Positions 1 to 64,000 of a DNA stretch of 64,000 bases are shown here, one piece after another. Source of the DNA: Promethearchaeota archaeon (GTDB lineage Archaea; Asgardarchaeota; Lokiarchaeia; Sigyniarchaeales; SOKP01); contig JAUVXW010000013.1 in assembly GCA_030603385.1 (NCBI GenBank), forward strand, positions 21,629-85,628. The letters run 5' to 3'. The position numbers and the translations under genes were made by a program. Numbering within the stretch: position 1 is the first letter of the stretch; every line of letters begins with the position of its first letter. Below the pieces are notes generated by a model. It ran no database searches, had not been told where the DNA came from, and saw nothing but the letters and a program-made list of their open reading frames with translations.

Positions 1-1
1 A

Positions 2-232
2 ACAATACCCGCTGCAATATTAGGTTATTTTATATTAGGTGCTATTTCTTCAGTAGTTCCTTTCATCTTAGCAATCTCCGCATCTAGTTTCATATATATT
101 TCTTTATCTGATTTAACACCTGATCTTCATCAGCATAGTGATTTAAAATATAGCATTCAGCAATTGTTTTTCATTATCGTTGGAATTCTCTTAATGTATT
201 TATTACTAACATTGGGGGGCCATAATCATTAA
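2..232 (+). CDS. ZIP-family metal transporter, C-terminal part (runs in from window start)
   Basis: Hand translation of frame 2 gives TIPAAILGYFILG...LAISASSFIYISLSDLTPDLHQH...GGHNH*, matching the ZIP C-terminal helices. A DtxR-type regulator follows. Confidence 0.75.
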   Translation, partial: TIPAAILGYFILGAISSVVPFILAISASSFIYISLSDLTPDLHQHSDLKYSIQQLFFIIVGILLMYLLLTLGGHNH

Positions 233-243
233 AATATTATATC

Positions 244-669
244 TTGATTGAAATGTTAGAATTAGATTATAAGGTTCTGAAGAAGATATATCATTCTTCA
301 AAATATTTAAAGGTTGGAGATCTTGCCAAAATTCTTCGTTTTCCCCATTCTACAATTGGGAGTTGCATCAAGAGATTAGAAGAGAACGGATATGTTATAT
401 ATGAGCGATATAAGCCAGTTTTTTTATCAAAGGAAGGAGAAGGTCTTGCTGCTGAACTAACACGTCATGCCCGACTTCTTGAATTGCTATTGCACAATGA
501 ATTGGGATTGACCCCTAAAGATGCTCATAATGAAAGTGAGAAATTCTATTTACTTTTCTCTTGTAATACGATTAATAGAATCTGTGCTAAATATTCTCAC
601 CCAAAAATGTGTCCTTGCGGAGAAGAAATTTTAAACTCTTCAGAATGTTTTTGTGAGAAAAAAAATTAA
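244..669 (+). CDS. DtxR/MntR-family metal-dependent transcriptional regulator
   Basis: N-terminal wHTH, RHARLLELLL metal-binding helix, HPKMCPCG tail. Confidence 0.85.
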   Translation: MIEMLELDYKVLKKIYHSSKYLKVGDLAKILRFPHSTIGSCIKRLEENGYVIYERYKPVFLSKEGEGLAAELTRHARLLELLLHNELGLTPKDAHNESEKFYLLFSCNTINRICAKYSHPKMCPCGEEILNSSECFCEKKN

Positions 670-673
670 GGTC

Positions 674-1150
674 TTATTTTATAATATCATTCGAAGCATA
701 TGCAGTTAATATTTTTCCATAAAAATAGTGATGACTAGTCATATTTGATTCGCTAGAATGAATAATCCTACATTCATAACTTAAGATACAGTCTTTTATA
801 GTAGGCACTTTTATATTTTTTCCGGGGATCGTTATCAATCCAGCTTTATTTAATTTATCAGTATTTCTCCCTGAATAAAATCCTGCAATATCTATAGCAT
901 GGTAAGTTTTCTCTGAGGGGATATTAATAGTAAAATCATTCATACCCTCAATTAATAAAGTATATGTATATCGACTATAGGCTACTTGAGCTCTAATAAC
1001 AGGGATACCCTTAAATTCAGTGATTTTTTTCCAATCTAATGCCATAACATTACAATTTCCTTTTTTATCCATTGTTACCATTAATGCCGTATTTCCATTA
1101 AATTGTTCAATATATTCATATGGTCCTATTTCTTTCCTATTATACGACAT
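674..1150 (-). CDS. Flavin reductase-like protein
   Basis: NVMALDW, FTINIP, SGRNTDK, YECRI, HHYFYGKI motifs. Confidence 0.85.
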   Translation of the reverse strand: MSYNRKEIGPYEYIEQFNGNTALMVTMDKKGNCNVMALDWKKITEFKGIPVIRAQVAYSRYTYTLLIEGMNDFTINIPSEKTYHAIDIAGFYSGRNTDKLNKAGLITIPGKNIKVPTIKDCILSYECRIIHSSESNMTSHHYFYGKILTAYASNDIIK

Positions 1151-1203
1151 TTTTCTAAGCTTATTATTTAGTTTTAATGTGATTTATATAAACAAATTAA
1201 TGA

Positions 1204-2049
1204 TCAAGGAAGCCCAGTTCCTGGTACCTCCACTTTCACATATTCAATTTTTCCACCCACTCTTTCAGAGGTAGATGTAGTTATAAAGAGTATATCACGA
1301 TTAGGTCCACCAAGCATACAAGAGTATGCATCTGTTTCGATTTTTACTTTATGTGTAATTTTACCACCCTCAAGAACACGAACTACCCTATGTCGACCTG
1401 GAGAAGCAACCCAAATAGCACCTTCAGTATCTAAACAAATTCCATCTGGTGCGATGGATTTCAGGTTTGCCCACACTCGACGATTTAATAAAGAACCATC
1501 TTCAATGATATTAAATGCAGTAAGACGAGCTGCGTAAGTTTCTGCAACAATAAGATTAGTCTCATCTGGTGTAATAATAGTTCCATTTGGAAAAGCCATA
1601 TCGCCAGCTACAATTTTAGAATCCCCATTTGGTTCTACAAGCACAATTTCAGCAGGTTTAAAAGGTTTAGTATTAAAAAAATCGAAACCAAAATTCCCAA
1701 CATATGCTCTCCCTTTATTATCAACTACCATATCATTACAATGAAAAGTTGCTAGGCCGTTTAAGTCAGCATGTTCCGTTACTCCTTTAGGATCAAGACG
1801 AAGTAATCGACAATCCTCCATTGAAACTATTAATAATCTACCATCAGGCAACCATCCTAAACCAGAAGGTCTATTTGGTATTTCTAATACGGTTCCTATA
1901 TTTCCATCAAGATCTACCGTCATTACCTTATGAGTGTCCATATCAGAAAACCAGAGTCTATCATCATGCCAACGTGGGCTTTCTGGGAATAACAAACCAT
2001 CAATAAGCACTTTTGTTTCTAGCATTACCATTGTTCTTATAATTATCAA
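1204..2049 (-). CDS. SMP-30/gluconolactonase/LRE family protein (real start probably ATG at 2025 or 2031)
   Basis: FPESPRW, CNDMVVD, FPNG, PDGICLD motifs. Confidence 0.9.
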   Translation of the reverse strand: MIIIRTMVMLETKVLIDGLLFPESPRWHDDRLWFSDMDTHKVMTVDLDGNIGTVLEIPNRPSGLGWLPDGRLLIVSMEDCRLLRLDPKGVTEHADLNGLATFHCNDMVVDNKGRAYVGNFGFDFFNTKPFKPAEIVLVEPNGDSKIVAGDMAFPNGTIITPDETNLIVAETYAARLTAFNIIEDGSLLNRRVWANLKSIAPDGICLDTEGAIWVASPGRHRVVRVLEGGKITHKVKIETDAYSCMLGGPNRDILFITTSTSERVGGKIEYVKVEVPGTGLP

Positions 2050-2052
2050 TAA

Positions 2053-2292
2053 TTATGGTTCAAATTTTTTATCGTGAATCGCCTTATCTATCGCGAGAAG
2101 GCAAGCCTCTTCCCAATCACCGTTAGGATCAATACTTTCACAGCAATCAGGGCACCAATCCTCAGAATAACCATCATCAAAATCACCAGCTTCCATATCA
2201 CCATTTAGGATGCTACCACAATAAAAACAAACACCTTCATCATACCTATCTAAAATTTCAGAAATTAATTTGATTTTTTTTTTTGCATTCAT
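2053..2292 (-). CDS. Small acidic protein with two CxxC pairs (probable Zn finger)
   Basis: CFYCG...WCPDCC; ATG at 2292 (MNAKKK) chosen as start. Confidence 0.6.
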   Translation of the reverse strand: MNAKKKIKLISEILDRYDEGVCFYCGSILNGDMEAGDFDDGYSEDWCPDCCESIDPNGDWEEACLLAIDKAIHDKKFEP

Positions 2293-2510
2293 CTTTACAA
2301 GAGAATTTTTATTTAAAATATTATAGAATAAGAAAAGAAACAATATAAGTATTTAATGTAATTTCTAATAAAATTGATAGTATAAGAACCGGAAATAATA
2401 AAAAGTTTTTATCCTTTTGAAAAAGAGTTTTTAGAAAGGATTAATTATTGAAACCAAGTTATATTTATTTTTTGATTTAGATATTATGGTTCAACTCTAT
2501 AGATTAGCTA

Positions 2511-2731
2511 AATAAATTTAAATATATGTATCCTATTTTGTTTTTAAGAATTAAATTGCATTTAATAAATAATTGAGGACATTTTTCAAATTTTTTATAA
2601 AGATATTTCTATTGTTATTCTAATAAATTTAAATATATGTATCCTATTTTGTTTTTAAGAAATAAATTGCATTTAATATATAATTGAGATCTTTTTCAAA
2701 TTTTCTATAAAGATATTTCTAATGTTATTCT
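2511..2731. repeat. Tandem duplication of ~110 bp (2511-2621, 2622-2731) upstream of the GTPase gene
   Basis: Both units run aataaatttaaatatatgtatcctattttgtttttaagaa...tataaagatatttcta(t/a)tgttattct with few differences. Confidence 0.95.
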
Positions 2732-2745
2732 AGGCGATATAATAA

Positions 2746-3782
2746 TTGGATGACATAATTAACCTGAAGCTAATTGTTCTTGGAGAAGGAGAAGTAGGAA
2801 AATCATCAATAATAAACGCATTTATGGGAGAAGAAATTTCTGAGAGATATATGCCTACAATCGGGAGTGTTACGTTTAGAAAAGAATATACATTAAAAGA
2901 AATATCAAAAATTATTAGACTGACTATCTGGGATCTTGGTGGTCAAAAATCCTTCAATCCTTATAATCCCGCCTATTACGCCAATGCCGATTTAGCTCTA
3001 TTAGTTTTTGATGTAACCAAACCAGAAATCACATTGAAGAACCTTAAAAAAGAATTTGAGGAAAAAATGAGTATTTCATCAGAAGAATGTATATCTATCT
3101 TTGTAGGAAATAAAATGGACCTGCTTGATGTAGATAAAGGGTTTAAAAACACACTCCAAGACTTTTTTAATAATAGGGATCATTTTATTTTACTATCTGC
3201 TAAAACTGGTTTAAATATTAAAGAGAGTTTTGAACTATTAATTTTTACATATCTACAGAGAGCAGAATTATTAGCTCCTGAACTTGTTCAAGAAAACTCT
3301 GCAAAAATTTTTTAAAATCAATAGGGAGAGATGAGAAGTCTTTAAAGAGTAAAATAGTAAATTTAAAATCCATTGATTCAGCTTTAGAAAAGCTCAAGTC
3401 AATACCTAAAGCCGAAGTAGAACTTTCCACTGAAAATGACACAAGTGAATTAAAGTATCATGAATTTATTCAACAGGAATTACATAAAGTTGGATATCAG
3501 AAAGATAATATACTTGATCAGTTTTTAATAAATTTATCTGAATTAGAAAAAGCTTTGACTCACGTAAGGAAATCTCATATCAAATCGACTGGTGACGTGA
3601 TTGATAACTTACGAGATCTATTAACTACTTCAAAAAAGGATTTTGAACAAAATCTTGAATTAATCCAAAAATTGAATAGAGAGGAGAATGAATTAATGAT
3701 AATCAGCTCCAAACTCAAAAACGAAAATCTAGAAGTAAATAATGAAGATCCAGATCATCAAAATAAAATTTATAATGTTTAA
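2746..3782 (+). pseudogene. Rab-like small GTPase with C-terminal helical extension, split by a -1 frameshift at ~3303-3315 (pseudogene, recoding or sequence error)
   Basis: G1 GEGEVGKS, G2 PTIG, G3 WDLGGQ, G4 NKMD, G5 SAK. Frame 0 stops at 3313-3315. The -1 frame is open from the AAAAATTTTTT run through 3782 and includes the 3555 ORF. Confidence 0.75.
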
Positions 3783-3792
3783 TAAGATATAG

Positions 3793-4713
3793 GTGATTAA
3801 AATTTCAAATACCGAAGAAACACCAACAAAAGATTTACAGAATTTAAAAGAGCAAATAAAGAAAATTGATCAGAAATTGAATCAACAGATAAAAACGTTT
3901 GACCAGAAAACACTTGATCATGTGAACAAATCTGATAAGAAATTTACTGATCAATTGAAGAAAATAGGACAGAAAATTGATGATGATGTAAAGAAACTTG
4001 ATCAAACTATAACTAACCAAATTAGTAAACTAGAGCAAGGTTCAAGGGAGAAAATAGGCAAACTTGATAAGAGTTTAGATGAACAAATTAATAGTATCAA
4101 TAAAAAAATTGAAGATATTACTAATCTTTTCGATCAAGAGTTAGAAGATAAATTCAATACTCTCAATAATAAAATAGAAGGAAATAACAAAGCATTAATT
4201 GAAGAATTGGAGAGTGCATCCAGCAAACTTGATAAGAATCTTAATGATCAAATCTCTAATGTAGAAGATAAAATTAAAATCATAATTGATAGTATAAAAG
4301 CGGTAAATGACGATTTTTCCCTAAAATTTCAGAGATTGAAAGAGGAATTTGATACAAAGGAAGAAGTTCTTAGTGATATGTTAAAGAAATTTGAAGAAGA
4401 AACTATTGAATTTAAAAACAGCCTCAAACCAGAGTTAGAAGATCTTAAAAGTCAACAAGATTTGGTCAAAATAACAGTAGATATACTTAAAAAGCAAATT
4501 TTTGAAAGTGCTAGAGAATGGATTAATGATGAGATTAAATTAGCATGTAAAAATAAAGAAAGAGAAATCTTAATGAATTTATGGATTGATGAGCTAAAAG
4601 AAGTTATTGGGGATTTAGATAAATTAAAAAAAACAAATCCTAAAGAATTAAAAATTCATATAAATGAAATTTCAACTACTATTGAATCATTTCGCCAAAA
4701 GTTTGTCAAATAA
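3793..4713 (+). CDS. 11-residue-repeat helical/coiled-coil protein
   Basis: Consecutive 11-mers such as LKEQIKKIDQK, LNQQIKTFDQK, FTDQLKKIGQK. Confidence 0.7.
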   Translation: MIKISNTEETPTKDLQNLKEQIKKIDQKLNQQIKTFDQKTLDHVNKSDKKFTDQLKKIGQKIDDDVKKLDQTITNQISKLEQGSREKIGKLDKSLDEQINSINKKIEDITNLFDQELEDKFNTLNNKIEGNNKALIEELESASSKLDKNLNDQISNVEDKIKIIIDSIKAVNDDFSLKFQRLKEEFDTKEEVLSDMLKKFEEETIEFKNSLKPELEDLKSQQDLVKITVDILKKQIFESAREWINDEIKLACKNKEREILMNLWIDELKEVIGDLDKLKKTNPKELKIHINEISTTIESFRQKFVK

Positions 4714-4889
4714 AATATTAATTCTAATTTTTCTTACTAAATTTTCTTAGTCTGGCAAAAATAATTCTTACTACTTTTTTTTTATCCGGCAAATTGTCTA
4801 TAAGTTACTCATAAATCATATACCTAATTTTATTACCTTTAGAATTTAATATATAGAATAATAAATTTAGAAAAAACTTAGTACAAGGA

Positions 4890-5861
4890 ATGATATCACA
4901 AATGACTCCAGATATAATTTCACTTGGAGAATTATTAGTTGAAATTATGCGAACAGATTTAAATACTCCACATGGAGTAACTGGTGCTAATTATCGGGGA
5001 CCATTTCCTAGTGGAGCACCAGCAATTTTTATTGACTCTGCCTCTCGTATGGGAAAGCCATTTGATTTCACTACAGGGTTTATTGGTGTTATAGGAAATG
5101 ATGAATTTGGGGCTAGTATAATTAAGAAGTTGGAAAAAGATGGTGTTGATGTATCGCAAATTAGAAGTTCGGATACTGAGACTACTGGAATTGCTTTCAA
5201 TCAATACAATTCGGATGGTTCTCGTAAATTCATATTCGCGGCAGGTGCAGCAGGCGCAACAACTCCCGATGATGTAAAGGAAGATTATTTTAAAGATATT
5301 AAAAATCTGCATATTACTGGAAGTGCCCTTTCAATTAGTAAAAATTCACGTGAAGCATGTTATAAGGCGATAAAAATAGCTAAAGAAAAAAACCCTAGTG
5401 TCTTAATTTCATTTGATCCAAATTTAAGACCTGAATTACTCGATTTAGAAGTTATACTTAAAATCTGCAAGCCTGTTTTAGAAATGACAGAAATATTGTT
5501 TCCAAGTGGGGAAGAAGCTGAAATGTTGGCAGGTATTAATGATCCAATTGAAGCCTGTCAAAAATTGCTAGAAAAAGGTCCAAAGATCATAGTATTGAAA
5601 CGAGGGAAAAGAGGATGTACAATCTTTACCAAAGATAATCTTAAGGGCGCTAATATAGAGGGATTCAAAGTTAATGAAGTGGATCCAACAGGAGCAGGGG
5701 ATTCTTTTGGTGGTGCTTTTATTGTAGGCTATTTAGCTGGATGGAACTTGAAAAAGACAGCTAAATTTGCAAATATTATTGGAGCAAAAAAGGTAGAGCA
5801 TTTTGGACCTATGTCGGATACAACTTATGAAGAAGTTATTGAATTAATGAAGAAAGATTGA
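4890..5861 (+). CDS. PfkB-family carbohydrate kinase
   Basis: SGAPA, FDPNLR, VDPTGAGDSF signature. Confidence 0.95.
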   Translation: MISQMTPDIISLGELLVEIMRTDLNTPHGVTGANYRGPFPSGAPAIFIDSASRMGKPFDFTTGFIGVIGNDEFGASIIKKLEKDGVDVSQIRSSDTETTGIAFNQYNSDGSRKFIFAAGAAGATTPDDVKEDYFKDIKNLHITGSALSISKNSREACYKAIKIAKEKNPSVLISFDPNLRPELLDLEVILKICKPVLEMTEILFPSGEEAEMLAGINDPIEACQKLLEKGPKIIVLKRGKRGCTIFTKDNLKGANIEGFKVNEVDPTGAGDSFGGAFIVGYLAGWNLKKTAKFANIIGAKKVEHFGPMSDTTYEEVIELMKKD

Positions 5862-6427
5862 TTTTAATTCAATTAGAAGTGTGGTAAAACTGACCTGAAA
5901 GAAAACAAGTAAATTTTATTAATGATTAGAAGCATAAAATCTTAAATTACAACCTCATATTAACTATATCCAACAGAAATAATATGCTTTATGTTTTGAT
6001 AAGAAAAACAACAGATTTAGTAATTCTTTTAAAGGTAAGTAAACTTAGGAGTGGTAATTGAGTCTGTTATAACGCGAATCTTAGATAAAGTTTTATTGTT
6101 ATCATACAATCCGACCAATAGACTTCAAAGACCCCACTTTAGAAAGATTCCAAATAAAAATTAAAATAAGTGCTTATTTAAACTTTTTTATTGATTCTGT
6201 GATTTTCCAGAGAAGTAAAAGAGAAAAGATTAAAATTTAAATATCTGAATTAAGTATATTTCATAAGATACTTATTAGTATTAGATGTGGGAATAAATGA
6301 TCGATTATTTAAATCGACAAATATTTAAGCAAATTTGCAATCACAATAATTAAATTTTATAATTTCTAATTCTAATTTTATATTATTATAAAGATATTAT
6401 AAATCCAATATTCAGAAACGTGAAATA

Positions 6428-7888
6428 ATGACTAACGAATTTAATGGAGAAGATAAGGAAAGTAAACCAGACAAGGAAAGCGAGAGGATAGATAAGGAAT
6501 TTTTAACTAAAGCAAAAAATTCCAGAGATATGATAGATAAAAAATTGAGAACTTTTGAGAATAGTATAGAAGATATCTCAGAAACAATTACTAACGGCGA
6601 AACAGAAGAAGAAAAAGAAAAAAGTAAAAAAGAAGTAGAAGAAATTAGTGAAGAGATAAAAGAAGCACAACTAAAACTTGATACGGTTTCAAAGAAAATT
6701 GATGATAAAGAAGAATATTTAACTGCTCTTGAAGAAACTATATCTGCTCTTGAAGAAAAGTATAATCGGAAAACAGAAGAAATGAAAAATCTGGAAGAAC
6801 GATTTGAAATTATAAAAGAGAGCAAAGATAATCTAGAAGATGATTATAAAGAACTCTTAAGAAATAACGAACAATTAGTAAAAACATATGAAAGTAGACA
6901 AGTTGATTTAATTGTTCTTACAGATTCTGTAAAAGAGAAAGTTTCATCTCAGGATGAACTGAGAAATCAAATCTCAAAATTAAATCAAGAAATATCAGAA
7001 AAGGAAGCAAAACTGGAGAAACAAAGGGAAGAATCAGAGGTTCTAGAGAAAAAAATAAAAAGCCAGAGTGCTGAAAACGAAACTTTAAGATTTTATCTTA
7101 ATAAAAATAAAGTTGAATTAGAGCATTCTAATTCTGAAATTGAAGCAAAAGAAGAGGAAAGAAAACTTTTAACAGAACAAATTGAAAAAAAAGAAATAAG
7201 AATAAAGGAAGTAGAACAAAAAATTGAAGAATATCATGATGGATTTCCTGAAATGGAAAAACAAAGAGAAACATATGAGGAACTTCTTGCTAAGTATAAA
7301 GTTCAACTAACTGATAAACAACAACAATTAATTGACATGGAATCTCGAATTCAAGAGCTCAAAGACGCAACTGAATCCTTAGATGAACAAACAAACGCCA
7401 AACAAAATTTAATTGATGCGAATGAAAAAAGGATTGAAGACTTAAAACAAGATATAGAAACGTCAAATACAGAATATCTTGAGAGAGAAGAACGGCTCGA
7501 CGCCATAACAGAGAAATTGACACGTATGGAATCAGATCATGAAAAATTAAAAAAAGCTAAAGAAGCAATTGAGGGTAGTACTAATGACTCTCGAATTATA
7601 CTTCAACAATTGAAAGAAGAATTAGAAAATCAAGAAAAGGAAATTAGAGATAAAGAGAGTCGGATCCACAGATTAGAAATATTATCCGCTATTTATAGAG
7701 CTTCGAAATTCTTCGGCGGAATTTTAATAGGTGCGGGAATATTTTTTATAATTTGGTCAATAGGAATATTTACTAATACAATAGATTTAGGGGATGTAAA
7801 TATAAATACATTTTTAATGGTTATATTCCTGTTAGTTGGAGCTATATTATCAATTATTTCTGGAATATTCCACCTTGAGAAATCATAA
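6428..7888 (+). CDS. Long coiled-coil protein with two C-terminal transmembrane helices
   Basis: ~420 aa of E/K-rich heptads followed by two hydrophobic segments. Confidence 0.75.
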   Translation: MTNEFNGEDKESKPDKESERIDKEFLTKAKNSRDMIDKKLRTFENSIEDISETITNGETEEEKEKSKKEVEEISEEIKEAQLKLDTVSKKIDDKEEYLTALEETISALEEKYNRKTEEMKNLEERFEIIKESKDNLEDDYKELLRNNEQLVKTYESRQVDLIVLTDSVKEKVSSQDELRNQISKLNQEISEKEAKLEKQREESEVLEKKIKSQSAENETLRFYLNKNKVELEHSNSEIEAKEEERKLLTEQIEKKEIRIKEVEQKIEEYHDGFPEMEKQRETYEELLAKYKVQLTDKQQQLIDMESRIQELKDATESLDEQTNAKQNLIDANEKRIEDLKQDIETSNTEYLEREERLDAITEKLTRMESDHEKLKKAKEAIEGSTNDSRIILQQLKEELENQEKEIRDKESRIHRLEILSAIYRASKFFGGILIGAGIFFIIWSIGIFTNTIDLGDVNINTFLMVIFLLVGAILSIISGIFHLEKS

Positions 7889-7957
7889 TTTACCCTTCTA
7901 TTAATTCACGAATATATTTGAAATTTAAATTAATAATACTATTTTAATGATTTAGGT

Positions 7958-9820
7958 TTGACTGAAAAAGAACAAGAAGCAGTTGTCCGTAAAAGAACGA
8001 TTAAGTTATCATCGGGAATCCTTTACGGAATTGGATGTGGAATTGGGGGTTCAGTTTTTATATTATTAGGCACAGCTATTGGACAAGCACAATCTGGTGT
8101 TTTTATTAGCTTAATCTTAGGTGGAATTTTAATTTTCATCACTGCTTTGAATTATAGTGAATTATCAACTAGTTTACCCGTTTCTGGAGGAGCTTATAAC
8201 TTTAGTAAGGAAGCATTGGGTGGATTTTTAGCATTTATAATAGGTTTCTTCTTATGGATTGCTAGCATTGCTACATTCTCTTTTTCTGCTCAAGCTTTTG
8301 TTGTTGTTATTGAAGCCTTTTTTCCATTACCTATAATGAAAAATTTATTCATTCTTATTGCATTATTATCAATATTATTTACTACTATAGTTGTTTTTAG
8401 AACTCAGATATTAGCACTAAGGACTATAATTTCTTTAACAATTATATTATTAATTATATTTGGTATCTTTATCATAACGGGGTTCCTAATTTCTCCAATT
8501 ACTAATACTTCAAATTTTAATACAGATTTTCTAACCTCGGATACGAATTTTCTTAGTGTAATCCTTATGTTTTCATTCTTGTTTATTTTTTTTACTAGTA
8601 TCACTTCAAATTTAGCTTATCTAAATGCTGATCTAAAAAATCCTTCTAAGAATATCCCTAAAGCAAATATTTTTGCGATACTAATTACACTTCTTATCTA
8701 TTTATTAATAACAACTGTATCTATGATTAATATTGGTAATAATCCAAATGAATCTCCAATTTTATTAGCTTTAATCCTAAATGATGTATTAGGATTTTCA
8801 GGGTATTTGTTAATGGGTATAGCAGCCACAATCTCGACCTTTATTGCAATGAATGCGGCTTTGGGATCAGCAGTCGCCGTAATGCATGCATTGGCAAGAG
8901 ATCACTATGTTTCACAGAAGCTCTTGAAAGTAAATAAAAAAACAAATGCACCTACTTTCATATTAATAATTACAACTGGAATTGCCATATTATTTACAAT
9001 TTTGGCAATACTATTCGCTGATATAGGTTTCACAGCGAATATAACAACTTTTATTTATTTTGTTGGATTAGCTTTCGTTAATTTTGCTGCTGTTAATCTT
9101 AGATACAAGAGAAAAGAATTAGATCGCCCATTTAAAGCTCCATTTTTTCCTTACTTACCATTAATTGTTGGTTCCAGTTGCCTAGTTTTTGCTTTTGCTT
9201 TAAATATTAATGCTATTCTTTTAGGTCTAATTATTTTTATTATTGGGGTTACCTATTATTTATTGACGATTACAGATCGACATTCAATAGTCTTTACGTT
9301 AGCAGGCTTGAAATTTTTTGCGCTTGTTCTTGTCGGTATTTTTATTTGGATCATAAATAATTTAGGTACAATATATTCTCCCATTTTTTCTTTTATACTG
9401 CTCCGTATCTTAATATTTATTTGCATTTTTTCAATTGGTACGATTTTCTTTGATATATTTCCACTCAAAGAATTAGTTTATTATTTTATAAAAAAAGTAA
9501 ACAAAAAGGAAGTAGCAATTGATATTGGAATTGGTACTATAATAGAGTTGAAAAAAGCTAAGGCGAAAAGCATCTATTATATTAATATAATGATTAGTAT
9601 TATTCAAATAGCATCTTCATTTTTTATTTTTTCTTTAATCACATTATTTACTTCAGACATTATTTCAATAGAAAATATCATCATTGGCAGTACCCTAATT
9701 TCACAAAAAACAGCCGAATTTCTTTTCATTTCATTTTTATTGTTTTTTGGGACAACATTATTGTTTGGGGGTACAATTAGTTTGTATGTAAATCGAGAAA
9801 CAAAAACCCTTGGAATTTAA
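7958..9820 (+). CDS. APC-family amino acid permease with extra C-terminal TM helices
   Basis: GCGIGGSVF, YSELSTSLPVSGGAY, RPFKAPFFP. Confidence 0.9.
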   Translation: MTEKEQEAVVRKRTIKLSSGILYGIGCGIGGSVFILLGTAIGQAQSGVFISLILGGILIFITALNYSELSTSLPVSGGAYNFSKEALGGFLAFIIGFFLWIASIATFSFSAQAFVVVIEAFFPLPIMKNLFILIALLSILFTTIVVFRTQILALRTIISLTIILLIIFGIFIITGFLISPITNTSNFNTDFLTSDTNFLSVILMFSFLFIFFTSITSNLAYLNADLKNPSKNIPKANIFAILITLLIYLLITTVSMINIGNNPNESPILLALILNDVLGFSGYLLMGIAATISTFIAMNAALGSAVAVMHALARDHYVSQKLLKVNKKTNAPTFILIITTGIAILFTILAILFADIGFTANITTFIYFVGLAFVNFAAVNLRYKRKELDRPFKAPFFPYLPLIVGSSCLVFAFALNINAILLGLIIFIIGVTYYLLTITDRHSIVFTLAGLKFFALVLVGIFIWIINNLGTIYSPIFSFILLRILIFICIFSIGTIFFDIFPLKELVYYFIKKVNKKEVAIDIGIGTIIELKKAKAKSIYYINIMISIIQIASSFFIFSLITLFTSDIISIENIIIGSTLISQKTAEFLFISFLLFFGTTLLFGGTISLYVNRETKTLGI

Positions 9821-9858
9821 ATGATTTATTAATTCATTCCACAAAAGAGAAATTATAT

Positions 9859-10626
9859 ATGAAAAAAAATTTACCTCGAATTAACCTTCATATTCATTCA
9901 AATTTCTCTGACGGAAAAAATAGTATTAGACAAATTGTTGATAGAGCTTTAAAAATGAACCTGGACTTCATTGCAATAACAGATCATTTTACTGATTCAT
10001 GGAAGGAATGGGTTTCTAAATTAAAAGATGAGGATAAAATTTCAGAATATTTAGCAGAAATAACGTTATGCCAAAATTATTTAAGAGATAAAGGAAAAAA
10101 ATTAACTGTCTTTAAAGGTCTTGAAGTAGATCTCTCGAGTTCTGAACAATTTATTAAAAAGATTAAACCTTATAAATTTGACTTGATCTTATTTGAATAT
10201 CTCCAAGGTATAGAAACTATTGCATTTGTAAAAAACATATTTAACTTCTGGAGAGGAACATCAAGAAATATGGGCAAATTCCCTATTTTAGGATTAGCAC
10301 ATTTCGATCCTTCCTATTTTATTTATGAAAATCTTGATATTCTAGTTTCATTTCTTAAGGAATATAATATCTACTTTGAATTCAACCCAAGTTACCCTAA
10401 TTTTTATGCGCGTAAAAATCAAATATTCTTCGATAAACTAAGAGAAACTAATATTCCTGTGGCGATAGGATGTGATTCTCATAGTATAACGAGTTTAAAT
10501 AATATAGAAGAACCACTTGAAGTAATACGTTATTACAATTTAGAAGATAATCTTCAGATCCTAATAAGAGCCCTGAAAAATAATTTTAACCTTGATTTCG
10601 GTAATAATAGTCAAGGAAAAACTTAA
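9859..10626 (+). CDS. PHP-domain phosphoesterase
   Basis: HIHSNFSDG, AITDH, GCDSH. Confidence 0.9.
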   Translation: MKKNLPRINLHIHSNFSDGKNSIRQIVDRALKMNLDFIAITDHFTDSWKEWVSKLKDEDKISEYLAEITLCQNYLRDKGKKLTVFKGLEVDLSSSEQFIKKIKPYKFDLILFEYLQGIETIAFVKNIFNFWRGTSRNMGKFPILGLAHFDPSYFIYENLDILVSFLKEYNIYFEFNPSYPNFYARKNQIFFDKLRETNIPVAIGCDSHSITSLNNIEEPLEVIRYYNLEDNLQILIRALKNNFNLDFGNNSQGKT

Positions 10627-11071
10627 AGGCTTTTTCAAATGAAATATCAATTAAAATCTCATTCTTGTCTTTAGGATCTGAAAGCATTTCCTTTACCATT
10701 TTTTTCCCAATACAAAAGATTTCTTTTACAGCATTTAAACCTTTTCCAATTGGCATATCAGAAATTACGGTAATACTACTCTTATTTCTAATTTCCCATT
10801 CTCTTAAAGCTTTCAATGCTGTACCTTTCATAGCCAGCTCTGGTATGTTTATAAAATCACAGATAATTTTTGTTATCCCTCGAATTAACTTTGATTGTAC
10901 TTCTGAACATGTATCTTTTCTATAATCTTGTTCGATATTCTTAAGAGTTATTTCATCAAAATTTACTGTATATGAGAAAATAATCCTCAACTCCTTATTT
11001 TCTAAATATGATATCATATAATTGTTATTTAAACTTATATTAAAGCAAAATCCTTTATTTGTAAAGCTCAA
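10586..11071 (-). CDS. Hypothetical protein
   Basis: 161-aa ORF in an otherwise empty interval; start uncertain; no motif recognised. Confidence 0.5.
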   Translation of the reverse strand: MSFTNKGFCFNISLNNNYMISYLENKELRIIFSYTVNFDEITLKNIEQDYRKDTCSEVQSKLIRGITKIICDFINIPELAMKGTALKALREWEIRNKSSITVISDMPIGKGLNAVKEIFCIGKKMVKEMLSDPKDKNEILIDISFEKAFKFFLDYYYRNQG

Positions 11072-11213
11072 ATGGTCATCTAATATTTCGATCGATTTTT
11101 CGTCTATATCAACTTATTTAAACTCCTTTATTTTCATAGTTCTAGCGCGTCTTAAACTTAATATCTAAATTGATATATTAATTTCAAAAATCTTTTTAAA
11201 TCCTCTTTATTTA

Positions 11214-11981
11214 ATGTTTTTTATGAATTTAGAAGAAAAAATTAATCTAGCGGCTAAATGGATAGCTGAATCAGAAAGATTAGTTGTGTTTACGGGGGCA
11301 GGATGTTCAACGGGTAGCGGTATACCAGACTTTCGTGGGCCAGATGGTCTTTGGACTAGAAGAGATAAAGGTTTAGCGCCTAAAAAACCAAAAGTCCCTT
11401 GGGATCAAGCTAAACCGAACCCTAATCATTATGCTATTGCAGAGTTAATGGAAATGGGAAGGTTAAATTATCTCATTTCTCAAAATATAGATGGATTACA
11501 CGCTAAATCAGGTATTCCATTTGAAATGCTAGCCGAGCTTCATGGTAACCAATTCTTTATGAAATGCTTATCGTGCAATAAAAAAATGTTATTTGAGGAA
11601 GCAAAATGGGATAAGAAGATTTGGGGTCGAGGATTTAGAAAAGACCCAGTTCGAGAAGATCAGCCAACTTGTCCCCATTGTGGGGGAAGAATCATTAATA
11701 GCATAGTTGATTTTGGAGATCCTTTACCATATGATGAACTTCAAGAATCAATGATACGATCTCAAAATTCAGATGTGTTTTTAGTAATTGGATCATCGCT
11801 GGTCGTTACGCCAGCCGCTAATATGCCTGGTATTGCCAATCAGAATGGAGCAAAATTGATTATCATAAATAAAGGTGATACTCCTTATGATATGGTGACA
11901 GATATAAAATTTGACGATAAAATTGAAGACGTTCTCCCACCCATAATGGAAAAAGTAAAAGAAATGACAAAAAGTAGTTAG
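11214..11981 (+). CDS. cobB: Sir2-family NAD-dependent deacylase, paralog 1
   Basis: TGAGCSTGSGIPDFRG, SQNIDGLH, ELHG, two CxxC, GSSLVV. Confidence 0.93.
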   Translation: MFFMNLEEKINLAAKWIAESERLVVFTGAGCSTGSGIPDFRGPDGLWTRRDKGLAPKKPKVPWDQAKPNPNHYAIAELMEMGRLNYLISQNIDGLHAKSGIPFEMLAELHGNQFFMKCLSCNKKMLFEEAKWDKKIWGRGFRKDPVREDQPTCPHCGGRIINSIVDFGDPLPYDELQESMIRSQNSDVFLVIGSSLVVTPAANMPGIANQNGAKLIIINKGDTPYDMVTDIKFDDKIEDVLPPIMEKVKEMTKSS

Positions 11982-12078
11982 CGTATTTTTTTACTATTTA
12001 TTTATTACTATAATATTTCTTAATTTCATTACGACATGGTAATTATCTTTTTATAATCAAGATCGTTATTTTTATAAT

Positions 12079-12834
12079 ATGGACTTAAAAGATAAAATTG
12101 ATCTAGCGGCTAAATGGATAGCTGAGTCTAAAAGATTAGTTGTGTTTACCGGTGCAGGAATCTCCACTGAAAGTGGTATACCTGATTTTCGAGGACCTGA
12201 TGGATTGTGGACGAGAAGAGATAAAGGACTTCCTCCTCCTAAGAGCCCTCCCTGGGATCAGGTAAAACCAAACCCTGGACATTATGCAATTGTTGAATTA
12301 TTAAAAATGGGTAAATTGGATTATCTTATATCTCAAAATGTTGATGGTTTACATGCTAAATCTGGAGTTTCATTTGAAAAATTAGCCGAACTTCATGGAA
12401 ATATGTATTTCATGAAATGTTTAAGTTGCGGTAAGAAAATGTTGTTTGAAGAAGTTGGTTGGGATCAAGAAACTTGGGGGAAAGGATATAGGTCCAGCCC
12501 AGTCAAGAAAGGACAGCCACCGTGTCCCAATTGTGGGGAACGAGTTATTAATAGCATAGTCAATTTTGGTGATCCGTTACCAGAAGATGATTTATCTGAA
12601 TCCATAAGAAGATCTGAAAGAAGCGATGTTTTTTTTGTAGTAGGCTCCTCACTTGTGGTTGTCCCTGCTGCTAATATGCCATTATATGCAAAACAGCATG
12701 GTGCGAAATTAATAATTTTGAATAAGGGAGAGACTCCTTATGATGGAATAGCTGATTTAAGGTTTTCTGATCAAATCGGAGATGTGTTACCACCTATAGT
12801 TGAGAAAGTAAAACGATTGATGAATGTAGAATAA
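12079..12834 (+). CDS. cobB: Sir2-family NAD-dependent deacylase, paralog 2
   Basis: TGAGISTESGIPDFRG, SQNVDGLH, ELHG, two CxxC. Confidence 0.93.
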   Translation: MDLKDKIDLAAKWIAESKRLVVFTGAGISTESGIPDFRGPDGLWTRRDKGLPPPKSPPWDQVKPNPGHYAIVELLKMGKLDYLISQNVDGLHAKSGVSFEKLAELHGNMYFMKCLSCGKKMLFEEVGWDQETWGKGYRSSPVKKGQPPCPNCGERVINSIVNFGDPLPEDDLSESIRRSERSDVFFVVGSSLVVVPAANMPLYAKQHGAKLIILNKGETPYDGIADLRFSDQIGDVLPPIVEKVKRLMNVE

Positions 12835-12863
12835 TATCATTGAATCAAATTAATTTTTAACTT

Positions 12864-14573
12864 TTATTTTTTCCTTGCATAGATCTCTTTATTTCTATCA
12901 ATTTCTTTAAGAATTTTTCTTCCTTCTTTATTAAATAATGATAGATTTATTTCACTTTTTCTACTTAATGAACCTGTAAAAATTTCTTCTTGATTAGCAA
13001 ATATTATTATATTCTGACTTGCATACAACGGCGCAGCTCTTAAGATAATTCTATCTTTCCCTACTTCAAGGTCAAGATTAATCCTTTCCTTTTTTGATTT
13101 ACCGGTTCGATAAGTGGATAGATTAGTATATTGATCTGATCTAAATTTTGATTTTTTAGGTGCTATTGGATTAATTACAATATCTTGTCCAAATGAATAA
13201 ATTTCGAACTCTAATTTACGTGTTTTATAATCTCGTACTTCAACTACCGGACGAGCTAAATCTTTATCTCTAAATCCTGATGGAACTTTAACTGTCATTT
13301 TTATAACTAATACTGCAGAAATGTCACCACCCTCTATGAAGATTATTGTATCTATTATTGAAGGCAACATACCAAGTTCTATTCGACCCATAAACCTTTG
13401 GAGTGCATCTATTGCAGAAGAGGAGTGAACAACACCAACCATTCCTACACCAGACAAACGAAAATCAGCATATACTTCGAAATCTTTGGTAGTTCTTACC
13501 TCATCAAAAATTGTAAAGTCTGGTCTAACGAGTAGGAGAATATCAGCAGAATTTTCAAGACTTCCTTCTAATTTTGTATATTGAGTAATTTCTGGGCTTA
13601 CCTGTAAATCTCTCACACTTTCTAATGTTTTTACTACTTTATTTTGACTTAAATAAAAGTTTGCTAATGCGGCGCAAAATGTACTTTTTCCTGCTCCGGG
13701 AGATCCACATACTAAAATACCTTCTGCTGTTTCTAACCTGTTTTGTAATTTCGCATCAATTGAATAGTCAGATAGCTTCAAACTCACAAGTGGTCGAACT
13801 GCGGTAATCTCAACATCATTAGAAAAGGGAGGTCTTGTAATAACTATTCTAAATTCTCTTAGTTGAGCAACTACCGCTCCAATTTTCTCAATCTCAATAA
13901 AAGAGTGATCGTCTTCCCTTACATTCTCAATTACTTCAAGAGCAATATCTTCAATGAGCTTAGGTGTAATCACTTCATTATCAATTTTTTCTAATCGCCA
14001 ATTTCCGGGTGATCCTCTCTTCGCATAGGCAGGTAGATTCCTTTTGAGATGTACACTCATTGTCTTATCGTCAAAATAATCTAATAGTTTAAGAGAGAGA
14101 GCTTCTTTTGTTTTATGGATCCCTCTTTCTTTTACATAAAAAACATCTAACCCTTCAAAAATCCCTACATCACCCTGAATTCTATCAGCAGTTATTAATA
14201 CAGCGTTGTTTTTCAGTGTGGTTTCCCTTATCAGAGCATCAAGTTCTCCTCCTGGTGCCATTTTTATTTCTTCTCTAGTAGGACGTTTTCCTACTATTTC
14301 CAACTTTATTTTATTTTCTGCATTTAATTCACGTAATGATTTTAGAACATTTAAGCCAAAGAATCCAATTTCTTTATGGATATTTGTCCTATATTCAATT
14401 TCAGCAATAACAATGTTGGGAATTAAAATTTCTGGTTCTTCCCCTAACTCTCCATCTTCAATTAAATCAAGGATTAAACCGTTAAATATTACAGACGTGT
14501 CACAAACGAATTTATCTGATCGCTCCTTAACCAAACCCTCCCCGGGCGTTAATTTCCTTATATTATTCACCAT
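12864..14573 (-). CDS. PINA-type PIN-domain ATPase
   Basis: N-terminal PIN (VCDTSV), Walker A GSPGAGKST, FDEVR, GVGMVGVVH. Confidence 0.9.
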   Translation of the reverse strand: MVNNIRKLTPGEGLVKERSDKFVCDTSVIFNGLILDLIEDGELGEEPEILIPNIVIAEIEYRTNIHKEIGFFGLNVLKSLRELNAENKIKLEIVGKRPTREEIKMAPGGELDALIRETTLKNNAVLITADRIQGDVGIFEGLDVFYVKERGIHKTKEALSLKLLDYFDDKTMSVHLKRNLPAYAKRGSPGNWRLEKIDNEVITPKLIEDIALEVIENVREDDHSFIEIEKIGAVVAQLREFRIVITRPPFSNDVEITAVRPLVSLKLSDYSIDAKLQNRLETAEGILVCGSPGAGKSTFCAALANFYLSQNKVVKTLESVRDLQVSPEITQYTKLEGSLENSADILLLVRPDFTIFDEVRTTKDFEVYADFRLSGVGMVGVVHSSSAIDALQRFMGRIELGMLPSIIDTIIFIEGGDISAVLVIKMTVKVPSGFRDKDLARPVVEVRDYKTRKLEFEIYSFGQDIVINPIAPKKSKFRSDQYTNLSTYRTGKSKKERINLDLEVGKDRIILRAAPLYASQNIIIFANQEEIFTGSLSRKSEINLSLFNKEGRKILKEIDRNKEIYARKK

Positions 14574-15165
14574 TCTTTTCTTTGTTTAAAATTTGAAATT
14601 TCTTAACACTGTAATATATCGGCTTGCTTAAGCGATCTACTGTTGCTACGATTAAGTCTTTACGAGAACTTAAAGCTACTCGAGACATTTTATCCAAGTC
14701 TCTTAGCTCTATAGGGGCACCTTCAAATACGGGGAATATTAAAAATTTTGCAGTATCCTTTTCAAAATCAGCCCCTCTCTTATAAACACGAAATTCTATT
14801 CCATTTCCATACCCTGTTCTTACGATATACCCCCGTTTTCTTAAGTCCATGTATATAATGTATTTATGCCATAAGCGTTCGTCAAACTGAGTGAAATAAA
14901 TCAATAAACTTTCAAAATCGTGCAATCCTTTATTCTTATCATTATCTTCCCATAATAGTATTCTATTTCTTTCACTTAGGAGTAATATTTCAATAGCATT
15001 AAAAACTAAAATGTCTTGTTTATCACTATTTTGCTCAATAGTTCCAATATAAGAAGTATTATAAAATTCTTCTAATCCTTTACTATCACTGATAATAACT
15101 TTATCCTTTTTGATTATTCCCTCTAACTGAATCTTTTCAGTTTTCTCATTTGATTCTTCAGTCAT
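14563..15165 (-). CDS. endA: tRNA-intron endonuclease subunit (probably structural, non-catalytic)
   Basis: YMDLRKRGYIVRTG..G.EFRVY and RVALSSRK match EndA; the catalytic Tyr and His positions appear substituted. Confidence 0.85.
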   Translation of the reverse strand: MTEESNEKTEKIQLEGIIKKDKVIISDSKGLEEFYNTSYIGTIEQNSDKQDILVFNAIEILLLSERNRILLWEDNDKNKGLHDFESLLIYFTQFDERLWHKYIIYMDLRKRGYIVRTGYGNGIEFRVYKRGADFEKDTAKFLIFPVFEGAPIELRDLDKMSRVALSSRKDLIVATVDRLSKPIYYSVKKFQILNKEKNGE

Positions 15166-15362
15166 GTAATATTAATAAAAAATTCATAATAATTAATGAA
15201 TTTAACCCTTCTCTTCTTAATTTTAAAAAACAAGAAAAAAAGTAAAATGATTCATAAAAATAATTATCCCGTTTGTATTTATTTTTATTTAAGATAAGAT
15301 TATAAATTTGAGTGAGTATCTATTAATCATTCATTTCACATAAATAATGTTTACAGTTTGTT

Positions 15363-15932
15363 ATGAAGGAACTACTAAATAAAATATTAGATAAATTAAA
15401 GGATTCTTCAAAAATCGCTTTCATGGGCATAGGGGAAGAGAAATTAGCTGATGATGCAGTTGGAATTTACATAATCAGCGAGTTATTAAAATATTCAAAT
15501 GATAAATTCTTGTTTATTAATGCGGGTATTGATCCTATGAGTAGAATTGATGAGATTATAGATTTTCAATCATCTCATCTTGTTCTTTTAGATACTTGCA
15601 CTCTAGATAAACCACCAGGAACTATTGCAATAATAGAGCGTGAAAACATTCATGAATACGTTCCAATTTCATCACATACGATTCCAATTCATATTGTAAT
15701 TGATTTACTAGCTGAGAAATTACCAGATATAAATGTCTTTATGATCGGATTTGTACCTGAAAGTCTTGAGGGATTCACTCAATTAAAGCTATATAAAGAA
15801 AATGAGTTCTCTTTTGAAGAAAGGAGTGAGAATGAGGATCTACCTTTTTTTGATTTTAATCTAACAGATACTATTCAAAAAGCAGCAGAAAGCGTAATAA
15901 AGATTTTAAAGGATATAATTACCATATTGTAG
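15363..15932 (+). CDS. hycI: Hydrogenase maturation endopeptidase, HycI-like
   Basis: MGIGEEKLADDAVG, LVLLD, SSHTIP. Confidence 0.85.
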   Translation: MKELLNKILDKLKDSSKIAFMGIGEEKLADDAVGIYIISELLKYSNDKFLFINAGIDPMSRIDEIIDFQSSHLVLLDTCTLDKPPGTIAIIERENIHEYVPISSHTIPIHIVIDLLAEKLPDINVFMIGFVPESLEGFTQLKLYKENEFSFEERSENEDLPFFDFNLTDTIQKAAESVIKILKDIITIL

Positions 15933-15935
15933 TTT

Positions 15936-16133
15936 TTATTTTCCTTCCTCAGAAAGTTTCGAAATAAAATTCATAATTATTTCTATAACTTTGGTTACAT
16001 GTGCCTGTTCATCATGATTTAACTTATCTTTTAATTCTTCAAGAAATTCTATGACCTCATCAGCTTTTCTTATTTTTCTCAAATAATCAGAACCTTCTTT
16101 ATTAAGTGACCCTCCCCATACCATTATATACAC
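15936..16133 (-). CDS. Small hypothetical protein
   Basis: 65-aa helical ORF convergent on hycI. Confidence 0.5.
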   Translation of the reverse strand: MYIMVWGGSLNKEGSDYLRKIRKADEVIEFLEELKDKLNHDEQAHVTKVIEIIMNFISKLSEEGK

Positions 16134-16478
16134 TATATTTCAATAATTAATTAAATTAATATGAAAAATGAACATTATGAGTTTAAATAATTCATGAATA
16201 CTTAACTAATTAGTCATTCATCTAATTAAATAATCTTTCATTTATAGTTTTTTTATAAAAAATAGTCTAAAATCGAAATTTTAATGACTCTATAAACCAA
16301 GTTTTGTCTGAAAACATTTATTTTAGGTCAATTCTGAAAAAATGATATGTTGAAAATCAAACTAACACTTTCTATGAAATTATAACAATTCTATCTCATA
16401 ATTGCTATCTCAACTTAAGATTTTAATAAAAATTACATGAATTTTTAATAATATCTTTTTGAATTTAATACTTCTGAT

Positions 16479-16537
16479 AGTGTGTTTTCATGTAATAATT
16501 TTATAAATGAATTTTTGATAAAAATAACTAATCGTTT
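16479..16537 (+). promoter_or_regulatory. Upstream element shared by both FabK-like paralogs (second copy 17877-17936)
   Basis: agtgtgttttcatgtaa...ttataaa...ttttgataaaaataactaatc precedes both genes and contains a TATA-like TTATAAA. Confidence 0.75.
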
Positions 16538-16600
16538 AATTTAATAATTAAAGATTTATTTTATTAGAATTTGAACTGTTTTAAAATAGAGTGATTCGCT

Positions 16601-17653
16601 ATGGTAATAGAAACAAATATTACAAGTATGTTAGGGATTAAACATCCAATTCTAAGTGCTCCAATGGGACCTTTCTATACTACTAAATTAACAGTTGCCG
16701 TATCAGAAGCGGGAGGGTTAGGTGTTTTAAGCCATGTTACTATACATGGAACTGTAACTATAGATGAAATGAAAAAAAGTATGGAATATGTTGTAGAACA
16801 TACTGATAAACCTTTTGGATTTAATATAAGAACAGCTAGATTGCAACCAGATGCTATAAAACTTTGCAGACAACTTCCGAGATTTATTATGGAGAATCCA
16901 AAAATAAAAGAACAATGTGTTTATTTAATTACAAGTGCGGGTTCTCCAAGATTGATATATAATAAACACTTTGAAAAATTAAAAGAAAGTGGTTCAAACA
17001 TCAAACATTTCCATGTCGCACCTTCATTATATCTCGCTGAAAAATTGTTAAATAGTGGTGTCGATGGGCTGGTTATTACTGGAACTGAAGGTGGTGGGCA
17101 TCAATCATATGAAAACATAAGTACATTGGTGCTATTACAACAAATAAGAAAACATATACCAGAAGTTCCTATTATCGCCTCAGGGGGTTATGCTACTGGT
17201 GAAGGGTTAGCTTCTGCTTTATCTATGGGAGTGGGAGCTATTGCTATGGGTTCTAGATTTATTTCTTCTAAAGAATGTGAATTTCACGAAAATTATAAAA
17301 AAATGGTTGTTGAATCAACTGCTTCAGATACTGAGCTAATAACCGGGATTTTTGGACGCGCCAGGGTTTGGAAAAATAAAATGTCTGAAAAGCATAGCCT
17401 TGTTGAAAGTAAAGAAGAAAAGCAAGCTGAGGAGACTTCAATGTCAAAAATAGAAAGAGAGTTAGCTGATCTAGAAAAAACTTATGAAGGAAACATTGAG
17501 GAAGGTATAGCTTATTTAGGTCAAAGTGTCGAACTCATCGACAGCGTAGAATATGTGTCTGATATAATAAAAACTATTGTAAATGATGCTGAAAAGTGTT
17601 TAACAGCTGCTTTTAACAACATCAGAAAAATTCCAATTGAACAAATTGCTTAA
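16601..17653 (+). CDS. Nitronate monooxygenase / FabK-like flavoprotein, paralog 1
   Basis: PILSAPM, VSEAGGLG, GTEGGGH, IIASGG, MGSRF. Confidence 0.9.
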   Translation: MVIETNITSMLGIKHPILSAPMGPFYTTKLTVAVSEAGGLGVLSHVTIHGTVTIDEMKKSMEYVVEHTDKPFGFNIRTARLQPDAIKLCRQLPRFIMENPKIKEQCVYLITSAGSPRLIYNKHFEKLKESGSNIKHFHVAPSLYLAEKLLNSGVDGLVITGTEGGGHQSYENISTLVLLQQIRKHIPEVPIIASGGYATGEGLASALSMGVGAIAMGSRFISSKECEFHENYKKMVVESTASDTELITGIFGRARVWKNKMSEKHSLVESKEEKQAEETSMSKIERELADLEKTYEGNIEEGIAYLGQSVELIDSVEYVSDIIKTIVNDAEKCLTAAFNNIRKIPIEQIA

Positions 17654-17992
17654 ATTAGATTCTAATTATTCAAATTTTTTATTATTACAAATAACTGTCT
17701 TTTCCCCTCTGGGATATACACAACCTGAAATCCTTGAAACATAAGGTGTTCCATTATATCAGCTCAAGATGAAAATAAAGGGGAATCAATGAAAAACTTT
17801 AGAAATTGAAAGTATATGGAGATTAAATGATCTTAAGAAATTTTTATAATATCTCAAATATTTCAATAATTGTTAAAGTGTGTTTTCATGTAAAAACTTT
17901 ATAAAATAAACTTTTGATAAAAATAACTAATCATTTGATTTTATTTAAAGTTTTAATCTATTAAATTTTCGCAATAAGAAATGTGATCGAGA

Positions 17993-19027
17993 ATGGTTAT
18001 AGAAACGAATGTTACCAAGATGTTGGGCATTAAACACCCAATTTTAAGTGCCCCAATGGGTCCATTTTATACTACTAAGTTAACAGTCGCAGTATCGGAA
18101 GCTGGTGGTTTAGGTGTTTTAAGTCATATAAATTTAACTGGGAAAAATAGTTTGGATGAATTAAAAAAGGCTATGGAATACGTTGTTGAACACACAGAGA
18201 AAAATTTTGGTTTTAATATTAGAACTGCAAGATTACAACCCGATGCAATAAAGTTATGTAGACAAATTCCAAGGTTTATCATGGAAAATCCAAAAATAAA
18301 AGAGCAATGCACGTACTTGATTACCAGTGCTGGTTCTCCAAGATTGATATATAATAAACACTTTGAAAAATTAAAAGAAAGCGGTTCAAACATCAAACAT
18401 TTCCATGTCGCGCCTTCATTATATCTTGCTGAAAAGTGCGTAAATAGTGGTGTCGATGGGCTGGTTATTACTGGAAGTGAAGGTGGAGGGCACCAATCAT
18501 ATGAAAATATAAGCACATTAGTCCTATTACAACGAATTAGAAAGAAATTACCAGATGTCCCTATAATTGCGTGTGGAGGATATGCTACTGGTGAAGGTCT
18601 CGCTTCTGCTTTATCTATGGGAGTGGGTGCTATTGCGATGGGTTCAAGATTTATTTCATCAAAAGAGTGTCAATTTCATGATAATATTAAAAATGTTATT
18701 ATAAAATCAGAAGCATCTGATACTGAGTTAGTTACAGGTGTTTTTGGGCCTATAAGGGTCCTAATAAATGAATTTTCCCAAAAACATGGGCTTGTTTCTA
18801 ATAAAGCAGAGAAATTATCTGAAGAAACTTTAGCTTCAGAGATAGTTGATGAAGTAAAGCACTTGGAAATGTCTTACGAAGGAAACATCAAAGATGGCGC
18901 TGTTCTTTTAGGACAAAGTATTGGAATTATAGAAAATGTAGAAGGTGTATCAGATATTATTAATTCGATAGTCAATGATGCTGAAAAATGTTTAACAACT
19001 GCTTTTAACAACATATTGAACAAATAG
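17993..19027 (+). CDS. Nitronate monooxygenase / FabK-like flavoprotein, paralog 2
   Basis: Same motifs; colinear with paralog 1. Confidence 0.9.
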   Translation: MVIETNVTKMLGIKHPILSAPMGPFYTTKLTVAVSEAGGLGVLSHINLTGKNSLDELKKAMEYVVEHTEKNFGFNIRTARLQPDAIKLCRQIPRFIMENPKIKEQCTYLITSAGSPRLIYNKHFEKLKESGSNIKHFHVAPSLYLAEKCVNSGVDGLVITGSEGGGHQSYENISTLVLLQRIRKKLPDVPIIACGGYATGEGLASALSMGVGAIAMGSRFISSKECQFHDNIKNVIIKSEASDTELVTGVFGPIRVLINEFSQKHGLVSNKAEKLSEETLASEIVDEVKHLEMSYEGNIKDGAVLLGQSIGIIENVEGVSDIINSIVNDAEKCLTTAFNNILNK

Positions 19028-19315
19028 GTTAATAATCATTTTTATTGTATTCTTCTCTTTTTTATTAAATTTTTTTATTCAGGCAACCATCTACTTGATT
19101 TTTTTAGGGTATTAATATATAATCATCAAATTTTAAGGGAAATTATCCCCCTAATAAGGTTATTTTGAAGTAAATAAATTCTAGAATAAAAGTTTAAAAA
19201 TCAATTGTCCCATAAGTTATGTGAAAATCATTCAGAGTTACAGTTTCTTAACATTTATAAACTCAGCAAGAATATCCAAAAATTATCTAAATAACAAATT
19301 AATAACCAGGTCAAA

Positions 19316-19741
19316 ATGATCCAAGAGTTAATGATTATTAATAAGGCAGGTATAGCTTTATTTTATCATAATTTTGTAGATGTAAATAATTTCGATGATC
19401 AACAATCATTAGCAAGTTATTTTGATATTATTTGTCGTTTTACAAAAAACAGTTTTAAAGAAAGTTTAAGAATGTTAACTTTGGATAGCGTTATATTTTT
19501 CTTTTATACTCATAAATCTAATTATCACTTAGTTTTAAAATGTTTGAATAAAGAAATTAACAGAAAATTGTTAGAAGATGCTGCTGAAAGTATAATCGAA
19601 AGTTTTTTTAAAAAATATAGTGAGAAATTAAAAGATTTCAACGGAGAAGTCTCTCATTTCAAATCATTTGCGAAAATTGTTCAGGATATTGTCTCAACAA
19701 AATTAACAGATTTTAAGGAGGCTATTTCTGTAGAACACTGA
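19316..19741 (+). CDS. Longin-like small protein
   Basis: MIQELMIINKAGIALFYHNF start and FNGEVSHFKSF end resemble Asgard longin-fold proteins. Confidence 0.6.
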   Translation: MIQELMIINKAGIALFYHNFVDVNNFDDQQSLASYFDIICRFTKNSFKESLRMLTLDSVIFFFYTHKSNYHLVLKCLNKEINRKLLEDAAESIIESFFKKYSEKLKDFNGEVSHFKSFAKIVQDIVSTKLTDFKEAISVEH

Positions 19742-19858
19742 GGATAATATTAAATTATATGGAAAAAGATAAAAAAAAAAAATAAGAGAGAAAAATTAAA
19801 AGATGATTTAATGGAATTCTATATTATCAAAAGTTAGTTAATCTTTTGATCTATAGTC

Positions 19859-21157
19859 CTAAATTTCTTTGAGATGGTTTAATATTAAATCCCTTTTTTC
19901 ATTAATTACAAAGATATATGGTAATTCTTTCATGGATCTCGGTACTATTTCAGTTTCGAATAAATCAGTAAATCTATAAGTTTCATCATCGATCAAAATG
20001 TAAATATGGCTGGATTCACCAGGATTAAATGGCTTATACTTAGCAATCACAACATATAATTCATCCTCATTTAAAGAGAGTTGTGATTTTAATTTTTTCT
20101 CAAGGTCAAATTTTGCTTGAGCTAAAATATTATCTTGCTGATCTGGAGTTAAAATGTTTTTAAATTCAAAAGGTGTTTTCCAAAGTGGTTTTAAGTATTG
20201 TCTATTAAGAATTTGGTCAAAAAGCTTTTTTGTATGTTCATCCTTATTTTTATGTAATTTAAATAACGATATTATATCATTATCATCAATATGATCTTCA
20301 TTGATTGCTTTAAAAGAAAAATAATTGCTTTTAACACTAACATCTAATTCAATTAAATATTCAATAAAGCGTTGGATTAAACTGGTATAATAAGTGACTA
20401 CATGGTGATTGTAAACCCATCTAAACATGGCATTTCTTCCATATATTAAATTAGAAATAACACTAAGTGATTTAGAAGATAGTACTAATCTTTTATTGTG
20501 AATTACATAAGATTGAACTATTCTATCTGTATCTAAATTTATCCCATAAAATCCAGTCATTTTACTATCTCGTAGAATATAATCTAACTTGTCAACATCA
20601 ATATAGGAATTTAATAGACTAATAAGTGGATTAAATTCACTCCCTTCTAAATCCCTCTCATATTCAACTCCTAAAATCATTCTACAAAATAGTTCTTTAT
20701 CAATTTTCAATTTGGTAAATTCATCGTCAAAATTTCCTAACGCTACGATGCAACTCATCAGCTCATGAGGAGCAGATGTTAAATTATCAACATCAAAAGA
20801 AAATTGGTGTTCTTTTAATTTACTTTTACACTCATCTTCATCAAAAAAATCCTCGGTTGCATGGGAAAAAGGAGCATGTCCAATATCATGAAGTAGACAA
20901 GCATATTTTACAGTATTATCGAGATTAATATTATCTCTCGTAGGAAACTCCGAATTGATTAAACCAAAGATTTTAAACCCCAAATGCATAACACCTATCG
21001 AGTGTTCAAATCGGGAGTGTGTGGCATTAGGGTAAACTACATGAACGGATGTTTGTTTAATTCTTTTCAATCTTTGGAATAGTGGTGTATCAATAAATAA
21101 GAGATCATTCTCGTTTATCGATATATAACCGTGCGTTAAGTCTCTTATTATTTTCAT
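19859..21157 (-). CDS. HD-domain phosphohydrolase, SAMHD1/YwfO-like
   Basis: FQRLKRIKQ, HSRFEHSIG, LLHDIGHAPFSH, DVDKLDYILRD. Confidence 0.92.
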   Translation of the reverse strand: MKIIRDLTHGYISINENDLLFIDTPLFQRLKRIKQTSVHVVYPNATHSRFEHSIGVMHLGFKIFGLINSEFPTRDNINLDNTVKYACLLHDIGHAPFSHATEDFFDEDECKSKLKEHQFSFDVDNLTSAPHELMSCIVALGNFDDEFTKLKIDKELFCRMILGVEYERDLEGSEFNPLISLLNSYIDVDKLDYILRDSKMTGFYGINLDTDRIVQSYVIHNKRLVLSSKSLSVISNLIYGRNAMFRWVYNHHVVTYYTSLIQRFIEYLIELDVSVKSNYFSFKAINEDHIDDNDIISLFKLHKNKDEHTKKLFDQILNRQYLKPLWKTPFEFKNILTPDQQDNILAQAKFDLEKKLKSQLSLNEDELYVVIAKYKPFNPGESSHIYILIDDETYRFTDLFETEIVPRSMKELPYIFVINEKRDLILNHLKEI

Positions 21158-21585
21158 TATTCAGACAAACTGTCAATTGTAGAATTAATGGTTTCTCTTA
21201 GAATCATCTTGGTCTGGTTTGAAAGGCTTTGATTAATTTCAGAATCCAATTTTTCCTTACAAAATAGAATTCTCGCTTTTTCAGTAAACTCTACTAGAAT
21301 TTTATTTTCCTCAACACTTTTTTGATTTATAAAACCGTTTGAAATCCAATACCATAACTCATTAGATATTGTTTCTCCTCTTATATTCCCATCTTTCCTA
21401 CACCCATGAAAGACAATATTTCCAATTACTTTTTTCTTATTTAAAGAAATAAAAATCTCATCTAAAGCAAGTAATAATTTGTCATAATCTTGTCTTCCCC
21501 CTACAAGACATAGATAATTTAGAAGTAATTGTGATGCATTTATAAATTTATTTTCAGATGGCATACTATTATTTAATTCATTCAT
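21157..21585 (-). CDS. Hypothetical winged-helix-like protein coupled to the HD gene
   Basis: Its stop overlaps the HD start (TAATG); pattern GR...K...S.EL....GFI...TEK. Confidence 0.55.
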   Translation of the reverse strand: MNELNNSMPSENKFINASQLLLNYLCLVGGRQDYDKLLLALDEIFISLNKKKVIGNIVFHGCRKDGNIRGETISNELWYWISNGFINQKSVEENKILVEFTEKARILFCKEKLDSEINQSLSNQTKMILRETINSTIDSLSE

Positions 21586-22103
21586 AGATCCTCAATTTTT
21601 TTAATAATTTCCATTATTAATATAAGTGCACAATGTTTCTATTAAATTTTATTACATATTTCTTTGTTCATGAGAGAATATTTTCTAATTAACAACTAAA
21701 GAAGTTAAATTGGACTCCTTTTATTATGATATATATTATGTTCTTTATTCAAAAATAGTATAAAAATGATATAACACATATTATTTATTAAATTCACCTA
21801 ATTAGTGAAACAAATTAGAAGCTATTTTTTTTTTCTATAAAAAAAATCCTATTCAATATAGGATTAGAGGTATTCTTTTTATTTTTATATTCATAACCCT
21901 AACTTATTTTAATTCAATATATCTGAACTCATAGCATATTTGTATGATTTCGTTGTTGTACTAGTGAAAAAAATAATAGAATTACGCTTTTAGTTCAAGA
22001 ACCTTAGTTTTAAATTCTCCCTACTTTTTCAATAACCCATTTCAAGAAAATTTAAAATGTTTTTAGTTACAAATTTCTTGCTTATGAAATGTCTAATATC
22101 AAT

Positions 22104-23660
22104 TTAAAAAAAGATAAAATCTAGATCCTCAGATTCACAAAACCTATTTAGCTTTCCGGGAAGGTCATTGTTAGATAAATCGATGTATTGTAATGAATTA
22201 AGCTCTTTTTGCTCCTTGAACTTAATAATTTGATTATTTTCTAAGCTAACTCCTTGTAATCTCCTTAGCCCATCTAATCCTTCCAGAATAGTGATCTTAT
22301 TATTTTTAAGTCGAAGGTATCTTAAATCATGTAATAATTTTAAACCTTTTATTTTTGTTATTTGATTATAGCTTAAGTCTAAATCATTTAGATTCTTAAG
22401 CGTTTCCAACCCTTTAATCTCTGTAATGCGATTTTTCTCCAATCTTAAACTTTGTAAGTTCTCAAGATATGCCAATCCTTCAATATTATAGATGCCGTTC
22501 TTGTTTAGATTTAACCCCTGTAATTTATGTAAATTACTCAATCCTGTGATTCTTTCAATATTATTATAACTTAAAATTAATCGTTCCAAATTTTTTAAAT
22601 TTTCTAAACCTTTAATTTTATGAATAGAATTGAAATAAATATCTAATTTTTTTAGGTTTTGAAGATAATCAAGCCCTTTAATTTCATTAATTTTATTACT
22701 TGCAAGATATAACTCCTCCAAGTTTTTTAAATTCTCAAGTCCAGAAATCTCTTCGATCTTATTAGATGATAAATTAAGGAACTTCAAGTTTGTTAATGCG
22801 CTTAATCCATTTATAGCCTTGATTTTATTTCGATCTAAATTCAACCTTTCCAAGCTTTTTAGATTCTCAAGATTATCAATAAAAGTTAGTGATTCTTGTG
22901 AAATATTTAATCCTTTTAATCCGGAAAGCTTACTCAGACCTTTTATATCGCTTATTCTCTCAACATTCTTAACAGTTAGTGTTCCATTTTTCATGAAAGC
23001 CTTTTTTCCCTTGCACAAGACATATTGATAATTCAATAATTCTTTTTCGGGGCACATTACTTGCATATAATCAAATAACTTATCCTTCATTTCATAAAGT
23101 GTTTTTGTGTTGTTGAATTTCTCAATGAAAAAGTCTTTGATCCTATCTTTTTCGTCTAAAGCTAAGTTCTGAAAAAGGGAATGGAATTCTTCATGAGTCA
23201 AAAAATTATAATACTTCTCTTCTAATAAAAATTGAATTGTGCTCCAGTTTTTGCTTGATAATTTTTTCGCAATCTCTTCTTTAAAAACTTTTTTGGCTAA
23301 TGGGTCTCCTACTTCTGTTAATTTTTTTAGTAATGGGAAGGCAAGGTTTGAATGTATAAGGTTTGTATTATAATCTTCCTCGTACCACACTTGAAGATTA
23401 CTGCTATGTCCCAAAAACTCTAATTCAGGTGAGATTCTCTTTGATTTATTATTGTAAGAAGGATCTAAAGACATATCGAGTTTTACAGCAACTTCATCAA
23501 TAGATCCAACGTCGTCTAAAAGGTAGATCTCGTCTACAGAAATATCCAATAATAAAAATTTACATTGGTCAAATCTCTCCCCGTTTACATATATGATAGT
23601 TTCTTTTCCTTCAAGCTTTAAGGCAATATATTCATTTACCTTGAACTCTTTAGTATCCAT
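22104..23660 (-). CDS. Leucine-rich repeat protein with Lokiarchaeia-type N-terminal domain
   Basis: FKVNEYIALKLE...GHSSNLQVW domain followed by SDS22-like 22-aa repeats (LxxLxLxxNxIxxIxGL). Confidence 0.9.
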   Translation of the reverse strand: MDTKEFKVNEYIALKLEGKETIIYVNGERFDQCKFLLLDISVDEIYLLDDVGSIDEVAVKLDMSLDPSYNNKSKRISPELEFLGHSSNLQVWYEEDYNTNLIHSNLAFPLLKKLTEVGDPLAKKVFKEEIAKKLSSKNWSTIQFLLEEKYYNFLTHEEFHSLFQNLALDEKDRIKDFFIEKFNNTKTLYEMKDKLFDYMQVMCPEKELLNYQYVLCKGKKAFMKNGTLTVKNVERISDIKGLSKLSGLKGLNISQESLTFIDNLENLKSLERLNLDRNKIKAINGLSALTNLKFLNLSSNKIEEISGLENLKNLEELYLASNKINEIKGLDYLQNLKKLDIYFNSIHKIKGLENLKNLERLILSYNNIERITGLSNLHKLQGLNLNKNGIYNIEGLAYLENLQSLRLEKNRITEIKGLETLKNLNDLDLSYNQITKIKGLKLLHDLRYLRLKNNKITILEGLDGLRRLQGVSLENNQIIKFKEQKELNSLQYIDLSNNDLPGKLNRFCESEDLDFIFF

Positions 23661-23845
23661 TACTATTATAATTATATATCTCCCTTTTAAATCTTAGGTG
23701 GATAATAATTTTTTAAACCACTTTAATTGGTTATGTTATCATGACAATAGTTCAAAAAAAAAGAATATTAATTATGGGAAAATAACGTCAAGGTTCTTTC
23801 CCGTTTTTACCCGGTGTCCCGAATATCTCTTATGAGATCGCTTAA

Positions 23846-24103
23846 TTACAGGAATCCGCCTGCTTGCGTAGCCATTACTGTTATAACGTCTTTCTTTGGA
23901 TGAATTCCTATTTTAGTGAATTTTAATTGATCAGGTAATACTTTTCCTTTAAATATGAATTGTATAGCTAGGATAGGGTTCAACTTATATTCACGTTGTA
24001 CAGTTTTCTTAATCTCTGCTATTGAATTATTAGGATCAAGTTCAATTAGTTTAATTGCTTGATCAGGGGGTACACCAGTAAGTCTAAATCTATATTGAGT
24101 CAT
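23846..24103 (-). CDS. Ubiquitin-like protein with GG-FL C-terminus
   Basis: SIAEIKK, QFIFKGKVL (compare ubiquitin RLIFAGKQL), ends QAGGFL. Confidence 0.8.
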   Translation of the reverse strand: MTQYRFRLTGVPPDQAIKLIELDPNNSIAEIKKTVQREYKLNPILAIQFIFKGKVLPDQLKFTKIGIHPKKDVITVMATQAGGFL

Positions 24104-24254
24104 TTTAAATCATAACTTTTTTTTTAATTAATTCTTTCTATATATTATTAAAAAGATATTGGGTAATTTTCTACTTAAGGTCTTTGGTATTTTTTTGTTG
24201 ACTCTGGTATACTTAAATCAATGTTAAATGTTTAATATTATCAATGGACATTTT

Positions 24255-24455
24255 TTAGTCTTTTTTAAATCGAAAAGGTTCTAGTGGAGGCCCTGGTGGA
24301 CCAGGTGGAGATGGAATGGGTCCAGGTTGTGGGCGTGGTGGAAAGCGTCCTAATCTACTTTCTATATAGGATATACGTTGTTCTAATTTATTTAATCTCT
24401 CTTCAATCACCTTTATTCTCTTTAATATGTTTGGATCTTCAATCGACATTTGCAA
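24255..24455 (-). CDS. Small coiled-coil protein with proline-rich tail
   Basis: IKVIEERLNKLEQRISYIESRL then FPPRPQPGPIPSPPGPPGPP. Confidence 0.6.
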   Translation of the reverse strand: MQMSIEDPNILKRIKVIEERLNKLEQRISYIESRLGRFPPRPQPGPIPSPPGPPGPPLEPFRFKKD

Positions 24456-24586
24456 TAAAATTCTTAAATAATTATGATTACTATATCAAGTTTTAAAATT
24501 AATTCCTAAGTTATTAAAATTTTATGTTAGATTAATTTTTAAACAAAATATACTCAATTTAATGCGATTAGTATTTCACCAGTTTT

Positions 24587-24633
24587 TTAGTATAAGTATA
24601 ATAAAAAAGTATACTTTTTTATAGTTATACTAA
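24587..24633. promoter_or_regulatory. Nested inverted repeat, candidate operator
   Basis: Perfect 22-bp palindrome ATAAAAAAGTATACTTTTTTAT (24601-24622), flanked by TTAGTATAA/TTATACTAA, ending 12 bp before a wHTH gene. Confidence 0.65.
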
Positions 24634-24645
24634 TATTATATTATT

Positions 24646-25755
24646 ATGGAAACCTGGAACATTTCAAAAAAATTAAAGAGTGAGCTATTAAAAAAATCTA
24701 GCAATATCGAGGATAATAGTAGGAGAATATTATTTATTCTTAGAAATTTAGGTCCACAAAGATTCACTAATTTAATAAAATATTCAAATTTAAGCAGATC
24801 GACCGTATCTAAATATCTTAATTTTCATAGAAAAAATAAAAACGTAGAACAAAGATTATTTACAGATAAACAAACAAATAAGCAATATCGTGGTTACGTG
24901 ATTACTGAAAGGGGCATCGAAAAACTTGGAGAAGGACCTTTAAAATTAAAAGATGAGTTATTTTTAGTTAATGAATTAAAAGAAAATGTCAGAAAACTCG
25001 AAGATCTAATAGATTTTTATAAGGAAATAAATGTAGTAGATGCATTTATAATCCATATAGTAAGAATTATATCTAAAATAGGTGATAATTTTTTTGAGCT
25101 ACAGCAAGATAGAGATCTGTATTTATCACTTTTTTACATCTTTTATAACTCGATCTTAGGACAAGGTGCTTTTGCAAGAATTTATTGGCATTTTGATAAG
25201 TCTAGTTCTCAAAAATTTGTTGGCTATAAATTAAATTTAGATCAATTTTGTGAAGTTTATAAGGTTTCAAGAGAGGCAATTAATTATTTAGCTAGGTCTA
25301 AGTTGATAAAGAGTAATTTTGGGTTTTATTTAATTCAAAGAGAAGATACAGATTTCTTTTTTCACGAGGAAGATTTGTTGGGAACAACAACTCTTAGGCT
25401 CATTAAAGACAAATTAATTGATGAGATCATTAATCTTCAAGAAGGCATTTACGATATGATTTATGATTTAGACATTATGGCTGAAGAAATTACAAACCAA
25501 TTAAAAGAAATGGGTTTAATATGGGATGCAATTCAAGCACAATTTCAGTTATTGGTCTTAAATCAAATTATTAAGAACGCAATAGAAATGGGTTTTTTAG
25601 ATATAGAAAGAGAAAAATTAATGGAAGGAATTACCCAATCAAAAAAATTGTTAATGTCTAAAGAAGGTAAAATGCTTAAGAAATCCATTTTTAATGGCTT
25701 TAATATTGATTTAAATTTGAATACCCTTACTTTAACGTCAAATCAAGAATCTTAA
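24646..25755 (+). CDS. Winged-helix DNA-binding protein with uncharacterised C-terminal domain
   Basis: RFTNLIKYSNLSRSTVSKYL...YVITERG. Confidence 0.75.
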   Translation: METWNISKKLKSELLKKSSNIEDNSRRILFILRNLGPQRFTNLIKYSNLSRSTVSKYLNFHRKNKNVEQRLFTDKQTNKQYRGYVITERGIEKLGEGPLKLKDELFLVNELKENVRKLEDLIDFYKEINVVDAFIIHIVRIISKIGDNFFELQQDRDLYLSLFYIFYNSILGQGAFARIYWHFDKSSSQKFVGYKLNLDQFCEVYKVSREAINYLARSKLIKSNFGFYLIQREDTDFFFHEEDLLGTTTLRLIKDKLIDEIINLQEGIYDMIYDLDIMAEEITNQLKEMGLIWDAIQAQFQLLVLNQIIKNAIEMGFLDIEREKLMEGITQSKKLLMSKEGKMLKKSIFNGFNIDLNLNTLTLTSNQES

Positions 25756-25834
25756 CGACTGTGGTATTTTAAAAGGATTGGGATTTTAATTAAATACATC
25801 TTCAAACCAACAAAAATCCTAACTCGTTTGGAAT

Positions 25835-27355
25835 ATGCTTGAATTTCAATTATATGGTGTGTTAATTATCCCATTAGTTATCTTTTTCATAGCGATTAGA
25901 CAATTAAATCAAAAAAAAGAATTTAAAATTAACCAATATCTCAAATTAAAACTTGAGGGCGGAAGAACTAATGTATATGTAAATAATCGACGATTTATGC
26001 AATGTATGTACCTGTTATTAAATATTGCCGTTGATAGAATTGAGGAATATGATGAGATTGGATCAATCGATGAAGCTGCTGTAAAATTAGATCGTTCTAT
26101 GGAAAGAAATCATCGTAAAGTTCCACCAGAAACAGAATTTTGGGGGCATTGTTCTAATATACAAGCTTGGGCTGACAATGAATATGATACAAGAATTCTT
26201 CATCGAAATATAGCTTTCCCTTTACTAAAAGCACTTGTTGATGCGGGAGATCCTATTGCTAAACGAAAATTTAAAGAAGAAATTGCGTTAAGATATGCAA
26301 CAGGACACCCTACTGTTATTAGATTCTTAACCCAAAATGGTTATTTACATTACTTAACCGAAGATGAATTTGAAAGTCTGTTAATTGATATAGACTTTCC
26401 AAGTATTGATGAATATTCCAGAAAAATCATACCAAAACTAGATAAAGCTTTAGATCCTGAATCTATCAAACTAATAAGACAACATACTTCTACCTTCATA
26501 AATAAATTTCGATTTAAATATAAATATCTAATTTTATTGAAGGTTTTAGAGAAAGTGCCGGATAAAAGACAAGAGTTTGTAGAAATTATTTATAATAAAT
26601 ATAAGAATGTTAGAAGCTTTCCTATACTTAAATTTTTGAATAAGGCTCAAATCAATTTCAACAAATTGGACCTTAAAATTATTTCTTATAATGAAAGATT
26701 AATTGGTCTAATTTTAGATTCAAAAACTAACTTAAAAAACAAAATGATTGAAAAAATAGAAGATATCAAAGGATTTGAAGAATTTTCTGAAGATATTGAA
26801 GAAATAGATTTGAGTAATAATAGGATAAATAAAATAATAGGACTTGAGAATCTTAAAAACCTAAAGAAATTATATTTAAAAAACAACTACATTGAAAAAA
26901 TCGAAGGGTTGGAAAACCTAACTAATTTGGAATTTTTAGATCTTTCGGGAAATATTAATATCGAAGAAATTCCGGAATGTTTAAATAAATTATCTAGCCT
27001 AAAAACTGTTAAATTAACAGGATGTAGAATTGGAAAATTCTCTGAATCAACATCACGATTTTTTTGGATGGGACAAAATTTTAGATATTTTACAAAATAT
27101 ACAAGCGAAGACATTAAATATTATGAAGAAACTCATGCTTCAAGGGCAGGAGTTAATGGAAGACTTTATAAAAATTTTGTGAAATGGTTATTTAAAATAA
27201 GGAAAATGATGAAGAAATGTAATTTCAATTATGACGATATCAAAAATTTCGAAAAGAAAACCAATTTACAAGCAATTTATTCCGGAAAACCAACAAAAAC
27301 TTTCTTGAAGCACCTTGATGACAAAAAACAAATAAGAATAACAAAATTTATGTAA
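25835..27355 (+). CDS. LRR protein with N-terminal TM helix and Lokiarchaeia-type domain
   Basis: Hydrophobic N-terminus, FKINQYLKLKLE...EFWGHCSNIQAW, a few LRRs. Confidence 0.85.
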   Translation: MLEFQLYGVLIIPLVIFFIAIRQLNQKKEFKINQYLKLKLEGGRTNVYVNNRRFMQCMYLLLNIAVDRIEEYDEIGSIDEAAVKLDRSMERNHRKVPPETEFWGHCSNIQAWADNEYDTRILHRNIAFPLLKALVDAGDPIAKRKFKEEIALRYATGHPTVIRFLTQNGYLHYLTEDEFESLLIDIDFPSIDEYSRKIIPKLDKALDPESIKLIRQHTSTFINKFRFKYKYLILLKVLEKVPDKRQEFVEIIYNKYKNVRSFPILKFLNKAQINFNKLDLKIISYNERLIGLILDSKTNLKNKMIEKIEDIKGFEEFSEDIEEIDLSNNRINKIIGLENLKNLKKLYLKNNYIEKIEGLENLTNLEFLDLSGNINIEEIPECLNKLSSLKTVKLTGCRIGKFSESTSRFFWMGQNFRYFTKYTSEDIKYYEETHASRAGVNGRLYKNFVKWLFKIRKMMKKCNFNYDDIKNFEKKTNLQAIYSGKPTKTFLKHLDDKKQIRITKFM

Positions 27356-27390
27356 AAAATAAATTTTCTATTCTTTCCATAACATTTCCT

Positions 27391-28335
27391 TTAAGAATAC
27401 TCCAACATCTTTTCAATTGGTTTTTTTGCCCGCTTTGCTACATTAGGGGGAACTTTCACCTCGAAAGCTTCATCATCTAGATTCTCCAAGATGTATTTAA
27501 TCAGTTCGAGATTATGCTTCTTCATATTATGGCAAACGAGCTTTTCCTTTGCCAAATAGAACTTATTGGTGGGAAAATCTTGAGCCATTCTTTCTAAAAG
27601 ACCTACTTCTGTTCCAATGATGAATTCAATAACTTTTGATGAATTCTCTTTAACATAATTGTACATCCGAGCAGTTGATCCAACAATATCTGCTAGTTCT
27701 CTAACACCTCTTATACATTCTGGGTGAACAAGAAGTTTTGCGTTAGGGTATTTCTTCTTTATTTCTACAATATCATCAACAGTGATCTGGGAATGAACAT
27801 AACAATGACCATGTGAGGGCATCTGCCAACATTTTATACCTGATTCTTGTTCTGCATAATCGGCCAAATTCGCATCTGGACCAAATAAAACTTCCTTAGT
27901 ACTAAATTCTTTGCTAATTCTCTTTACAATTTCTACTGCGTTTGATGAAGTGCAACATATATCTGATTCTGCTTTCACAGCCGCAGTTGAATTGACGTAC
28001 ACTATAACGGGTAATCCAGGATGTTTTTCTTTATATTCTCTAACCATTTCAGGAGTAAGGAATGCGGCCATAGGACAACATGATTCATAATTCGGAATCA
28101 TTATATGTTTATCCTGATTCAAGATAGAAGCAGTCTCACACATAAAATCAACACCAGCAAATATAATATAATCTGTATTTGCTTTTTCTTTAGTTGTTCG
28201 AGATAATCCGAGAGAGTCTCCTAAATAATCAGCAATTTCTTGAATTTCAATTGGTTGATAATAATGAGCTAAAATAATAACGTTTTTTTGCTTTTTTAGT
28301 GTTAAAATTTCTTCTTGCAGTTGTTTGACAGTCAT
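27391..28335 (-). CDS. nadA: Quinolinate synthase
   Basis: ILAHYYQ, GDSL, CPMA, YVNS, CCTSSNA, HPEC. Confidence 0.97.
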   Translation of the reverse strand: MTVKQLQEEILTLKKQKNVIILAHYYQPIEIQEIADYLGDSLGLSRTTKEKANTDYIIFAGVDFMCETASILNQDKHIMIPNYESCCPMAAFLTPEMVREYKEKHPGLPVIVYVNSTAAVKAESDICCTSSNAVEIVKRISKEFSTKEVLFGPDANLADYAEQESGIKCWQMPSHGHCYVHSQITVDDIVEIKKKYPNAKLLVHPECIRGVRELADIVGSTARMYNYVKENSSKVIEFIIGTEVGLLERMAQDFPTNKFYLAKEKLVCHNMKKHNLELIKYILENLDDEAFEVKVPPNVAKRAKKPIEKMLEYS

Positions 28336-28574
28336 TTTTACAAAAAGGAATCAGTTTTTACTATATTATATAAGGATTTAAGAAAAGATAAGTTGTTTGA
28401 TTATAAAAAATTTGAACAGTGTAATTAAATAGAGATTAATCAAGAATTATTTGAATTAGTAAAATTATTATATTCTGGTAATTATAATGCGAAAAAAGGT
28501 CAAACTTTCAAATAATTTTTTGACCAAAATTCATAATAAGGAAAACCTATATTTACTTATTTTTTTCTTTTTGA

Positions 28575-29315
28575 TTATTTAGAGCAAAAACAACTTTCAT
28601 TCTTAACAATATCTATAATATTAAACCTTAAATCTATTAAATTAACCATCAGAACTTTATTTTCCAGATTCGGGAGACCTAAGGCTGTTTTTATTACTTC
28701 TAAAGCTTCTAATGTACCTAAAATACCAGGAGTCACACCAATTACTGGTAAAGGACCTTCCTCTGGAGGGGCTTCTATAGGTTCTGAAAAAACACATTGA
28801 TAACAAGCAGTCTTTTTTGGATTTATTGTGATAATTTGTCCGTAAAAATCTTTGATCCCCGAAATAACACATCTTAAATTGTTTTCAATAGCTATTTTGT
28901 TAACTAGGAATTTAGTTTCAAAATTGTCACTACAATCGACTATAAAATCATAATCCTTTTCTTCTAAATATTTCTTTATCGATTTTTCATCAATAAAATC
29001 TTTATATACATTAATTTGAACATCTGAATTAAGTTTTGATAATACTTCTTTAGCAGAATTCACCTTGTCTTTTCCAATTTGAGATTCATTATAAAGAATT
29101 TGTCTTTGCAGATTTGAAAGATCTAAAACATCATTATCTATTATTGTTAATTCTTTAATCCCTGCTGCCGTTAAATACAGTGAAAAGGGCGAACCCAAGC
29201 CTCCACAACCTATCTGTAGGATTTTTAACTTTGAAATCTTTTCTTGTCCTTTTTCTCCAATTTCTGGAGATATAATTTGGCGTGAATATCTCTCCTTTTG
29301 CTTTTCAGTTAATAT
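28575..29315 (-). CDS. ThiF/MoeB (E1-like) adenylyltransferase; start apparently ATA at 29315
   Basis: The frame extends upstream of the ORF call as LTEKQKERYSRQII...GQEKI...GCGGLG; also SNLQRQ, CYQC, CFC. Confidence 0.9.
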   Translation of the reverse strand: MLTEKQKERYSRQIISPEIGEKGQEKISKLKILQIGCGGLGSPFSLYLTAAGIKELTIIDNDVLDLSNLQRQILYNESQIGKDKVNSAKEVLSKLNSDVQINVYKDFIDEKSIKKYLEEKDYDFIVDCSDNFETKFLVNKIAIENNLRCVISGIKDFYGQIITINPKKTACYQCVFSEPIEAPPEEGPLPVIGVTPGILGTLEALEVIKTALGLPNLENKVLMVNLIDLRFNIIDIVKNESCFCSK

Positions 29316-29321
29316 AAACTA

Positions 29322-29696
29322 TCACCTATTTATTATTTTTTTTACGTTTTTAATTGTTTCTTCAATTTCTATGAATATTAAACCTAAATTAGTATTCAAA
29401 TTTAATAATGAAACCAAAATTAGTTGTTCATCAGCCCCCATAATAATAAGTTGAAAATCGTTAAATTCTACTGTTAGATTCTCAACAAACTTGCTTCCTA
29501 TTGTTGAAGCTGCTGTTTCAATAGCACCAAACATAGTGGCGGCCATAGCACAAAATTTCCGATCATCGATATCTCTAGGTAATTTTGAAGCAATCAATAA
29601 ACCATTACGGTTAACAAGAGCCGTACCTACAATATCGCTTATACCTTCCAGTTTTTCTAATTCTTTATGGAGATTTTGAACTTTTAAGCTATTCAT
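29322..29696 (-). CDS. Roadblock/LC7 domain protein
   Basis: ALVNRNGLLIASKLP, AMAATMFGAIETAA, NLGLIF. Confidence 0.9.
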   Translation of the reverse strand: MNSLKVQNLHKELEKLEGISDIVGTALVNRNGLLIASKLPRDIDDRKFCAMAATMFGAIETAASTIGSKFVENLTVEFNDFQLIIMGADEQLILVSLLNLNTNLGLIFIEIEETIKNVKKIINR

Positions 29697-29831
29697 TTCT
29701 ATTCAGAAGTTAGCTTCATGTTAATTTCAATTAAGATATGAATTATATAAAGATATCTATTTGAAATTTTAAATCATTAATAATTACTATCCAAACTTGA
29801 AGAAAAAGAATCTTAAAAAAATTGCTTATAA

Positions 29832-30053
29832 CTAAGCCGTAGCTTTTTTTCTATTGCGGTAAAATGATTTCTGGCCATTAAATGCTCGTGTTCTATTCCT
29901 CCACCCTGGCTGACGTAATTTCGCAGATTTACCAAAACCGCAACTGGCACAAAATTTCTTTCTTCTGTGATATGAATGGTTTCCACAACGACGACATGTT
30001 TTATGGCTAGCTGCCTTATTTTTCTTTCCTTTGCTTGGTGTACCTTTTCCCAT
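29832..30053 (-). CDS. rpl37e: Ribosomal protein L37e
   Basis: MGKGTPS, CRRCG..SYH, CASCGFG. Confidence 0.97.
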
Positions 30054-30058
30054 CTTGC

Positions 30059-30385
30059 TTAAACCTCTTCAGTTTCTTCTCGATGCATTAAATTCTCTTC
30101 TGGATCGCCTGCGAAAACTAAACTTTCACGATCCTGGGCTACAAAGATAACGCTGGCACCCCTGATCATCACTGTGCCTAAATTCTTGCTTCTTTTTCCA
30201 CCACGACCAAAATATATTTCTTTAGCGTCTTCAACAATTAAATTCATATAATTATCGAATTTTACAAGCTTCCCCGTTAAAAATGTGTTCCAAATCTTTA
30301 ATTTGATGTTTACTTCATCTTTCAGGATAGCCTTTGACAAGGTCCTAGATATCGTGTGTTGTGTGTGTTGTGTGTGTTGCGACAT
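30059..30385 (-). CDS. Sm/Lsm protein
   Basis: [22 protein letters not shown]; usual archaeal position upstream of rpl37e. Confidence 0.92.
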
Positions 30386-30500
30386 TGAAATGAAATCTCT
30401 TGAAAATTATTCTACGTTATGTTTTTAATTACTTAATCAAATAAATATTTTTTTAAATATATAAGAATTTAAATGAAATATTATTAGATAAGGGATATAA

Positions 30501-31538
30501 ATGAAAAAAATCGCATATTTTGATGCATGTGTTGAAACTCCCGAAGAGATTATCCTTGCTGCCGATATGCTCCCTATTAGACTTTTTGGCGATCCAGAAA
30601 TCGGAATAGATAAAGCGAATGAACATGTACCTCCAACTCATTGCGTTTGGGCAAGAAATATCCTTGAACAAGCTATTAATGGGTTGGATGATAACATTAA
30701 AGGAGTCATTACAACACACGGATGTGATTGTACTAATAGAGAGTTTGATATTTGGTTAGAATGTGTAAATCTAGAGTTCCTTTTTTTTCTCAATGCTCCA
30801 TTGAAGCGAAATGAGACTGCCTTAAACTTCTTTATGAACGATATTAAAGAATTAATTAGTCAATTGGAGGAAAAATTTAATGTTAATATAACCTCTGAAA
30901 AGATTAATGAAGCCATAAAAAAAATGAATAAAATTAGGAAATTATTAAGAGAAATATCAAGTTTTCGAGTAGATATGAAATTAAAGGGTTCTGAATTCCA
31001 TGCTCTAGTTAAAAAAGTTCAACAATCTGATAAAAGTAAAATGATTGAAATTCTTGAATTAAAATTGGCAGAAATTAAAGAAAGAAAACCTTTTCCAAAT
31101 GCTAACCTCAAAAAAGTATTGTTAACAGGTTCAGTAATAGATGATACCGAATTCATTAAGTTTCTCGAAGAAGTTGGTTTTCAAATCGTAATTGATGATT
31201 TATGTATAGGGACCAAATATTTTTGGAATAGCGTTGATGAAGATGGAGACCCAATAAAAGGTTTAGCTGAATTTCATTTAAGCAAGCCAATCTATTCTAC
31301 TAAATTTCCTTCATATGAGCGATTTAGAGTATTAAAGAATTTAGCAGAAAAATATAAAGTTGATGGGGTAATCAATATCGCACAAAAGTTTTGCGAGCCA
31401 GTTTTGTATGACCATCCATATTTTAATAAAAAATTTAAAGAATTAGAAATTCCATATCTTTTTGTTGAGATGGAATACAATAGAGAATCATATAAACAAT
31501 TAACAACCAGATTTGAAGCATTTAGAGAAATAATTTAA
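30501..31538 (+). CDS. 2-hydroxyacyl-CoA dehydratase / benzoyl-CoA reductase family subunit
   Basis: PEEII.AA, DDLCIG, KFCEP, TRFEAF. Confidence 0.9.
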   Translation: MKKIAYFDACVETPEEIILAADMLPIRLFGDPEIGIDKANEHVPPTHCVWARNILEQAINGLDDNIKGVITTHGCDCTNREFDIWLECVNLEFLFFLNAPLKRNETALNFFMNDIKELISQLEEKFNVNITSEKINEAIKKMNKIRKLLREISSFRVDMKLKGSEFHALVKKVQQSDKSKMIEILELKLAEIKERKPFPNANLKKVLLTGSVIDDTEFIKFLEEVGFQIVIDDLCIGTKYFWNSVDEDGDPIKGLAEFHLSKPIYSTKFPSYERFRVLKNLAEKYKVDGVINIAQKFCEPVLYDHPYFNKKFKELEIPYLFVEMEYNRESYKQLTTRFEAFREII

Positions 31539-31553
31539 AGGAGGGCTACAATA

Positions 31554-32816
31554 ATGTCAAAAGTGAAGAAAACTGGAAAGATGTTAAACGCAACTAATAA
31601 ATTAAGAAATGAAATGGGAAGACATTTTTTAGCTATTGAGCAAGCTTTTCGAGAAGGAAAACCAACTGCTTGGGCCACGGCGGGAACTCCTGTTGAACTT
31701 TTATATTCTATGGGTGTTCAACCAATGCTTCCTGAAAATTCAGCTACAATTTCAGCGGCTCTTAAAAAATCTCAAAATTTTATTGAACTTGCTGAAGATC
31801 AAGGATATTCCTATGATCTATGTTCATATTTCAAGACGAATGTTGGGGCTGTGCTTAGTAATGCTGAAATGAGCGAGGGTGGTACAAGAAAACCGACTTT
31901 TATGCTGTCAAGCGACGTAATATGTGATACTCATGTCAATTGGTTTCAAGTACAATCTGAAAGAATGGGTGGTGTGCCCCACTTTACAATTGATATACCA
32001 CATGTGGTAAGTAATACAAATAACAGGCAACGAGAATATTTCAAAAAATATATTAGAGAACAGCTCTGGGAGTTATTGGATTTTATAACTGAAGTTACTG
32101 GAAACGAATATAATGAAGAAAAGGCACGAGAGGTTGCTCAGAATTCGTATGAAATGGGAAAAATTTGGCAAGAAGTCTTCGAGTTAAGAAAGAATATTCC
32201 TTGTCCTGTATCCACAAGGGATACTTTTGGAGGATTATTCCCTTTATTCACTATGACAGGATTAAAATCACCAATAAAACTTTACAAAAGAATGTATAGA
32301 GAAGCCAAAGAACGCGTAGATAATGGAATTGGAGCGTTAGAGCAAGAAGATTACCGTTTACTTTTTGAAGGTATCCCTTTCTGGCATAACCTGAAATTCT
32401 TCGCTAACTTAGAACGTTGGAACGCTATTATAGTGTATGAACCATACGTATACGCTTTCACTAAATATACAAATCCAAATATTACCAAAGAACATGTTTT
32501 AAATAACCCCGTAGAGTCAATGGCAGAACTGATACTTAGTTTTTGGTATGTCTATGACTTAGAGACTCGCGTTCAAAAATTCAAGGAAACAGTAAGAGAT
32601 TGGAAAATTGATGGTGTGATCTTGCATAATAATATGTCATGTCGTCCAAATGCATGTGGTATGTATGATTTGAAACGTAGATTAATGGAAGAAGCTGATA
32701 TTCCCTGTTTAATTGTGGACGGAGATATGAATGACCCACGTAAGCTGAATGAGACTCAAGTCCTAAACCAAATCGAAAGTTTCATAGAAATTCTCAGAAA
32801 GAGGAAGAAGAAATAA
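31554..32816 (+). CDS. 2-hydroxyacyl-CoA dehydratase / benzoyl-CoA reductase family subunit
   Basis: LPEN, GYSYDLCSY, SCRP, DGDMND. Confidence 0.9.
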   Translation: MSKVKKTGKMLNATNKLRNEMGRHFLAIEQAFREGKPTAWATAGTPVELLYSMGVQPMLPENSATISAALKKSQNFIELAEDQGYSYDLCSYFKTNVGAVLSNAEMSEGGTRKPTFMLSSDVICDTHVNWFQVQSERMGGVPHFTIDIPHVVSNTNNRQREYFKKYIREQLWELLDFITEVTGNEYNEEKAREVAQNSYEMGKIWQEVFELRKNIPCPVSTRDTFGGLFPLFTMTGLKSPIKLYKRMYREAKERVDNGIGALEQEDYRLLFEGIPFWHNLKFFANLERWNAIIVYEPYVYAFTKYTNPNITKEHVLNNPVESMAELILSFWYVYDLETRVQKFKETVRDWKIDGVILHNNMSCRPNACGMYDLKRRLMEEADIPCLIVDGDMNDPRKLNETQVLNQIESFIEILRKRKKK

Positions 32817-32881
32817 TTTATTTTTTACTAAGTTTAACTTTAATATATATAAAATTTAAGGTATCACTTAGGTGAATTTTA

Positions 32882-34396
32882 TTGAAAAAAACAGGAATTG
32901 TTGAGATAAGTACTGGAAAATTACAAGGTTATATTGATAAAGGTATAGAAGTGTATAAAGGAGTTCCGTATGCTGAACCTCCTGTTGGAGATTTAAGATT
33001 CAATGCACCAGAACCAAAAAAATCATGGGGTCATGTGTTAGATGCAACAAGATTCGGTCCTGTGGCACCACAGCCACCTAGTCCTTTCACACCACAGCCA
33101 CCCCCTCCACAAAGTGAAGAAGACTGTCTTACACTTAATATTTGGACACCTGCACCTGATGACAAAAAACGTCCTGTCATGTTCTGGATTCACGGAGGTT
33201 CATATAAGACAGGAGGTGCAACTAATTATGATGGAATACCTTTAGCAACTCGCGGAGATGTAGTCATAGTTATAATTAATTATAGATTAGGACCTTTAGG
33301 TTTTCTCTATCTTCCCGATGCCCCTAATTTTTCAGCAAATGTTGGATTGCTCGATCAAATCGAAGCGTTAAAATGGGTTAAAGAAAATATCGTGAACTTC
33401 GGGGGAGATCCAGAAAATGTTACTGTGTTTGGAGAATCTGCTGGTGCGGGAGCAATTTGTTGTCTACTTGGCATGCCTGCAGCTAAAGGTTTATTTAATC
33501 GCATTATCCCACAATCTGGAAGTACAAGCCCACTTGGTTACCAAAAGGGTAGGGCAATAGCAACTGCACAAAGGTTAGCTTCGCTTCTGGAAATCGAAAA
33601 AGATGATATTGACCGCTTAAGAAAAATTTCATCAGAGAAGATTATCAAGGCTCAGACAAAGATGGATCAACAAGTATTAGAAGGAGGAACTGCATTTGCC
33701 TTAGGATATTCTCCCCTAGTTGATAAGAATACCATGCCAAACCATCCTTTAAAAGCTGTGCTTGATGGTGAAACAAAAAACATTGAAGTTTTACATGGTA
33801 CTAACAAGGATGAAATGAGATTGTGGGAATTGTGGTATCCTGGTGTAAAAAACTCGGAAGAACTGTTCAATAGACTGAATGTAATGACGAAACCAATGGG
33901 ACAATCCGAAGAAAAAGTTCGTGAAATAATCAATATTTATAGTGAAACGAGGGAAAATCCTACTGAGATATTTAATGCTATAATAACCGATACATTTTTC
34001 CGAGTACCTTCCATAAGATTAGCAAAAATGCAATCTAGAGTACAACCTGACACCTATATGTATATGTTTACTTATCCCTCACCTATACGTGATGGATCCT
34101 TAGGAGCTGTCCACGCAATCGAAATCCCCTTTGTGTTTGGTACATTAGATATGCCCCGGATCTTTGAATTATTCCCTGTTTCCAACAAAGAAACTGAAAA
34201 ACTCAGTGCAAAAATGATGGATAGTTGGATTTCATTCGCTCGAAGTGGGAATCCAAATCATAAAGAAATCCCAAAATGGGAGCAATATGGAAATGATAGG
34301 GCAACAATGATGTTCGGAAAAGACGTAAAAGCAATAAATGATCCTTACGGCAAAGAAAGATCCGTGTGGGATGATGTCATAACTTTTAAGGGATGA
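32882..34396 (+). CDS. Type-B carboxylesterase
   Basis: EDCLTLNIW, WIHGG, FGESAG, HAIEIPFVF. Confidence 0.95.
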   Translation: MKKTGIVEISTGKLQGYIDKGIEVYKGVPYAEPPVGDLRFNAPEPKKSWGHVLDATRFGPVAPQPPSPFTPQPPPPQSEEDCLTLNIWTPAPDDKKRPVMFWIHGGSYKTGGATNYDGIPLATRGDVVIVIINYRLGPLGFLYLPDAPNFSANVGLLDQIEALKWVKENIVNFGGDPENVTVFGESAGAGAICCLLGMPAAKGLFNRIIPQSGSTSPLGYQKGRAIATAQRLASLLEIEKDDIDRLRKISSEKIIKAQTKMDQQVLEGGTAFALGYSPLVDKNTMPNHPLKAVLDGETKNIEVLHGTNKDEMRLWELWYPGVKNSEELFNRLNVMTKPMGQSEEKVREIINIYSETRENPTEIFNAIITDTFFRVPSIRLAKMQSRVQPDTYMYMFTYPSPIRDGSLGAVHAIEIPFVFGTLDMPRIFELFPVSNKETEKLSAKMMDSWISFARSGNPNHKEIPKWEQYGNDRATMMFGKDVKAINDPYGKERSVWDDVITFKG

Positions 34397-34431
34397 CATG
34401 AATGAATATCATATTATGAAAAATTATATAG

Positions 34432-36015
34432 GTGTTAAAAATTAGCGAGAAACTGAATTTTTTATTTATTTTTACAGATCAGCAGAGAGCTGATCATTTA
34501 AGTTGTTATAATAACAAAATGGTATTAAAAACGCCAAATATAGATCTTATCGCTAACGAAGGAATTAAATTTACCAATTTTTACTGTAATAATCCAATTT
34601 GTATGCCTAATAGAAGTACTATTTTTACAGGGCAATATCCTTCAGTTCATGGAGTCACTACGAATGGAAGAAATTTACCAGAGAAAACGAGAACATTTAT
34701 CGATGTTTTTTTAGAATCCGGTTTGTACCACACGGCAAGCTTTGGAAAAATACATTTAAATTACTTTGGGGAATATTCTGGCAAATTTCAAAATCCAAAT
34801 AAAAGTCAAGAATTTATTCGCGTTAAAAACTATCCTAAATTAACGAATCTTACACCATATTTTGGATTAGAAGAAGTTAAACTCATTTCGGGGCATGGAA
34901 CTTTTTGTGGGCATCCAGATTACATTAATTGGGTAAAAAGAAAAATTGAAGATAACATATCATTAGCAAAACCTCTTAGGATACGACTGAAAGATCCTAT
35001 TGGTAGTTTTCAAAATAAACTTAATCTATGTTTTGATATCTCATATCCATTCATAAAATTACAAGTAATAAAACATCAACTACCTGAGGAACTTTATTCA
35101 ACAACATTTGTTAAAGAAAACACTATTAGCTTTTTAAAGAGATTTGCTGAAGGACAGTATTCAAAACCAAATTTTTTCGCATTTTGTTCCTTTCCTGATC
35201 CACATCATCCATTTTCTCCACCAGGTAAATATTTTGATATGTACAAACCCGAAGATGTAATTCTACCTAATAGTTTTAATGATACCCATGCTAAGAGTTC
35301 CTTATTCAATAAAAAACATTATAATGAGATTTTAAATACTGAAGGAACTGTAAAAGGTATATTTCCAAAACCTAAAGATTTGACAGAAGAGGATGCTAAA
35401 CGTGCAATTGCTGCTTCATATGGAATGGAAAAAATGATAGATGATGCCATCGGTGAAATTTTTGAAACTTTGGAGAAAAATAATTTAATAGATAATACTG
35501 TGGTTATTTATACATCTGATCATGGTGATTTAGGTGGAGATCACAGGTTCTTTTTTAAAGGTCCATTTCTATATCAAGGTTTAATTAAGATCCCATTTTT
35601 AATTAGAATTCCTAATGGAATAAGTAATCAAGTATGTAATTCCCTAGTGAGCTCAATTGATATTCCTGAAACAATTCTAGAATTAGCTGGATTTGAAATT
35701 CCAGATACAATGCAAGGAAAGAGCATGGTTCCAATTTTAAAGAATCAAGATGAGATAATAAATGAAGATATCTTAATCGAGATGGATGATGATCACAACA
35801 ATGAAAAAACTAGGACACTAATTAGAGACAACTGGAGAATTACTATTTTTCGTGAACATGGAGAATTGTATAATTTAAAGGAAGATCCAGACGAAATGAA
35901 TAATTTGTGGAACCATAAACCTTTCTCAGAAAAAAAGGATGAGCTACTTCTAAGGATATTTAAAAAGTGTATACGAAATCAACCAAAAAGAATTAAAAGG
36001 GATTGTGGTTTCTAA
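34432..36015 (+). CDS. Formylglycine-dependent sulfatase
   Basis: TDQQR, CMPNR (CxPxR), GKIH, SDHG. Confidence 0.93.
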   Translation: MLKISEKLNFLFIFTDQQRADHLSCYNNKMVLKTPNIDLIANEGIKFTNFYCNNPICMPNRSTIFTGQYPSVHGVTTNGRNLPEKTRTFIDVFLESGLYHTASFGKIHLNYFGEYSGKFQNPNKSQEFIRVKNYPKLTNLTPYFGLEEVKLISGHGTFCGHPDYINWVKRKIEDNISLAKPLRIRLKDPIGSFQNKLNLCFDISYPFIKLQVIKHQLPEELYSTTFVKENTISFLKRFAEGQYSKPNFFAFCSFPDPHHPFSPPGKYFDMYKPEDVILPNSFNDTHAKSSLFNKKHYNEILNTEGTVKGIFPKPKDLTEEDAKRAIAASYGMEKMIDDAIGEIFETLEKNNLIDNTVVIYTSDHGDLGGDHRFFFKGPFLYQGLIKIPFLIRIPNGISNQVCNSLVSSIDIPETILELAGFEIPDTMQGKSMVPILKNQDEIINEDILIEMDDDHNNEKTRTLIRDNWRITIFREHGELYNLKEDPDEMNNLWNHKPFSEKKDELLLRIFKKCIRNQPKRIKRDCGF

Positions 36016-36030
36016 TCCACAAATTAAGAA

Positions 36031-36372
36031 TTAATTTGCTATTTTTATATGAGTATTAGGTGTAAGTATTAGGTAATGATCACCAAGACGTCCCATTGAA
36101 CCCCCATTTTCTCTTAAAAATACCTTTAATTCTTCTATACCTCTCTTAAGCTCAGAGATTTCTACGTTCTCTAAAATTTCTTTTGCATTAATTAATAGTA
36201 TTCTTCGTCCAAGCAACTGTTTTTTTATATCTTCCACTTGATTAAGATTAGAGAAATCATACTTCTTTATTATAAAATTATGAAGAAGTGACGAATACTC
36301 TTTAGAAAATCCCATGGTTTCTTGTGGTGAGCCTAAAAGCTCGTTATCCTTACGGTTTCGAAACTTACCCAT
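36031..36372 (-). CDS. sepF: Cell division protein SepF
   Basis: IKKQL...ILLIN...LKRGIEELK...GGSMGRLG...ILTP. Confidence 0.8.
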   Translation of the reverse strand: MGKFRNRKDNELLGSPQETMGFSKEYSSLLHNFIIKKYDFSNLNQVEDIKKQLLGRRILLINAKEILENVEISELKRGIEELKVFLRENGGSMGRLGDHYLILTPNTHIKIAN

Positions 36373-36652
36373 ATATCAAAATCAACCTCTTATTAAAATT
36401 AAAAATCAAATAGCACTATTTTCACTAATATAGAGATTTTGAATGATTTTAAATAGAAGAATCATTGTGATACATATTCTCATGTTATGCAGATATTATT
36501 CAAGCAATATGCAATACAAGGTTATTATACAACAAACTAAAATTAATATCACAAATCAATAGATACAACCCTAATTTTTATCTTAAAATTTGCCTTACTT
36601 TTTTTTCATCTTAGATAAACTTTAAATTAATTAGTTCACCAATGTTTTTAAT

Positions 36653-37189
36653 ATGGAACTAATAAAAAATGAATTTATAGAATTCATAAAAGAAAGAAAG
36701 AGCGTTAGGAGCTTTATTTATAAAAAGATAAGAAAAGAAGTCATACTTGACATACTTGAGGCTGGTCGTTGGGCACCTTCTGGAAATAATAGTCAGCCAT
36801 GGCGAGTTTGTGTTGTCATTCATCCTACAGTCAAAAGGATGCTTTCTGAGCTCACTAAATACGGTGGAATACTTGAGGATGCTTATGTGGATCTTGTAAT
36901 ATTTTTGGATCTAGAAAGAGGTTATGATAGAACAAAAGATATACAAGCAATTGGAGCCTTTGTACAAAACATCCTTTTAGGTGTTCATGCTCAAGAGGAT
37001 CTTGGTGCGGTGTGGATAGGTGAAATTTTGAATCGAAAAGAAGATGTCAATCAAATTTTTAAGTTTCCCGTAGAAAAGTTTGAATTAATGGGGGTTGTTG
37101 CAATAGGAATGATTGATGACGCGCGAGAAAAAGCACGGAAAGAATCAAGAGAACGACGCCCAGTAGATAAGTTTATTGATTGGTATTAG
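36653..37189 (+). CDS. Nitroreductase-family protein
   Basis: RKSVRSF, APSGNNSQPW, LGAVWIG. Confidence 0.92.
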   Translation: MELIKNEFIEFIKERKSVRSFIYKKIRKEVILDILEAGRWAPSGNNSQPWRVCVVIHPTVKRMLSELTKYGGILEDAYVDLVIFLDLERGYDRTKDIQAIGAFVQNILLGVHAQEDLGAVWIGEILNRKEDVNQIFKFPVEKFELMGVVAIGMIDDAREKARKESRERRPVDKFIDWY

Positions 37190-37220
37190 AGATTTCTAGC
37201 TAAGAGCCTAACATATTTTT

Positions 37221-38543
37221 TTATTGACTTTTCTTATCTTCTAGCGATTCTACCACTCTCGGGTTTAGAATCCATATCCCAAAAACGAAAAATGGAATCA
37301 AAGCCCATTCAACCAAGATTGAAATAATAAAAGGCGTTGTGTGGCTAATTTCATAAACAAGACCACCCAAAATAGGACCTATAATAAATCCCATTGAGTC
37401 GAAAGAAGTAATTAATCCGAAGATTTTTCCTCGATGTTTTACCGAAATACGGCTGAGGAAATTTATAAAAACGAAACCTACCGTAAGCATAATTGTATTA
37501 TCAATTACGAGCAGTAAAGAAAAAATCCATAGGTTTTTAGTTAAAAAGACAATAACCCATGTTAAAATACCTCCAACAATACTTGCTATTGAGATAACAA
37601 GATAAGGATTAATTTTATCCGCAATAACACCTAATTTGGGAGCAACTAATGTTCCTACTATCATTGCTGGAAGATAGAACCAACTAATTAAAGCAGGGGG
37701 TTCCTTCATATTTTCGAAGATAATTGGTAATATAAATGGTCTATATATGCCTGCATTGATAGCACCTAATATAAGAGCAAAAAACAGCAATATTATGCCT
37801 AATATATATAAATGTACTGATCTTTCAGTTGATGTAGTATCATTGATTTTCAGTTCTGAGAGATCATCAATTTCATCAATTGATTCGCTAGGATATTGAA
37901 ATTTCTTATCCTCATCGACACTTAGAAAAAACCTAATTCCTGCATAAAAATTTGCTATCCCAAATATAGGAATTCCACTAAAGATAAGAAAGACGTTATC
38001 AGGAGTAAAATAACTAGCTAATCCAAAAATTGAAAAACCGACTATTGTCCCTATTACTTGACCAATACCTAACGCAAATCTTCTGCGTCCGAAAGCTGAA
38101 GAACGGTGATGTTTGGAGGATTTTTCAGAGATAAGGGTGTCTAACGGGACCCAAAAAAGCATCGCACCAAGACCTAAAAGAAACGAGCTAATATAAATTC
38201 CAGGTAGTGATTGTAGAATTATAGAAGAATAAAGACCGAAGTATGACAATCCTCGTCCGAACGATCCTATCATAACTAATTTCTGTTTAGAGACGTGATC
38301 TGTTAGATAGCCAATAAATAGAGAGCTAATTAGACCCCCAAAAGTTAAAAATGCTGGAAAAAGACCAATTGCTAAGCCAGGTCCTTCCCAAACCTGACTT
38401 ATCATATAGATCATAATGAAATCTACAAAAAAAAATCCAAGTGAATTCCAGATAACTATAAAAATGACTGAATCGAAATCTGAGGTAAATTTATGACTCG
38501 GTGGCACCGATTGCTTTTTTAATTTCTTTAAGGGTGATTGCAT
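37221..38543 (-). CDS. MFS transporter
   Basis: About 12 TM segments; GYLTDH and GVIADK motifs. Confidence 0.88.
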   Translation of the reverse strand: MQSPLKKLKKQSVPPSHKFTSDFDSVIFIVIWNSLGFFFVDFIMIYMISQVWEGPGLAIGLFPAFLTFGGLISSLFIGYLTDHVSKQKLVMIGSFGRGLSYFGLYSSIILQSLPGIYISSFLLGLGAMLFWVPLDTLISEKSSKHHRSSAFGRRRFALGIGQVIGTIVGFSIFGLASYFTPDNVFLIFSGIPIFGIANFYAGIRFFLSVDEDKKFQYPSESIDEIDDLSELKINDTTSTERSVHLYILGIILLFFALILGAINAGIYRPFILPIIFENMKEPPALISWFYLPAMIVGTLVAPKLGVIADKINPYLVISIASIVGGILTWVIVFLTKNLWIFSLLLVIDNTIMLTVGFVFINFLSRISVKHRGKIFGLITSFDSMGFIIGPILGGLVYEISHTTPFIISILVEWALIPFFVFGIWILNPRVVESLEDKKSQ

Positions 38544-38673
38544 GATAACTAGTATAAAAAAGGGGCAAAGAAAAAAAATTTTTGGTTTAGTAATTCAATT
38601 AATTTCTTTTTTAAATGTGTTTGATGTTTTACTTAATTCTACTTCACGTTCCTTCAATATGGAGGTCGTTTTT

Positions 38674-39393
38674 CTATAGCCAAAAATGGAAAATCTCTGA
38701 GAAAACAGGTCCAACCCAATAATAGAATTTGATCCAATAGATGTAAGTAACCCCAAGATACAATAAAGAGTACAAAATACCAAAAATAAAACCAAAAATT
38801 ACATCAATTGGAAAATGAACACCTAAAATAAGCCTTGAAATAGCTATAACTATGTCTAAAATAATAAAAATAGTTAAAACAATCCAACTTTGAAAGTGAA
38901 AGGTAAAAATGATACCAAAAAGTAGAAAGAAAGCAACGTGTCCACTTGGAAAGGATTGTTTTTCCGATTCTCGCATAAGGTACGGAATTTTAAGAAAATC
39001 ATCATGTTTCTTTACCCCATCTTTCTTCAACTTGATATACGGTCGATTTCTCCGAATTATCTTATATCTAATCAGACTATGAATAATAATTGATTGCTCA
39101 AATCCACTCGTAAATAAGACTAAAAGGTAATAGTTTTTTGTTATATACCCATAAATAAACCATATTAACCATATTAACCCCCAAAAATATAAGGAGCCAA
39201 GAAAACTAATAACTATTGCAAACTTTTTTGTTCTTTTACTAAAATCACTTTTGTAAATATTAAGGAATGCCTTATGATCCCATTCTTCTAATTTTTCAAG
39301 ATATTCCGACAATAGCGACATAAAATTAACAAGGTGTGGATTTGAGTTAATGTGTAAAAATAGATATATATAGTTTTTCCTATTAATAATCAT
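38674..39393 (-). CDS. PAP2-family phosphatase
   Basis: RNRP, SFPSGH, SRLILGVHFPID. Confidence 0.92.
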   Translation of the reverse strand: MIINRKNYIYLFLHINSNPHLVNFMSLLSEYLEKLEEWDHKAFLNIYKSDFSKRTKKFAIVISFLGSLYFWGLIWLIWFIYGYITKNYYLLVLFTSGFEQSIIIHSLIRYKIIRRNRPYIKLKKDGVKKHDDFLKIPYLMRESEKQSFPSGHVAFFLLFGIIFTFHFQSWIVLTIFIILDIVIAISRLILGVHFPIDVIFGFIFGILYSLLYLGVTYIYWIKFYYWVGPVFSEIFHFWL

Positions 39394-39561
39394 CTTGATT
39401 GATTCTATTGATAAGAATATAATTAGTATTACCTTTAAGAAATTGGTGATTTCAAGCGATCTAATTGCTATGTAGAAACAACAAATATAAAAATGTTATA
39501 AAATATTATTAAATTAAAAACCACGTTTCATTATCTGAATATACGTCCTTACATATTTATC

Positions 39562-40077
39562 GTGATAATTATGAGTGTAAATTCAGGATTTTCAGAAGAA
39601 AGCCTTAGAAAAATTGCTGCACAGAAAGTTAGTTTTAGGTTCTCTGTGAAGATTCACGTAGCAATTTTTATTGTTGTAAATGTATTGCTCTTAATGGTTA
39701 ATTTTTTCTATACACCAGAACTATATTGGGTTGTGTTCCCCTTCTTTTCATGGTTAATAGGAGTAAATATACATACATTATCTTATATTTTATATGCACG
39801 AGGAGTTTATCCAATGGCTAAACGAGGAATGATTTACCATTTAGATTCCTATATTTTTGTAATGCTTTTTTTGTTTATCATTAACTTAATAACACTTCCA
39901 GGGTTCTATTGGGTACTTTTACCAACACTTTTTTGGGGTACTGGAGTTATTGTTCATGTAATAATTTACGTTCTGTTTTATAGTGGAAAAAATAAGAAAC
40001 CTGGCAAATTTGAATCAAGGATGGAAAGAGCAATTGAAAAAGAAATGAATAAAATGAGGAAAAAACAGAATAAATAA
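39562..40077 (+). CDS. Membrane protein with tandem 2TM domains
   Basis: Two repeats of H...IN.....YW...P...W..G...H. Confidence 0.75.
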   Translation: MIIMSVNSGFSEESLRKIAAQKVSFRFSVKIHVAIFIVVNVLLLMVNFFYTPELYWVVFPFFSWLIGVNIHTLSYILYARGVYPMAKRGMIYHLDSYIFVMLFLFIINLITLPGFYWVLLPTLFWGTGVIVHVIIYVLFYSGKNKKPGKFESRMERAIEKEMNKMRKKQNK

Positions 40078-40098
40078 AAAATAAAAGGTATCAAATTA

Positions 40099-40725
40099 AT
40101 GTGGTTAGGAAAATTCTTAGATCTTGAAGATGATATAAATGAATTAAGGTCTAGGATTAAGGAAGAACTTTTGAATAGTCTTCGTAAGAATAAGCTAACT
40201 CCTCTTGAATTTACAATAATAGAAAGCATCTTTAATAGTAAGCAGCTTTCTGGATATGATTTAATAAAAAATTTGAATAGACATTTTGCTGGAACTTGGG
40301 AAGCTCAATCTGGTACAGTTTATCCGATATTATCAAAACTAGAAAAAGATGGTTTTTTAAGCGCCCAAAAAGTTAAAAGTCCAATAGGCCCATTAAGAAA
40401 AGTATACTCTTTAACTGAAGCTGGCGGAGAATTATTAAAGTATAAGGTAAATAAAAATTATCTTGATCAACTTAAATTTATTGAGAATTTCTTAGTAGAA
40501 CTCTCTTCAATTTATATTCATTCTTTTCCTGAAGAAGAAAAGGAAGAAAGGATAGAGGAAATACGAGAAATTTTGCAATTAACTTTAAAAAATGTTATGA
40601 ATAACATTCCTGCTACTCTCGAATTTAAAACAATGTGTAATCAATGTGGATCTGAAATTGGTCGAGAAGTAGCATATTGTCCTACTTGTGGGGCCTCTTT
40701 ATTTAATAGTATAGAAAGCAAATAA
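40099..40725 (+). CDS. PadR-family regulator with C-terminal zinc ribbon
   Basis: SGYDL, SGTVYPILSKLE, YSLTEAG, CNQCG...CPTCG. Confidence 0.9.
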   Translation: MWLGKFLDLEDDINELRSRIKEELLNSLRKNKLTPLEFTIIESIFNSKQLSGYDLIKNLNRHFAGTWEAQSGTVYPILSKLEKDGFLSAQKVKSPIGPLRKVYSLTEAGGELLKYKVNKNYLDQLKFIENFLVELSSIYIHSFPEEEKEERIEEIREILQLTLKNVMNNIPATLEFKTMCNQCGSEIGREVAYCPTCGASLFNSIESK

Positions 40726-40765
40726 AAACTTAGAAAAAAAATTAAGTGAAATTTTTTAAAGCATT

Positions 40766-42025
40766 TTATTCAATTTCAATGTTATATTTCTTGAAAATTT
40801 TTTCGAGCTCATCGCTAGCTAGATGCTTTAAAATATCTACTAATGGGGCTAAAACTTCCTCTTGCTTTGCCTTTCTATTTTGGCTAATTCTTCCTTCTTT
40901 TACTTGAAAACTCGATTGTGCCCAACTATATTCATCATTAAATGTGAACCAGATTTCTTTATAAGCGCCTTCTTGTCCTCCATTTCCAGCTAATGGCTTC
41001 TTATCGACAGGTACTTCAGGATCTTGTAGATAACACCAATCTAATATTACCCATTCGAGTTTCCTTGAAGATTCAGGTCTATCTGCTAAATAGATACAAT
41101 ACGCGTGGCCTCCTTCCTCAGATGAGGGGAATAATGGATTTGTCATTACCTGAGCTGCAGCTACTTTTACTCTCCATGAAGGAATTCCCGCATTTATCAA
41201 TAGACCTGCTATTAAAATGGCACCATCTTCACAGTCACCAATTTCCGATTGAATAGATTCAAAAGGGAATTGCCAAAACTCAGGACATTCGACAGATTCA
41301 TCATCTCCGATATATTTAAGAAAATCACACACGAACTTCTGAATTACCCTTGCAGTTTCGTTTGCAGTTTCTCGTCTTAATCCCGCTTGACTTATGACAT
41401 GCCAAAGAATTGCATCATTATCTTTTATAAAGGTTTTTACATCAGCATCAATTTGTTTTTTATATGATTCACCTCTCAATGCCCTAGCTGTGTAAATGAT
41501 TGGAGCTTTTTCCCATTTATCATTCCAGTATTTAAGACCATATTTGCCATAATCACCTTCAAATGGTGAAATTTCAATTAATTCTGGAGGTGTAATAATT
41601 TCTTCGTCTTTCTTCCCTTTCTTCTCTTTCTTTTCTGGTTCTCCTGAAAGAGATTTAGCATTTATAATCCATTTTTTTACTTCACTCTCTGTTGGAACCT
41701 TTGTAAGAACTTTTGGTTTTTCTTTTTTCAAATCCTTCAGTTTAGTTATAATACTTTTTGGATTTCTACGTGCGAATTCTTTTACAGAATCAATTCCAAT
41801 TAGGTTTAGAGCATTTGCGATTTTTGGATTGACTCCATCAATCCTCATTAAATCTGCATGCTCTTGCCAGCTATCAAGAAGTTCAGCGGATACTCCAATC
41901 TTTTTCGCCAGTTTTTTGATTTGACTTGTTGTTAGAGGTAATAGGTCTTCAACGTTCCCAAATCCTTGTTTTTCCAAAAGACTAGCATGTACCTTATCAA
42001 TTCCTACAATTTCTATAATTTTCAT
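40766..42025 (-). CDS. DUF4332/HhH-like domain fused to a transglutaminase-like domain
   Basis: ADLMRIDGV...GIDSVKE; GDCEDGAIL, GHAY, ILDW (Cys-His-Asp). Confidence 0.8.
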   Translation of the reverse strand: MKIIEIVGIDKVHASLLEKQGFGNVEDLLPLTTSQIKKLAKKIGVSAELLDSWQEHADLMRIDGVNPKIANALNLIGIDSVKEFARRNPKSIITKLKDLKKEKPKVLTKVPTESEVKKWIINAKSLSGEPEKKEKKGKKDEEIITPPELIEISPFEGDYGKYGLKYWNDKWEKAPIIYTARALRGESYKKQIDADVKTFIKDNDAILWHVISQAGLRRETANETARVIQKFVCDFLKYIGDDESVECPEFWQFPFESIQSEIGDCEDGAILIAGLLINAGIPSWRVKVAAAQVMTNPLFPSSEEGGHAYCIYLADRPESSRKLEWVILDWCYLQDPEVPVDKKPLAGNGGQEGAYKEIWFTFNDEYSWAQSSFQVKEGRISQNRKAKQEEVLAPLVDILKHLASDELEKIFKKYNIEIE

Positions 42026-42112
42026 GTTTAACGCTCTAAAATTTTATTCTAATGCAAATAAATCAGTATAACTATAAAAAGAAGATATTAAAATTCTATA
42101 AAAAAATTTAGA

Positions 42113-42808
42113 CTAAAAATGAATAACAAATTTCTTTTTTCGTTGTTCTAACGAAACAGCTAAAAACGCCTTATTTTGTACTAAATTAAAAATCAACTCA
42201 GCAATTTCTTCATTATTCAGCTTAAGCGAACCACTGATTTCATAAAATAATTTTTCTAGCAAAAATCCGCCTTTAGTTTTATGAGCAAGGACTTTAGCGA
42301 ATTGAAAAACTTTTTTAGATTTTGGAGATAATTTTTTTCCCTTCGTTGAGCCTAATTTATACGGTAAGGTTAAATATAGATGGAAAACATCTTCAATGAT
42401 ATCTTCTATACTCTGTTTTGATTTAGATTGCTTCCGAAAAATTGAAATGTCTCCTTGAAATTGGGTATATAATCCTAAAATTTCTCTTTTGTATTGACCC
42501 TCAAATAATTCACAAAAAAATTTTAAAACCTCCCTTGTGAATAGAGTGGGTAAATTATTGAGAATTAAACTAATCCAGATCATTTTACCTGCCCGAGTAA
42601 TTAGATATTTTCCCTCTAGAGTTGCTTGTTCAATTTCCCCTGGTTCTAATGGTAAATCTAAAATTTCATATTGAATTGAACTCCGAAATGTATCAAGAAA
42701 ATCAAGATCAAAACTACCCGCAGTTTTATAGTAAATGATCTCTCGAGATTCTCTATGAGTTATAATAACGTATTCAATTGATAATGCTAAAGATAAATAT
42801 TCTGAAAT
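42113..42808 (-). CDS. Hypothetical longin-like plus helical-domain protein; start apparently ATT at 42808
   Basis: The frame is open 75 codons upstream of the ATG at 42583 (ISEYLSLALSIEYVIITHRESREIIYYK...), preceded by GGAAGGT and a BRE/TATA-like GCAAAATTATAAATAA. The fold assignment is inference. Confidence 0.6.
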   Translation of the reverse strand: MSEYLSLALSIEYVIITHRESREIIYYKTAGSFDLDFLDTFRSSIQYEILDLPLEPGEIEQATLEGKYLITRAGKMIWISLILNNLPTLFTREVLKFFCELFEGQYKREILGLYTQFQGDISIFRKQSKSKQSIEDIIEDVFHLYLTLPYKLGSTKGKKLSPKSKKVFQFAKVLAHKTKGGFLLEKLFYEISGSLKLNNEEIAELIFNLVQNKAFLAVSLEQRKKKFVIHF

Positions 42809-42876
42809 AAGAATTCTTACCTTCCACTGTGATTTCTATGTATATTGAATAGTGTCTTTTTTATTTATAATTTTGC
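42684..42876 (-). repeat. Direct repeat copy 1 (promoter and 5' end of the intact gene)
   Basis: About 90% identical to 47417-47610 by hand count. Confidence 0.95.
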
Positions 42877-43038
42877 GTGTTATTTCTTAAAATGTATCGT
42901 TAAATTCAGAATTTAAAAAAGCTATTGTTTTATGAGTTATGAGATAAAATTGTTCAAATTCCTTTGAGTACACAAAAGTATTAAATACTATATTATAAAC
43001 AATTTATTTAACAAACTTTAAAAAAATGGCGAAATATT

Positions 43039-45480
43039 ATGAAAAAGACAATAAAAAGAGTATTGGTTATACTATTAGGAAGTATTCTATGGTTATCAAT
43101 TTTTATAAGTAATGAATTTTTCAATGAAACTAACTTATATTCAAATATAAATAATCCTGTCCAATTCGCTAATGGCCCAATCCCACCATCAATGGGCCAA
43201 TCACTTGTCTTTGGAACAATAGCGGGCCCTATAGATTTGGATCCGCACTTATGCTACGATTCATCTAGTCAAGCCGTAATTTCCCAAATTTGTGAGGGTC
43301 TCTATAAATTCAATACCACAGATCCTACATATCCAATAGTTCCGGTACTTGCAACAGCACTACCGACAATCTCACCAGATGGTTTAAATATAACCATTCC
43401 TCTTAGAACAGGTGTCACATTTACAGATGGAACGCCGTTTAATGCAACCGCTGTAAAATGGAATTTTGACAGATTAAACTATTTCTTAAATTATTCAGGG
43501 AACCAGTTTTTACCTGCTCCGTTTAATATACCACTTCCTTCAGATGGTTCTATCCAAAAAACTACAGCAGAAATGCTATTTACATTAAACAGCGTTCCCA
43601 TTATTAATAGAACAGAAGTTATCGGCCCATATACCATAAAAATTGTGATGAATGTACCAAAAGCATCCTTTATTAATCTGTTAACTTATCATTCCACCTT
43701 TTTCCACTCACCTACATCTGCACAAGCCCAAGGGAAAGAACTTGACTATCTCACGTATGCCGATGCCGATACTTTAATTGGGACGGGTCCTTTTATCTTC
43801 CAATATTATGCCACCAATATTGAAGTAAATTTTATTGGGAACCCGAATTATTGGCAGGGTGCTCCATTATTAACAGAGCTAATATTTTCAATTATTCAAG
43901 ATACTAATGCTTTGAATTTAGCGGTACTTGCAGGTGATATTGACTTATGTGATGCCCCAGCGTCAAGTTTCTTTGATACATTCAGAGCTGATCCAGACAT
44001 AACCCTCCTGGAAGCCGGACCTACTGTATTAACTAGTTATATGGGATTTAATGGATATATGGTGAATACGACATTTCGGAAAGCAATCTCATATGCGATT
44101 AATTATTCATATCTAATCGATGTAGTTTTGTCAGGTGAAGCATATAGATTGAAATCTCCAATCCCCGAAGGCATACCAATGTCGAACTATTCTTTCAATT
44201 ATCCCGTATTTGACCGTGCATATGCACAATCAATCATGCAATCTATGGGATATGGAACAACCTTTACGACAGATGCTGATTGGACTACTCATGCGGATGG
44301 AGGAGGATGGGGGTTTGGATGGAATATTACAGCCCAAACTGAAGGAGTAACCCGAAGAGACTTCGCTATACTTATTTCGGACAGTCTAAGATATCTCGGG
44401 ATTAATGCTCCCGTAGTACAGATCCCTTTTGGGGATTTACTCACATGCATACAAAATGATGTTGGGTTCTTAAGACGAGACAGAATCCCAATGTACATGC
44501 TTGGATGGGGTCCTGATTATATAGATCCTGAGAATTACATTTCACCTTTATACAGTAATAGATCATCAATTTGGGTCAATACCTATGATTATGAATTAGA
44601 GCAATTAATGCTCGCGGGAGAAACAACAGTCGATATTCTTGCTAGACTAGCAATTTATAATGAAATTCAACGGAAATTGGTTGAAGAACTCTACTTTTTT
44701 GCTTGGATCGCGACAGGCAAGAATTATGATGTTTATCAAAATTACGTTAAAGGATGGGTTCCTAATGCTATTAATGTAATCGATTTCTATCCTGTATATC
44801 TCGATATACCAGATTTGATAGCACCAACGATCATTATATTTTTTCCAATTCTTAATCAAATATATAGTTATAATTCTCCCGACTTTGCTATTACTGTCAG
44901 TGATGTTTCTCCAATAAATTCTACATGGTATACTATAGATGGAGGATTAACAAATTACACCTTTTCCGGACTAGCAGGAACTATAAATCAAACAGCATGG
45001 GATAATGAAAATAGTGGTCTGATTACTTTAAGATTCTACGCAAATGATTCGGCAGGAAATGTAGGTTTTACAGATAGAATTGTCATAAAAGATGTGTTAA
45101 CACCAGAAATTACAATTAATTCCCCAATTGCAGGTGAGGAGTTCACGGAACCCCCTGATTTTACTATTTCTATTATTGAAGGGAATTTAGACTCCACTTG
45201 GTATACGGTAGAAGGAAGCCTGACCCAATATCCATTCATAGGATTAACTGGAACAATCCATCAAAATGCATGGGATGACGCACCAGAAGGAGATGTTACT
45301 ATAGCTTTTTATGCTGAAGATAGAGCAGGAAATATGGGATCTAAAAGTGTAGTAGTTAAGAAAAGAATCCCATCAAAAGGACCAGAAATTCCAGGATATA
45401 ATGTATTGATAATAACTGGTATTTCATTCATTGCTCTTTTCATTATAACGCAGAAGAGAAGAATAAATATAAAAAAATAA
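43039..45480 (+). CDS. Orphan ABC peptide/nickel substrate-binding protein (family 5) with two Ig-like repeats and C-terminal sorting signal
   Basis: LDP, LRTGVTFTDGTPFNA, IGTGPF, NPNYW; two STWYT...NAWD...FYA.D.AGN repeats; IPGYN-TM-KRR. Confidence 0.9.
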   Translation: MKKTIKRVLVILLGSILWLSIFISNEFFNETNLYSNINNPVQFANGPIPPSMGQSLVFGTIAGPIDLDPHLCYDSSSQAVISQICEGLYKFNTTDPTYPIVPVLATALPTISPDGLNITIPLRTGVTFTDGTPFNATAVKWNFDRLNYFLNYSGNQFLPAPFNIPLPSDGSIQKTTAEMLFTLNSVPIINRTEVIGPYTIKIVMNVPKASFINLLTYHSTFFHSPTSAQAQGKELDYLTYADADTLIGTGPFIFQYYATNIEVNFIGNPNYWQGAPLLTELIFSIIQDTNALNLAVLAGDIDLCDAPASSFFDTFRADPDITLLEAGPTVLTSYMGFNGYMVNTTFRKAISYAINYSYLIDVVLSGEAYRLKSPIPEGIPMSNYSFNYPVFDRAYAQSIMQSMGYGTTFTTDADWTTHADGGGWGFGWNITAQTEGVTRRDFAILISDSLRYLGINAPVVQIPFGDLLTCIQNDVGFLRRDRIPMYMLGWGPDYIDPENYISPLYSNRSSIWVNTYDYELEQLMLAGETTVDILARLAIYNEIQRKLVEELYFFAWIATGKNYDVYQNYVKGWVPNAINVIDFYPVYLDIPDLIAPTIIIFFPILNQIYSYNSPDFAITVSDVSPINSTWYTIDGGLTNYTFSGLAGTINQTAWDNENSGLITLRFYANDSAGNVGFTDRIVIKDVLTPEITINSPIAGEEFTEPPDFTISIIEGNLDSTWYTVEGSLTQYPFIGLTGTIHQNAWDDAPEGDVTIAFYAEDRAGNMGSKSVVVKKRIPSKGPEIPGYNVLIITGISFIALFIITQKRRINIKK

Positions 45481-45657
45481 TTTTAATTAATTTTTTTTTA
45501 AAACCTAATCTTTGAACCTTACAGTGTCAGTTATTACTAAATATATAAGAAGAATTAATGAATAATACAGTATAGGTGAAAATCTATACATATACAAATC
45601 TAAAATTAATAAAATTTGAATGGAAAAAAAAAATCTTTTCTTATCATATTAGGAATT

Positions 45658-45836
45658 AAATCAGAATCAAAATCATTAGCAGTTTTATAGTAAATGATCC
45701 CTCTAGATTCTCTATGTGTTATAGTAATATACTCAATTGATATTGCTAAAGATAAATATTCTGAAATAGGAATTCCTACCTTCCACTGTGATTTCTTATG
45801 TATATTGAATAGTGCTCTATTTATTTATAATTTTGC
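45658..45836 (-). repeat. Direct repeat copy 2 (promoter and truncated 5' gene fragment)
   Basis: gcagttttatagtaaat...taccttccactgtgatttc...ttatttataattttgc; encodes ISEYLSLAISIEYITITHRESRGIIYYKTA, then diverges. Confidence 0.95.
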
Positions 45837-45986
45837 TTGGCGTATTAATGATAAAATCAATTGATATTAAAAACAATTTAATTGTAATAATTGTAAATTT
45901 TAACAACGGGATATCCTAAAACAATGGATGACCAATTAATTGATATGAAAACCTAAAATAGAAGAAAAAAAAAAAGCAAAGTAATC

Positions 45987-47348
45987 TTATTGGTTTTTTA
46001 AATGATATTTTTTAATCATTATTAGAACTGCGCAACTAAGTATTCCTATTATAATCCATAAATTGAACCCTGGAATTGTGCCACCGGTACCACCATTACC
46101 CTCTTTACTTGGTATTAATAATTCCAAATTTTTGATTATAAAAGCATCCAAACCAGCAATTCCGGGTGTCCTTCCGACCATGTATACATTCCCAGATGTA
46201 TCTACTTCGACATTATGTCCTATATTCCTACCTGCTGTAGTATTGCCTTTCCATGACCCTACTCGGAGTAAAGTACCATTTGAAGCAAATTTCATTAATA
46301 AAGCTGAACTCTCATAGTTGGCCATCTCAGTAGCACCTGTAATGAAAATGTTAGAATTATCATCTAATGTAATACCATAAGCCCATGAAGTGATATCTTG
46401 GTATGTGCTCTCCCAGAGTAACTCTCTTGATGGATTATATTTTCTTAAAAATAACGCCCCATTGGAATCCGTTCCATAAAATCCTGTAACATAGAAATTT
46501 CCCGAAGAATCTACTATAACATCCATAACTCGTCCGCTATAATATGCTGGCTCATCCCAAGTTATATTCCAGAATTGATAACCAGTAGTAGCATTAAAAC
46601 AAGCAATCAGAGGGATATCCTTACTTAGAGTATAGTTACGCTCTTGACCAACAACATAGATTAAATCGTTAAAAGTTGCAATTCCGTGAATGCTTTTCCT
46701 AGAATCATCTTTTATACCAAAAGTTACGTTCCAAACTTCAGTTCCACCGGAATCGAGTTTTAGAATGAAATATTGATATGTATACGAAGGATGAGAACCA
46801 TATGGCATCTCTCCAATAAAATAAATGTCACCTGTTTGACTTAACGTCATATCTGAAGTATAACACCCGGTCGCTCCCGATTTAACCCATGTTCTATTCC
46901 ATAGGTAATTTCCTAAACCGTCATACTTTCCTAGAAAACATTCATATCTTGAGGTACTTTGATTAAGGTAATTACTTCCTACATAAATTTCTGTTCCACT
47001 AACTGCAAGTGCTCTAAACTTATCTTGACTGCCACCGTCCCTGGTATCATTCCAAAGCTGTGTTCCTGTTTCGTCAAATTTAGCGACAAATTGATCTATA
47101 GTTGTATTATACGTTTGCCCTCCAATAATTATATCATCGTTACTGTCAATGGCAACATCAAAAGCCATATCATCATTATCATCAAATCTACTCCATAATG
47201 AAATCCAATCATAAGGTGCTGATAAGTTAACAGATGTAGTCTCTGGAACATGAGTTCTTTGGTTTACCGTTAAATTTATTGGTTCAGTTATAAATAGAAC
47301 AAGGCTGATAAATAATACTGTTTTAATTAATATTCGATTTATTTTCAT
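45987..47348 (-). CDS. Secreted beta-propeller (SBBP-like) surface protein with C-terminal sorting signal
   Basis: Signal peptide from MKINRILIK; repeated D..GN.YV.G...K.D..G...W units; IPGFN-TM-KK. Confidence 0.85.
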   Translation of the reverse strand: MKINRILIKTVLFISLVLFITEPINLTVNQRTHVPETTSVNLSAPYDWISLWSRFDDNDDMAFDVAIDSNDDIIIGGQTYNTTIDQFVAKFDETGTQLWNDTRDGGSQDKFRALAVSGTEIYVGSNYLNQSTSRYECFLGKYDGLGNYLWNRTWVKSGATGCYTSDMTLSQTGDIYFIGEMPYGSHPSYTYQYFILKLDSGGTEVWNVTFGIKDDSRKSIHGIATFNDLIYVVGQERNYTLSKDIPLIACFNATTGYQFWNITWDEPAYYSGRVMDVIVDSSGNFYVTGFYGTDSNGALFLRKYNPSRELLWESTYQDITSWAYGITLDDNSNIFITGATEMANYESSALLMKFASNGTLLRVGSWKGNTTAGRNIGHNVEVDTSGNVYMVGRTPGIAGLDAFIIKNLELLIPSKEGNGGTGGTIPGFNLWIIIGILSCAVLIMIKKYHLKNQ

Positions 47349-47416
47349 AATACAATATATATCGTAGGAAGTATAAAAAGAATTAATGTGCTTTACACAA
47401 AAATGTAAAAAATATA

Positions 47417-47610
47417 CGAGATGAATCAAGAAAGTCAGGATCAAAATTACCCGCAGTTTTATAGTAAATTATCTCTCGAGATTCTCTATGTGTTATAATA
47501 ATATATTCAATTGATATTGCTAAAGATAAATATTCTGAAATAGGAATTCCTACCTTCCACTGTGATTTCTTATGTATATTGAATAGTACTCTATTTATTT
47601 ATAATTTTGC
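47417..47610 (-). repeat. Direct repeat copy 3 (promoter and truncated 5' gene fragment)
   Basis: Encodes ISEYLSLAISIEYIIITHRESREIIYYKTAGNFDPDFLD, then diverges and stops. Confidence 0.95.
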
Positions 47611-47831
47611 CTAATATCAGTTAAAGAATTAATAACTTAATCTTGGGAATCATTATCATCAATATTGAGAATAAAAGTGCAGATGGCGCACTCAAAGGCA
47701 CAAAGGAGTATATACTATTTACAAAAAAGTAAAAATATAAATAGCTACTTATTAATTTATATTTTACACCGAAATCTAATCTAAAAAAAAAAAAACTATA
47801 AAAAGAAATTATATAGAGGTGGTAATAAAAA

Positions 47832-48146
47832 ATGTTATTTATTTCATATTGGGAGTTAAACCCAGATTTTGATCCCTCAGAATTAGCTGAAATTACACAA
47901 ATGCTCATGAGTAAAAAACTCTACCCCGCTGAAGGAGTTAATGACATCGCTTTTCATGTAAGTACATCGGACTATTGGGGAATTAGTATAAGTGAATCCG
48001 ACAGTGAAGAGGCAATGGCTAGAAGTACTAATATGTGGAGAATTGCCAAACCTGGCTACATAAAGCTTGTTAAAACCACACCTGCAATGGAAGTAGCTAA
48101 AGCACTACCAGTAATAATGAAACTAAAAAAAGATATAAAAGGTTAA
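47832..48146 (+). CDS. Small hypothetical protein (DUF3303-like)
   Basis: MLFISYWE start, WGISISE, KTTPAM; family assignment tentative. Confidence 0.55.
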   Translation: MLFISYWELNPDFDPSELAEITQMLMSKKLYPAEGVNDIAFHVSTSDYWGISISESDSEEAMARSTNMWRIAKPGYIKLVKTTPAMEVAKALPVIMKLKKDIKG

Positions 48147-48253
48147 TATTAAACTGACTTCCATTCTTTCTTCATCAAGGATCAAGAGTAAAATTATTTA
48201 TCAAAATCTTAATTTTCTTTTTTTTTTGATTAGAACTGTTAATATAATTTTAA

Positions 48254-49216
48254 TTATCTATTTTGAGAATTTTTAGCAGCAAATTCATCGATTTCTTTCT
48301 GATCTTTACTATTATCATCATTTTTCTTGTTTTCTAAATATTCATAAATTTTATTCCCTGAAGCAAGTGGGAAAATATTTTTATCTTCTTTAAAAGTTTT
48401 AAGTGATTTCATGCGTTTTTTAGACCAATACCCCCGGGGAGGTGTAGAAATTCCCCATTTCTTACACCATTTCTTAACTGTTTTATCTGATACTCCATAA
48501 TTTTTGCCAATTTTAGTTAACGGTAATTGCCATACAAGTTCTTCCAGTTTTTTCTTTGTAATTTTGAATTTTTTTTTATTAGAACGCCAAGCATTAGCTT
48601 TAATTTTAGCTATTCTACTTTCCTCAGTCTCAAAATTATGTCTTTTACTCTGTAAGCTATTATGATAATTTGCTAGCATTTCATTGTATAATTCGATACC
48701 TAGACTCATAGAATATCCATGACCCTTAATTAATCTAGTTCCTATAAAACTCCGACTTCTTTTTTCATAGATTTTAAAAGGTAAATTAAAATGGCTCTTA
48801 ATTTGTTCTAAAAATATTTTACTCCCAGTAATGATTCGAGTAGTACCAGTTTTCCCATCTCCATCATAGAATCCAAGAAGAAAAGCTAAATATAATTTAC
48901 GGTTACTTAGATTTGGTAATTCTATAATTTTTGATTTTCTAGGTACAACTCCCCATCTAACTAAATCTTTTACAATTTTTTTATTAACAAATTTAACTAC
49001 CACAGTATGATCTCTTTCTCTGTAATGCTTACGATTTGGATCAATATCTAGTGTTATAATAAACCGATCTATAAGTATCTCATCATCTTTACCAATTTCG
49101 ATCCCCAATCTATAAGCCTTCTGATTTCTAGTTTCTATATAACCCTCAGCATAAAGAAATCCTAACCAATAAGATTTTTCTTTTATATCAATATCATCAA
49201 AATAATTTTCCTTCAA
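48254..49216 (-). CDS. Free-standing double-motif LAGLIDADG endonuclease with C-terminal HTH
   Basis: YWLGFLYAEG and FLLGFYDGDG; LTKIGKNYGVSDKTVKKWC HTH; no intein or host gene around it. Confidence 0.88.
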   Translation of the reverse strand: MKENYFDDIDIKEKSYWLGFLYAEGYIETRNQKAYRLGIEIGKDDEILIDRFIITLDIDPNRKHYRERDHTVVVKFVNKKIVKDLVRWGVVPRKSKIIELPNLSNRKLYLAFLLGFYDGDGKTGTTRIITGSKIFLEQIKSHFNLPFKIYEKRSRSFIGTRLIKGHGYSMSLGIELYNEMLANYHNSLQSKRHNFETEESRIAKIKANAWRSNKKKFKITKKKLEELVWQLPLTKIGKNYGVSDKTVKKWCKKWGISTPPRGYWSKKRMKSLKTFKEDKNIFPLASGNKIYEYLENKKNDDNSKDQKEIDEFAAKNSQNR

Positions 49217-49283
49217 CCTATTTTAGATTTTAAAAATTAGATAATAAACTAAAAGAATTTTTTATATTCGAGTGAAATAAGTG

Positions 49284-49459
49284 TGGAGGGGGTGAGAATT
49301 TCTACTGCTTCCGATGTGACAAGCAATATTCGAACTCACGAATTAAGGCTCTTTACGGAAACCTTAAAGAGTGGCCTTTGCCACTGGATCTTAAGTCCAG
49401 CACCTTTAGTTGACCCATTTTGGCGTAAAATGGCTTTGACCAAGCTCGGTAACCCCTCC
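49284..49459 (-). tRNA. trnL: tRNA-Leu(UAA) with three introns (~49408-49437, 49343-49372, 49298-49328)
   Basis: Removing the three hairpins gives an 85-nt cloverleaf: acceptor GGAGGGG/CCCCTCC+A, anticodon arm CTGGA-CTTAAGA-TCCAG, variable arm GGC-AAAG-GCC, T arm GTGAG-TTCGAAT-CTCAC. Confidence 0.92.
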
Positions 49460-49723
49460 AACATTAGAAAATAGTTTCTGTTTTTTAAAAGCTCTAAAAA
49501 TATAATTAAAAGCTTTTAAGGGTGACAATAATTCAAAGTTATAATTTTAATTTAAATTTTTCTTAAGCTTCTGATATTAATGGTTAGATAAGGTTTAAAG
49601 AAAAAACAAAAAGAAATAAATAATTGTAAAATATTAAAATAATATCGTACTCACAATTCATCAACATGTACTTATAGATTTAGATTATTATCTTAAAATA
49701 GATAAATTATATGGTTAAATATC

Positions 49724-50101
49724 ATGCCTGTAGGTATTCTTGTAATTCGTTGGGATAACGAAATTGGCCCAATAAATGAAGGTTTTTATCCGGAGACTTT
49801 AAAGATCACTAACAATCTACTCACGCAAGTTTATTCGAGTCACAGATACCAGAGTCTCAAACCCGGCTTCGCGAGCATCGCGCTCAAGAATAATAAAGTA
49901 GTATCATTTTTCTCAGGAGTAGGACAAGATTTTATTTCAGTTGAGAATTATGTTGTGGCTCTTATACTTCGAAGAGATGAAAAACCTGGAAAATATCGAG
50001 AGGTATTAAAGACAATTGCGGCTGAAATTCTTGAAAAAATCCCAGATGACTCATTTCGGGAGGTTTTACCTGGGCTTTATTACCAATTAGCCAAGGTATA
50101 A
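49724..50101 (+). CDS. Longin/uDENN-like small protein
   Basis: ILVIRWDNEIGPINEGFYPE resembles the uDENN/NPR2 N-terminal hairpin motif. Confidence 0.55.
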   Translation: MPVGILVIRWDNEIGPINEGFYPETLKITNNLLTQVYSSHRYQSLKPGFASIALKNNKVVSFFSGVGQDFISVENYVVALILRRDEKPGKYREVLKTIAAEILEKIPDDSFREVLPGLYYQLAKV

Positions 50102-50159
50102 GGATCTTTTATTATTATCCTTTTTTTAAATTGCTTAAAATGAATTAAGATAAGTTAAA

Positions 50160-51167
50160 CTAACTATCTTCAATTTTTTGTTTAACAACGATTTTACCTT
50201 GTTCATTAGTTTCAAGAATGCCTGCATTTTCTAAATCTTGAACATTTCTTTTGACTATAACTATAGGAGAACCAAGAGCGGCTCGGAGATCTTCTAAACT
50301 TATTGCTCCTACCTCTTCAACTATAAGAAAAGTTTTGAAAAGTACTTCTTTTTCCATTAACGGTTTTAGTTTATCAAAATATTGGATCTTTTCGATGTTG
50401 TCTTTATGGAAATCTTGGATTTCCTTAATCTTTTTGTTTAAACGCTCTAGTTCTGCATTAGCTTCTCTATTTTTATCACTTAGTTCTCCAACTTTATTAA
50501 TTAATTCTTCATGTTTATTTCTCATTTGTTGAAATCTAGAAACAGCATCTTTCGCTTCAGAGTCTTTTTCTGTAGAAACTAATTTACTATCCAATAATAT
50601 TTGATCAAGTTGATTAAGTTTAGATTTTAATTCTTGTGTTTCTTTTATGTATTTTTCTTCCATTTGCGATATTATTTTAACTTGTTCTTCTTTAAACTTA
50701 TCAGTAAATGCTTCTAATTCTTGTATTTTGTTTTCCAAAGATTTCTTTGATTCCTTTTGCAGAATAAATTCCGAACTTTTTTCAGCCATTTCTGCTCTTA
50801 AATTTCCCATAGTCTCATAAGATTCCTCTAACTTCTTTTGTGTAGGAATAATTTGTTTTTTCATTAATTCAAGTTCCTTTTGTGATTGAGCGATCTCTCC
50901 CTTAGCATATTCTAACTCAAGCTCTTTCTCATTAAGTTGTTGTCTTTGCGCGCCAATTAATTCTTTTAATTCAAGAATATCTTCTGGAATATCGCTCATT
51001 TTAGAGATCTTGGTTTTTTGGTCATCTATTATAGCCTCTTGTTCACTAACTACTCTTTTTTGACGTTCTACTAGTGCTGTTAACTTATCTACTTTTGATT
51101 GCAAAATAGCAGTTTTCTTTTCACTAGATTCAATGCCATCTAATACATCTCTTAAATCTTTTGACAC
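50160..51167 (-). CDS. Coiled-coil protein with C-terminal winged helix
   Basis: ~270 aa of heptads, then ISLEDLRAALG...VQDLENAGILE. Confidence 0.75.
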   Translation of the reverse strand: MSKDLRDVLDGIESSEKKTAILQSKVDKLTALVERQKRVVSEQEAIIDDQKTKISKMSDIPEDILELKELIGAQRQQLNEKELELEYAKGEIAQSQKELELMKKQIIPTQKKLEESYETMGNLRAEMAEKSSEFILQKESKKSLENKIQELEAFTDKFKEEQVKIISQMEEKYIKETQELKSKLNQLDQILLDSKLVSTEKDSEAKDAVSRFQQMRNKHEELINKVGELSDKNREANAELERLNKKIKEIQDFHKDNIEKIQYFDKLKPLMEKEVLFKTFLIVEEVGAISLEDLRAALGSPIVIVKRNVQDLENAGILETNEQGKIVVKQKIEDS

Positions 51168-51339
51168 AGTTAATTTAGCCTCAATTTTTAATTTAAAATA
51201 GAATAGTATAAAATGTTAATGTAGCAAATATATTTATTATTTTTTTTAATAGAAACTTATAACTAGTATGAGGGATTAGTTTTTTATAATTTTCGAAATT
51301 GAAAGATAGTTCATCCTTCCTAGTAGTAAATTCTATAAG

Positions 51340-51921
51340 GTGATACAAATTTCTGCAATTTATTTTAAACCCACTCATTTAAACATTATCATACTTATAA
51401 CTTTTGAAGATTTAGAGGAACAAAAGAAAATTAAGTTAAAAGAAATTCATTTTTTCAAAAATAAGACTGATGCTACTAATTTTGTTGGACGAGAAAAGCT
51501 TGAATTGATAGAAGATACTCATACAATTTCAAGAAACGATGTTCAAAATTTAATAGATTTAATCAACAATCACTTATCAGGAGGAAAAATCAATTTATTT
51601 GATAAGATAAGTGAGTTAGGCATCCAATTGGATATACAAGAAAAATTCCCAACAAGTTTTTCTCAAGATGTTGTTAGAAGTCTCATTAACCTGAAACCTG
51701 GTGAAATAACGACATATTCAAAAATCGGTAATGAAATTGGCTCAAAAGCCTATAGAGCTATAGGAAATGTCTGTAAATCAAATCCAATACCATTAGTTAT
51801 TCCTTGTCACCGCGTTCTAAGAAAAAACGGAGAAATCGGTGGTTTTATGGGGAAATCAGATAAAACATGGGAGACAAATCTAAAAAAACAATTATTAAAA
51901 ATAGAAGGATATCAAATATAG
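51340..51921 (+). CDS. ogt: Methylated-DNA--protein-cysteine methyltransferase
   Basis: RAIG, NPIPLVIPCHRV. Confidence 0.93.
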   Translation: MIQISAIYFKPTHLNIIILITFEDLEEQKKIKLKEIHFFKNKTDATNFVGREKLELIEDTHTISRNDVQNLIDLINNHLSGGKINLFDKISELGIQLDIQEKFPTSFSQDVVRSLINLKPGEITTYSKIGNEIGSKAYRAIGNVCKSNPIPLVIPCHRVLRKNGEIGGFMGKSDKTWETNLKKQLLKIEGYQI

Positions 51922-51936
51922 AAATCCGGATTTCTA
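51919..51936. promoter_or_regulatory. Perfect 18-bp palindrome between ogt and the DUF1015 gene
   Basis: TAGAAATCCGGATTTCTA. Confidence 0.4.
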
Positions 51937-51980
51937 ACAATCGAAATTAATATAAGAGCTTATATCTTTTATTAAATATT

Positions 51981-53183
51981 ATGGTACTTGTATCTCCACT
52001 TAAACCTTTTATTCCCATCAATCCCGCAGAATTTTGCACTAATCCTTATGATATAATTAGCAAGGAAGAGGAACAAGAATTAAAAAAGATTCTTAATTCA
52101 TTGATACATCTTATTTTACCTAGTGGTGTAGGAAATGAGATTTATGAAAATGCTGCTAAAGCGTATAACAATTTTAAAGAGAGAAAAATAATCGAACAAG
52201 AAAAAACTCCAAGTATATTTATATATCGGCAAGAATCTGCTCATTTTAGTCATCAAGGATTAATAATTGGAATTTCTCTTAAAGATTATGAGGATGGCAA
52301 TATTGTGAAACACGAACACACCCGAGAAAAACCACTTAAAGACAGAACAAATCATATTGTTACAACTAATGTCGCAGCGGGTTTAGTTTGGACTGTTTTT
52401 AAAGCAAATAATAAGATAAATCAGATGATTGAGCAAATTAAAGAAAAGAGACCTAAATTCAATTTTAATAAATATGGCTATAAGCATATATTGTGGCAAG
52501 AAACTAATTCTACTATTATCAACAAATTAAAAGACTTATTTAAAAAAGAAAAAATATATATTGCTGATGGACATCACAGGGCGGCGAGTGCTGCTGAATA
52601 TCGTAAAATTCAGTTGAAAAAATCTAATAAAGACGAAATATCTGAAGAACCATGGCAATACTTATTATCATATGTAGCTTCTGATGATCAAATTCGCATA
52701 TTGCCATATAATCGGGTTGTTAGAAAACTTCCAATATCAAAAACTGAATTCTTAAAGAATTTAGAAGAGATATTTAACATAGAATTAATAGAAAATGCTT
52801 TTAATCCAGTAGAGAAAAATGAGATTGCGATGTGTCTAATGTGTAAATGGTATAAACTAACAATTAAAAATAAAAAATTTAAATCCAAACGAGAATCTTT
52901 AGATGTTGCTATTCTTCAAGATAAGGTATTAGAGCCTATCCTAGGTATTAGTGATCCTCGTGCCGATGAAAATATCTTCTTTGTAGGAGGTATACGGGAT
53001 CCTAAAGAAATGGAAAAATACATAACTGAAAAAGGAAATGATCTATTTTTTAATTTATATCCGGTAGATATTAGAGATTTAGAGGCGATTGCGGATAAGG
53101 GAGGTGTGATGCCACCCAAATCTACCTGGTTTGACCCAAAAGTTCTCTCTGGGTTAGTTATACATGATTTAAAAGAATATTAA
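51981..53183 (+). CDS. DUF1015-family protein
   Basis: PYDII, KHEHT, YIADGHHR, MPPKSTWFDPK; next to serA and an aminotransferase. Confidence 0.9.
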   Translation: MVLVSPLKPFIPINPAEFCTNPYDIISKEEEQELKKILNSLIHLILPSGVGNEIYENAAKAYNNFKERKIIEQEKTPSIFIYRQESAHFSHQGLIIGISLKDYEDGNIVKHEHTREKPLKDRTNHIVTTNVAAGLVWTVFKANNKINQMIEQIKEKRPKFNFNKYGYKHILWQETNSTIINKLKDLFKKEKIYIADGHHRAASAAEYRKIQLKKSNKDEISEEPWQYLLSYVASDDQIRILPYNRVVRKLPISKTEFLKNLEEIFNIELIENAFNPVEKNEIAMCLMCKWYKLTIKNKKFKSKRESLDVAILQDKVLEPILGISDPRADENIFFVGGIRDPKEMEKYITEKGNDLFFNLYPVDIRDLEAIADKGGVMPPKSTWFDPKVLSGLVIHDLKEY

Positions 53184-53192
53184 GAAAACTAA

Positions 53193-54128
53193 TTATTGAT
53201 ATTTCTTAAGAAATTCTGACATTTTTTCTGCAATCATAGTAGCAGCAGCAATTTGATTTTCAATACTTTGGCTCCCGATATGAGGTGTAAGTATTAGATT
53301 TTCTTCACATTTTATCAATTCTGGATCCTTAAGAGGTTCCTCACGATAAACATCAAGAGCTGCACCCGAGATATTTTTGTTCTCTAATGCTTTTATTAAA
53401 GCCTTATCGTCAATTAATTTACCTCTGGCAGTATTAATAATTACGGCATCTTTTCTCATAAGTTTAATTAGGTCTTCATTGATTATATTTTCAGTTTGAG
53501 GAGTAGCAGGAAGATGTAATGATATTATTTGAGCATCTTTCACCAAATCCTCAATTGAATTATAAATAGAACATCCAATTTCTTTAGCTTCATCTATAGC
53601 TATTTGGCCTTTACTGAACCGTGAGTAAACTCCAACACTCATTCCCATAGCAAGTGTGATTTTTGCTAAGTGTTTTGCTATATTTCCAAATCCAATTAAT
53701 CCCAGTTTTTTTCCTTTTAATGTATAACCTAAATATTGACTTTTATTCCATTGTCCTTGGTGAGTTGTACGATCAGCATGAGAAATTTTCCTTGCTAATG
53801 ATAACATTAAGCCTAAAGCTAACTCTGCTACTGATACAGCTGGAGCTTCGGGAGTATTTAAAACTTCTATATTCATTTCAGCTGCTTTTTGTCTGTCTAC
53901 ATTGTCTAAGCCAACTCCTGCTCTACCAATAGCTTTCAAATTTTTTGCATTTTCTAACACGTCAGCGGTTAACTTTGTTCTTGAGCGAATTACAATCCCA
54001 TCATATTTTTCTATTTCCTCTTTTAGTTCATCATGAGTTATAGTAAATTTTTTTATAACCTCAAAGCCATTATCTTCAAATATTTTGATACCTTTATCTT
54101 GAAGCTTATCGCTAATTAATACTTTCAT
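53193..54128 (-). CDS. serA: D-3-phosphoglycerate dehydrogenase
   Basis: RAGVGLDNVD, GFGNIA, INTARG, TPHIG. Confidence 0.88.
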   Translation of the reverse strand: MKVLISDKLQDKGIKIFEDNGFEVIKKFTITHDELKEEIEKYDGIVIRSRTKLTADVLENAKNLKAIGRAGVGLDNVDRQKAAEMNIEVLNTPEAPAVSVAELALGLMLSLARKISHADRTTHQGQWNKSQYLGYTLKGKKLGLIGFGNIAKHLAKITLAMGMSVGVYSRFSKGQIAIDEAKEIGCSIYNSIEDLVKDAQIISLHLPATPQTENIINEDLIKLMRKDAVIINTARGKLIDDKALIKALENKNISGAALDVYREEPLKDPELIKCEENLILTPHIGSQSIENQIAAATMIAEKMSEFLKKYQ

Positions 54129-54273
54129 TTATATCACATGGATTTAATTTAAGTAAATTGAATAATTTTTCTAATTTATTGAGTTTTAAAGAGTTTTAGA
54201 TATTTCATTAATCTTTTTTTTCATTTAAAAAGTTAATAAAAAAATATGATAATTTGATGAAAGCCTTAAAGAA

Positions 54274-55386
54274 TTATTTTAACTCCTTTATGATTTCTGT
54301 AAGGACTTTTAACATTTTTTCAAGGTCGTTAAGATTAATTTCTCCCATATGGCCAATTCGGAACGTTTTGTTTACAAGGTTTCCATACCCATTAACAATT
54401 CGATAACCTTTTTCTAAAAGCATTGAAACCATTTTTGGGATATCAAGATTTAATGAATTGCTTATAGTTGAGACAGTATTTGATTCATATCCCTTCTCAG
54501 GAAACATTTTAAGATTCATCTCGTGAACCCATTCACGTGTTCGTCTTCCAAGTTGCTCATGTCTTTCAAATCTTTTCTCTAAACCTTCTTCATTTAATAT
54601 ATAATCTAATTGAGCAGTTAATCCTCTTATTTGTGGTATAGGTGGAGTGGTTGGAGTTTGATGCTTAGCATTCCTTTTTTTCAATCCGATAAAATCGAAA
54701 TAAAATCCTCTATTTTTCACTTTTTCTGCTTTTTCGAACGCTGCATCTGATACAGAACATACAGCAAGCCCAGGAGGTAAGGCAAAACATTTCTGAACTG
54801 AAGCTAAACAAACATCGATTCCTAGTTTATCAACCTCAACTTTGACACCAGCCATTGAAGAAGTAGCATCTACACACACCAATGTACCATAATCTTTTAA
54901 AATGGGTACCACTTTATCAACAGGATTATATACTCCTGTAGAAGTTTCATTTGATTGAATAAAAACTACTGAATAGTTATCTCTATCCATTACCTCTTTA
55001 GCAAATTCACCAGTAATGGCATGTCCCCATTCAACACCTTCTTTTATGCCATTTTTACCATTTGATATTCCAATATCATACCATCTATCACCAAAGGCTC
55101 CAATTGACAAAAATAATGCTTTATCGTCATCATTAATTAAATTTCTGACACACGCTTCCATAACACCTGTAGCACTTGATGTAAATATCAAACATTCGTT
55201 TTTAGTATCTAATAATCTTTGAAGTCCCTCAGTGGCAATTTGATGCATTTCTGAGTAAGGTTTTGATCTGTGAGTATCATTTGGTTTTGATAATTCCTTT
55301 AGAACTCTTTCTGGAACATGAACAGGTCCAGGAGTAAATAATGTTAACTGAGAACCTTTCTCTTTATTAAAATGAACATCGGTCAT
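54274..55386 (-). CDS. Class V PLP aminotransferase (probable phosphoserine/serine aminotransferase)
   Basis: FTPGP, NETSTGV, VDATSS, SVQK, FRIGHMG. Confidence 0.92.
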   Translation of the reverse strand: MTDVHFNKEKGSQLTLFTPGPVHVPERVLKELSKPNDTHRSKPYSEMHQIATEGLQRLLDTKNECLIFTSSATGVMEACVRNLINDDDKALFLSIGAFGDRWYDIGISNGKNGIKEGVEWGHAITGEFAKEVMDRDNYSVVFIQSNETSTGVYNPVDKVVPILKDYGTLVCVDATSSMAGVKVEVDKLGIDVCLASVQKCFALPPGLAVCSVSDAAFEKAEKVKNRGFYFDFIGLKKRNAKHQTPTTPPIPQIRGLTAQLDYILNEEGLEKRFERHEQLGRRTREWVHEMNLKMFPEKGYESNTVSTISNSLNLDIPKMVSMLLEKGYRIVNGYGNLVNKTFRIGHMGEINLNDLEKMLKVLTEIIKELK

Positions 55387-55597
55387 AGTTGATGCAATTT
55401 TTCTTTTAATTTAGATTTTTAAATTTGACACATTAATTAAGTTTTCTAATATTTTTATTATTTTTTAGCACATTCCTTAACTATAAAAAAAATTCAGAAC
55501 TTAATTTGATTTCAAACTCGACCCATTTGCTATCTGATTGAATAGTACCAAATAGGACGCGGTATGAATTGTTTATAGTATGAGATCTTGAATTTTG

Positions 55598-56284
55598 CTA
55601 TTTTATTTTTTCTAGAATAGCATTTCCCTCGGGATCAATGAAGTTAAGATAATCTGATGTTATATAAAAGAAGAGTATAAAATTTCTGATATGTAATAGT
55701 GATAAACCATACTCGCTTAAATATAATGCAGCTCTCCCCAGAATATTGACTAAAAGCGTAATAGAGAGTGTAATAGTGTGAATTAAGATAAAATCTTGAG
55801 GAATAATAGCAGGAGAGAGAAATGCTAGAATACAGACTACTATAGTCATAATACCTATTACAATATTAATATTACAATACTTTAATGAATAATTTTTAAT
55901 GATAGATCCTTTAATGATACCAGCAATACCAACAATCATCAAAGGGAAGGCAGTTAAATTAATTATTGTTTGAAGTGTGACATTAGGTTGCCTTAAAATA
56001 AAGTTTAGCATTAGTGTAGAAAATATTATTGAAACGACACCCAATAGAATTCTATTTAGATTTCCAACATTTCCCCGATTTCTTTTATTATTACCATTAA
56101 TTATTTTTATAATTCCATAAAAAAATAAGGCTACAAGAGGATAAACTAGCATCGACAACAACCATTCTAATCTAAAAAACAATAGAAAACCACAATAAGA
56201 TAATATTAAAAGAACCGAGATATAGTTATCCGCTCGAATTTTATCTTTATGTATTAATTCTATCATAAGATTTTCATTTATCAT
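55598..56284 (-). CDS. Hypothetical membrane protein (HdeD/DUF308-like)
   Basis: About 6 TM helices. Confidence 0.55.
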   Translation of the reverse strand: MINENLMIELIHKDKIRADNYISVLLILSYCGFLLFFRLEWLLSMLVYPLVALFFYGIIKIINGNNKRNRGNVGNLNRILLGVVSIIFSTLMLNFILRQPNVTLQTIINLTAFPLMIVGIAGIIKGSIIKNYSLKYCNINIVIGIMTIVVCILAFLSPAIIPQDFILIHTITLSITLLVNILGRAALYLSEYGLSLLHIRNFILFFYITSDYLNFIDPEGNAILEKIK

Positions 56285-56385
56285 TATTAAATGATTTATT
56301 TCCTTTTTATTTATTACTATTTATATTCTAAATGATTGATATATCGTATAATTATGGGATCGGTCTAAAGGGAAAAATCCGTTAA

Positions 56386-57321
56386 TTAAAAGAATAGGAT
56401 AATATAATTTCCTAAAATTATCAAACATACAGCAATGAAAAATCGCTTACGAAATTTCTCTTTTAAAAATATAATTGAAAAGATTTGTTGGACCATTGGG
56501 GTGTTTATAGTAAAAGTTGACGTTAAAATTAACCCATTAATAGCTGCTGCTTTATAGAATAATGCATCGGCAAATCCCAGGGAGAGAATACCTGCAATTC
56601 CAATATATATAAAATATTTTAAATTCTTTCGATTTCCTTTTTTAAAACCTGAATAATATATTGGTTGGAATATCCCTAAAGGTAAAAATATTATAACAGC
56701 CATAACCACCCTTAAAAAATTAGTAACAAATACATCACCAGAAATAATTCTTGCTTGATTAAATGAAAGAATCGCCACAGCCCATAAAAATGCAGCTCCA
56801 ACTGCGAACAAAACTCCAATAATGACATCTTCAGAGTTTTTATCTTTTAAATTCCCATTAAACTCGATTTTTTCGGTTTTATCCTTAGAACTTAGTATAA
56901 AAACACTGAATAGAAATAAAAAGCCCCCCAATAAAATTGAAATTTTTAATTCTTCACCAAATAAGAATACACTAAATGGAAATATAAAAATAAGTGAGAG
57001 TTGGACAAGAGGGTAGGCCCGAGAAGCATCCATTTTCTTTAAAGACATATAATAAAATAGATCTCCAACTGTAACACTCAATCCTGATATAAGGCACGCT
57101 ATTAAATAAGAAATCAATTCTGAATTATTTAAATTATTAAAAAAATAATAATTTCCAAAAATTAGGGAGAAAATAAATGTTCCAAATGAAACGCAACATA
57201 GTCTAAAAAATAAATTTGCCTTTGGTTCTGTTTTCTCTAATCCTGTTTTATAAACAAGTGAGGCTATTGCCCATGCAAATACTGCGTAAATTGTAAAAAT
57301 TAATCCAATTAATACAACCAT
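56386..57321 (-). CDS. DMT/EamA-family transporter
   Basis: Two five-TM repeats ending FLFGEE and IFLKEK. Confidence 0.88.
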   Translation of the reverse strand: MVVLIGLIFTIYAVFAWAIASLVYKTGLEKTEPKANLFFRLCCVSFGTFIFSLIFGNYYFFNNLNNSELISYLIACLISGLSVTVGDLFYYMSLKKMDASRAYPLVQLSLIFIFPFSVFLFGEELKISILLGGFLFLFSVFILSSKDKTEKIEFNGNLKDKNSEDVIIGVLFAVGAAFLWAVAILSFNQARIISGDVFVTNFLRVVMAVIIFLPLGIFQPIYYSGFKKGNRKNLKYFIYIGIAGILSLGFADALFYKAAAINGLILTSTFTINTPMVQQIFSIIFLKEKFRKRFFIAVCLIILGNYIILFF

Positions 57322-57518
57322 TTAAAAAATATTATTTAAAATTGTTTTAAAAGTATTGTTTTTAGCGTATTGATTTTAGCTTTAAGAGAAATTCTTGAAT
57401 CTGAAATTATACAATTTCAAACAAATTAAAAAATCCCCTTTTATTGCCTGATATGATCGACTATAATTTATATTAAATTAGAAGAAATTTATTAAATTAT
57501 AAGTTCTTTAATGAAATT

Positions 57519-58214
57519 ATGAGGAATGAAGAAAAATTAAATTCTGAGTTTCTGAAGAACTATAGATTCGAAATTAATATGACGCCTAAATCTGAAGAAA
57601 ATTATAAATCTAAAATTTTAAAAACTGGCACTACTACAGTTGGTTTGATTTGTAAAGATGCGGTTATTTTCGGAACAGATAAAAGAGCATCGATGGGTTA
57701 TTTTGTAGCCAGTAAAACTTCAGAAAAAGTGTATAAAATTCAAGATCATCTCTGGATGACCACAGCAGGGGGTGTAGCTGACGCTCAGTACCTTGTAGAT
57801 GTTTTACGCGCAGAGACTACTCTTTTTCAACTAGCACATGATGGTAAACCTATAATAATAAAATCTGCTGGAAAATTATTATCAAATATATTGTATGCTA
57901 ATAAAATGTATCCTTTTGAAGTCGGACTTATATTAGGTGGAGTTACAGAAGAGGAAGGACCAACTCTCCTACAAATAGGGGCTTATGGCTCCATATTAAC
58001 AGAGAAATTCTGTTGCGTAGGTAGTGGTCAAAATTTTTCTTATGGTGTTTTGGAAGCAAAATATAAAGATAATTTAACTGTAGAAGAGGGTAAGGAAATC
58101 ATTAAAAAGGCTGTTACCAGCAGTATTATTCGAGATATGGCTTCTGGTAACGGTATAGATATTGCAGTTATCAAAAAAGAAGGTCCAGCTGAGCGCGAGT
58201 TTATCCCAATATAA
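57519..58214 (+). CDS. psmB: Proteasome beta subunit with propeptide
   Basis: KTG/TTTVG, DKRAS, GSG, RDMASG. Confidence 0.95.
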   Translation: MRNEEKLNSEFLKNYRFEINMTPKSEENYKSKILKTGTTTVGLICKDAVIFGTDKRASMGYFVASKTSEKVYKIQDHLWMTTAGGVADAQYLVDVLRAETTLFQLAHDGKPIIIKSAGKLLSNILYANKMYPFEVGLILGGVTEEEGPTLLQIGAYGSILTEKFCCVGSGQNFSYGVLEAKYKDNLTVEEGKEIIKKAVTSSIIRDMASGNGIDIAVIKKEGPAEREFIPI

Positions 58215-58462
58215 ACCTATTTTAAAATAGTAAATCTATACCAAGCTACTCTCCTTTTATTTAAATTTTATGTTCCCTAATTCTTTTTTAATAAAATTTA
58301 AAAGAGAAAATTAAAAATTAGTATTATAATAAACAAAGTTATAATTATTACATACGTTTATAAAAGGTAATTACTTTAAGTAAAACCTCGTGTAGGATCT
58401 AAGAATAAACGACTTAAACTAGTATAAGCAGAAACGAAATTGAGACTTGAGGTGACATTAAA

Positions 58463-59194
58463 TTGAGCTATAAAATTTTAGTAGATTTATCCCATAAGGA
58501 AAAAATTGAAGAATTTCCTGAATTTTCTTTAACAGAAGATGGACATGAAGTAGATTATATTGATAAAAATGAAGGGCCTATAGATTTTGATATACTTGAA
58601 GATTTTGACATATTGTTTATAGGAAATATTCAACACACTCAAAATGGAAAGGATGATAAATTTACACAAGATGAATTAAAAGCTGTTAAAAAATTCATAG
58701 GAGAGGGTGGGGGTCTTTTCTTAACGAGTGGTGATGGAGGAGATCAAGATATATCTATGAAACATGGATCAATTAGAGTCCTATATAAGATAACAGGAGT
58801 TCGAAGGTTTTGGAATGGTATTATTCAAGAAGCTCCATCCAACTTTTTGGTGAAGAAAAGAAATTTATTAGTAACTGAGTTATTCAATCACCCTATTACA
58901 GAGGGAATTACAGAGGTAGTATTACCCAACTGTACATTCTTCACAATTTCAGAAGAAGATGTGGATGACATAATTATAACTTCTGAAAAATCAGAATTTA
59001 AATATTATGTTGATGATGAGTTAGGTGCACTTGGGCCTGTGCCTGTATGTGCAGTTTCTAAGTTTTATGAAGGTAGATGCGTAACTATAGGATCCTCTGA
59101 TTGGCTTACTGAAGATGGTGATTTCGGACTTGATGCCGGCGACAATTTAAAATTCTTGACTAATATTCTTGAATGGTTATCTTTTGAAGTATAG
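58463..59194 (+). CDS. DUF4350/GIFT (IFT52-like) domain protein
   Basis: ILVDLSHKE, FT.DEL.A...F...GGGL, HPITEGI, GR.VTIGSS, DN.KF..N...WL. Confidence 0.7.
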   Translation: MSYKILVDLSHKEKIEEFPEFSLTEDGHEVDYIDKNEGPIDFDILEDFDILFIGNIQHTQNGKDDKFTQDELKAVKKFIGEGGGLFLTSGDGGDQDISMKHGSIRVLYKITGVRRFWNGIIQEAPSNFLVKKRNLLVTELFNHPITEGITEVVLPNCTFFTISEEDVDDIIITSEKSEFKYYVDDELGALGPVPVCAVSKFYEGRCVTIGSSDWLTEDGDFGLDAGDNLKFLTNILEWLSFEV

Positions 59195-59219
59195 TTAATT
59201 AATTAGTTCTTCTTATATT

Positions 59220-60332
59220 ATGGTTTTTAGAGTCCTTAGACCCGATTCTGAGTTTGTTTGGCAAGATTTGGAAATACTTAGACGCTTTTCAAGATACAGA
59301 GGAATTATTGATGGAACACAATTAGCAAGATTTTTAATTGCTAAAACTATTGATTGTGATTATGATTCAAGCGATTCTATAGAGAATCTTGAAGTACTCT
59401 TAAAAGAAAAATCTCTGGAATTCAATGAATTATTAAGAAAAGACATCGAAGAAATTAAATATCGTAAGACTTCCTCTAATTCTTATATACATTTAGCAGA
59501 AACCATTGCGAATAAATATCTTGAAAGTTGTATTTTCTGTGAGCGCCAATGTGAAGTCAATAGGATTGATGGACAAAAGGGTTTTTGTTCAATAACTAAG
59601 GATACATATGTTTCTTCAGCATTCCTCCACATGGGCGAAGAAGCCCCTTTAATCCCTAGCGGAACCATTTTCTTCCAGGGCTGCAATTTTGGCTGCGTAT
59701 TCTGTCAAAATTATGATATTTCTCAAGCATGGAAGGGAGAAAGAGATCTTGATGATATTGCCCAAAGAGTAAATGTTAAAAAATTAGCTACCATTGCAGA
59801 TAAATTAGTTGATAAAGGAGCAATCAACATTAATTATGTTGGAGGAGATCCAATCCCAAATATCCATACAATAATAGGAAGCCTAAATCATCAAACGTGC
59901 AATATCACTCAATTATGGAATTCAAATTTCTATTTATCTAACAAAGCATTATCTTTAATTATAAATTTAATGGATTTTTGGTTGCCAGACTGGAAGTATG
60001 GAAATAATAAATGTGCTAAAAAATACTCTGGCATAGATAACTATTTTGATTTTATTTCTCGTAATCATAAAAGAATTCATGATGAAGGAAGCGGTGAAAT
60101 AATAATTCGCCATCTTGTTTTGCCAGAACACATAGATTGTTGTTCAAAACCAATATTGGACTATGTAGCTAAAGAACTTCCTAATGCTGTCGTGAATATA
60201 ATGAGTCAATTCCGTCCACAGTACAAGGCTTATCAATTCTCTGAAATAAATAGGAGGCCTACTTCTCAAGAAATACTAGAAGTAAAAAATTATGCAAATT
60301 CTTTAGGGATTCTGTACGAACCAGTGTCATAA
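59220..60332 (+). CDS. Radical SAM protein, PflX-like
   Basis: CNFGCVFCQN, HMGEE, IIRHLVLP. Confidence 0.9.
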   Translation: MVFRVLRPDSEFVWQDLEILRRFSRYRGIIDGTQLARFLIAKTIDCDYDSSDSIENLEVLLKEKSLEFNELLRKDIEEIKYRKTSSNSYIHLAETIANKYLESCIFCERQCEVNRIDGQKGFCSITKDTYVSSAFLHMGEEAPLIPSGTIFFQGCNFGCVFCQNYDISQAWKGERDLDDIAQRVNVKKLATIADKLVDKGAININYVGGDPIPNIHTIIGSLNHQTCNITQLWNSNFYLSNKALSLIINLMDFWLPDWKYGNNKCAKKYSGIDNYFDFISRNHKRIHDEGSGEIIIRHLVLPEHIDCCSKPILDYVAKELPNAVVNIMSQFRPQYKAYQFSEINRRPTSQEILEVKNYANSLGILYEPVS

Positions 60333-60429
60333 TAGAACTTTAAAATTAGAAAAATCTAAAAGTAATCAAATATTTAAGAATCCAACTCTTTATTCTTAAT
60401 CTTTTTGAATTTAATATTATGGGTTAATC

Positions 60430-61530
60430 ATGAGTTTTAATTTAAGTGACGTAAAAGGCGTTGGTAAAAAAGAGGCTACTTTAAAGGAAGCTGGGATAGA
60501 TACAGTCGAAAAATTAGCAAATGCAAAAACTGATGATTTAACTACCCTTAAAGGAATTGGAAAAGCAACTGCTGAAAAGTTAATAGAGAATGCTAAAATA
60601 ATATTGAAAGAAACACCGGATGCAGATTCTACAGAAACGGCTGAAGAAGAGACGATAGAAAAGAAAGAAGCGGAAAAGGCACAAGAAGAATTAAAAAAAT
60701 TAGAGCAACAGAAGAAAAAATTACAAGGGAAAAAAGCTGAAGAAGGAGATTTTATTTTAGTTAAAATAACGGGACGCACTCAAAAAGGAACAGTATTTAG
60801 AGTTTCTAGTGAGGAAGATGCTAAAAAGGCAGGGATGTATGATGAAAAGAAGGCTGAACAAGGTATGTATACACCTGAATTTGTGATTGTGGGAAAATCT
60901 GGATTTTTAAATGAGGGTCTTACAGAAATTCTTAAAGATATGAACTATTTTGAGAAAAAGTCAGTTAGAATTCCCCCTACCAAAGCATACGGGAAAAGAG
61001 ATCCTCAAAAAATTGAAAGAATGGGTATTGCTAAATTTCGAAGGTTAACTGAAAATAAAAATCCCGAATTGGGGCGGGAGTTCACAAATAAAAAAGGACA
61101 AAGAGGTGTGATAACTAGTGTTGTTCAAGGAAGAGTTATTATTGATTACAATCATCCTTTAGCAGGACAATCATTAGATTATAATTTAGAAATCATAGAT
61201 AGAATAGAAGATTTTGATGCAAAAATAAATTATTTTATGGTAAATAAAGGGATTCCAAAAGAGAATGTGCCTGAATTTAAAGTGAATTATATTAAAGATG
61301 AAAAAACTCTTGAAATTACCATTCCAAAAATGTTTCTCTTCCAGAATCTCACTTATGTCAAATTTGGGTTAGCAATGGATTTGCAGACACATATGGCAGA
61401 GGAAATTGGGGATGTTAAATTTATTGAAGTCTATGAAAAAATACCAATACCCGCAACACCCTCAGAATCAGTAATGCAAAAAGTTGAAGAATTTAATAAA
61501 GAAAAAGAAGAGAATGAAGAGAATACTTAA
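60430..61530 (+). CDS. FKBP-type (SlyD-like) peptidyl-prolyl isomerase with N-terminal HhH domain
   Basis: VKGVG...LKGIGKATA; IPPTKAYG, DYNHPLAG. Confidence 0.9.
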   Translation: MSFNLSDVKGVGKKEATLKEAGIDTVEKLANAKTDDLTTLKGIGKATAEKLIENAKIILKETPDADSTETAEEETIEKKEAEKAQEELKKLEQQKKKLQGKKAEEGDFILVKITGRTQKGTVFRVSSEEDAKKAGMYDEKKAEQGMYTPEFVIVGKSGFLNEGLTEILKDMNYFEKKSVRIPPTKAYGKRDPQKIERMGIAKFRRLTENKNPELGREFTNKKGQRGVITSVVQGRVIIDYNHPLAGQSLDYNLEIIDRIEDFDAKINYFMVNKGIPKENVPEFKVNYIKDEKTLEITIPKMFLFQNLTYVKFGLAMDLQTHMAEEIGDVKFIEVYEKIPIPATPSESVMQKVEEFNKEKEENEENT

Positions 61531-61556
61531 CTCTCAGTAATAATATTTTGTAATCT

Positions 61557-62525
61557 TTAAGTTATCTTGATTTTGGAAATAAGGTCTTGTTTTTTCTTAT
61601 CCTTTTCCTTCTTGTACTCCGTTTTCCTTTTACTATAATAAGCCCTTTTTCTCTGGAATTCTAATCTTCTTTTCAGAGATTTCCCCTTCTTCTTTAAATA
61701 TTCTTTTTTTGCTTCCTTATATTCTTTTTTTGCTTTATTATATCTTTTTTTAGTCTTTTTATATTTCTTATACTGTAGCCTAATGTCATTCCTCAAATTC
61801 TTACTGATTTCTCCTATTCCCAATTCCTTTATTTTCAGTTTAAATTCTTCAAAAGACTCAAATCTGATAACTATAATCCCTAATTCTCTAGCTGGGACTA
61901 GATTCTGAATTTTATCATCAATAAAGACACATTTTTTTGGTTTTGTGTCTAATTTTTTTATTACATATTTATATTTATCCATATCAGGTTTAATAAGTCC
62001 AATTTCATTTGATAGGAAAATATTATCAAAGATATCATAAAACCCTCTCAACATATTTGATCTGGCATGAATATCATGTGTGTTTGACATTAAACTTACA
62101 ACATATCCTGCTTGATGTAAGCGTTCGATGATTTCTGCCATATCTACAGATACTTGGGTAACTTGAGAATATAGATCAAACCAAAGTTCTAGATAATATT
62201 CCACATTAACTATTTTTGACGGTAACGTGCCACTCTTTTTCTGAAAAGGATAGTAAAATTTTTCAAATATTTTTTCTAAAAATAAACGAGATGAAATTCT
62301 TCCAGAACTTAATTTACGTTTAAGTTTCCTGATGTATGGATCCTCCAATCGAGGGATAGAAACATTCAAATCAGCTTCGAGCATATCAAGTAAATTTTTT
62401 AGCACAAAGGTTTTTTCAATTATTACTCCCCCAAAATCAAATATGAAGTGTTTTATCTTATATAATCTCACTTTTTGTTTTTTTCCATAAATCTTAGATT
62501 TTTCTAACTCTTCTTTATTATTCAT
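61557..62525 (-). CDS. HAD-family phosphatase with lysine-rich C-terminal tail
   Basis: FDFGGV, MSNT, KP, FIDD; ~70-aa K/R-rich tail. Confidence 0.88.
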   Translation of the reverse strand: MNNKEELEKSKIYGKKQKVRLYKIKHFIFDFGGVIIEKTFVLKNLLDMLEADLNVSIPRLEDPYIRKLKRKLSSGRISSRLFLEKIFEKFYYPFQKKSGTLPSKIVNVEYYLELWFDLYSQVTQVSVDMAEIIERLHQAGYVVSLMSNTHDIHARSNMLRGFYDIFDNIFLSNEIGLIKPDMDKYKYVIKKLDTKPKKCVFIDDKIQNLVPARELGIIVIRFESFEEFKLKIKELGIGEISKNLRNDIRLQYKKYKKTKKRYNKAKKEYKEAKKEYLKKKGKSLKRRLEFQRKRAYYSKRKTEYKKEKDKKKQDLISKIKIT

Positions 62526-63351
62526 TTACCCTAGTATGTTGAATGTCATTGTTTAGTTTATTTTTCATTTCTTCAACTTGATTTAATATTAGATTACAGA
62601 TTTCTTTAACTGGAGAACTACTACAGTTCCAATTTGTAAATTCGGGAAAAGAGCCCGGATCGACTACATATAAGTCTTTACTAGACTCTTCTCTAACTAT
62701 GTCTAAATGTCCGAATAAATTACTCTCAGCAAGAAACAATCTCCACTTTTTAATCAAATCCTCAATATCCTTAGGTGTGTTTACTTTTTTCATATCGGCA
62801 TGTTCATTAGATAAGGGGGGTTTGATTAAGGTACAAATACGATTATCAATAAAATAAACATTATAATGTAAGCCTTTAATAAAATTTTCTAGATAAAGAA
62901 TTTCTTTATCTTCAGCTTTTAATTCCTGGACAGAATTGATGACTTTTACGCCCTTACTTCCAGAACCCATTATTGGCTTTAATATTAAGGGAAAAACTTC
63001 TGAATCTAATTGATTTATAAGGGTTTCTGATTTGCCTAAATAAAATCGTGGTGTTAAGAGGTCTGCTTTTTCTAATAGAAAATGTGATTGTATCCGATTT
63101 TTTTGCATAAAAGAAACTTGTGGATTTGGTACAACTGGGATATTATTTGCTTTCAAAAAAAACCCCGCATATAAGAAAAAGAGATTTTTAGATTTTAGAA
63201 TATAGAAATCATTGTTGAAAAGGTTCTCATTTATGCTAAGATTCTCCAAAGTATATATTACTACATTAAATCCTTTGTTTTCATAAAATTTTTTAATTTC
63301 TCCTGCTAAATTGGTTGTTCTCTTTGATAATATACCAACATTCATTTTCAA
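62518..63351 (-). CDS. ATP-grasp fold protein
   Basis: FPLILKPIMGSGSKGV, YLENFI, HLDIV, VVDPGSFP. Confidence 0.8.
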   Translation of the reverse strand: MKMNVGILSKRTTNLAGEIKKFYENKGFNVVIYTLENLSINENLFNNDFYILKSKNLFFLYAGFFLKANNIPVVPNPQVSFMQKNRIQSHFLLEKADLLTPRFYLGKSETLINQLDSEVFPLILKPIMGSGSKGVKVINSVQELKAEDKEILYLENFIKGLHYNVYFIDNRICTLIKPPLSNEHADMKKVNTPKDIEDLIKKWRLFLAESNLFGHLDIVREESSKDLYVVDPGSFPEFTNWNCSSSPVKEICNLILNQVEEMKNKLNNDIQHTRVNE

Positions 63352-63358
63352 TTCACTG

Positions 63359-64000
63359 TTAATTTCTTGCTTGTTCTAGTAAATAGTCTGCTACAATTTT
63401 ATGCCCATTTTTCATATAATTAAAATTAGGGGTGCAATTTATATCTGTTAGAAAAAATTGACCATCCTGAGTTTTATGAAAGTCAAGAGAAGTGATTTTT
63501 ATATCCATCACTTCCATAGCTTTCAAACAATACTCCTTTAAGTCTGAAATCTCCTCTATTTTTTCCCGTGATTCAGTTTTATTGGGATTTATCAAAACAG
63601 GTAATTGTTTATAAAAATACACATCTTCACCAATACCATAGATCTTATATTCCCATTTACTTTTGATAAATTTCTGATAATAAAGATAGTTGTATTGATG
63701 TTCTTTTCCATCAACTTCATCCAATGCTCTTTTATCTGCTACTCTTTTATTCCCATTTTCTTCCATTATTATTGGGCTAAATTTATAGACTCCTTGATCA
63801 ACAATGTTTTTAATAATAAAATCTTTAAATGGAGGTGTTACTCCTTTAGGATTTAAAGAAAAATCTGGTACAGGGATTCCTGCTTTTCTTAAGTAGGTAC
63901 TGTTGAGGAACCTGTTAATCGCTAAACATGATGCTTTAAAAGAATTTATTACAGGAATATTAGTGTGCTCTTCAATTAATTTTACCAAGCTTAAAATTAT
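63359..64000 (-). CDS. ATP-grasp fold protein, ITPK1-like motifs (5' end beyond window)
   Basis: YQKFI, YKIYGIGE, SLDF, TDINCTPNF; frame is open to position 64000. Confidence 0.75.
   Translation of the reverse strand: MILSLVKLIEEHTNIPVINSFKASCLAINRFLNSTYLRKAGIPVPDFSLNPKGVTPPFKDFIIKNIVDQGVYKFSPIIMEENGNKRVADKRALDEVDGKEHQYNYLYYQKFIKSKWEYKIYGIGEDVYFYKQLPVLINPNKTESREKIEEISDLKEYCLKAMEVMDIKITSLDFHKTQDGQFFLTDINCTPNFNYMKNGHKIVADYLLEQARN

Follow-up and report, generated by a model that had tools for sequence, protein, structure and literature searches.

The locus described here, in an uncultured Asgard archaeon of the Promethearchaeia, raises the question of how two unrelated surface-protein genes came to stand between three copies of the promoter and 5' end of a third gene. 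It is contained in a window of 64,000 nt, the whole stretch of DNA analysed, and all coordinates below are positions in that window.

An ungapped repeat search placed three direct repeats at 42699-42877, 45658-45836 and 47432-47610, which gapped alignment extended to 42684-42876, 45658-45836 and 47417-47610 (copies 1, 2 and 3, or B1, B2 and B3; all on the minus strand, 87-93% alike). BLAST identities were 93% between copies 2 and 3, 91% between copies 1 and 3 and 87% between copies 1 and 2, with E-values of 1e-58 to 1e-72. Each copy comprised the promoter, a Shine-Dalgarno-like site (GGAAGGT in copy 1) and the first 36-42 codons of the host gene at 42113-42808, and the similarity of all three was lost at the same base, just outside GCAAAATTATAAATAA, with differing ends inside the gene. 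The full host gene continued only from copy 1, which has a working promoter (GCAAAATTATAAATAA); copy 2 (~36 codons) and copy 3 (~42 codons) reached stop codons soon after. The initial annotation, which had described three such repeats with ~35-42 codons, a common outer base and one full gene, was thus borne out by repeat search, gapped alignment and BLAST. It had also proposed searching the whole genome with the repeat by BLASTN. Matches in the 3.89-Mb genome were confined to the three copies, with none at unrelated loci, and the repeat is therefore neither a chance similarity nor a dispersed MITE.

The host gene (42113-42808, minus strand) has a frame open from 42835 and a conserved ATT start at 42808, the same codon being ATG in orthologues outside this group. 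Its product of 231 aa had no match in Pfam. An AlphaFold model (pLDDT 88) returned AP sigma, zeta-COP and NPRL-type longin proteins as Foldseek matches, and the gene is accordingly referred to below by its predicted longin domain. Orthologues were present in 36 of 54 genomes of the genus. DNA identity between species peaked at 0.75-0.82 between -68 and +240 relative to the start codon, with 0.3-0.4 upstream of the peak and 0.57-0.70 downstream of it, and the segment from the promoter to about codon 80 was the best-conserved DNA of the neighbourhood. Because identity climbs from ~0.3-0.4 beyond -90 to 0.7-0.8 by -60, the shared outer end of the copies (-68) falls on this rise. That end is not the boundary of an element; judged from the alignments, it marks the limit of cross-species promoter conservation, with which it coincides.

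The interval between copies 1 and 2 opens with the upstream region of a binding-protein gene (x, 42877-43038, plus strand), homologous to a stretch beside a truncated promoter copy in another genome of the genus, G053; positions 42817-42986 matched L056:3544-3713 at 80% identity. It is followed by the gene itself (43039-45480, plus strand), encoding an SBP_bac_5 solute-binding-type surface protein of 813 aa (Pfam E-value 4e-63) with two C-terminal stalk repeats and a PGY-type membrane anchor; the closest homologue (73%) adjoins the host-gene orthologue in G053. At 45535-45667 (plus strand), butted against copy 2, lies D', a dead DUF3303 promoter with ~12 codons, in which ATG has become ATC. 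D' is of the type seen in G053 and G015, unlike the region upstream of the resident DUF3303 gene, and marks the far end of the imported binding-protein block. The interval between copies 2 and 3 holds a beta-propeller module (45956-47416, minus strand; Pfam PQQ_2 and SBBP), the ends of which were set by flank homology to an orthologue in G058. The module includes ~70 nt of its own upstream region and an ORF of 453 aa (ATG 47348, stop 45987) with a PGF-CTERM-like tail, and orthologues occur at two other loci in G058 and G015. Both cargo proteins combine an N-terminal signal or membrane segment with a PGF/PGY-type C-terminal anchor. The earlier description of one unrelated gene per interval therefore holds as far as single surface-protein genes in opposite orientations are concerned, but the first interval also contains D'.

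Beyond copy 3 follow the ancestral intergenic region and the DUF3303 gene (47611-48146, plus strand; gene at 47832-48146), which is divergent from the host gene in most species, and then, ~650 nt past copy 3, a LAGLIDADG-type ORF (48254-49216, minus strand; Pfam LAGLIDADG_3, 23.9 bits; weak I-CreI matches) with two motifs (YWLGFLYAEGY and LAFLLGFYDGDG) and a C-terminal HTH. D' and this ORF were both absent from the initial annotation. The ORF is a possible source of double-strand breaks and is found in the island of some relatives only. A tie between the ORF and the arrays was not evident: G047 has the ORF and no extra copies, and G053 has extra copies and no ORF. The distal flank (49724-51167), consisting of an ORF of 125 aa on the plus strand and one of 335 aa on the minus strand, is conserved in nearly all relatives.

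Comparison with 54 genomes of the genus (G000 being that of the window) and 24 metagenome contigs indicated that the stretch from the host gene to this distal flank is a hypervariable island. Depending on the genome it contained nothing, DUF3303, LAGLIDADG and DUF3303, SBP and DUF3303, GNAT (alone in G004 and G022, with GT2 in G019), a gene for a 648-aa protein, or kinase, LRR, CBM96 and nitroreductase genes, and an enoyl-CoA hydratase was also among the relatives' cargo. Most species, including G001, G006, G009, G015, G020, G011 and G045, have DUF3303 ~160 bp from the full gene, and this ancestral place beside DUF3303 is occupied in the window by copy 3; both cargo genes are thus insertions, as had been proposed. 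Cargo varied among relatives, as had been expected, and differed even from that of a sister genome whose flanks are 95% identical. The idea that the locus serves to vary the cell surface fits the two genes in the window but fails for the locus as a whole, since cargo elsewhere includes kinase, nitroreductase, enoyl-CoA hydratase, LRR-protein, GNAT and GT2 genes.

Truncated copies of the gene start, with in-gene ends at 48 to 193 nt, were found in five other assemblies, and extra copies at 3 of ~31 loci of the genus and on 4 of the 24 metagenome contigs (L101, L119, L122 and L123). The array also varies within populations. A joint from 47394 to 47721, by which copy 3 is lost, was present in samples X2 and X6, with similar joints in X1, and the form in X2 reads B1-SBP-D'|B2-propeller-DUF3303. 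Strains with and without copy 3 coexist.

The relatives also bear on where the blocks came from. Each copy of the gene start retains its own upstream neighbour, and the blocks are therefore alternative versions of the same island. The order B1-x-SBP-y-D' in the window is collinear, at 74-80% identity, with B*-x-SBP-y-DUF3303 in G053, where the arrangement is unduplicated. Likewise, GNAT-B' of G019 is collinear with GNAT and the gene in G004 (86% over 923 nt), and on L119 a propeller gene lies directly upstream of a longer copy of the host gene, the frame of which is uninterrupted up to residue 91 or beyond, where the contig ends. Arrangements resembling donors thus exist as plain chromosome for the binding-protein block (G053), for the GNAT block of G019 (G004) and, with the propeller beside the gene, in L119. 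The blocks had been pictured as self-contained cassettes, a view at odds with the DUF3303 fragment carried by the binding-protein block and with the collinearity of both this block and the GNAT block with other species. A source within the genome was rejected: neither block has a second copy there (paralogues of at most 74% only), and eight other repeat-bracketed inserts are not duplicated either.

In copy 1, a mosaic, the opening ~48 nt (AAAAAAGA, with a 1-nt deletion) are of the G053/L119 type and the remainder of the G019 type. These ~48 nt came with the binding-protein block, and the switch of type records a crossover inside the anchor, that is, the gene start, which in the window flanks the insert as duplicated homologous DNA. 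The opposite ends are scattered. At least eight in-gene ends were recorded (48, 56, 66, 110, 127-129, 153-169, 179 and 193 nt; drawn from G000, G019, G053, L101, L119, L122 and X1), and the one joint resolved to the base, that between D' and copy 2, lies in a short imperfect microhomology of 5-10 nt (..TTCTGATTT..). Such a scatter of ends, one of them with microhomology, argues for homologous and illegitimate recombination over a site-specific enzyme.

The most likely cause of the array is therefore ordinary recombination, with no dedicated cassette enzyme, and it probably took the form of additive integration through a single homologous crossover within the conserved start of the gene, the other end being joined at a microhomology. 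Being well conserved from the promoter to about codon 80, the gene start is able to pair with the DNA of diverged relatives. DNA carrying another version of the island, whether a taken-up fragment, a circularised piece or a second chromosome copy, would recombine with the resident chromosome by one homologous crossover inside the gene start, and its other end would be closed by an illegitimate, microhomology-guided joint. With this joint placed within the chromosome's own gene start, the promoter and 5' end already there would survive as a dead stub, and the incoming block would bring or keep an intact gene start. Two such events, one with the propeller block and one with the binding-protein block, would yield three repeats, and host RadA-type recombination and end joining are the presumable enzymes. 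The host gene is intact after each event, in agreement with the earlier statement that the target is restored each time. Circles are possible intermediates; no intermediate, circular or linear, was seen.

Several observations count against additive integration. A joint in X1 from 47632 to 42749, represented by 34 letters of one contig, is out of register for simple excision by recombination between repeats. All nine joints cluster in the opening 193 nt of a gene 700 nt long. Such clustering is not what random breakage predicts, and it has to be assumed in addition that longer stubs are selected against or that longer repeats are lost faster. On either side of the propeller orthologue in G015, which sits at another locus, stands a copy of the same contiguous stretch of 200 nt, made up of the 3' ends of two convergent genes and their spacer; this resembles a true target duplication, for which homology on one side does not account. 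The upstream boundary of the propeller module is identical in G000 and L119 despite different stub lengths and could be a defined cassette end. Finally, a donor of the propeller block was not found in the genomes and contigs compared.

A different reading is that gene-sized DNA is inserted by a general, recombinase-independent mechanism with a long (100-200 nt) target duplication, the host gene start being one target among many. A candidate route would be template switching at a stalled fork (FoSTeS/MMBIR type), foreign DNA being copied and synthesis resuming about one Okazaki-fragment length behind. The G015 duplication and the placing of the propeller module, with one and the same boundary, between two gene-start copies in both the window and L119 are in line with such a mechanism, as are the promoter region in X1, which may be duplicated in tandem over 149 nt, and ~15 further places in G000 at which one to three non-mobile genes lie between repeats of 100-385 nt. 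We nevertheless consider it unlikely as the origin of the array. The binding-protein block needs no such event, as its proximal end is an old junction common to G053 and copy 1 bears the mark of a crossover, and the genome has no second copy of any cargo that could have served as template. At neither of two other loci that were followed was a simple empty site seen: the C12 cargo is present in G019 but one of the repeats is missing there, and at C19 the gene order in G018 (L-T-R-cargo) differs from that in the window's genome. At the two loci of C36, relatives' contigs break at the variable region. A genome-wide mechanism is therefore not claimed. That Promethearchaeia should possess a general integrase-free route of single-gene gain, with target duplications of 100-200 nt left behind, a size close to that of archaeal Okazaki fragments, is a doubtful proposition; if true, the longin-gene array, the 200-nt duplication of G015 and a dozen or more repeat-bracketed genes would all be products of it. 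The LAGLIDADG endonuclease of the island may supply breaks at the longin-gene locus.

Larger tandem duplications of gene and island, produced by unequal crossover between haplotypes and cut back to stubs by later deletions, offer another, quite unlikely, origin. The X2 form is the very arrangement expected from one such event between two haplotypes, and copy 2 is visibly decaying. However, two long copies of the host gene were found at none of the ~55 loci examined, and the stubs all keep the promoter end and are all shorter than 200 nt.

There is still less room for a site-specific cassette system, in which a recombinase encoded elsewhere would cut within the first ~48 nt and circles of cargo plus gene start would integrate and excise. 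In its favour, every truncated copy, even the shortest of 48-66 nt, retains the same promoter-proximal first 48 nt, and a crossover core there would therefore stay compatible; the gene is restored each time; strains with and without copy 3 occur together; and five tyrosine recombinase genes lie elsewhere in the genome. Yet the blocks hold pieces of neighbouring genes (D') and match plain chromosomal arrangements of other species, the repeat lies on one side only of the binding-protein gene in G053, the loss of copy 3 in X2 does not run from repeat to repeat, and extra copies are rare. As had been noted for the window, no recombinase is encoded nearby: the contig had no match to the tyrosine recombinase family PF00589, and ORFs scanned against Pfam (~32.9-56.3 kb) contained no recombinase family. 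Nor was an integrase present in the scanned ORFs of the island versions of G000, G019, G004, G053, L100, L101 and L123. Neither cargo gene matched a transposase, and no terminal inverted repeats flanked the modules. An integron or CALIN array was rejected on the grounds that there is no IntI-type recombinase and that the repeats consist of the promoter and 5' end of the host gene itself; attC-bounded cassettes were rejected likewise, as the repeat search revealed no inverted repeat of weight inside the three window copies and copy lengths range from 48 to 193 nt among genomes.

An assembly artefact, with coexisting strains threaded into a chimeric contig via the shared repeat, is extremely improbable even for a MAG with 7% contamination and a polymorphic source-like sample (X1), because strain switching at a shared repeat is unable to make truncated copies joined to non-homologous DNA, contigs of an independent study bridge the joint between D' and copy 2 (X2 record 11) and the stretch from copy 2 to the propeller (B2-z-propeller) at an even depth of ~16x, a JGI contig carries the copy 3-propeller joint (C-B3-propeller) at 94% identity, and comparable structures occur independently in G019, G053, L101, L119 and L122. 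Misassembly, raised at the outset as a possible refutation, was thus not upheld.

Additive integration by host recombination has a close counterpart in homology-facilitated illegitimate recombination and Campbell-type insertion-duplication, reportedly observed in naturally transformable bacteria by de Vries & Wackernagel (2002) and Prudhomme et al. (2002). There, too, one stretch of homology anchors foreign DNA while the other end is joined at microhomology, and the anchor becomes duplicated around the insert with no dedicated recombinase or att site. Those were laboratory events in bacteria, whereas the longin-gene array arose naturally, in several steps, in an uncultured Asgard archaeon; its donor DNA is an alternative allele of the island itself, and the process has happened repeatedly, in several lineages, at a single gene start. 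Arrays of orphan toxin/immunity genes downstream of rhs and cdiA, formed when gene ends are displaced by recombination in a conserved core, are similar in that a conserved gene part is the landing site and the displaced part stays with a conserved fragment, giving a row of stubs and cargo. In those systems, however, recombination swaps the 3' end of the gene itself, and cargo and gene are functionally linked; at the longin locus the gene product is unchanged, the stub is a promoter with a 5' end, and the cargo has no relation to the gene.

The dusA-specific islands, and SXT in prfC, are integrative elements that insert at the 5' end of a gene and restore it; CIMEs and the tycheposon arrays at tRNA genes are cases in which elements without an integrase accrete in tandem. 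The longin locus shares with them serial insertions at one gene end, a replacement gene start supplied each time (behind copy 1, whose first ~48 nt are block-borne, the gene has a complete, conserved open frame), partial target copies that separate the units, and units without an integrase. Such elements rely on a site-specific integrase and a fixed crossover core, whereas here an integrase was not found, the joints vary and the units include fragments of neighbouring genes. Integrons and CALINs likewise carry single genes in rows between repeats, with content exchangeable among strains, but the longin locus has no IntI, attI or attC-like folded sites, its repeats are the promoter and first codons of a host gene, and its cargo comes with its own upstream regions. 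In the literature on Asgard genomic islands with repeats we found no description of this architecture of stubs and cargo.

Little is known of how genes are acquired by Asgard archaea, the genomes of which are large and rich in genes. Because a dead promoter and first codons were left at each join, single gene gains can be read at the longin locus almost base by base, the record comprising successive gains, donor arrangements, a crossover, a microhomology joint and strains one step apart. With no integrase or transposase in any version examined, the locus indicates that flexible islands of Asgard archaea can arise by host recombination between diverged relatives, and that a short conserved gene start beside variable DNA can serve as a landing pad.

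Three direct repeats described in the initial annotation were recovered at nearly the same positions (copy 1, 42684–42876; copy 2, 45658–45836; copy 3, 47417–47610), with BLAST identities of 93% between copies 2 and 3, 91% between copies 1 and 3 and 87% between copies 1 and 2 (E-values 1e-58 to 1e-72). A search of the 3.89-Mb genome returned no match beyond these three copies. Read in the sense of the host gene (42113–42808, minus strand), every copy begins at GCAAAATTATAAATAA, a plausible BRE/TATA element, followed by an SD-like GGAAGGT and then the coding region. Copy 2 retains ~36 codons, with several amino-acid changes, and copy 3 retains ~42; stops follow in both, which are therefore dead stubs.

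The frame of the host gene contains no ATG, GTG or TTG ahead of 42583, and its start is an ATT at 42808 (42806–42808, minus strand), with GGAAGGT ~10 nt upstream. This ATT was kept in the genus orthologues examined, with the sole exception of genome G003 (ATG); ATG also occupies the equivalent codon in a metagenome contig, L119, and in two of the three closest orthologues examined from other genera. Such a conserved non-canonical start may reflect translational control. Orthologues were present in 36 of 54 genus genomes, and the downstream neighbours (DUF4332, PadR, 2TM and PAP2) are fixed. A Pfam search of the host gene returned no family. The fold of a structure model built from 14 orthologues (pLDDT 88) resembles longin-domain proteins, e.g. 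AP sigma, zeta-COP and NPRL2/3, and on this match the product is a ‘eukaryotic signature’ protein of longin type.

The two genes enclosed by the repeats, an SBP_bac_5 protein of 813 aa (cargo 1; 43039–45480, plus strand) and a beta-propeller protein of 453 aa (cargo 2; 45987–47348, minus strand, ATG at 47348), look like surface proteins, both having an N-terminal signal or membrane segment and a PGF/PGY-type C-terminal anchor. The C-terminal part of cargo 1 (44800–45480, residues ~590–810) comprises two ~100-aa repeats and a PGY anchor, a module that many large, otherwise unrelated proteins of the genus share, including a 648-aa protein of G003 and one encoded elsewhere in the present genome (G000:C20:18484–19134). 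Immediately 3′ of this gene (45487–45507), records from sequencing runs X1, X2 and X6 carry 20 extra letters, aligning to 45507 and restarting at 45487, a small insertion/duplication polymorphism.

Content between the host gene and a fixed distal flank (a 125-aa ORF and a 335-aa ORF) changed from genome to genome, as expected of the exchangeable locus proposed in the initial annotation. This island was empty in some relatives and most commonly held DUF3303 alone, ~160 bp from the host gene; other versions comprised LAGLIDADG and DUF3303 (some relatives), SBP and DUF3303 (G053), GNAT (G004 and G022; with GT2 in G019), the 648-aa protein (G003), or LRR, CBM96, kinase and nitroreductase genes (one metagenome contig). 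The flanks of G019 are ~96% identical to those of the window, yet its island carries GT2, GNAT and a 162-aa ORF, with host-gene stubs of 56 and 153 nt. Copy 3 occupies the place of the whole gene start in DUF3303 species, and cargo 1 and cargo 2 are therefore insertions.

The island also includes a free-standing ORF of LAGLIDADG type (48254–49216, minus strand), in which two motifs look intact and an HTH lies at the C-terminus; its counterpart in G047 and contig L123 has the same location and is 71–82% identical, and fragments were found in G054, G022 and G062. A 95-aa ORF on the strand opposite DUF3303 (47621–47908, minus strand) runs across that gene's start and upstream region. In tblastn its matches in relatives covered the first ~25–40 residues only, over that same region, with residues 41–88 also matched in close relatives; this confinement argues that it is probably not a gene. 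Just past the intact DUF3303 of G042 lie a second, partial DUF3303 3′ end (L060:2839–2919) and a 23-nt match to the host-gene TATA region (L060:2926–2948), which may be another stacking scar.

The initial annotation read the locus as a cassette array. Each copy retains its own upstream neighbour. From copy 1 through the SBP gene to D′, a dead DUF3303 start (45535–45667; promoter and ~12 codons, ATG lost), the window is collinear with the G053 island at 74–80% identity, including the spacers on either side of SBP; G053 has a truncated promoter copy and DUF3303 at the corresponding ends. The sequence of D′ is of G053/G015 type and very different from the resident DUF3303 upstream region. Likewise, the GNAT–stub block of G019 is collinear with GNAT and the gene in G004, and in L119 the propeller lies immediately upstream of a longer host-gene copy. 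The ‘cassettes’ are thus fragments of alternative versions of the one island and not self-contained units. Copy 1 is itself mosaic, of G053/L119 type over the first ~48 nt (AAAAAAGA and a 1-nt deletion) and of G019 type beyond, which is the footprint of a crossover within the repeat.

Mean pairwise identity among 14 species, with positions relative to the host-gene start codon, was 0.75–0.82 from −68 to +240, 0.57–0.70 in the rest of the gene and 0.3–0.4 farther upstream; homology between any two versions therefore ends just outside the promoter, and the limit of promoter conservation is a simple explanation for the common outer end. Lying beside variable DNA, the conserved gene start lends itself to anchoring recombination between diverged relatives. 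Measured from the outer end, stubs in G000, G019, G053, L101, L119, L122 and one variant in run X1 terminate at 48, 56, 66, 110, 127–129, 153–169, 179 and 193 nt. At the joint between D′ and copy 2, an 11-nt stretch, GATTCTGATTT, is matched by both partners with 1–2 mismatches each.

The observations are consistent with additive integration of a foreign island allele, which would involve one homologous crossover within the conserved gene start and one microhomology joint within the resident gene start. Three routes lead to an identical product: a circularised fragment integrating in Campbell fashion, a linear fragment integrating through homology on one side, and two chromosome copies exchanging unequally. 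No recombinase was found on the contig or in any island version scanned, in agreement with its reported absence nearby. The LAGLIDADG-type ORF could be a source of breaks; its presence across genomes did not track with arrays.

Logan contigs from four studies were aligned to 42000–48300. In X2, contigs of even depth (~16x) span copy 1 to SBP, the joint between D′ and copy 2, and copy 2 to the propeller, while a 3.5-kb contig joins 47394 straight to 47721 with TCTC between, representing a strain without copy 3. The same joint was present in X6 and similar ones in X1; X1 and X4 also contained an ‘empty’ type (promoter, short spacer, DUF3303 upstream region). With independent contigs bridging the joints and strain variants present, misassembly is not supported: the array is real and the locus polymorphic in nature. 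One illegitimate exchange between SBP and propeller haplotypes would yield the X2 form (copy 1–SBP–D′–copy 2–propeller–DUF3303). In one X1 contig, whose short side is 34 letters, 47632 (22 nt outside a promoter copy, on its upstream side) is connected with 42749 (127 nt inside the repeat); this could be a strain in which 149 nt of the promoter region are duplicated in tandem.

There is a modest chance that insertion followed some more general process, one that duplicates long targets. Confinement of all joints to the first 193 nt does not sit neatly with additive integration, and the upstream boundary of the propeller module is identical in G000 and L119 despite differing stub lengths. In G015 (G015:C44) a propeller orthologue with 54% identity occurs at an unrelated locus, flanked by two copies (L081:5555–5757 and 7839–8036) of one ~200-nt target. 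This segment is contiguous, comprising the 3′ ends of two convergent genes and the spacer separating them, which makes this a genuine duplication of a long target; G000 has three other genes and no duplication at that site. Around 15 further direct-repeat pairs in G000 (100–385 nt, 83–100% identical, 0.7–5 kb apart; contigs C3, C8, C12, C13, C15, C19, C20, C25, C26, C35, C36 (two places), C38, C43, C54) enclose one to three ordinary, non-mobile genes, including hydrolases, PLD, CN hydrolase, a HepT/MNT pair and another SBBP propeller, with three consecutive repeat copies on C43. Four other loci traced in relatives gave mixed or unreadable pictures.

Among known processes, the nearest to additive integration at this locus occur in transformable bacteria, namely homology-facilitated illegitimate recombination and insertion-duplication. 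Orphan modules accumulating behind rhs and cdiA genes are a further parallel. Integrons resemble the array outwardly, as do integrase-driven islands restoring a gene’s 5′ end; unlike these, the array has no integrase or attC and probably no fixed core, although all copies share their first 48 nt, and its units contain pieces of adjacent host genes. A literature search on Asgard mobile elements found no description of this architecture. As a natural case from an Asgard archaeon, the locus is clear and documented unusually well, and there is a modest prospect that it points to something more general.
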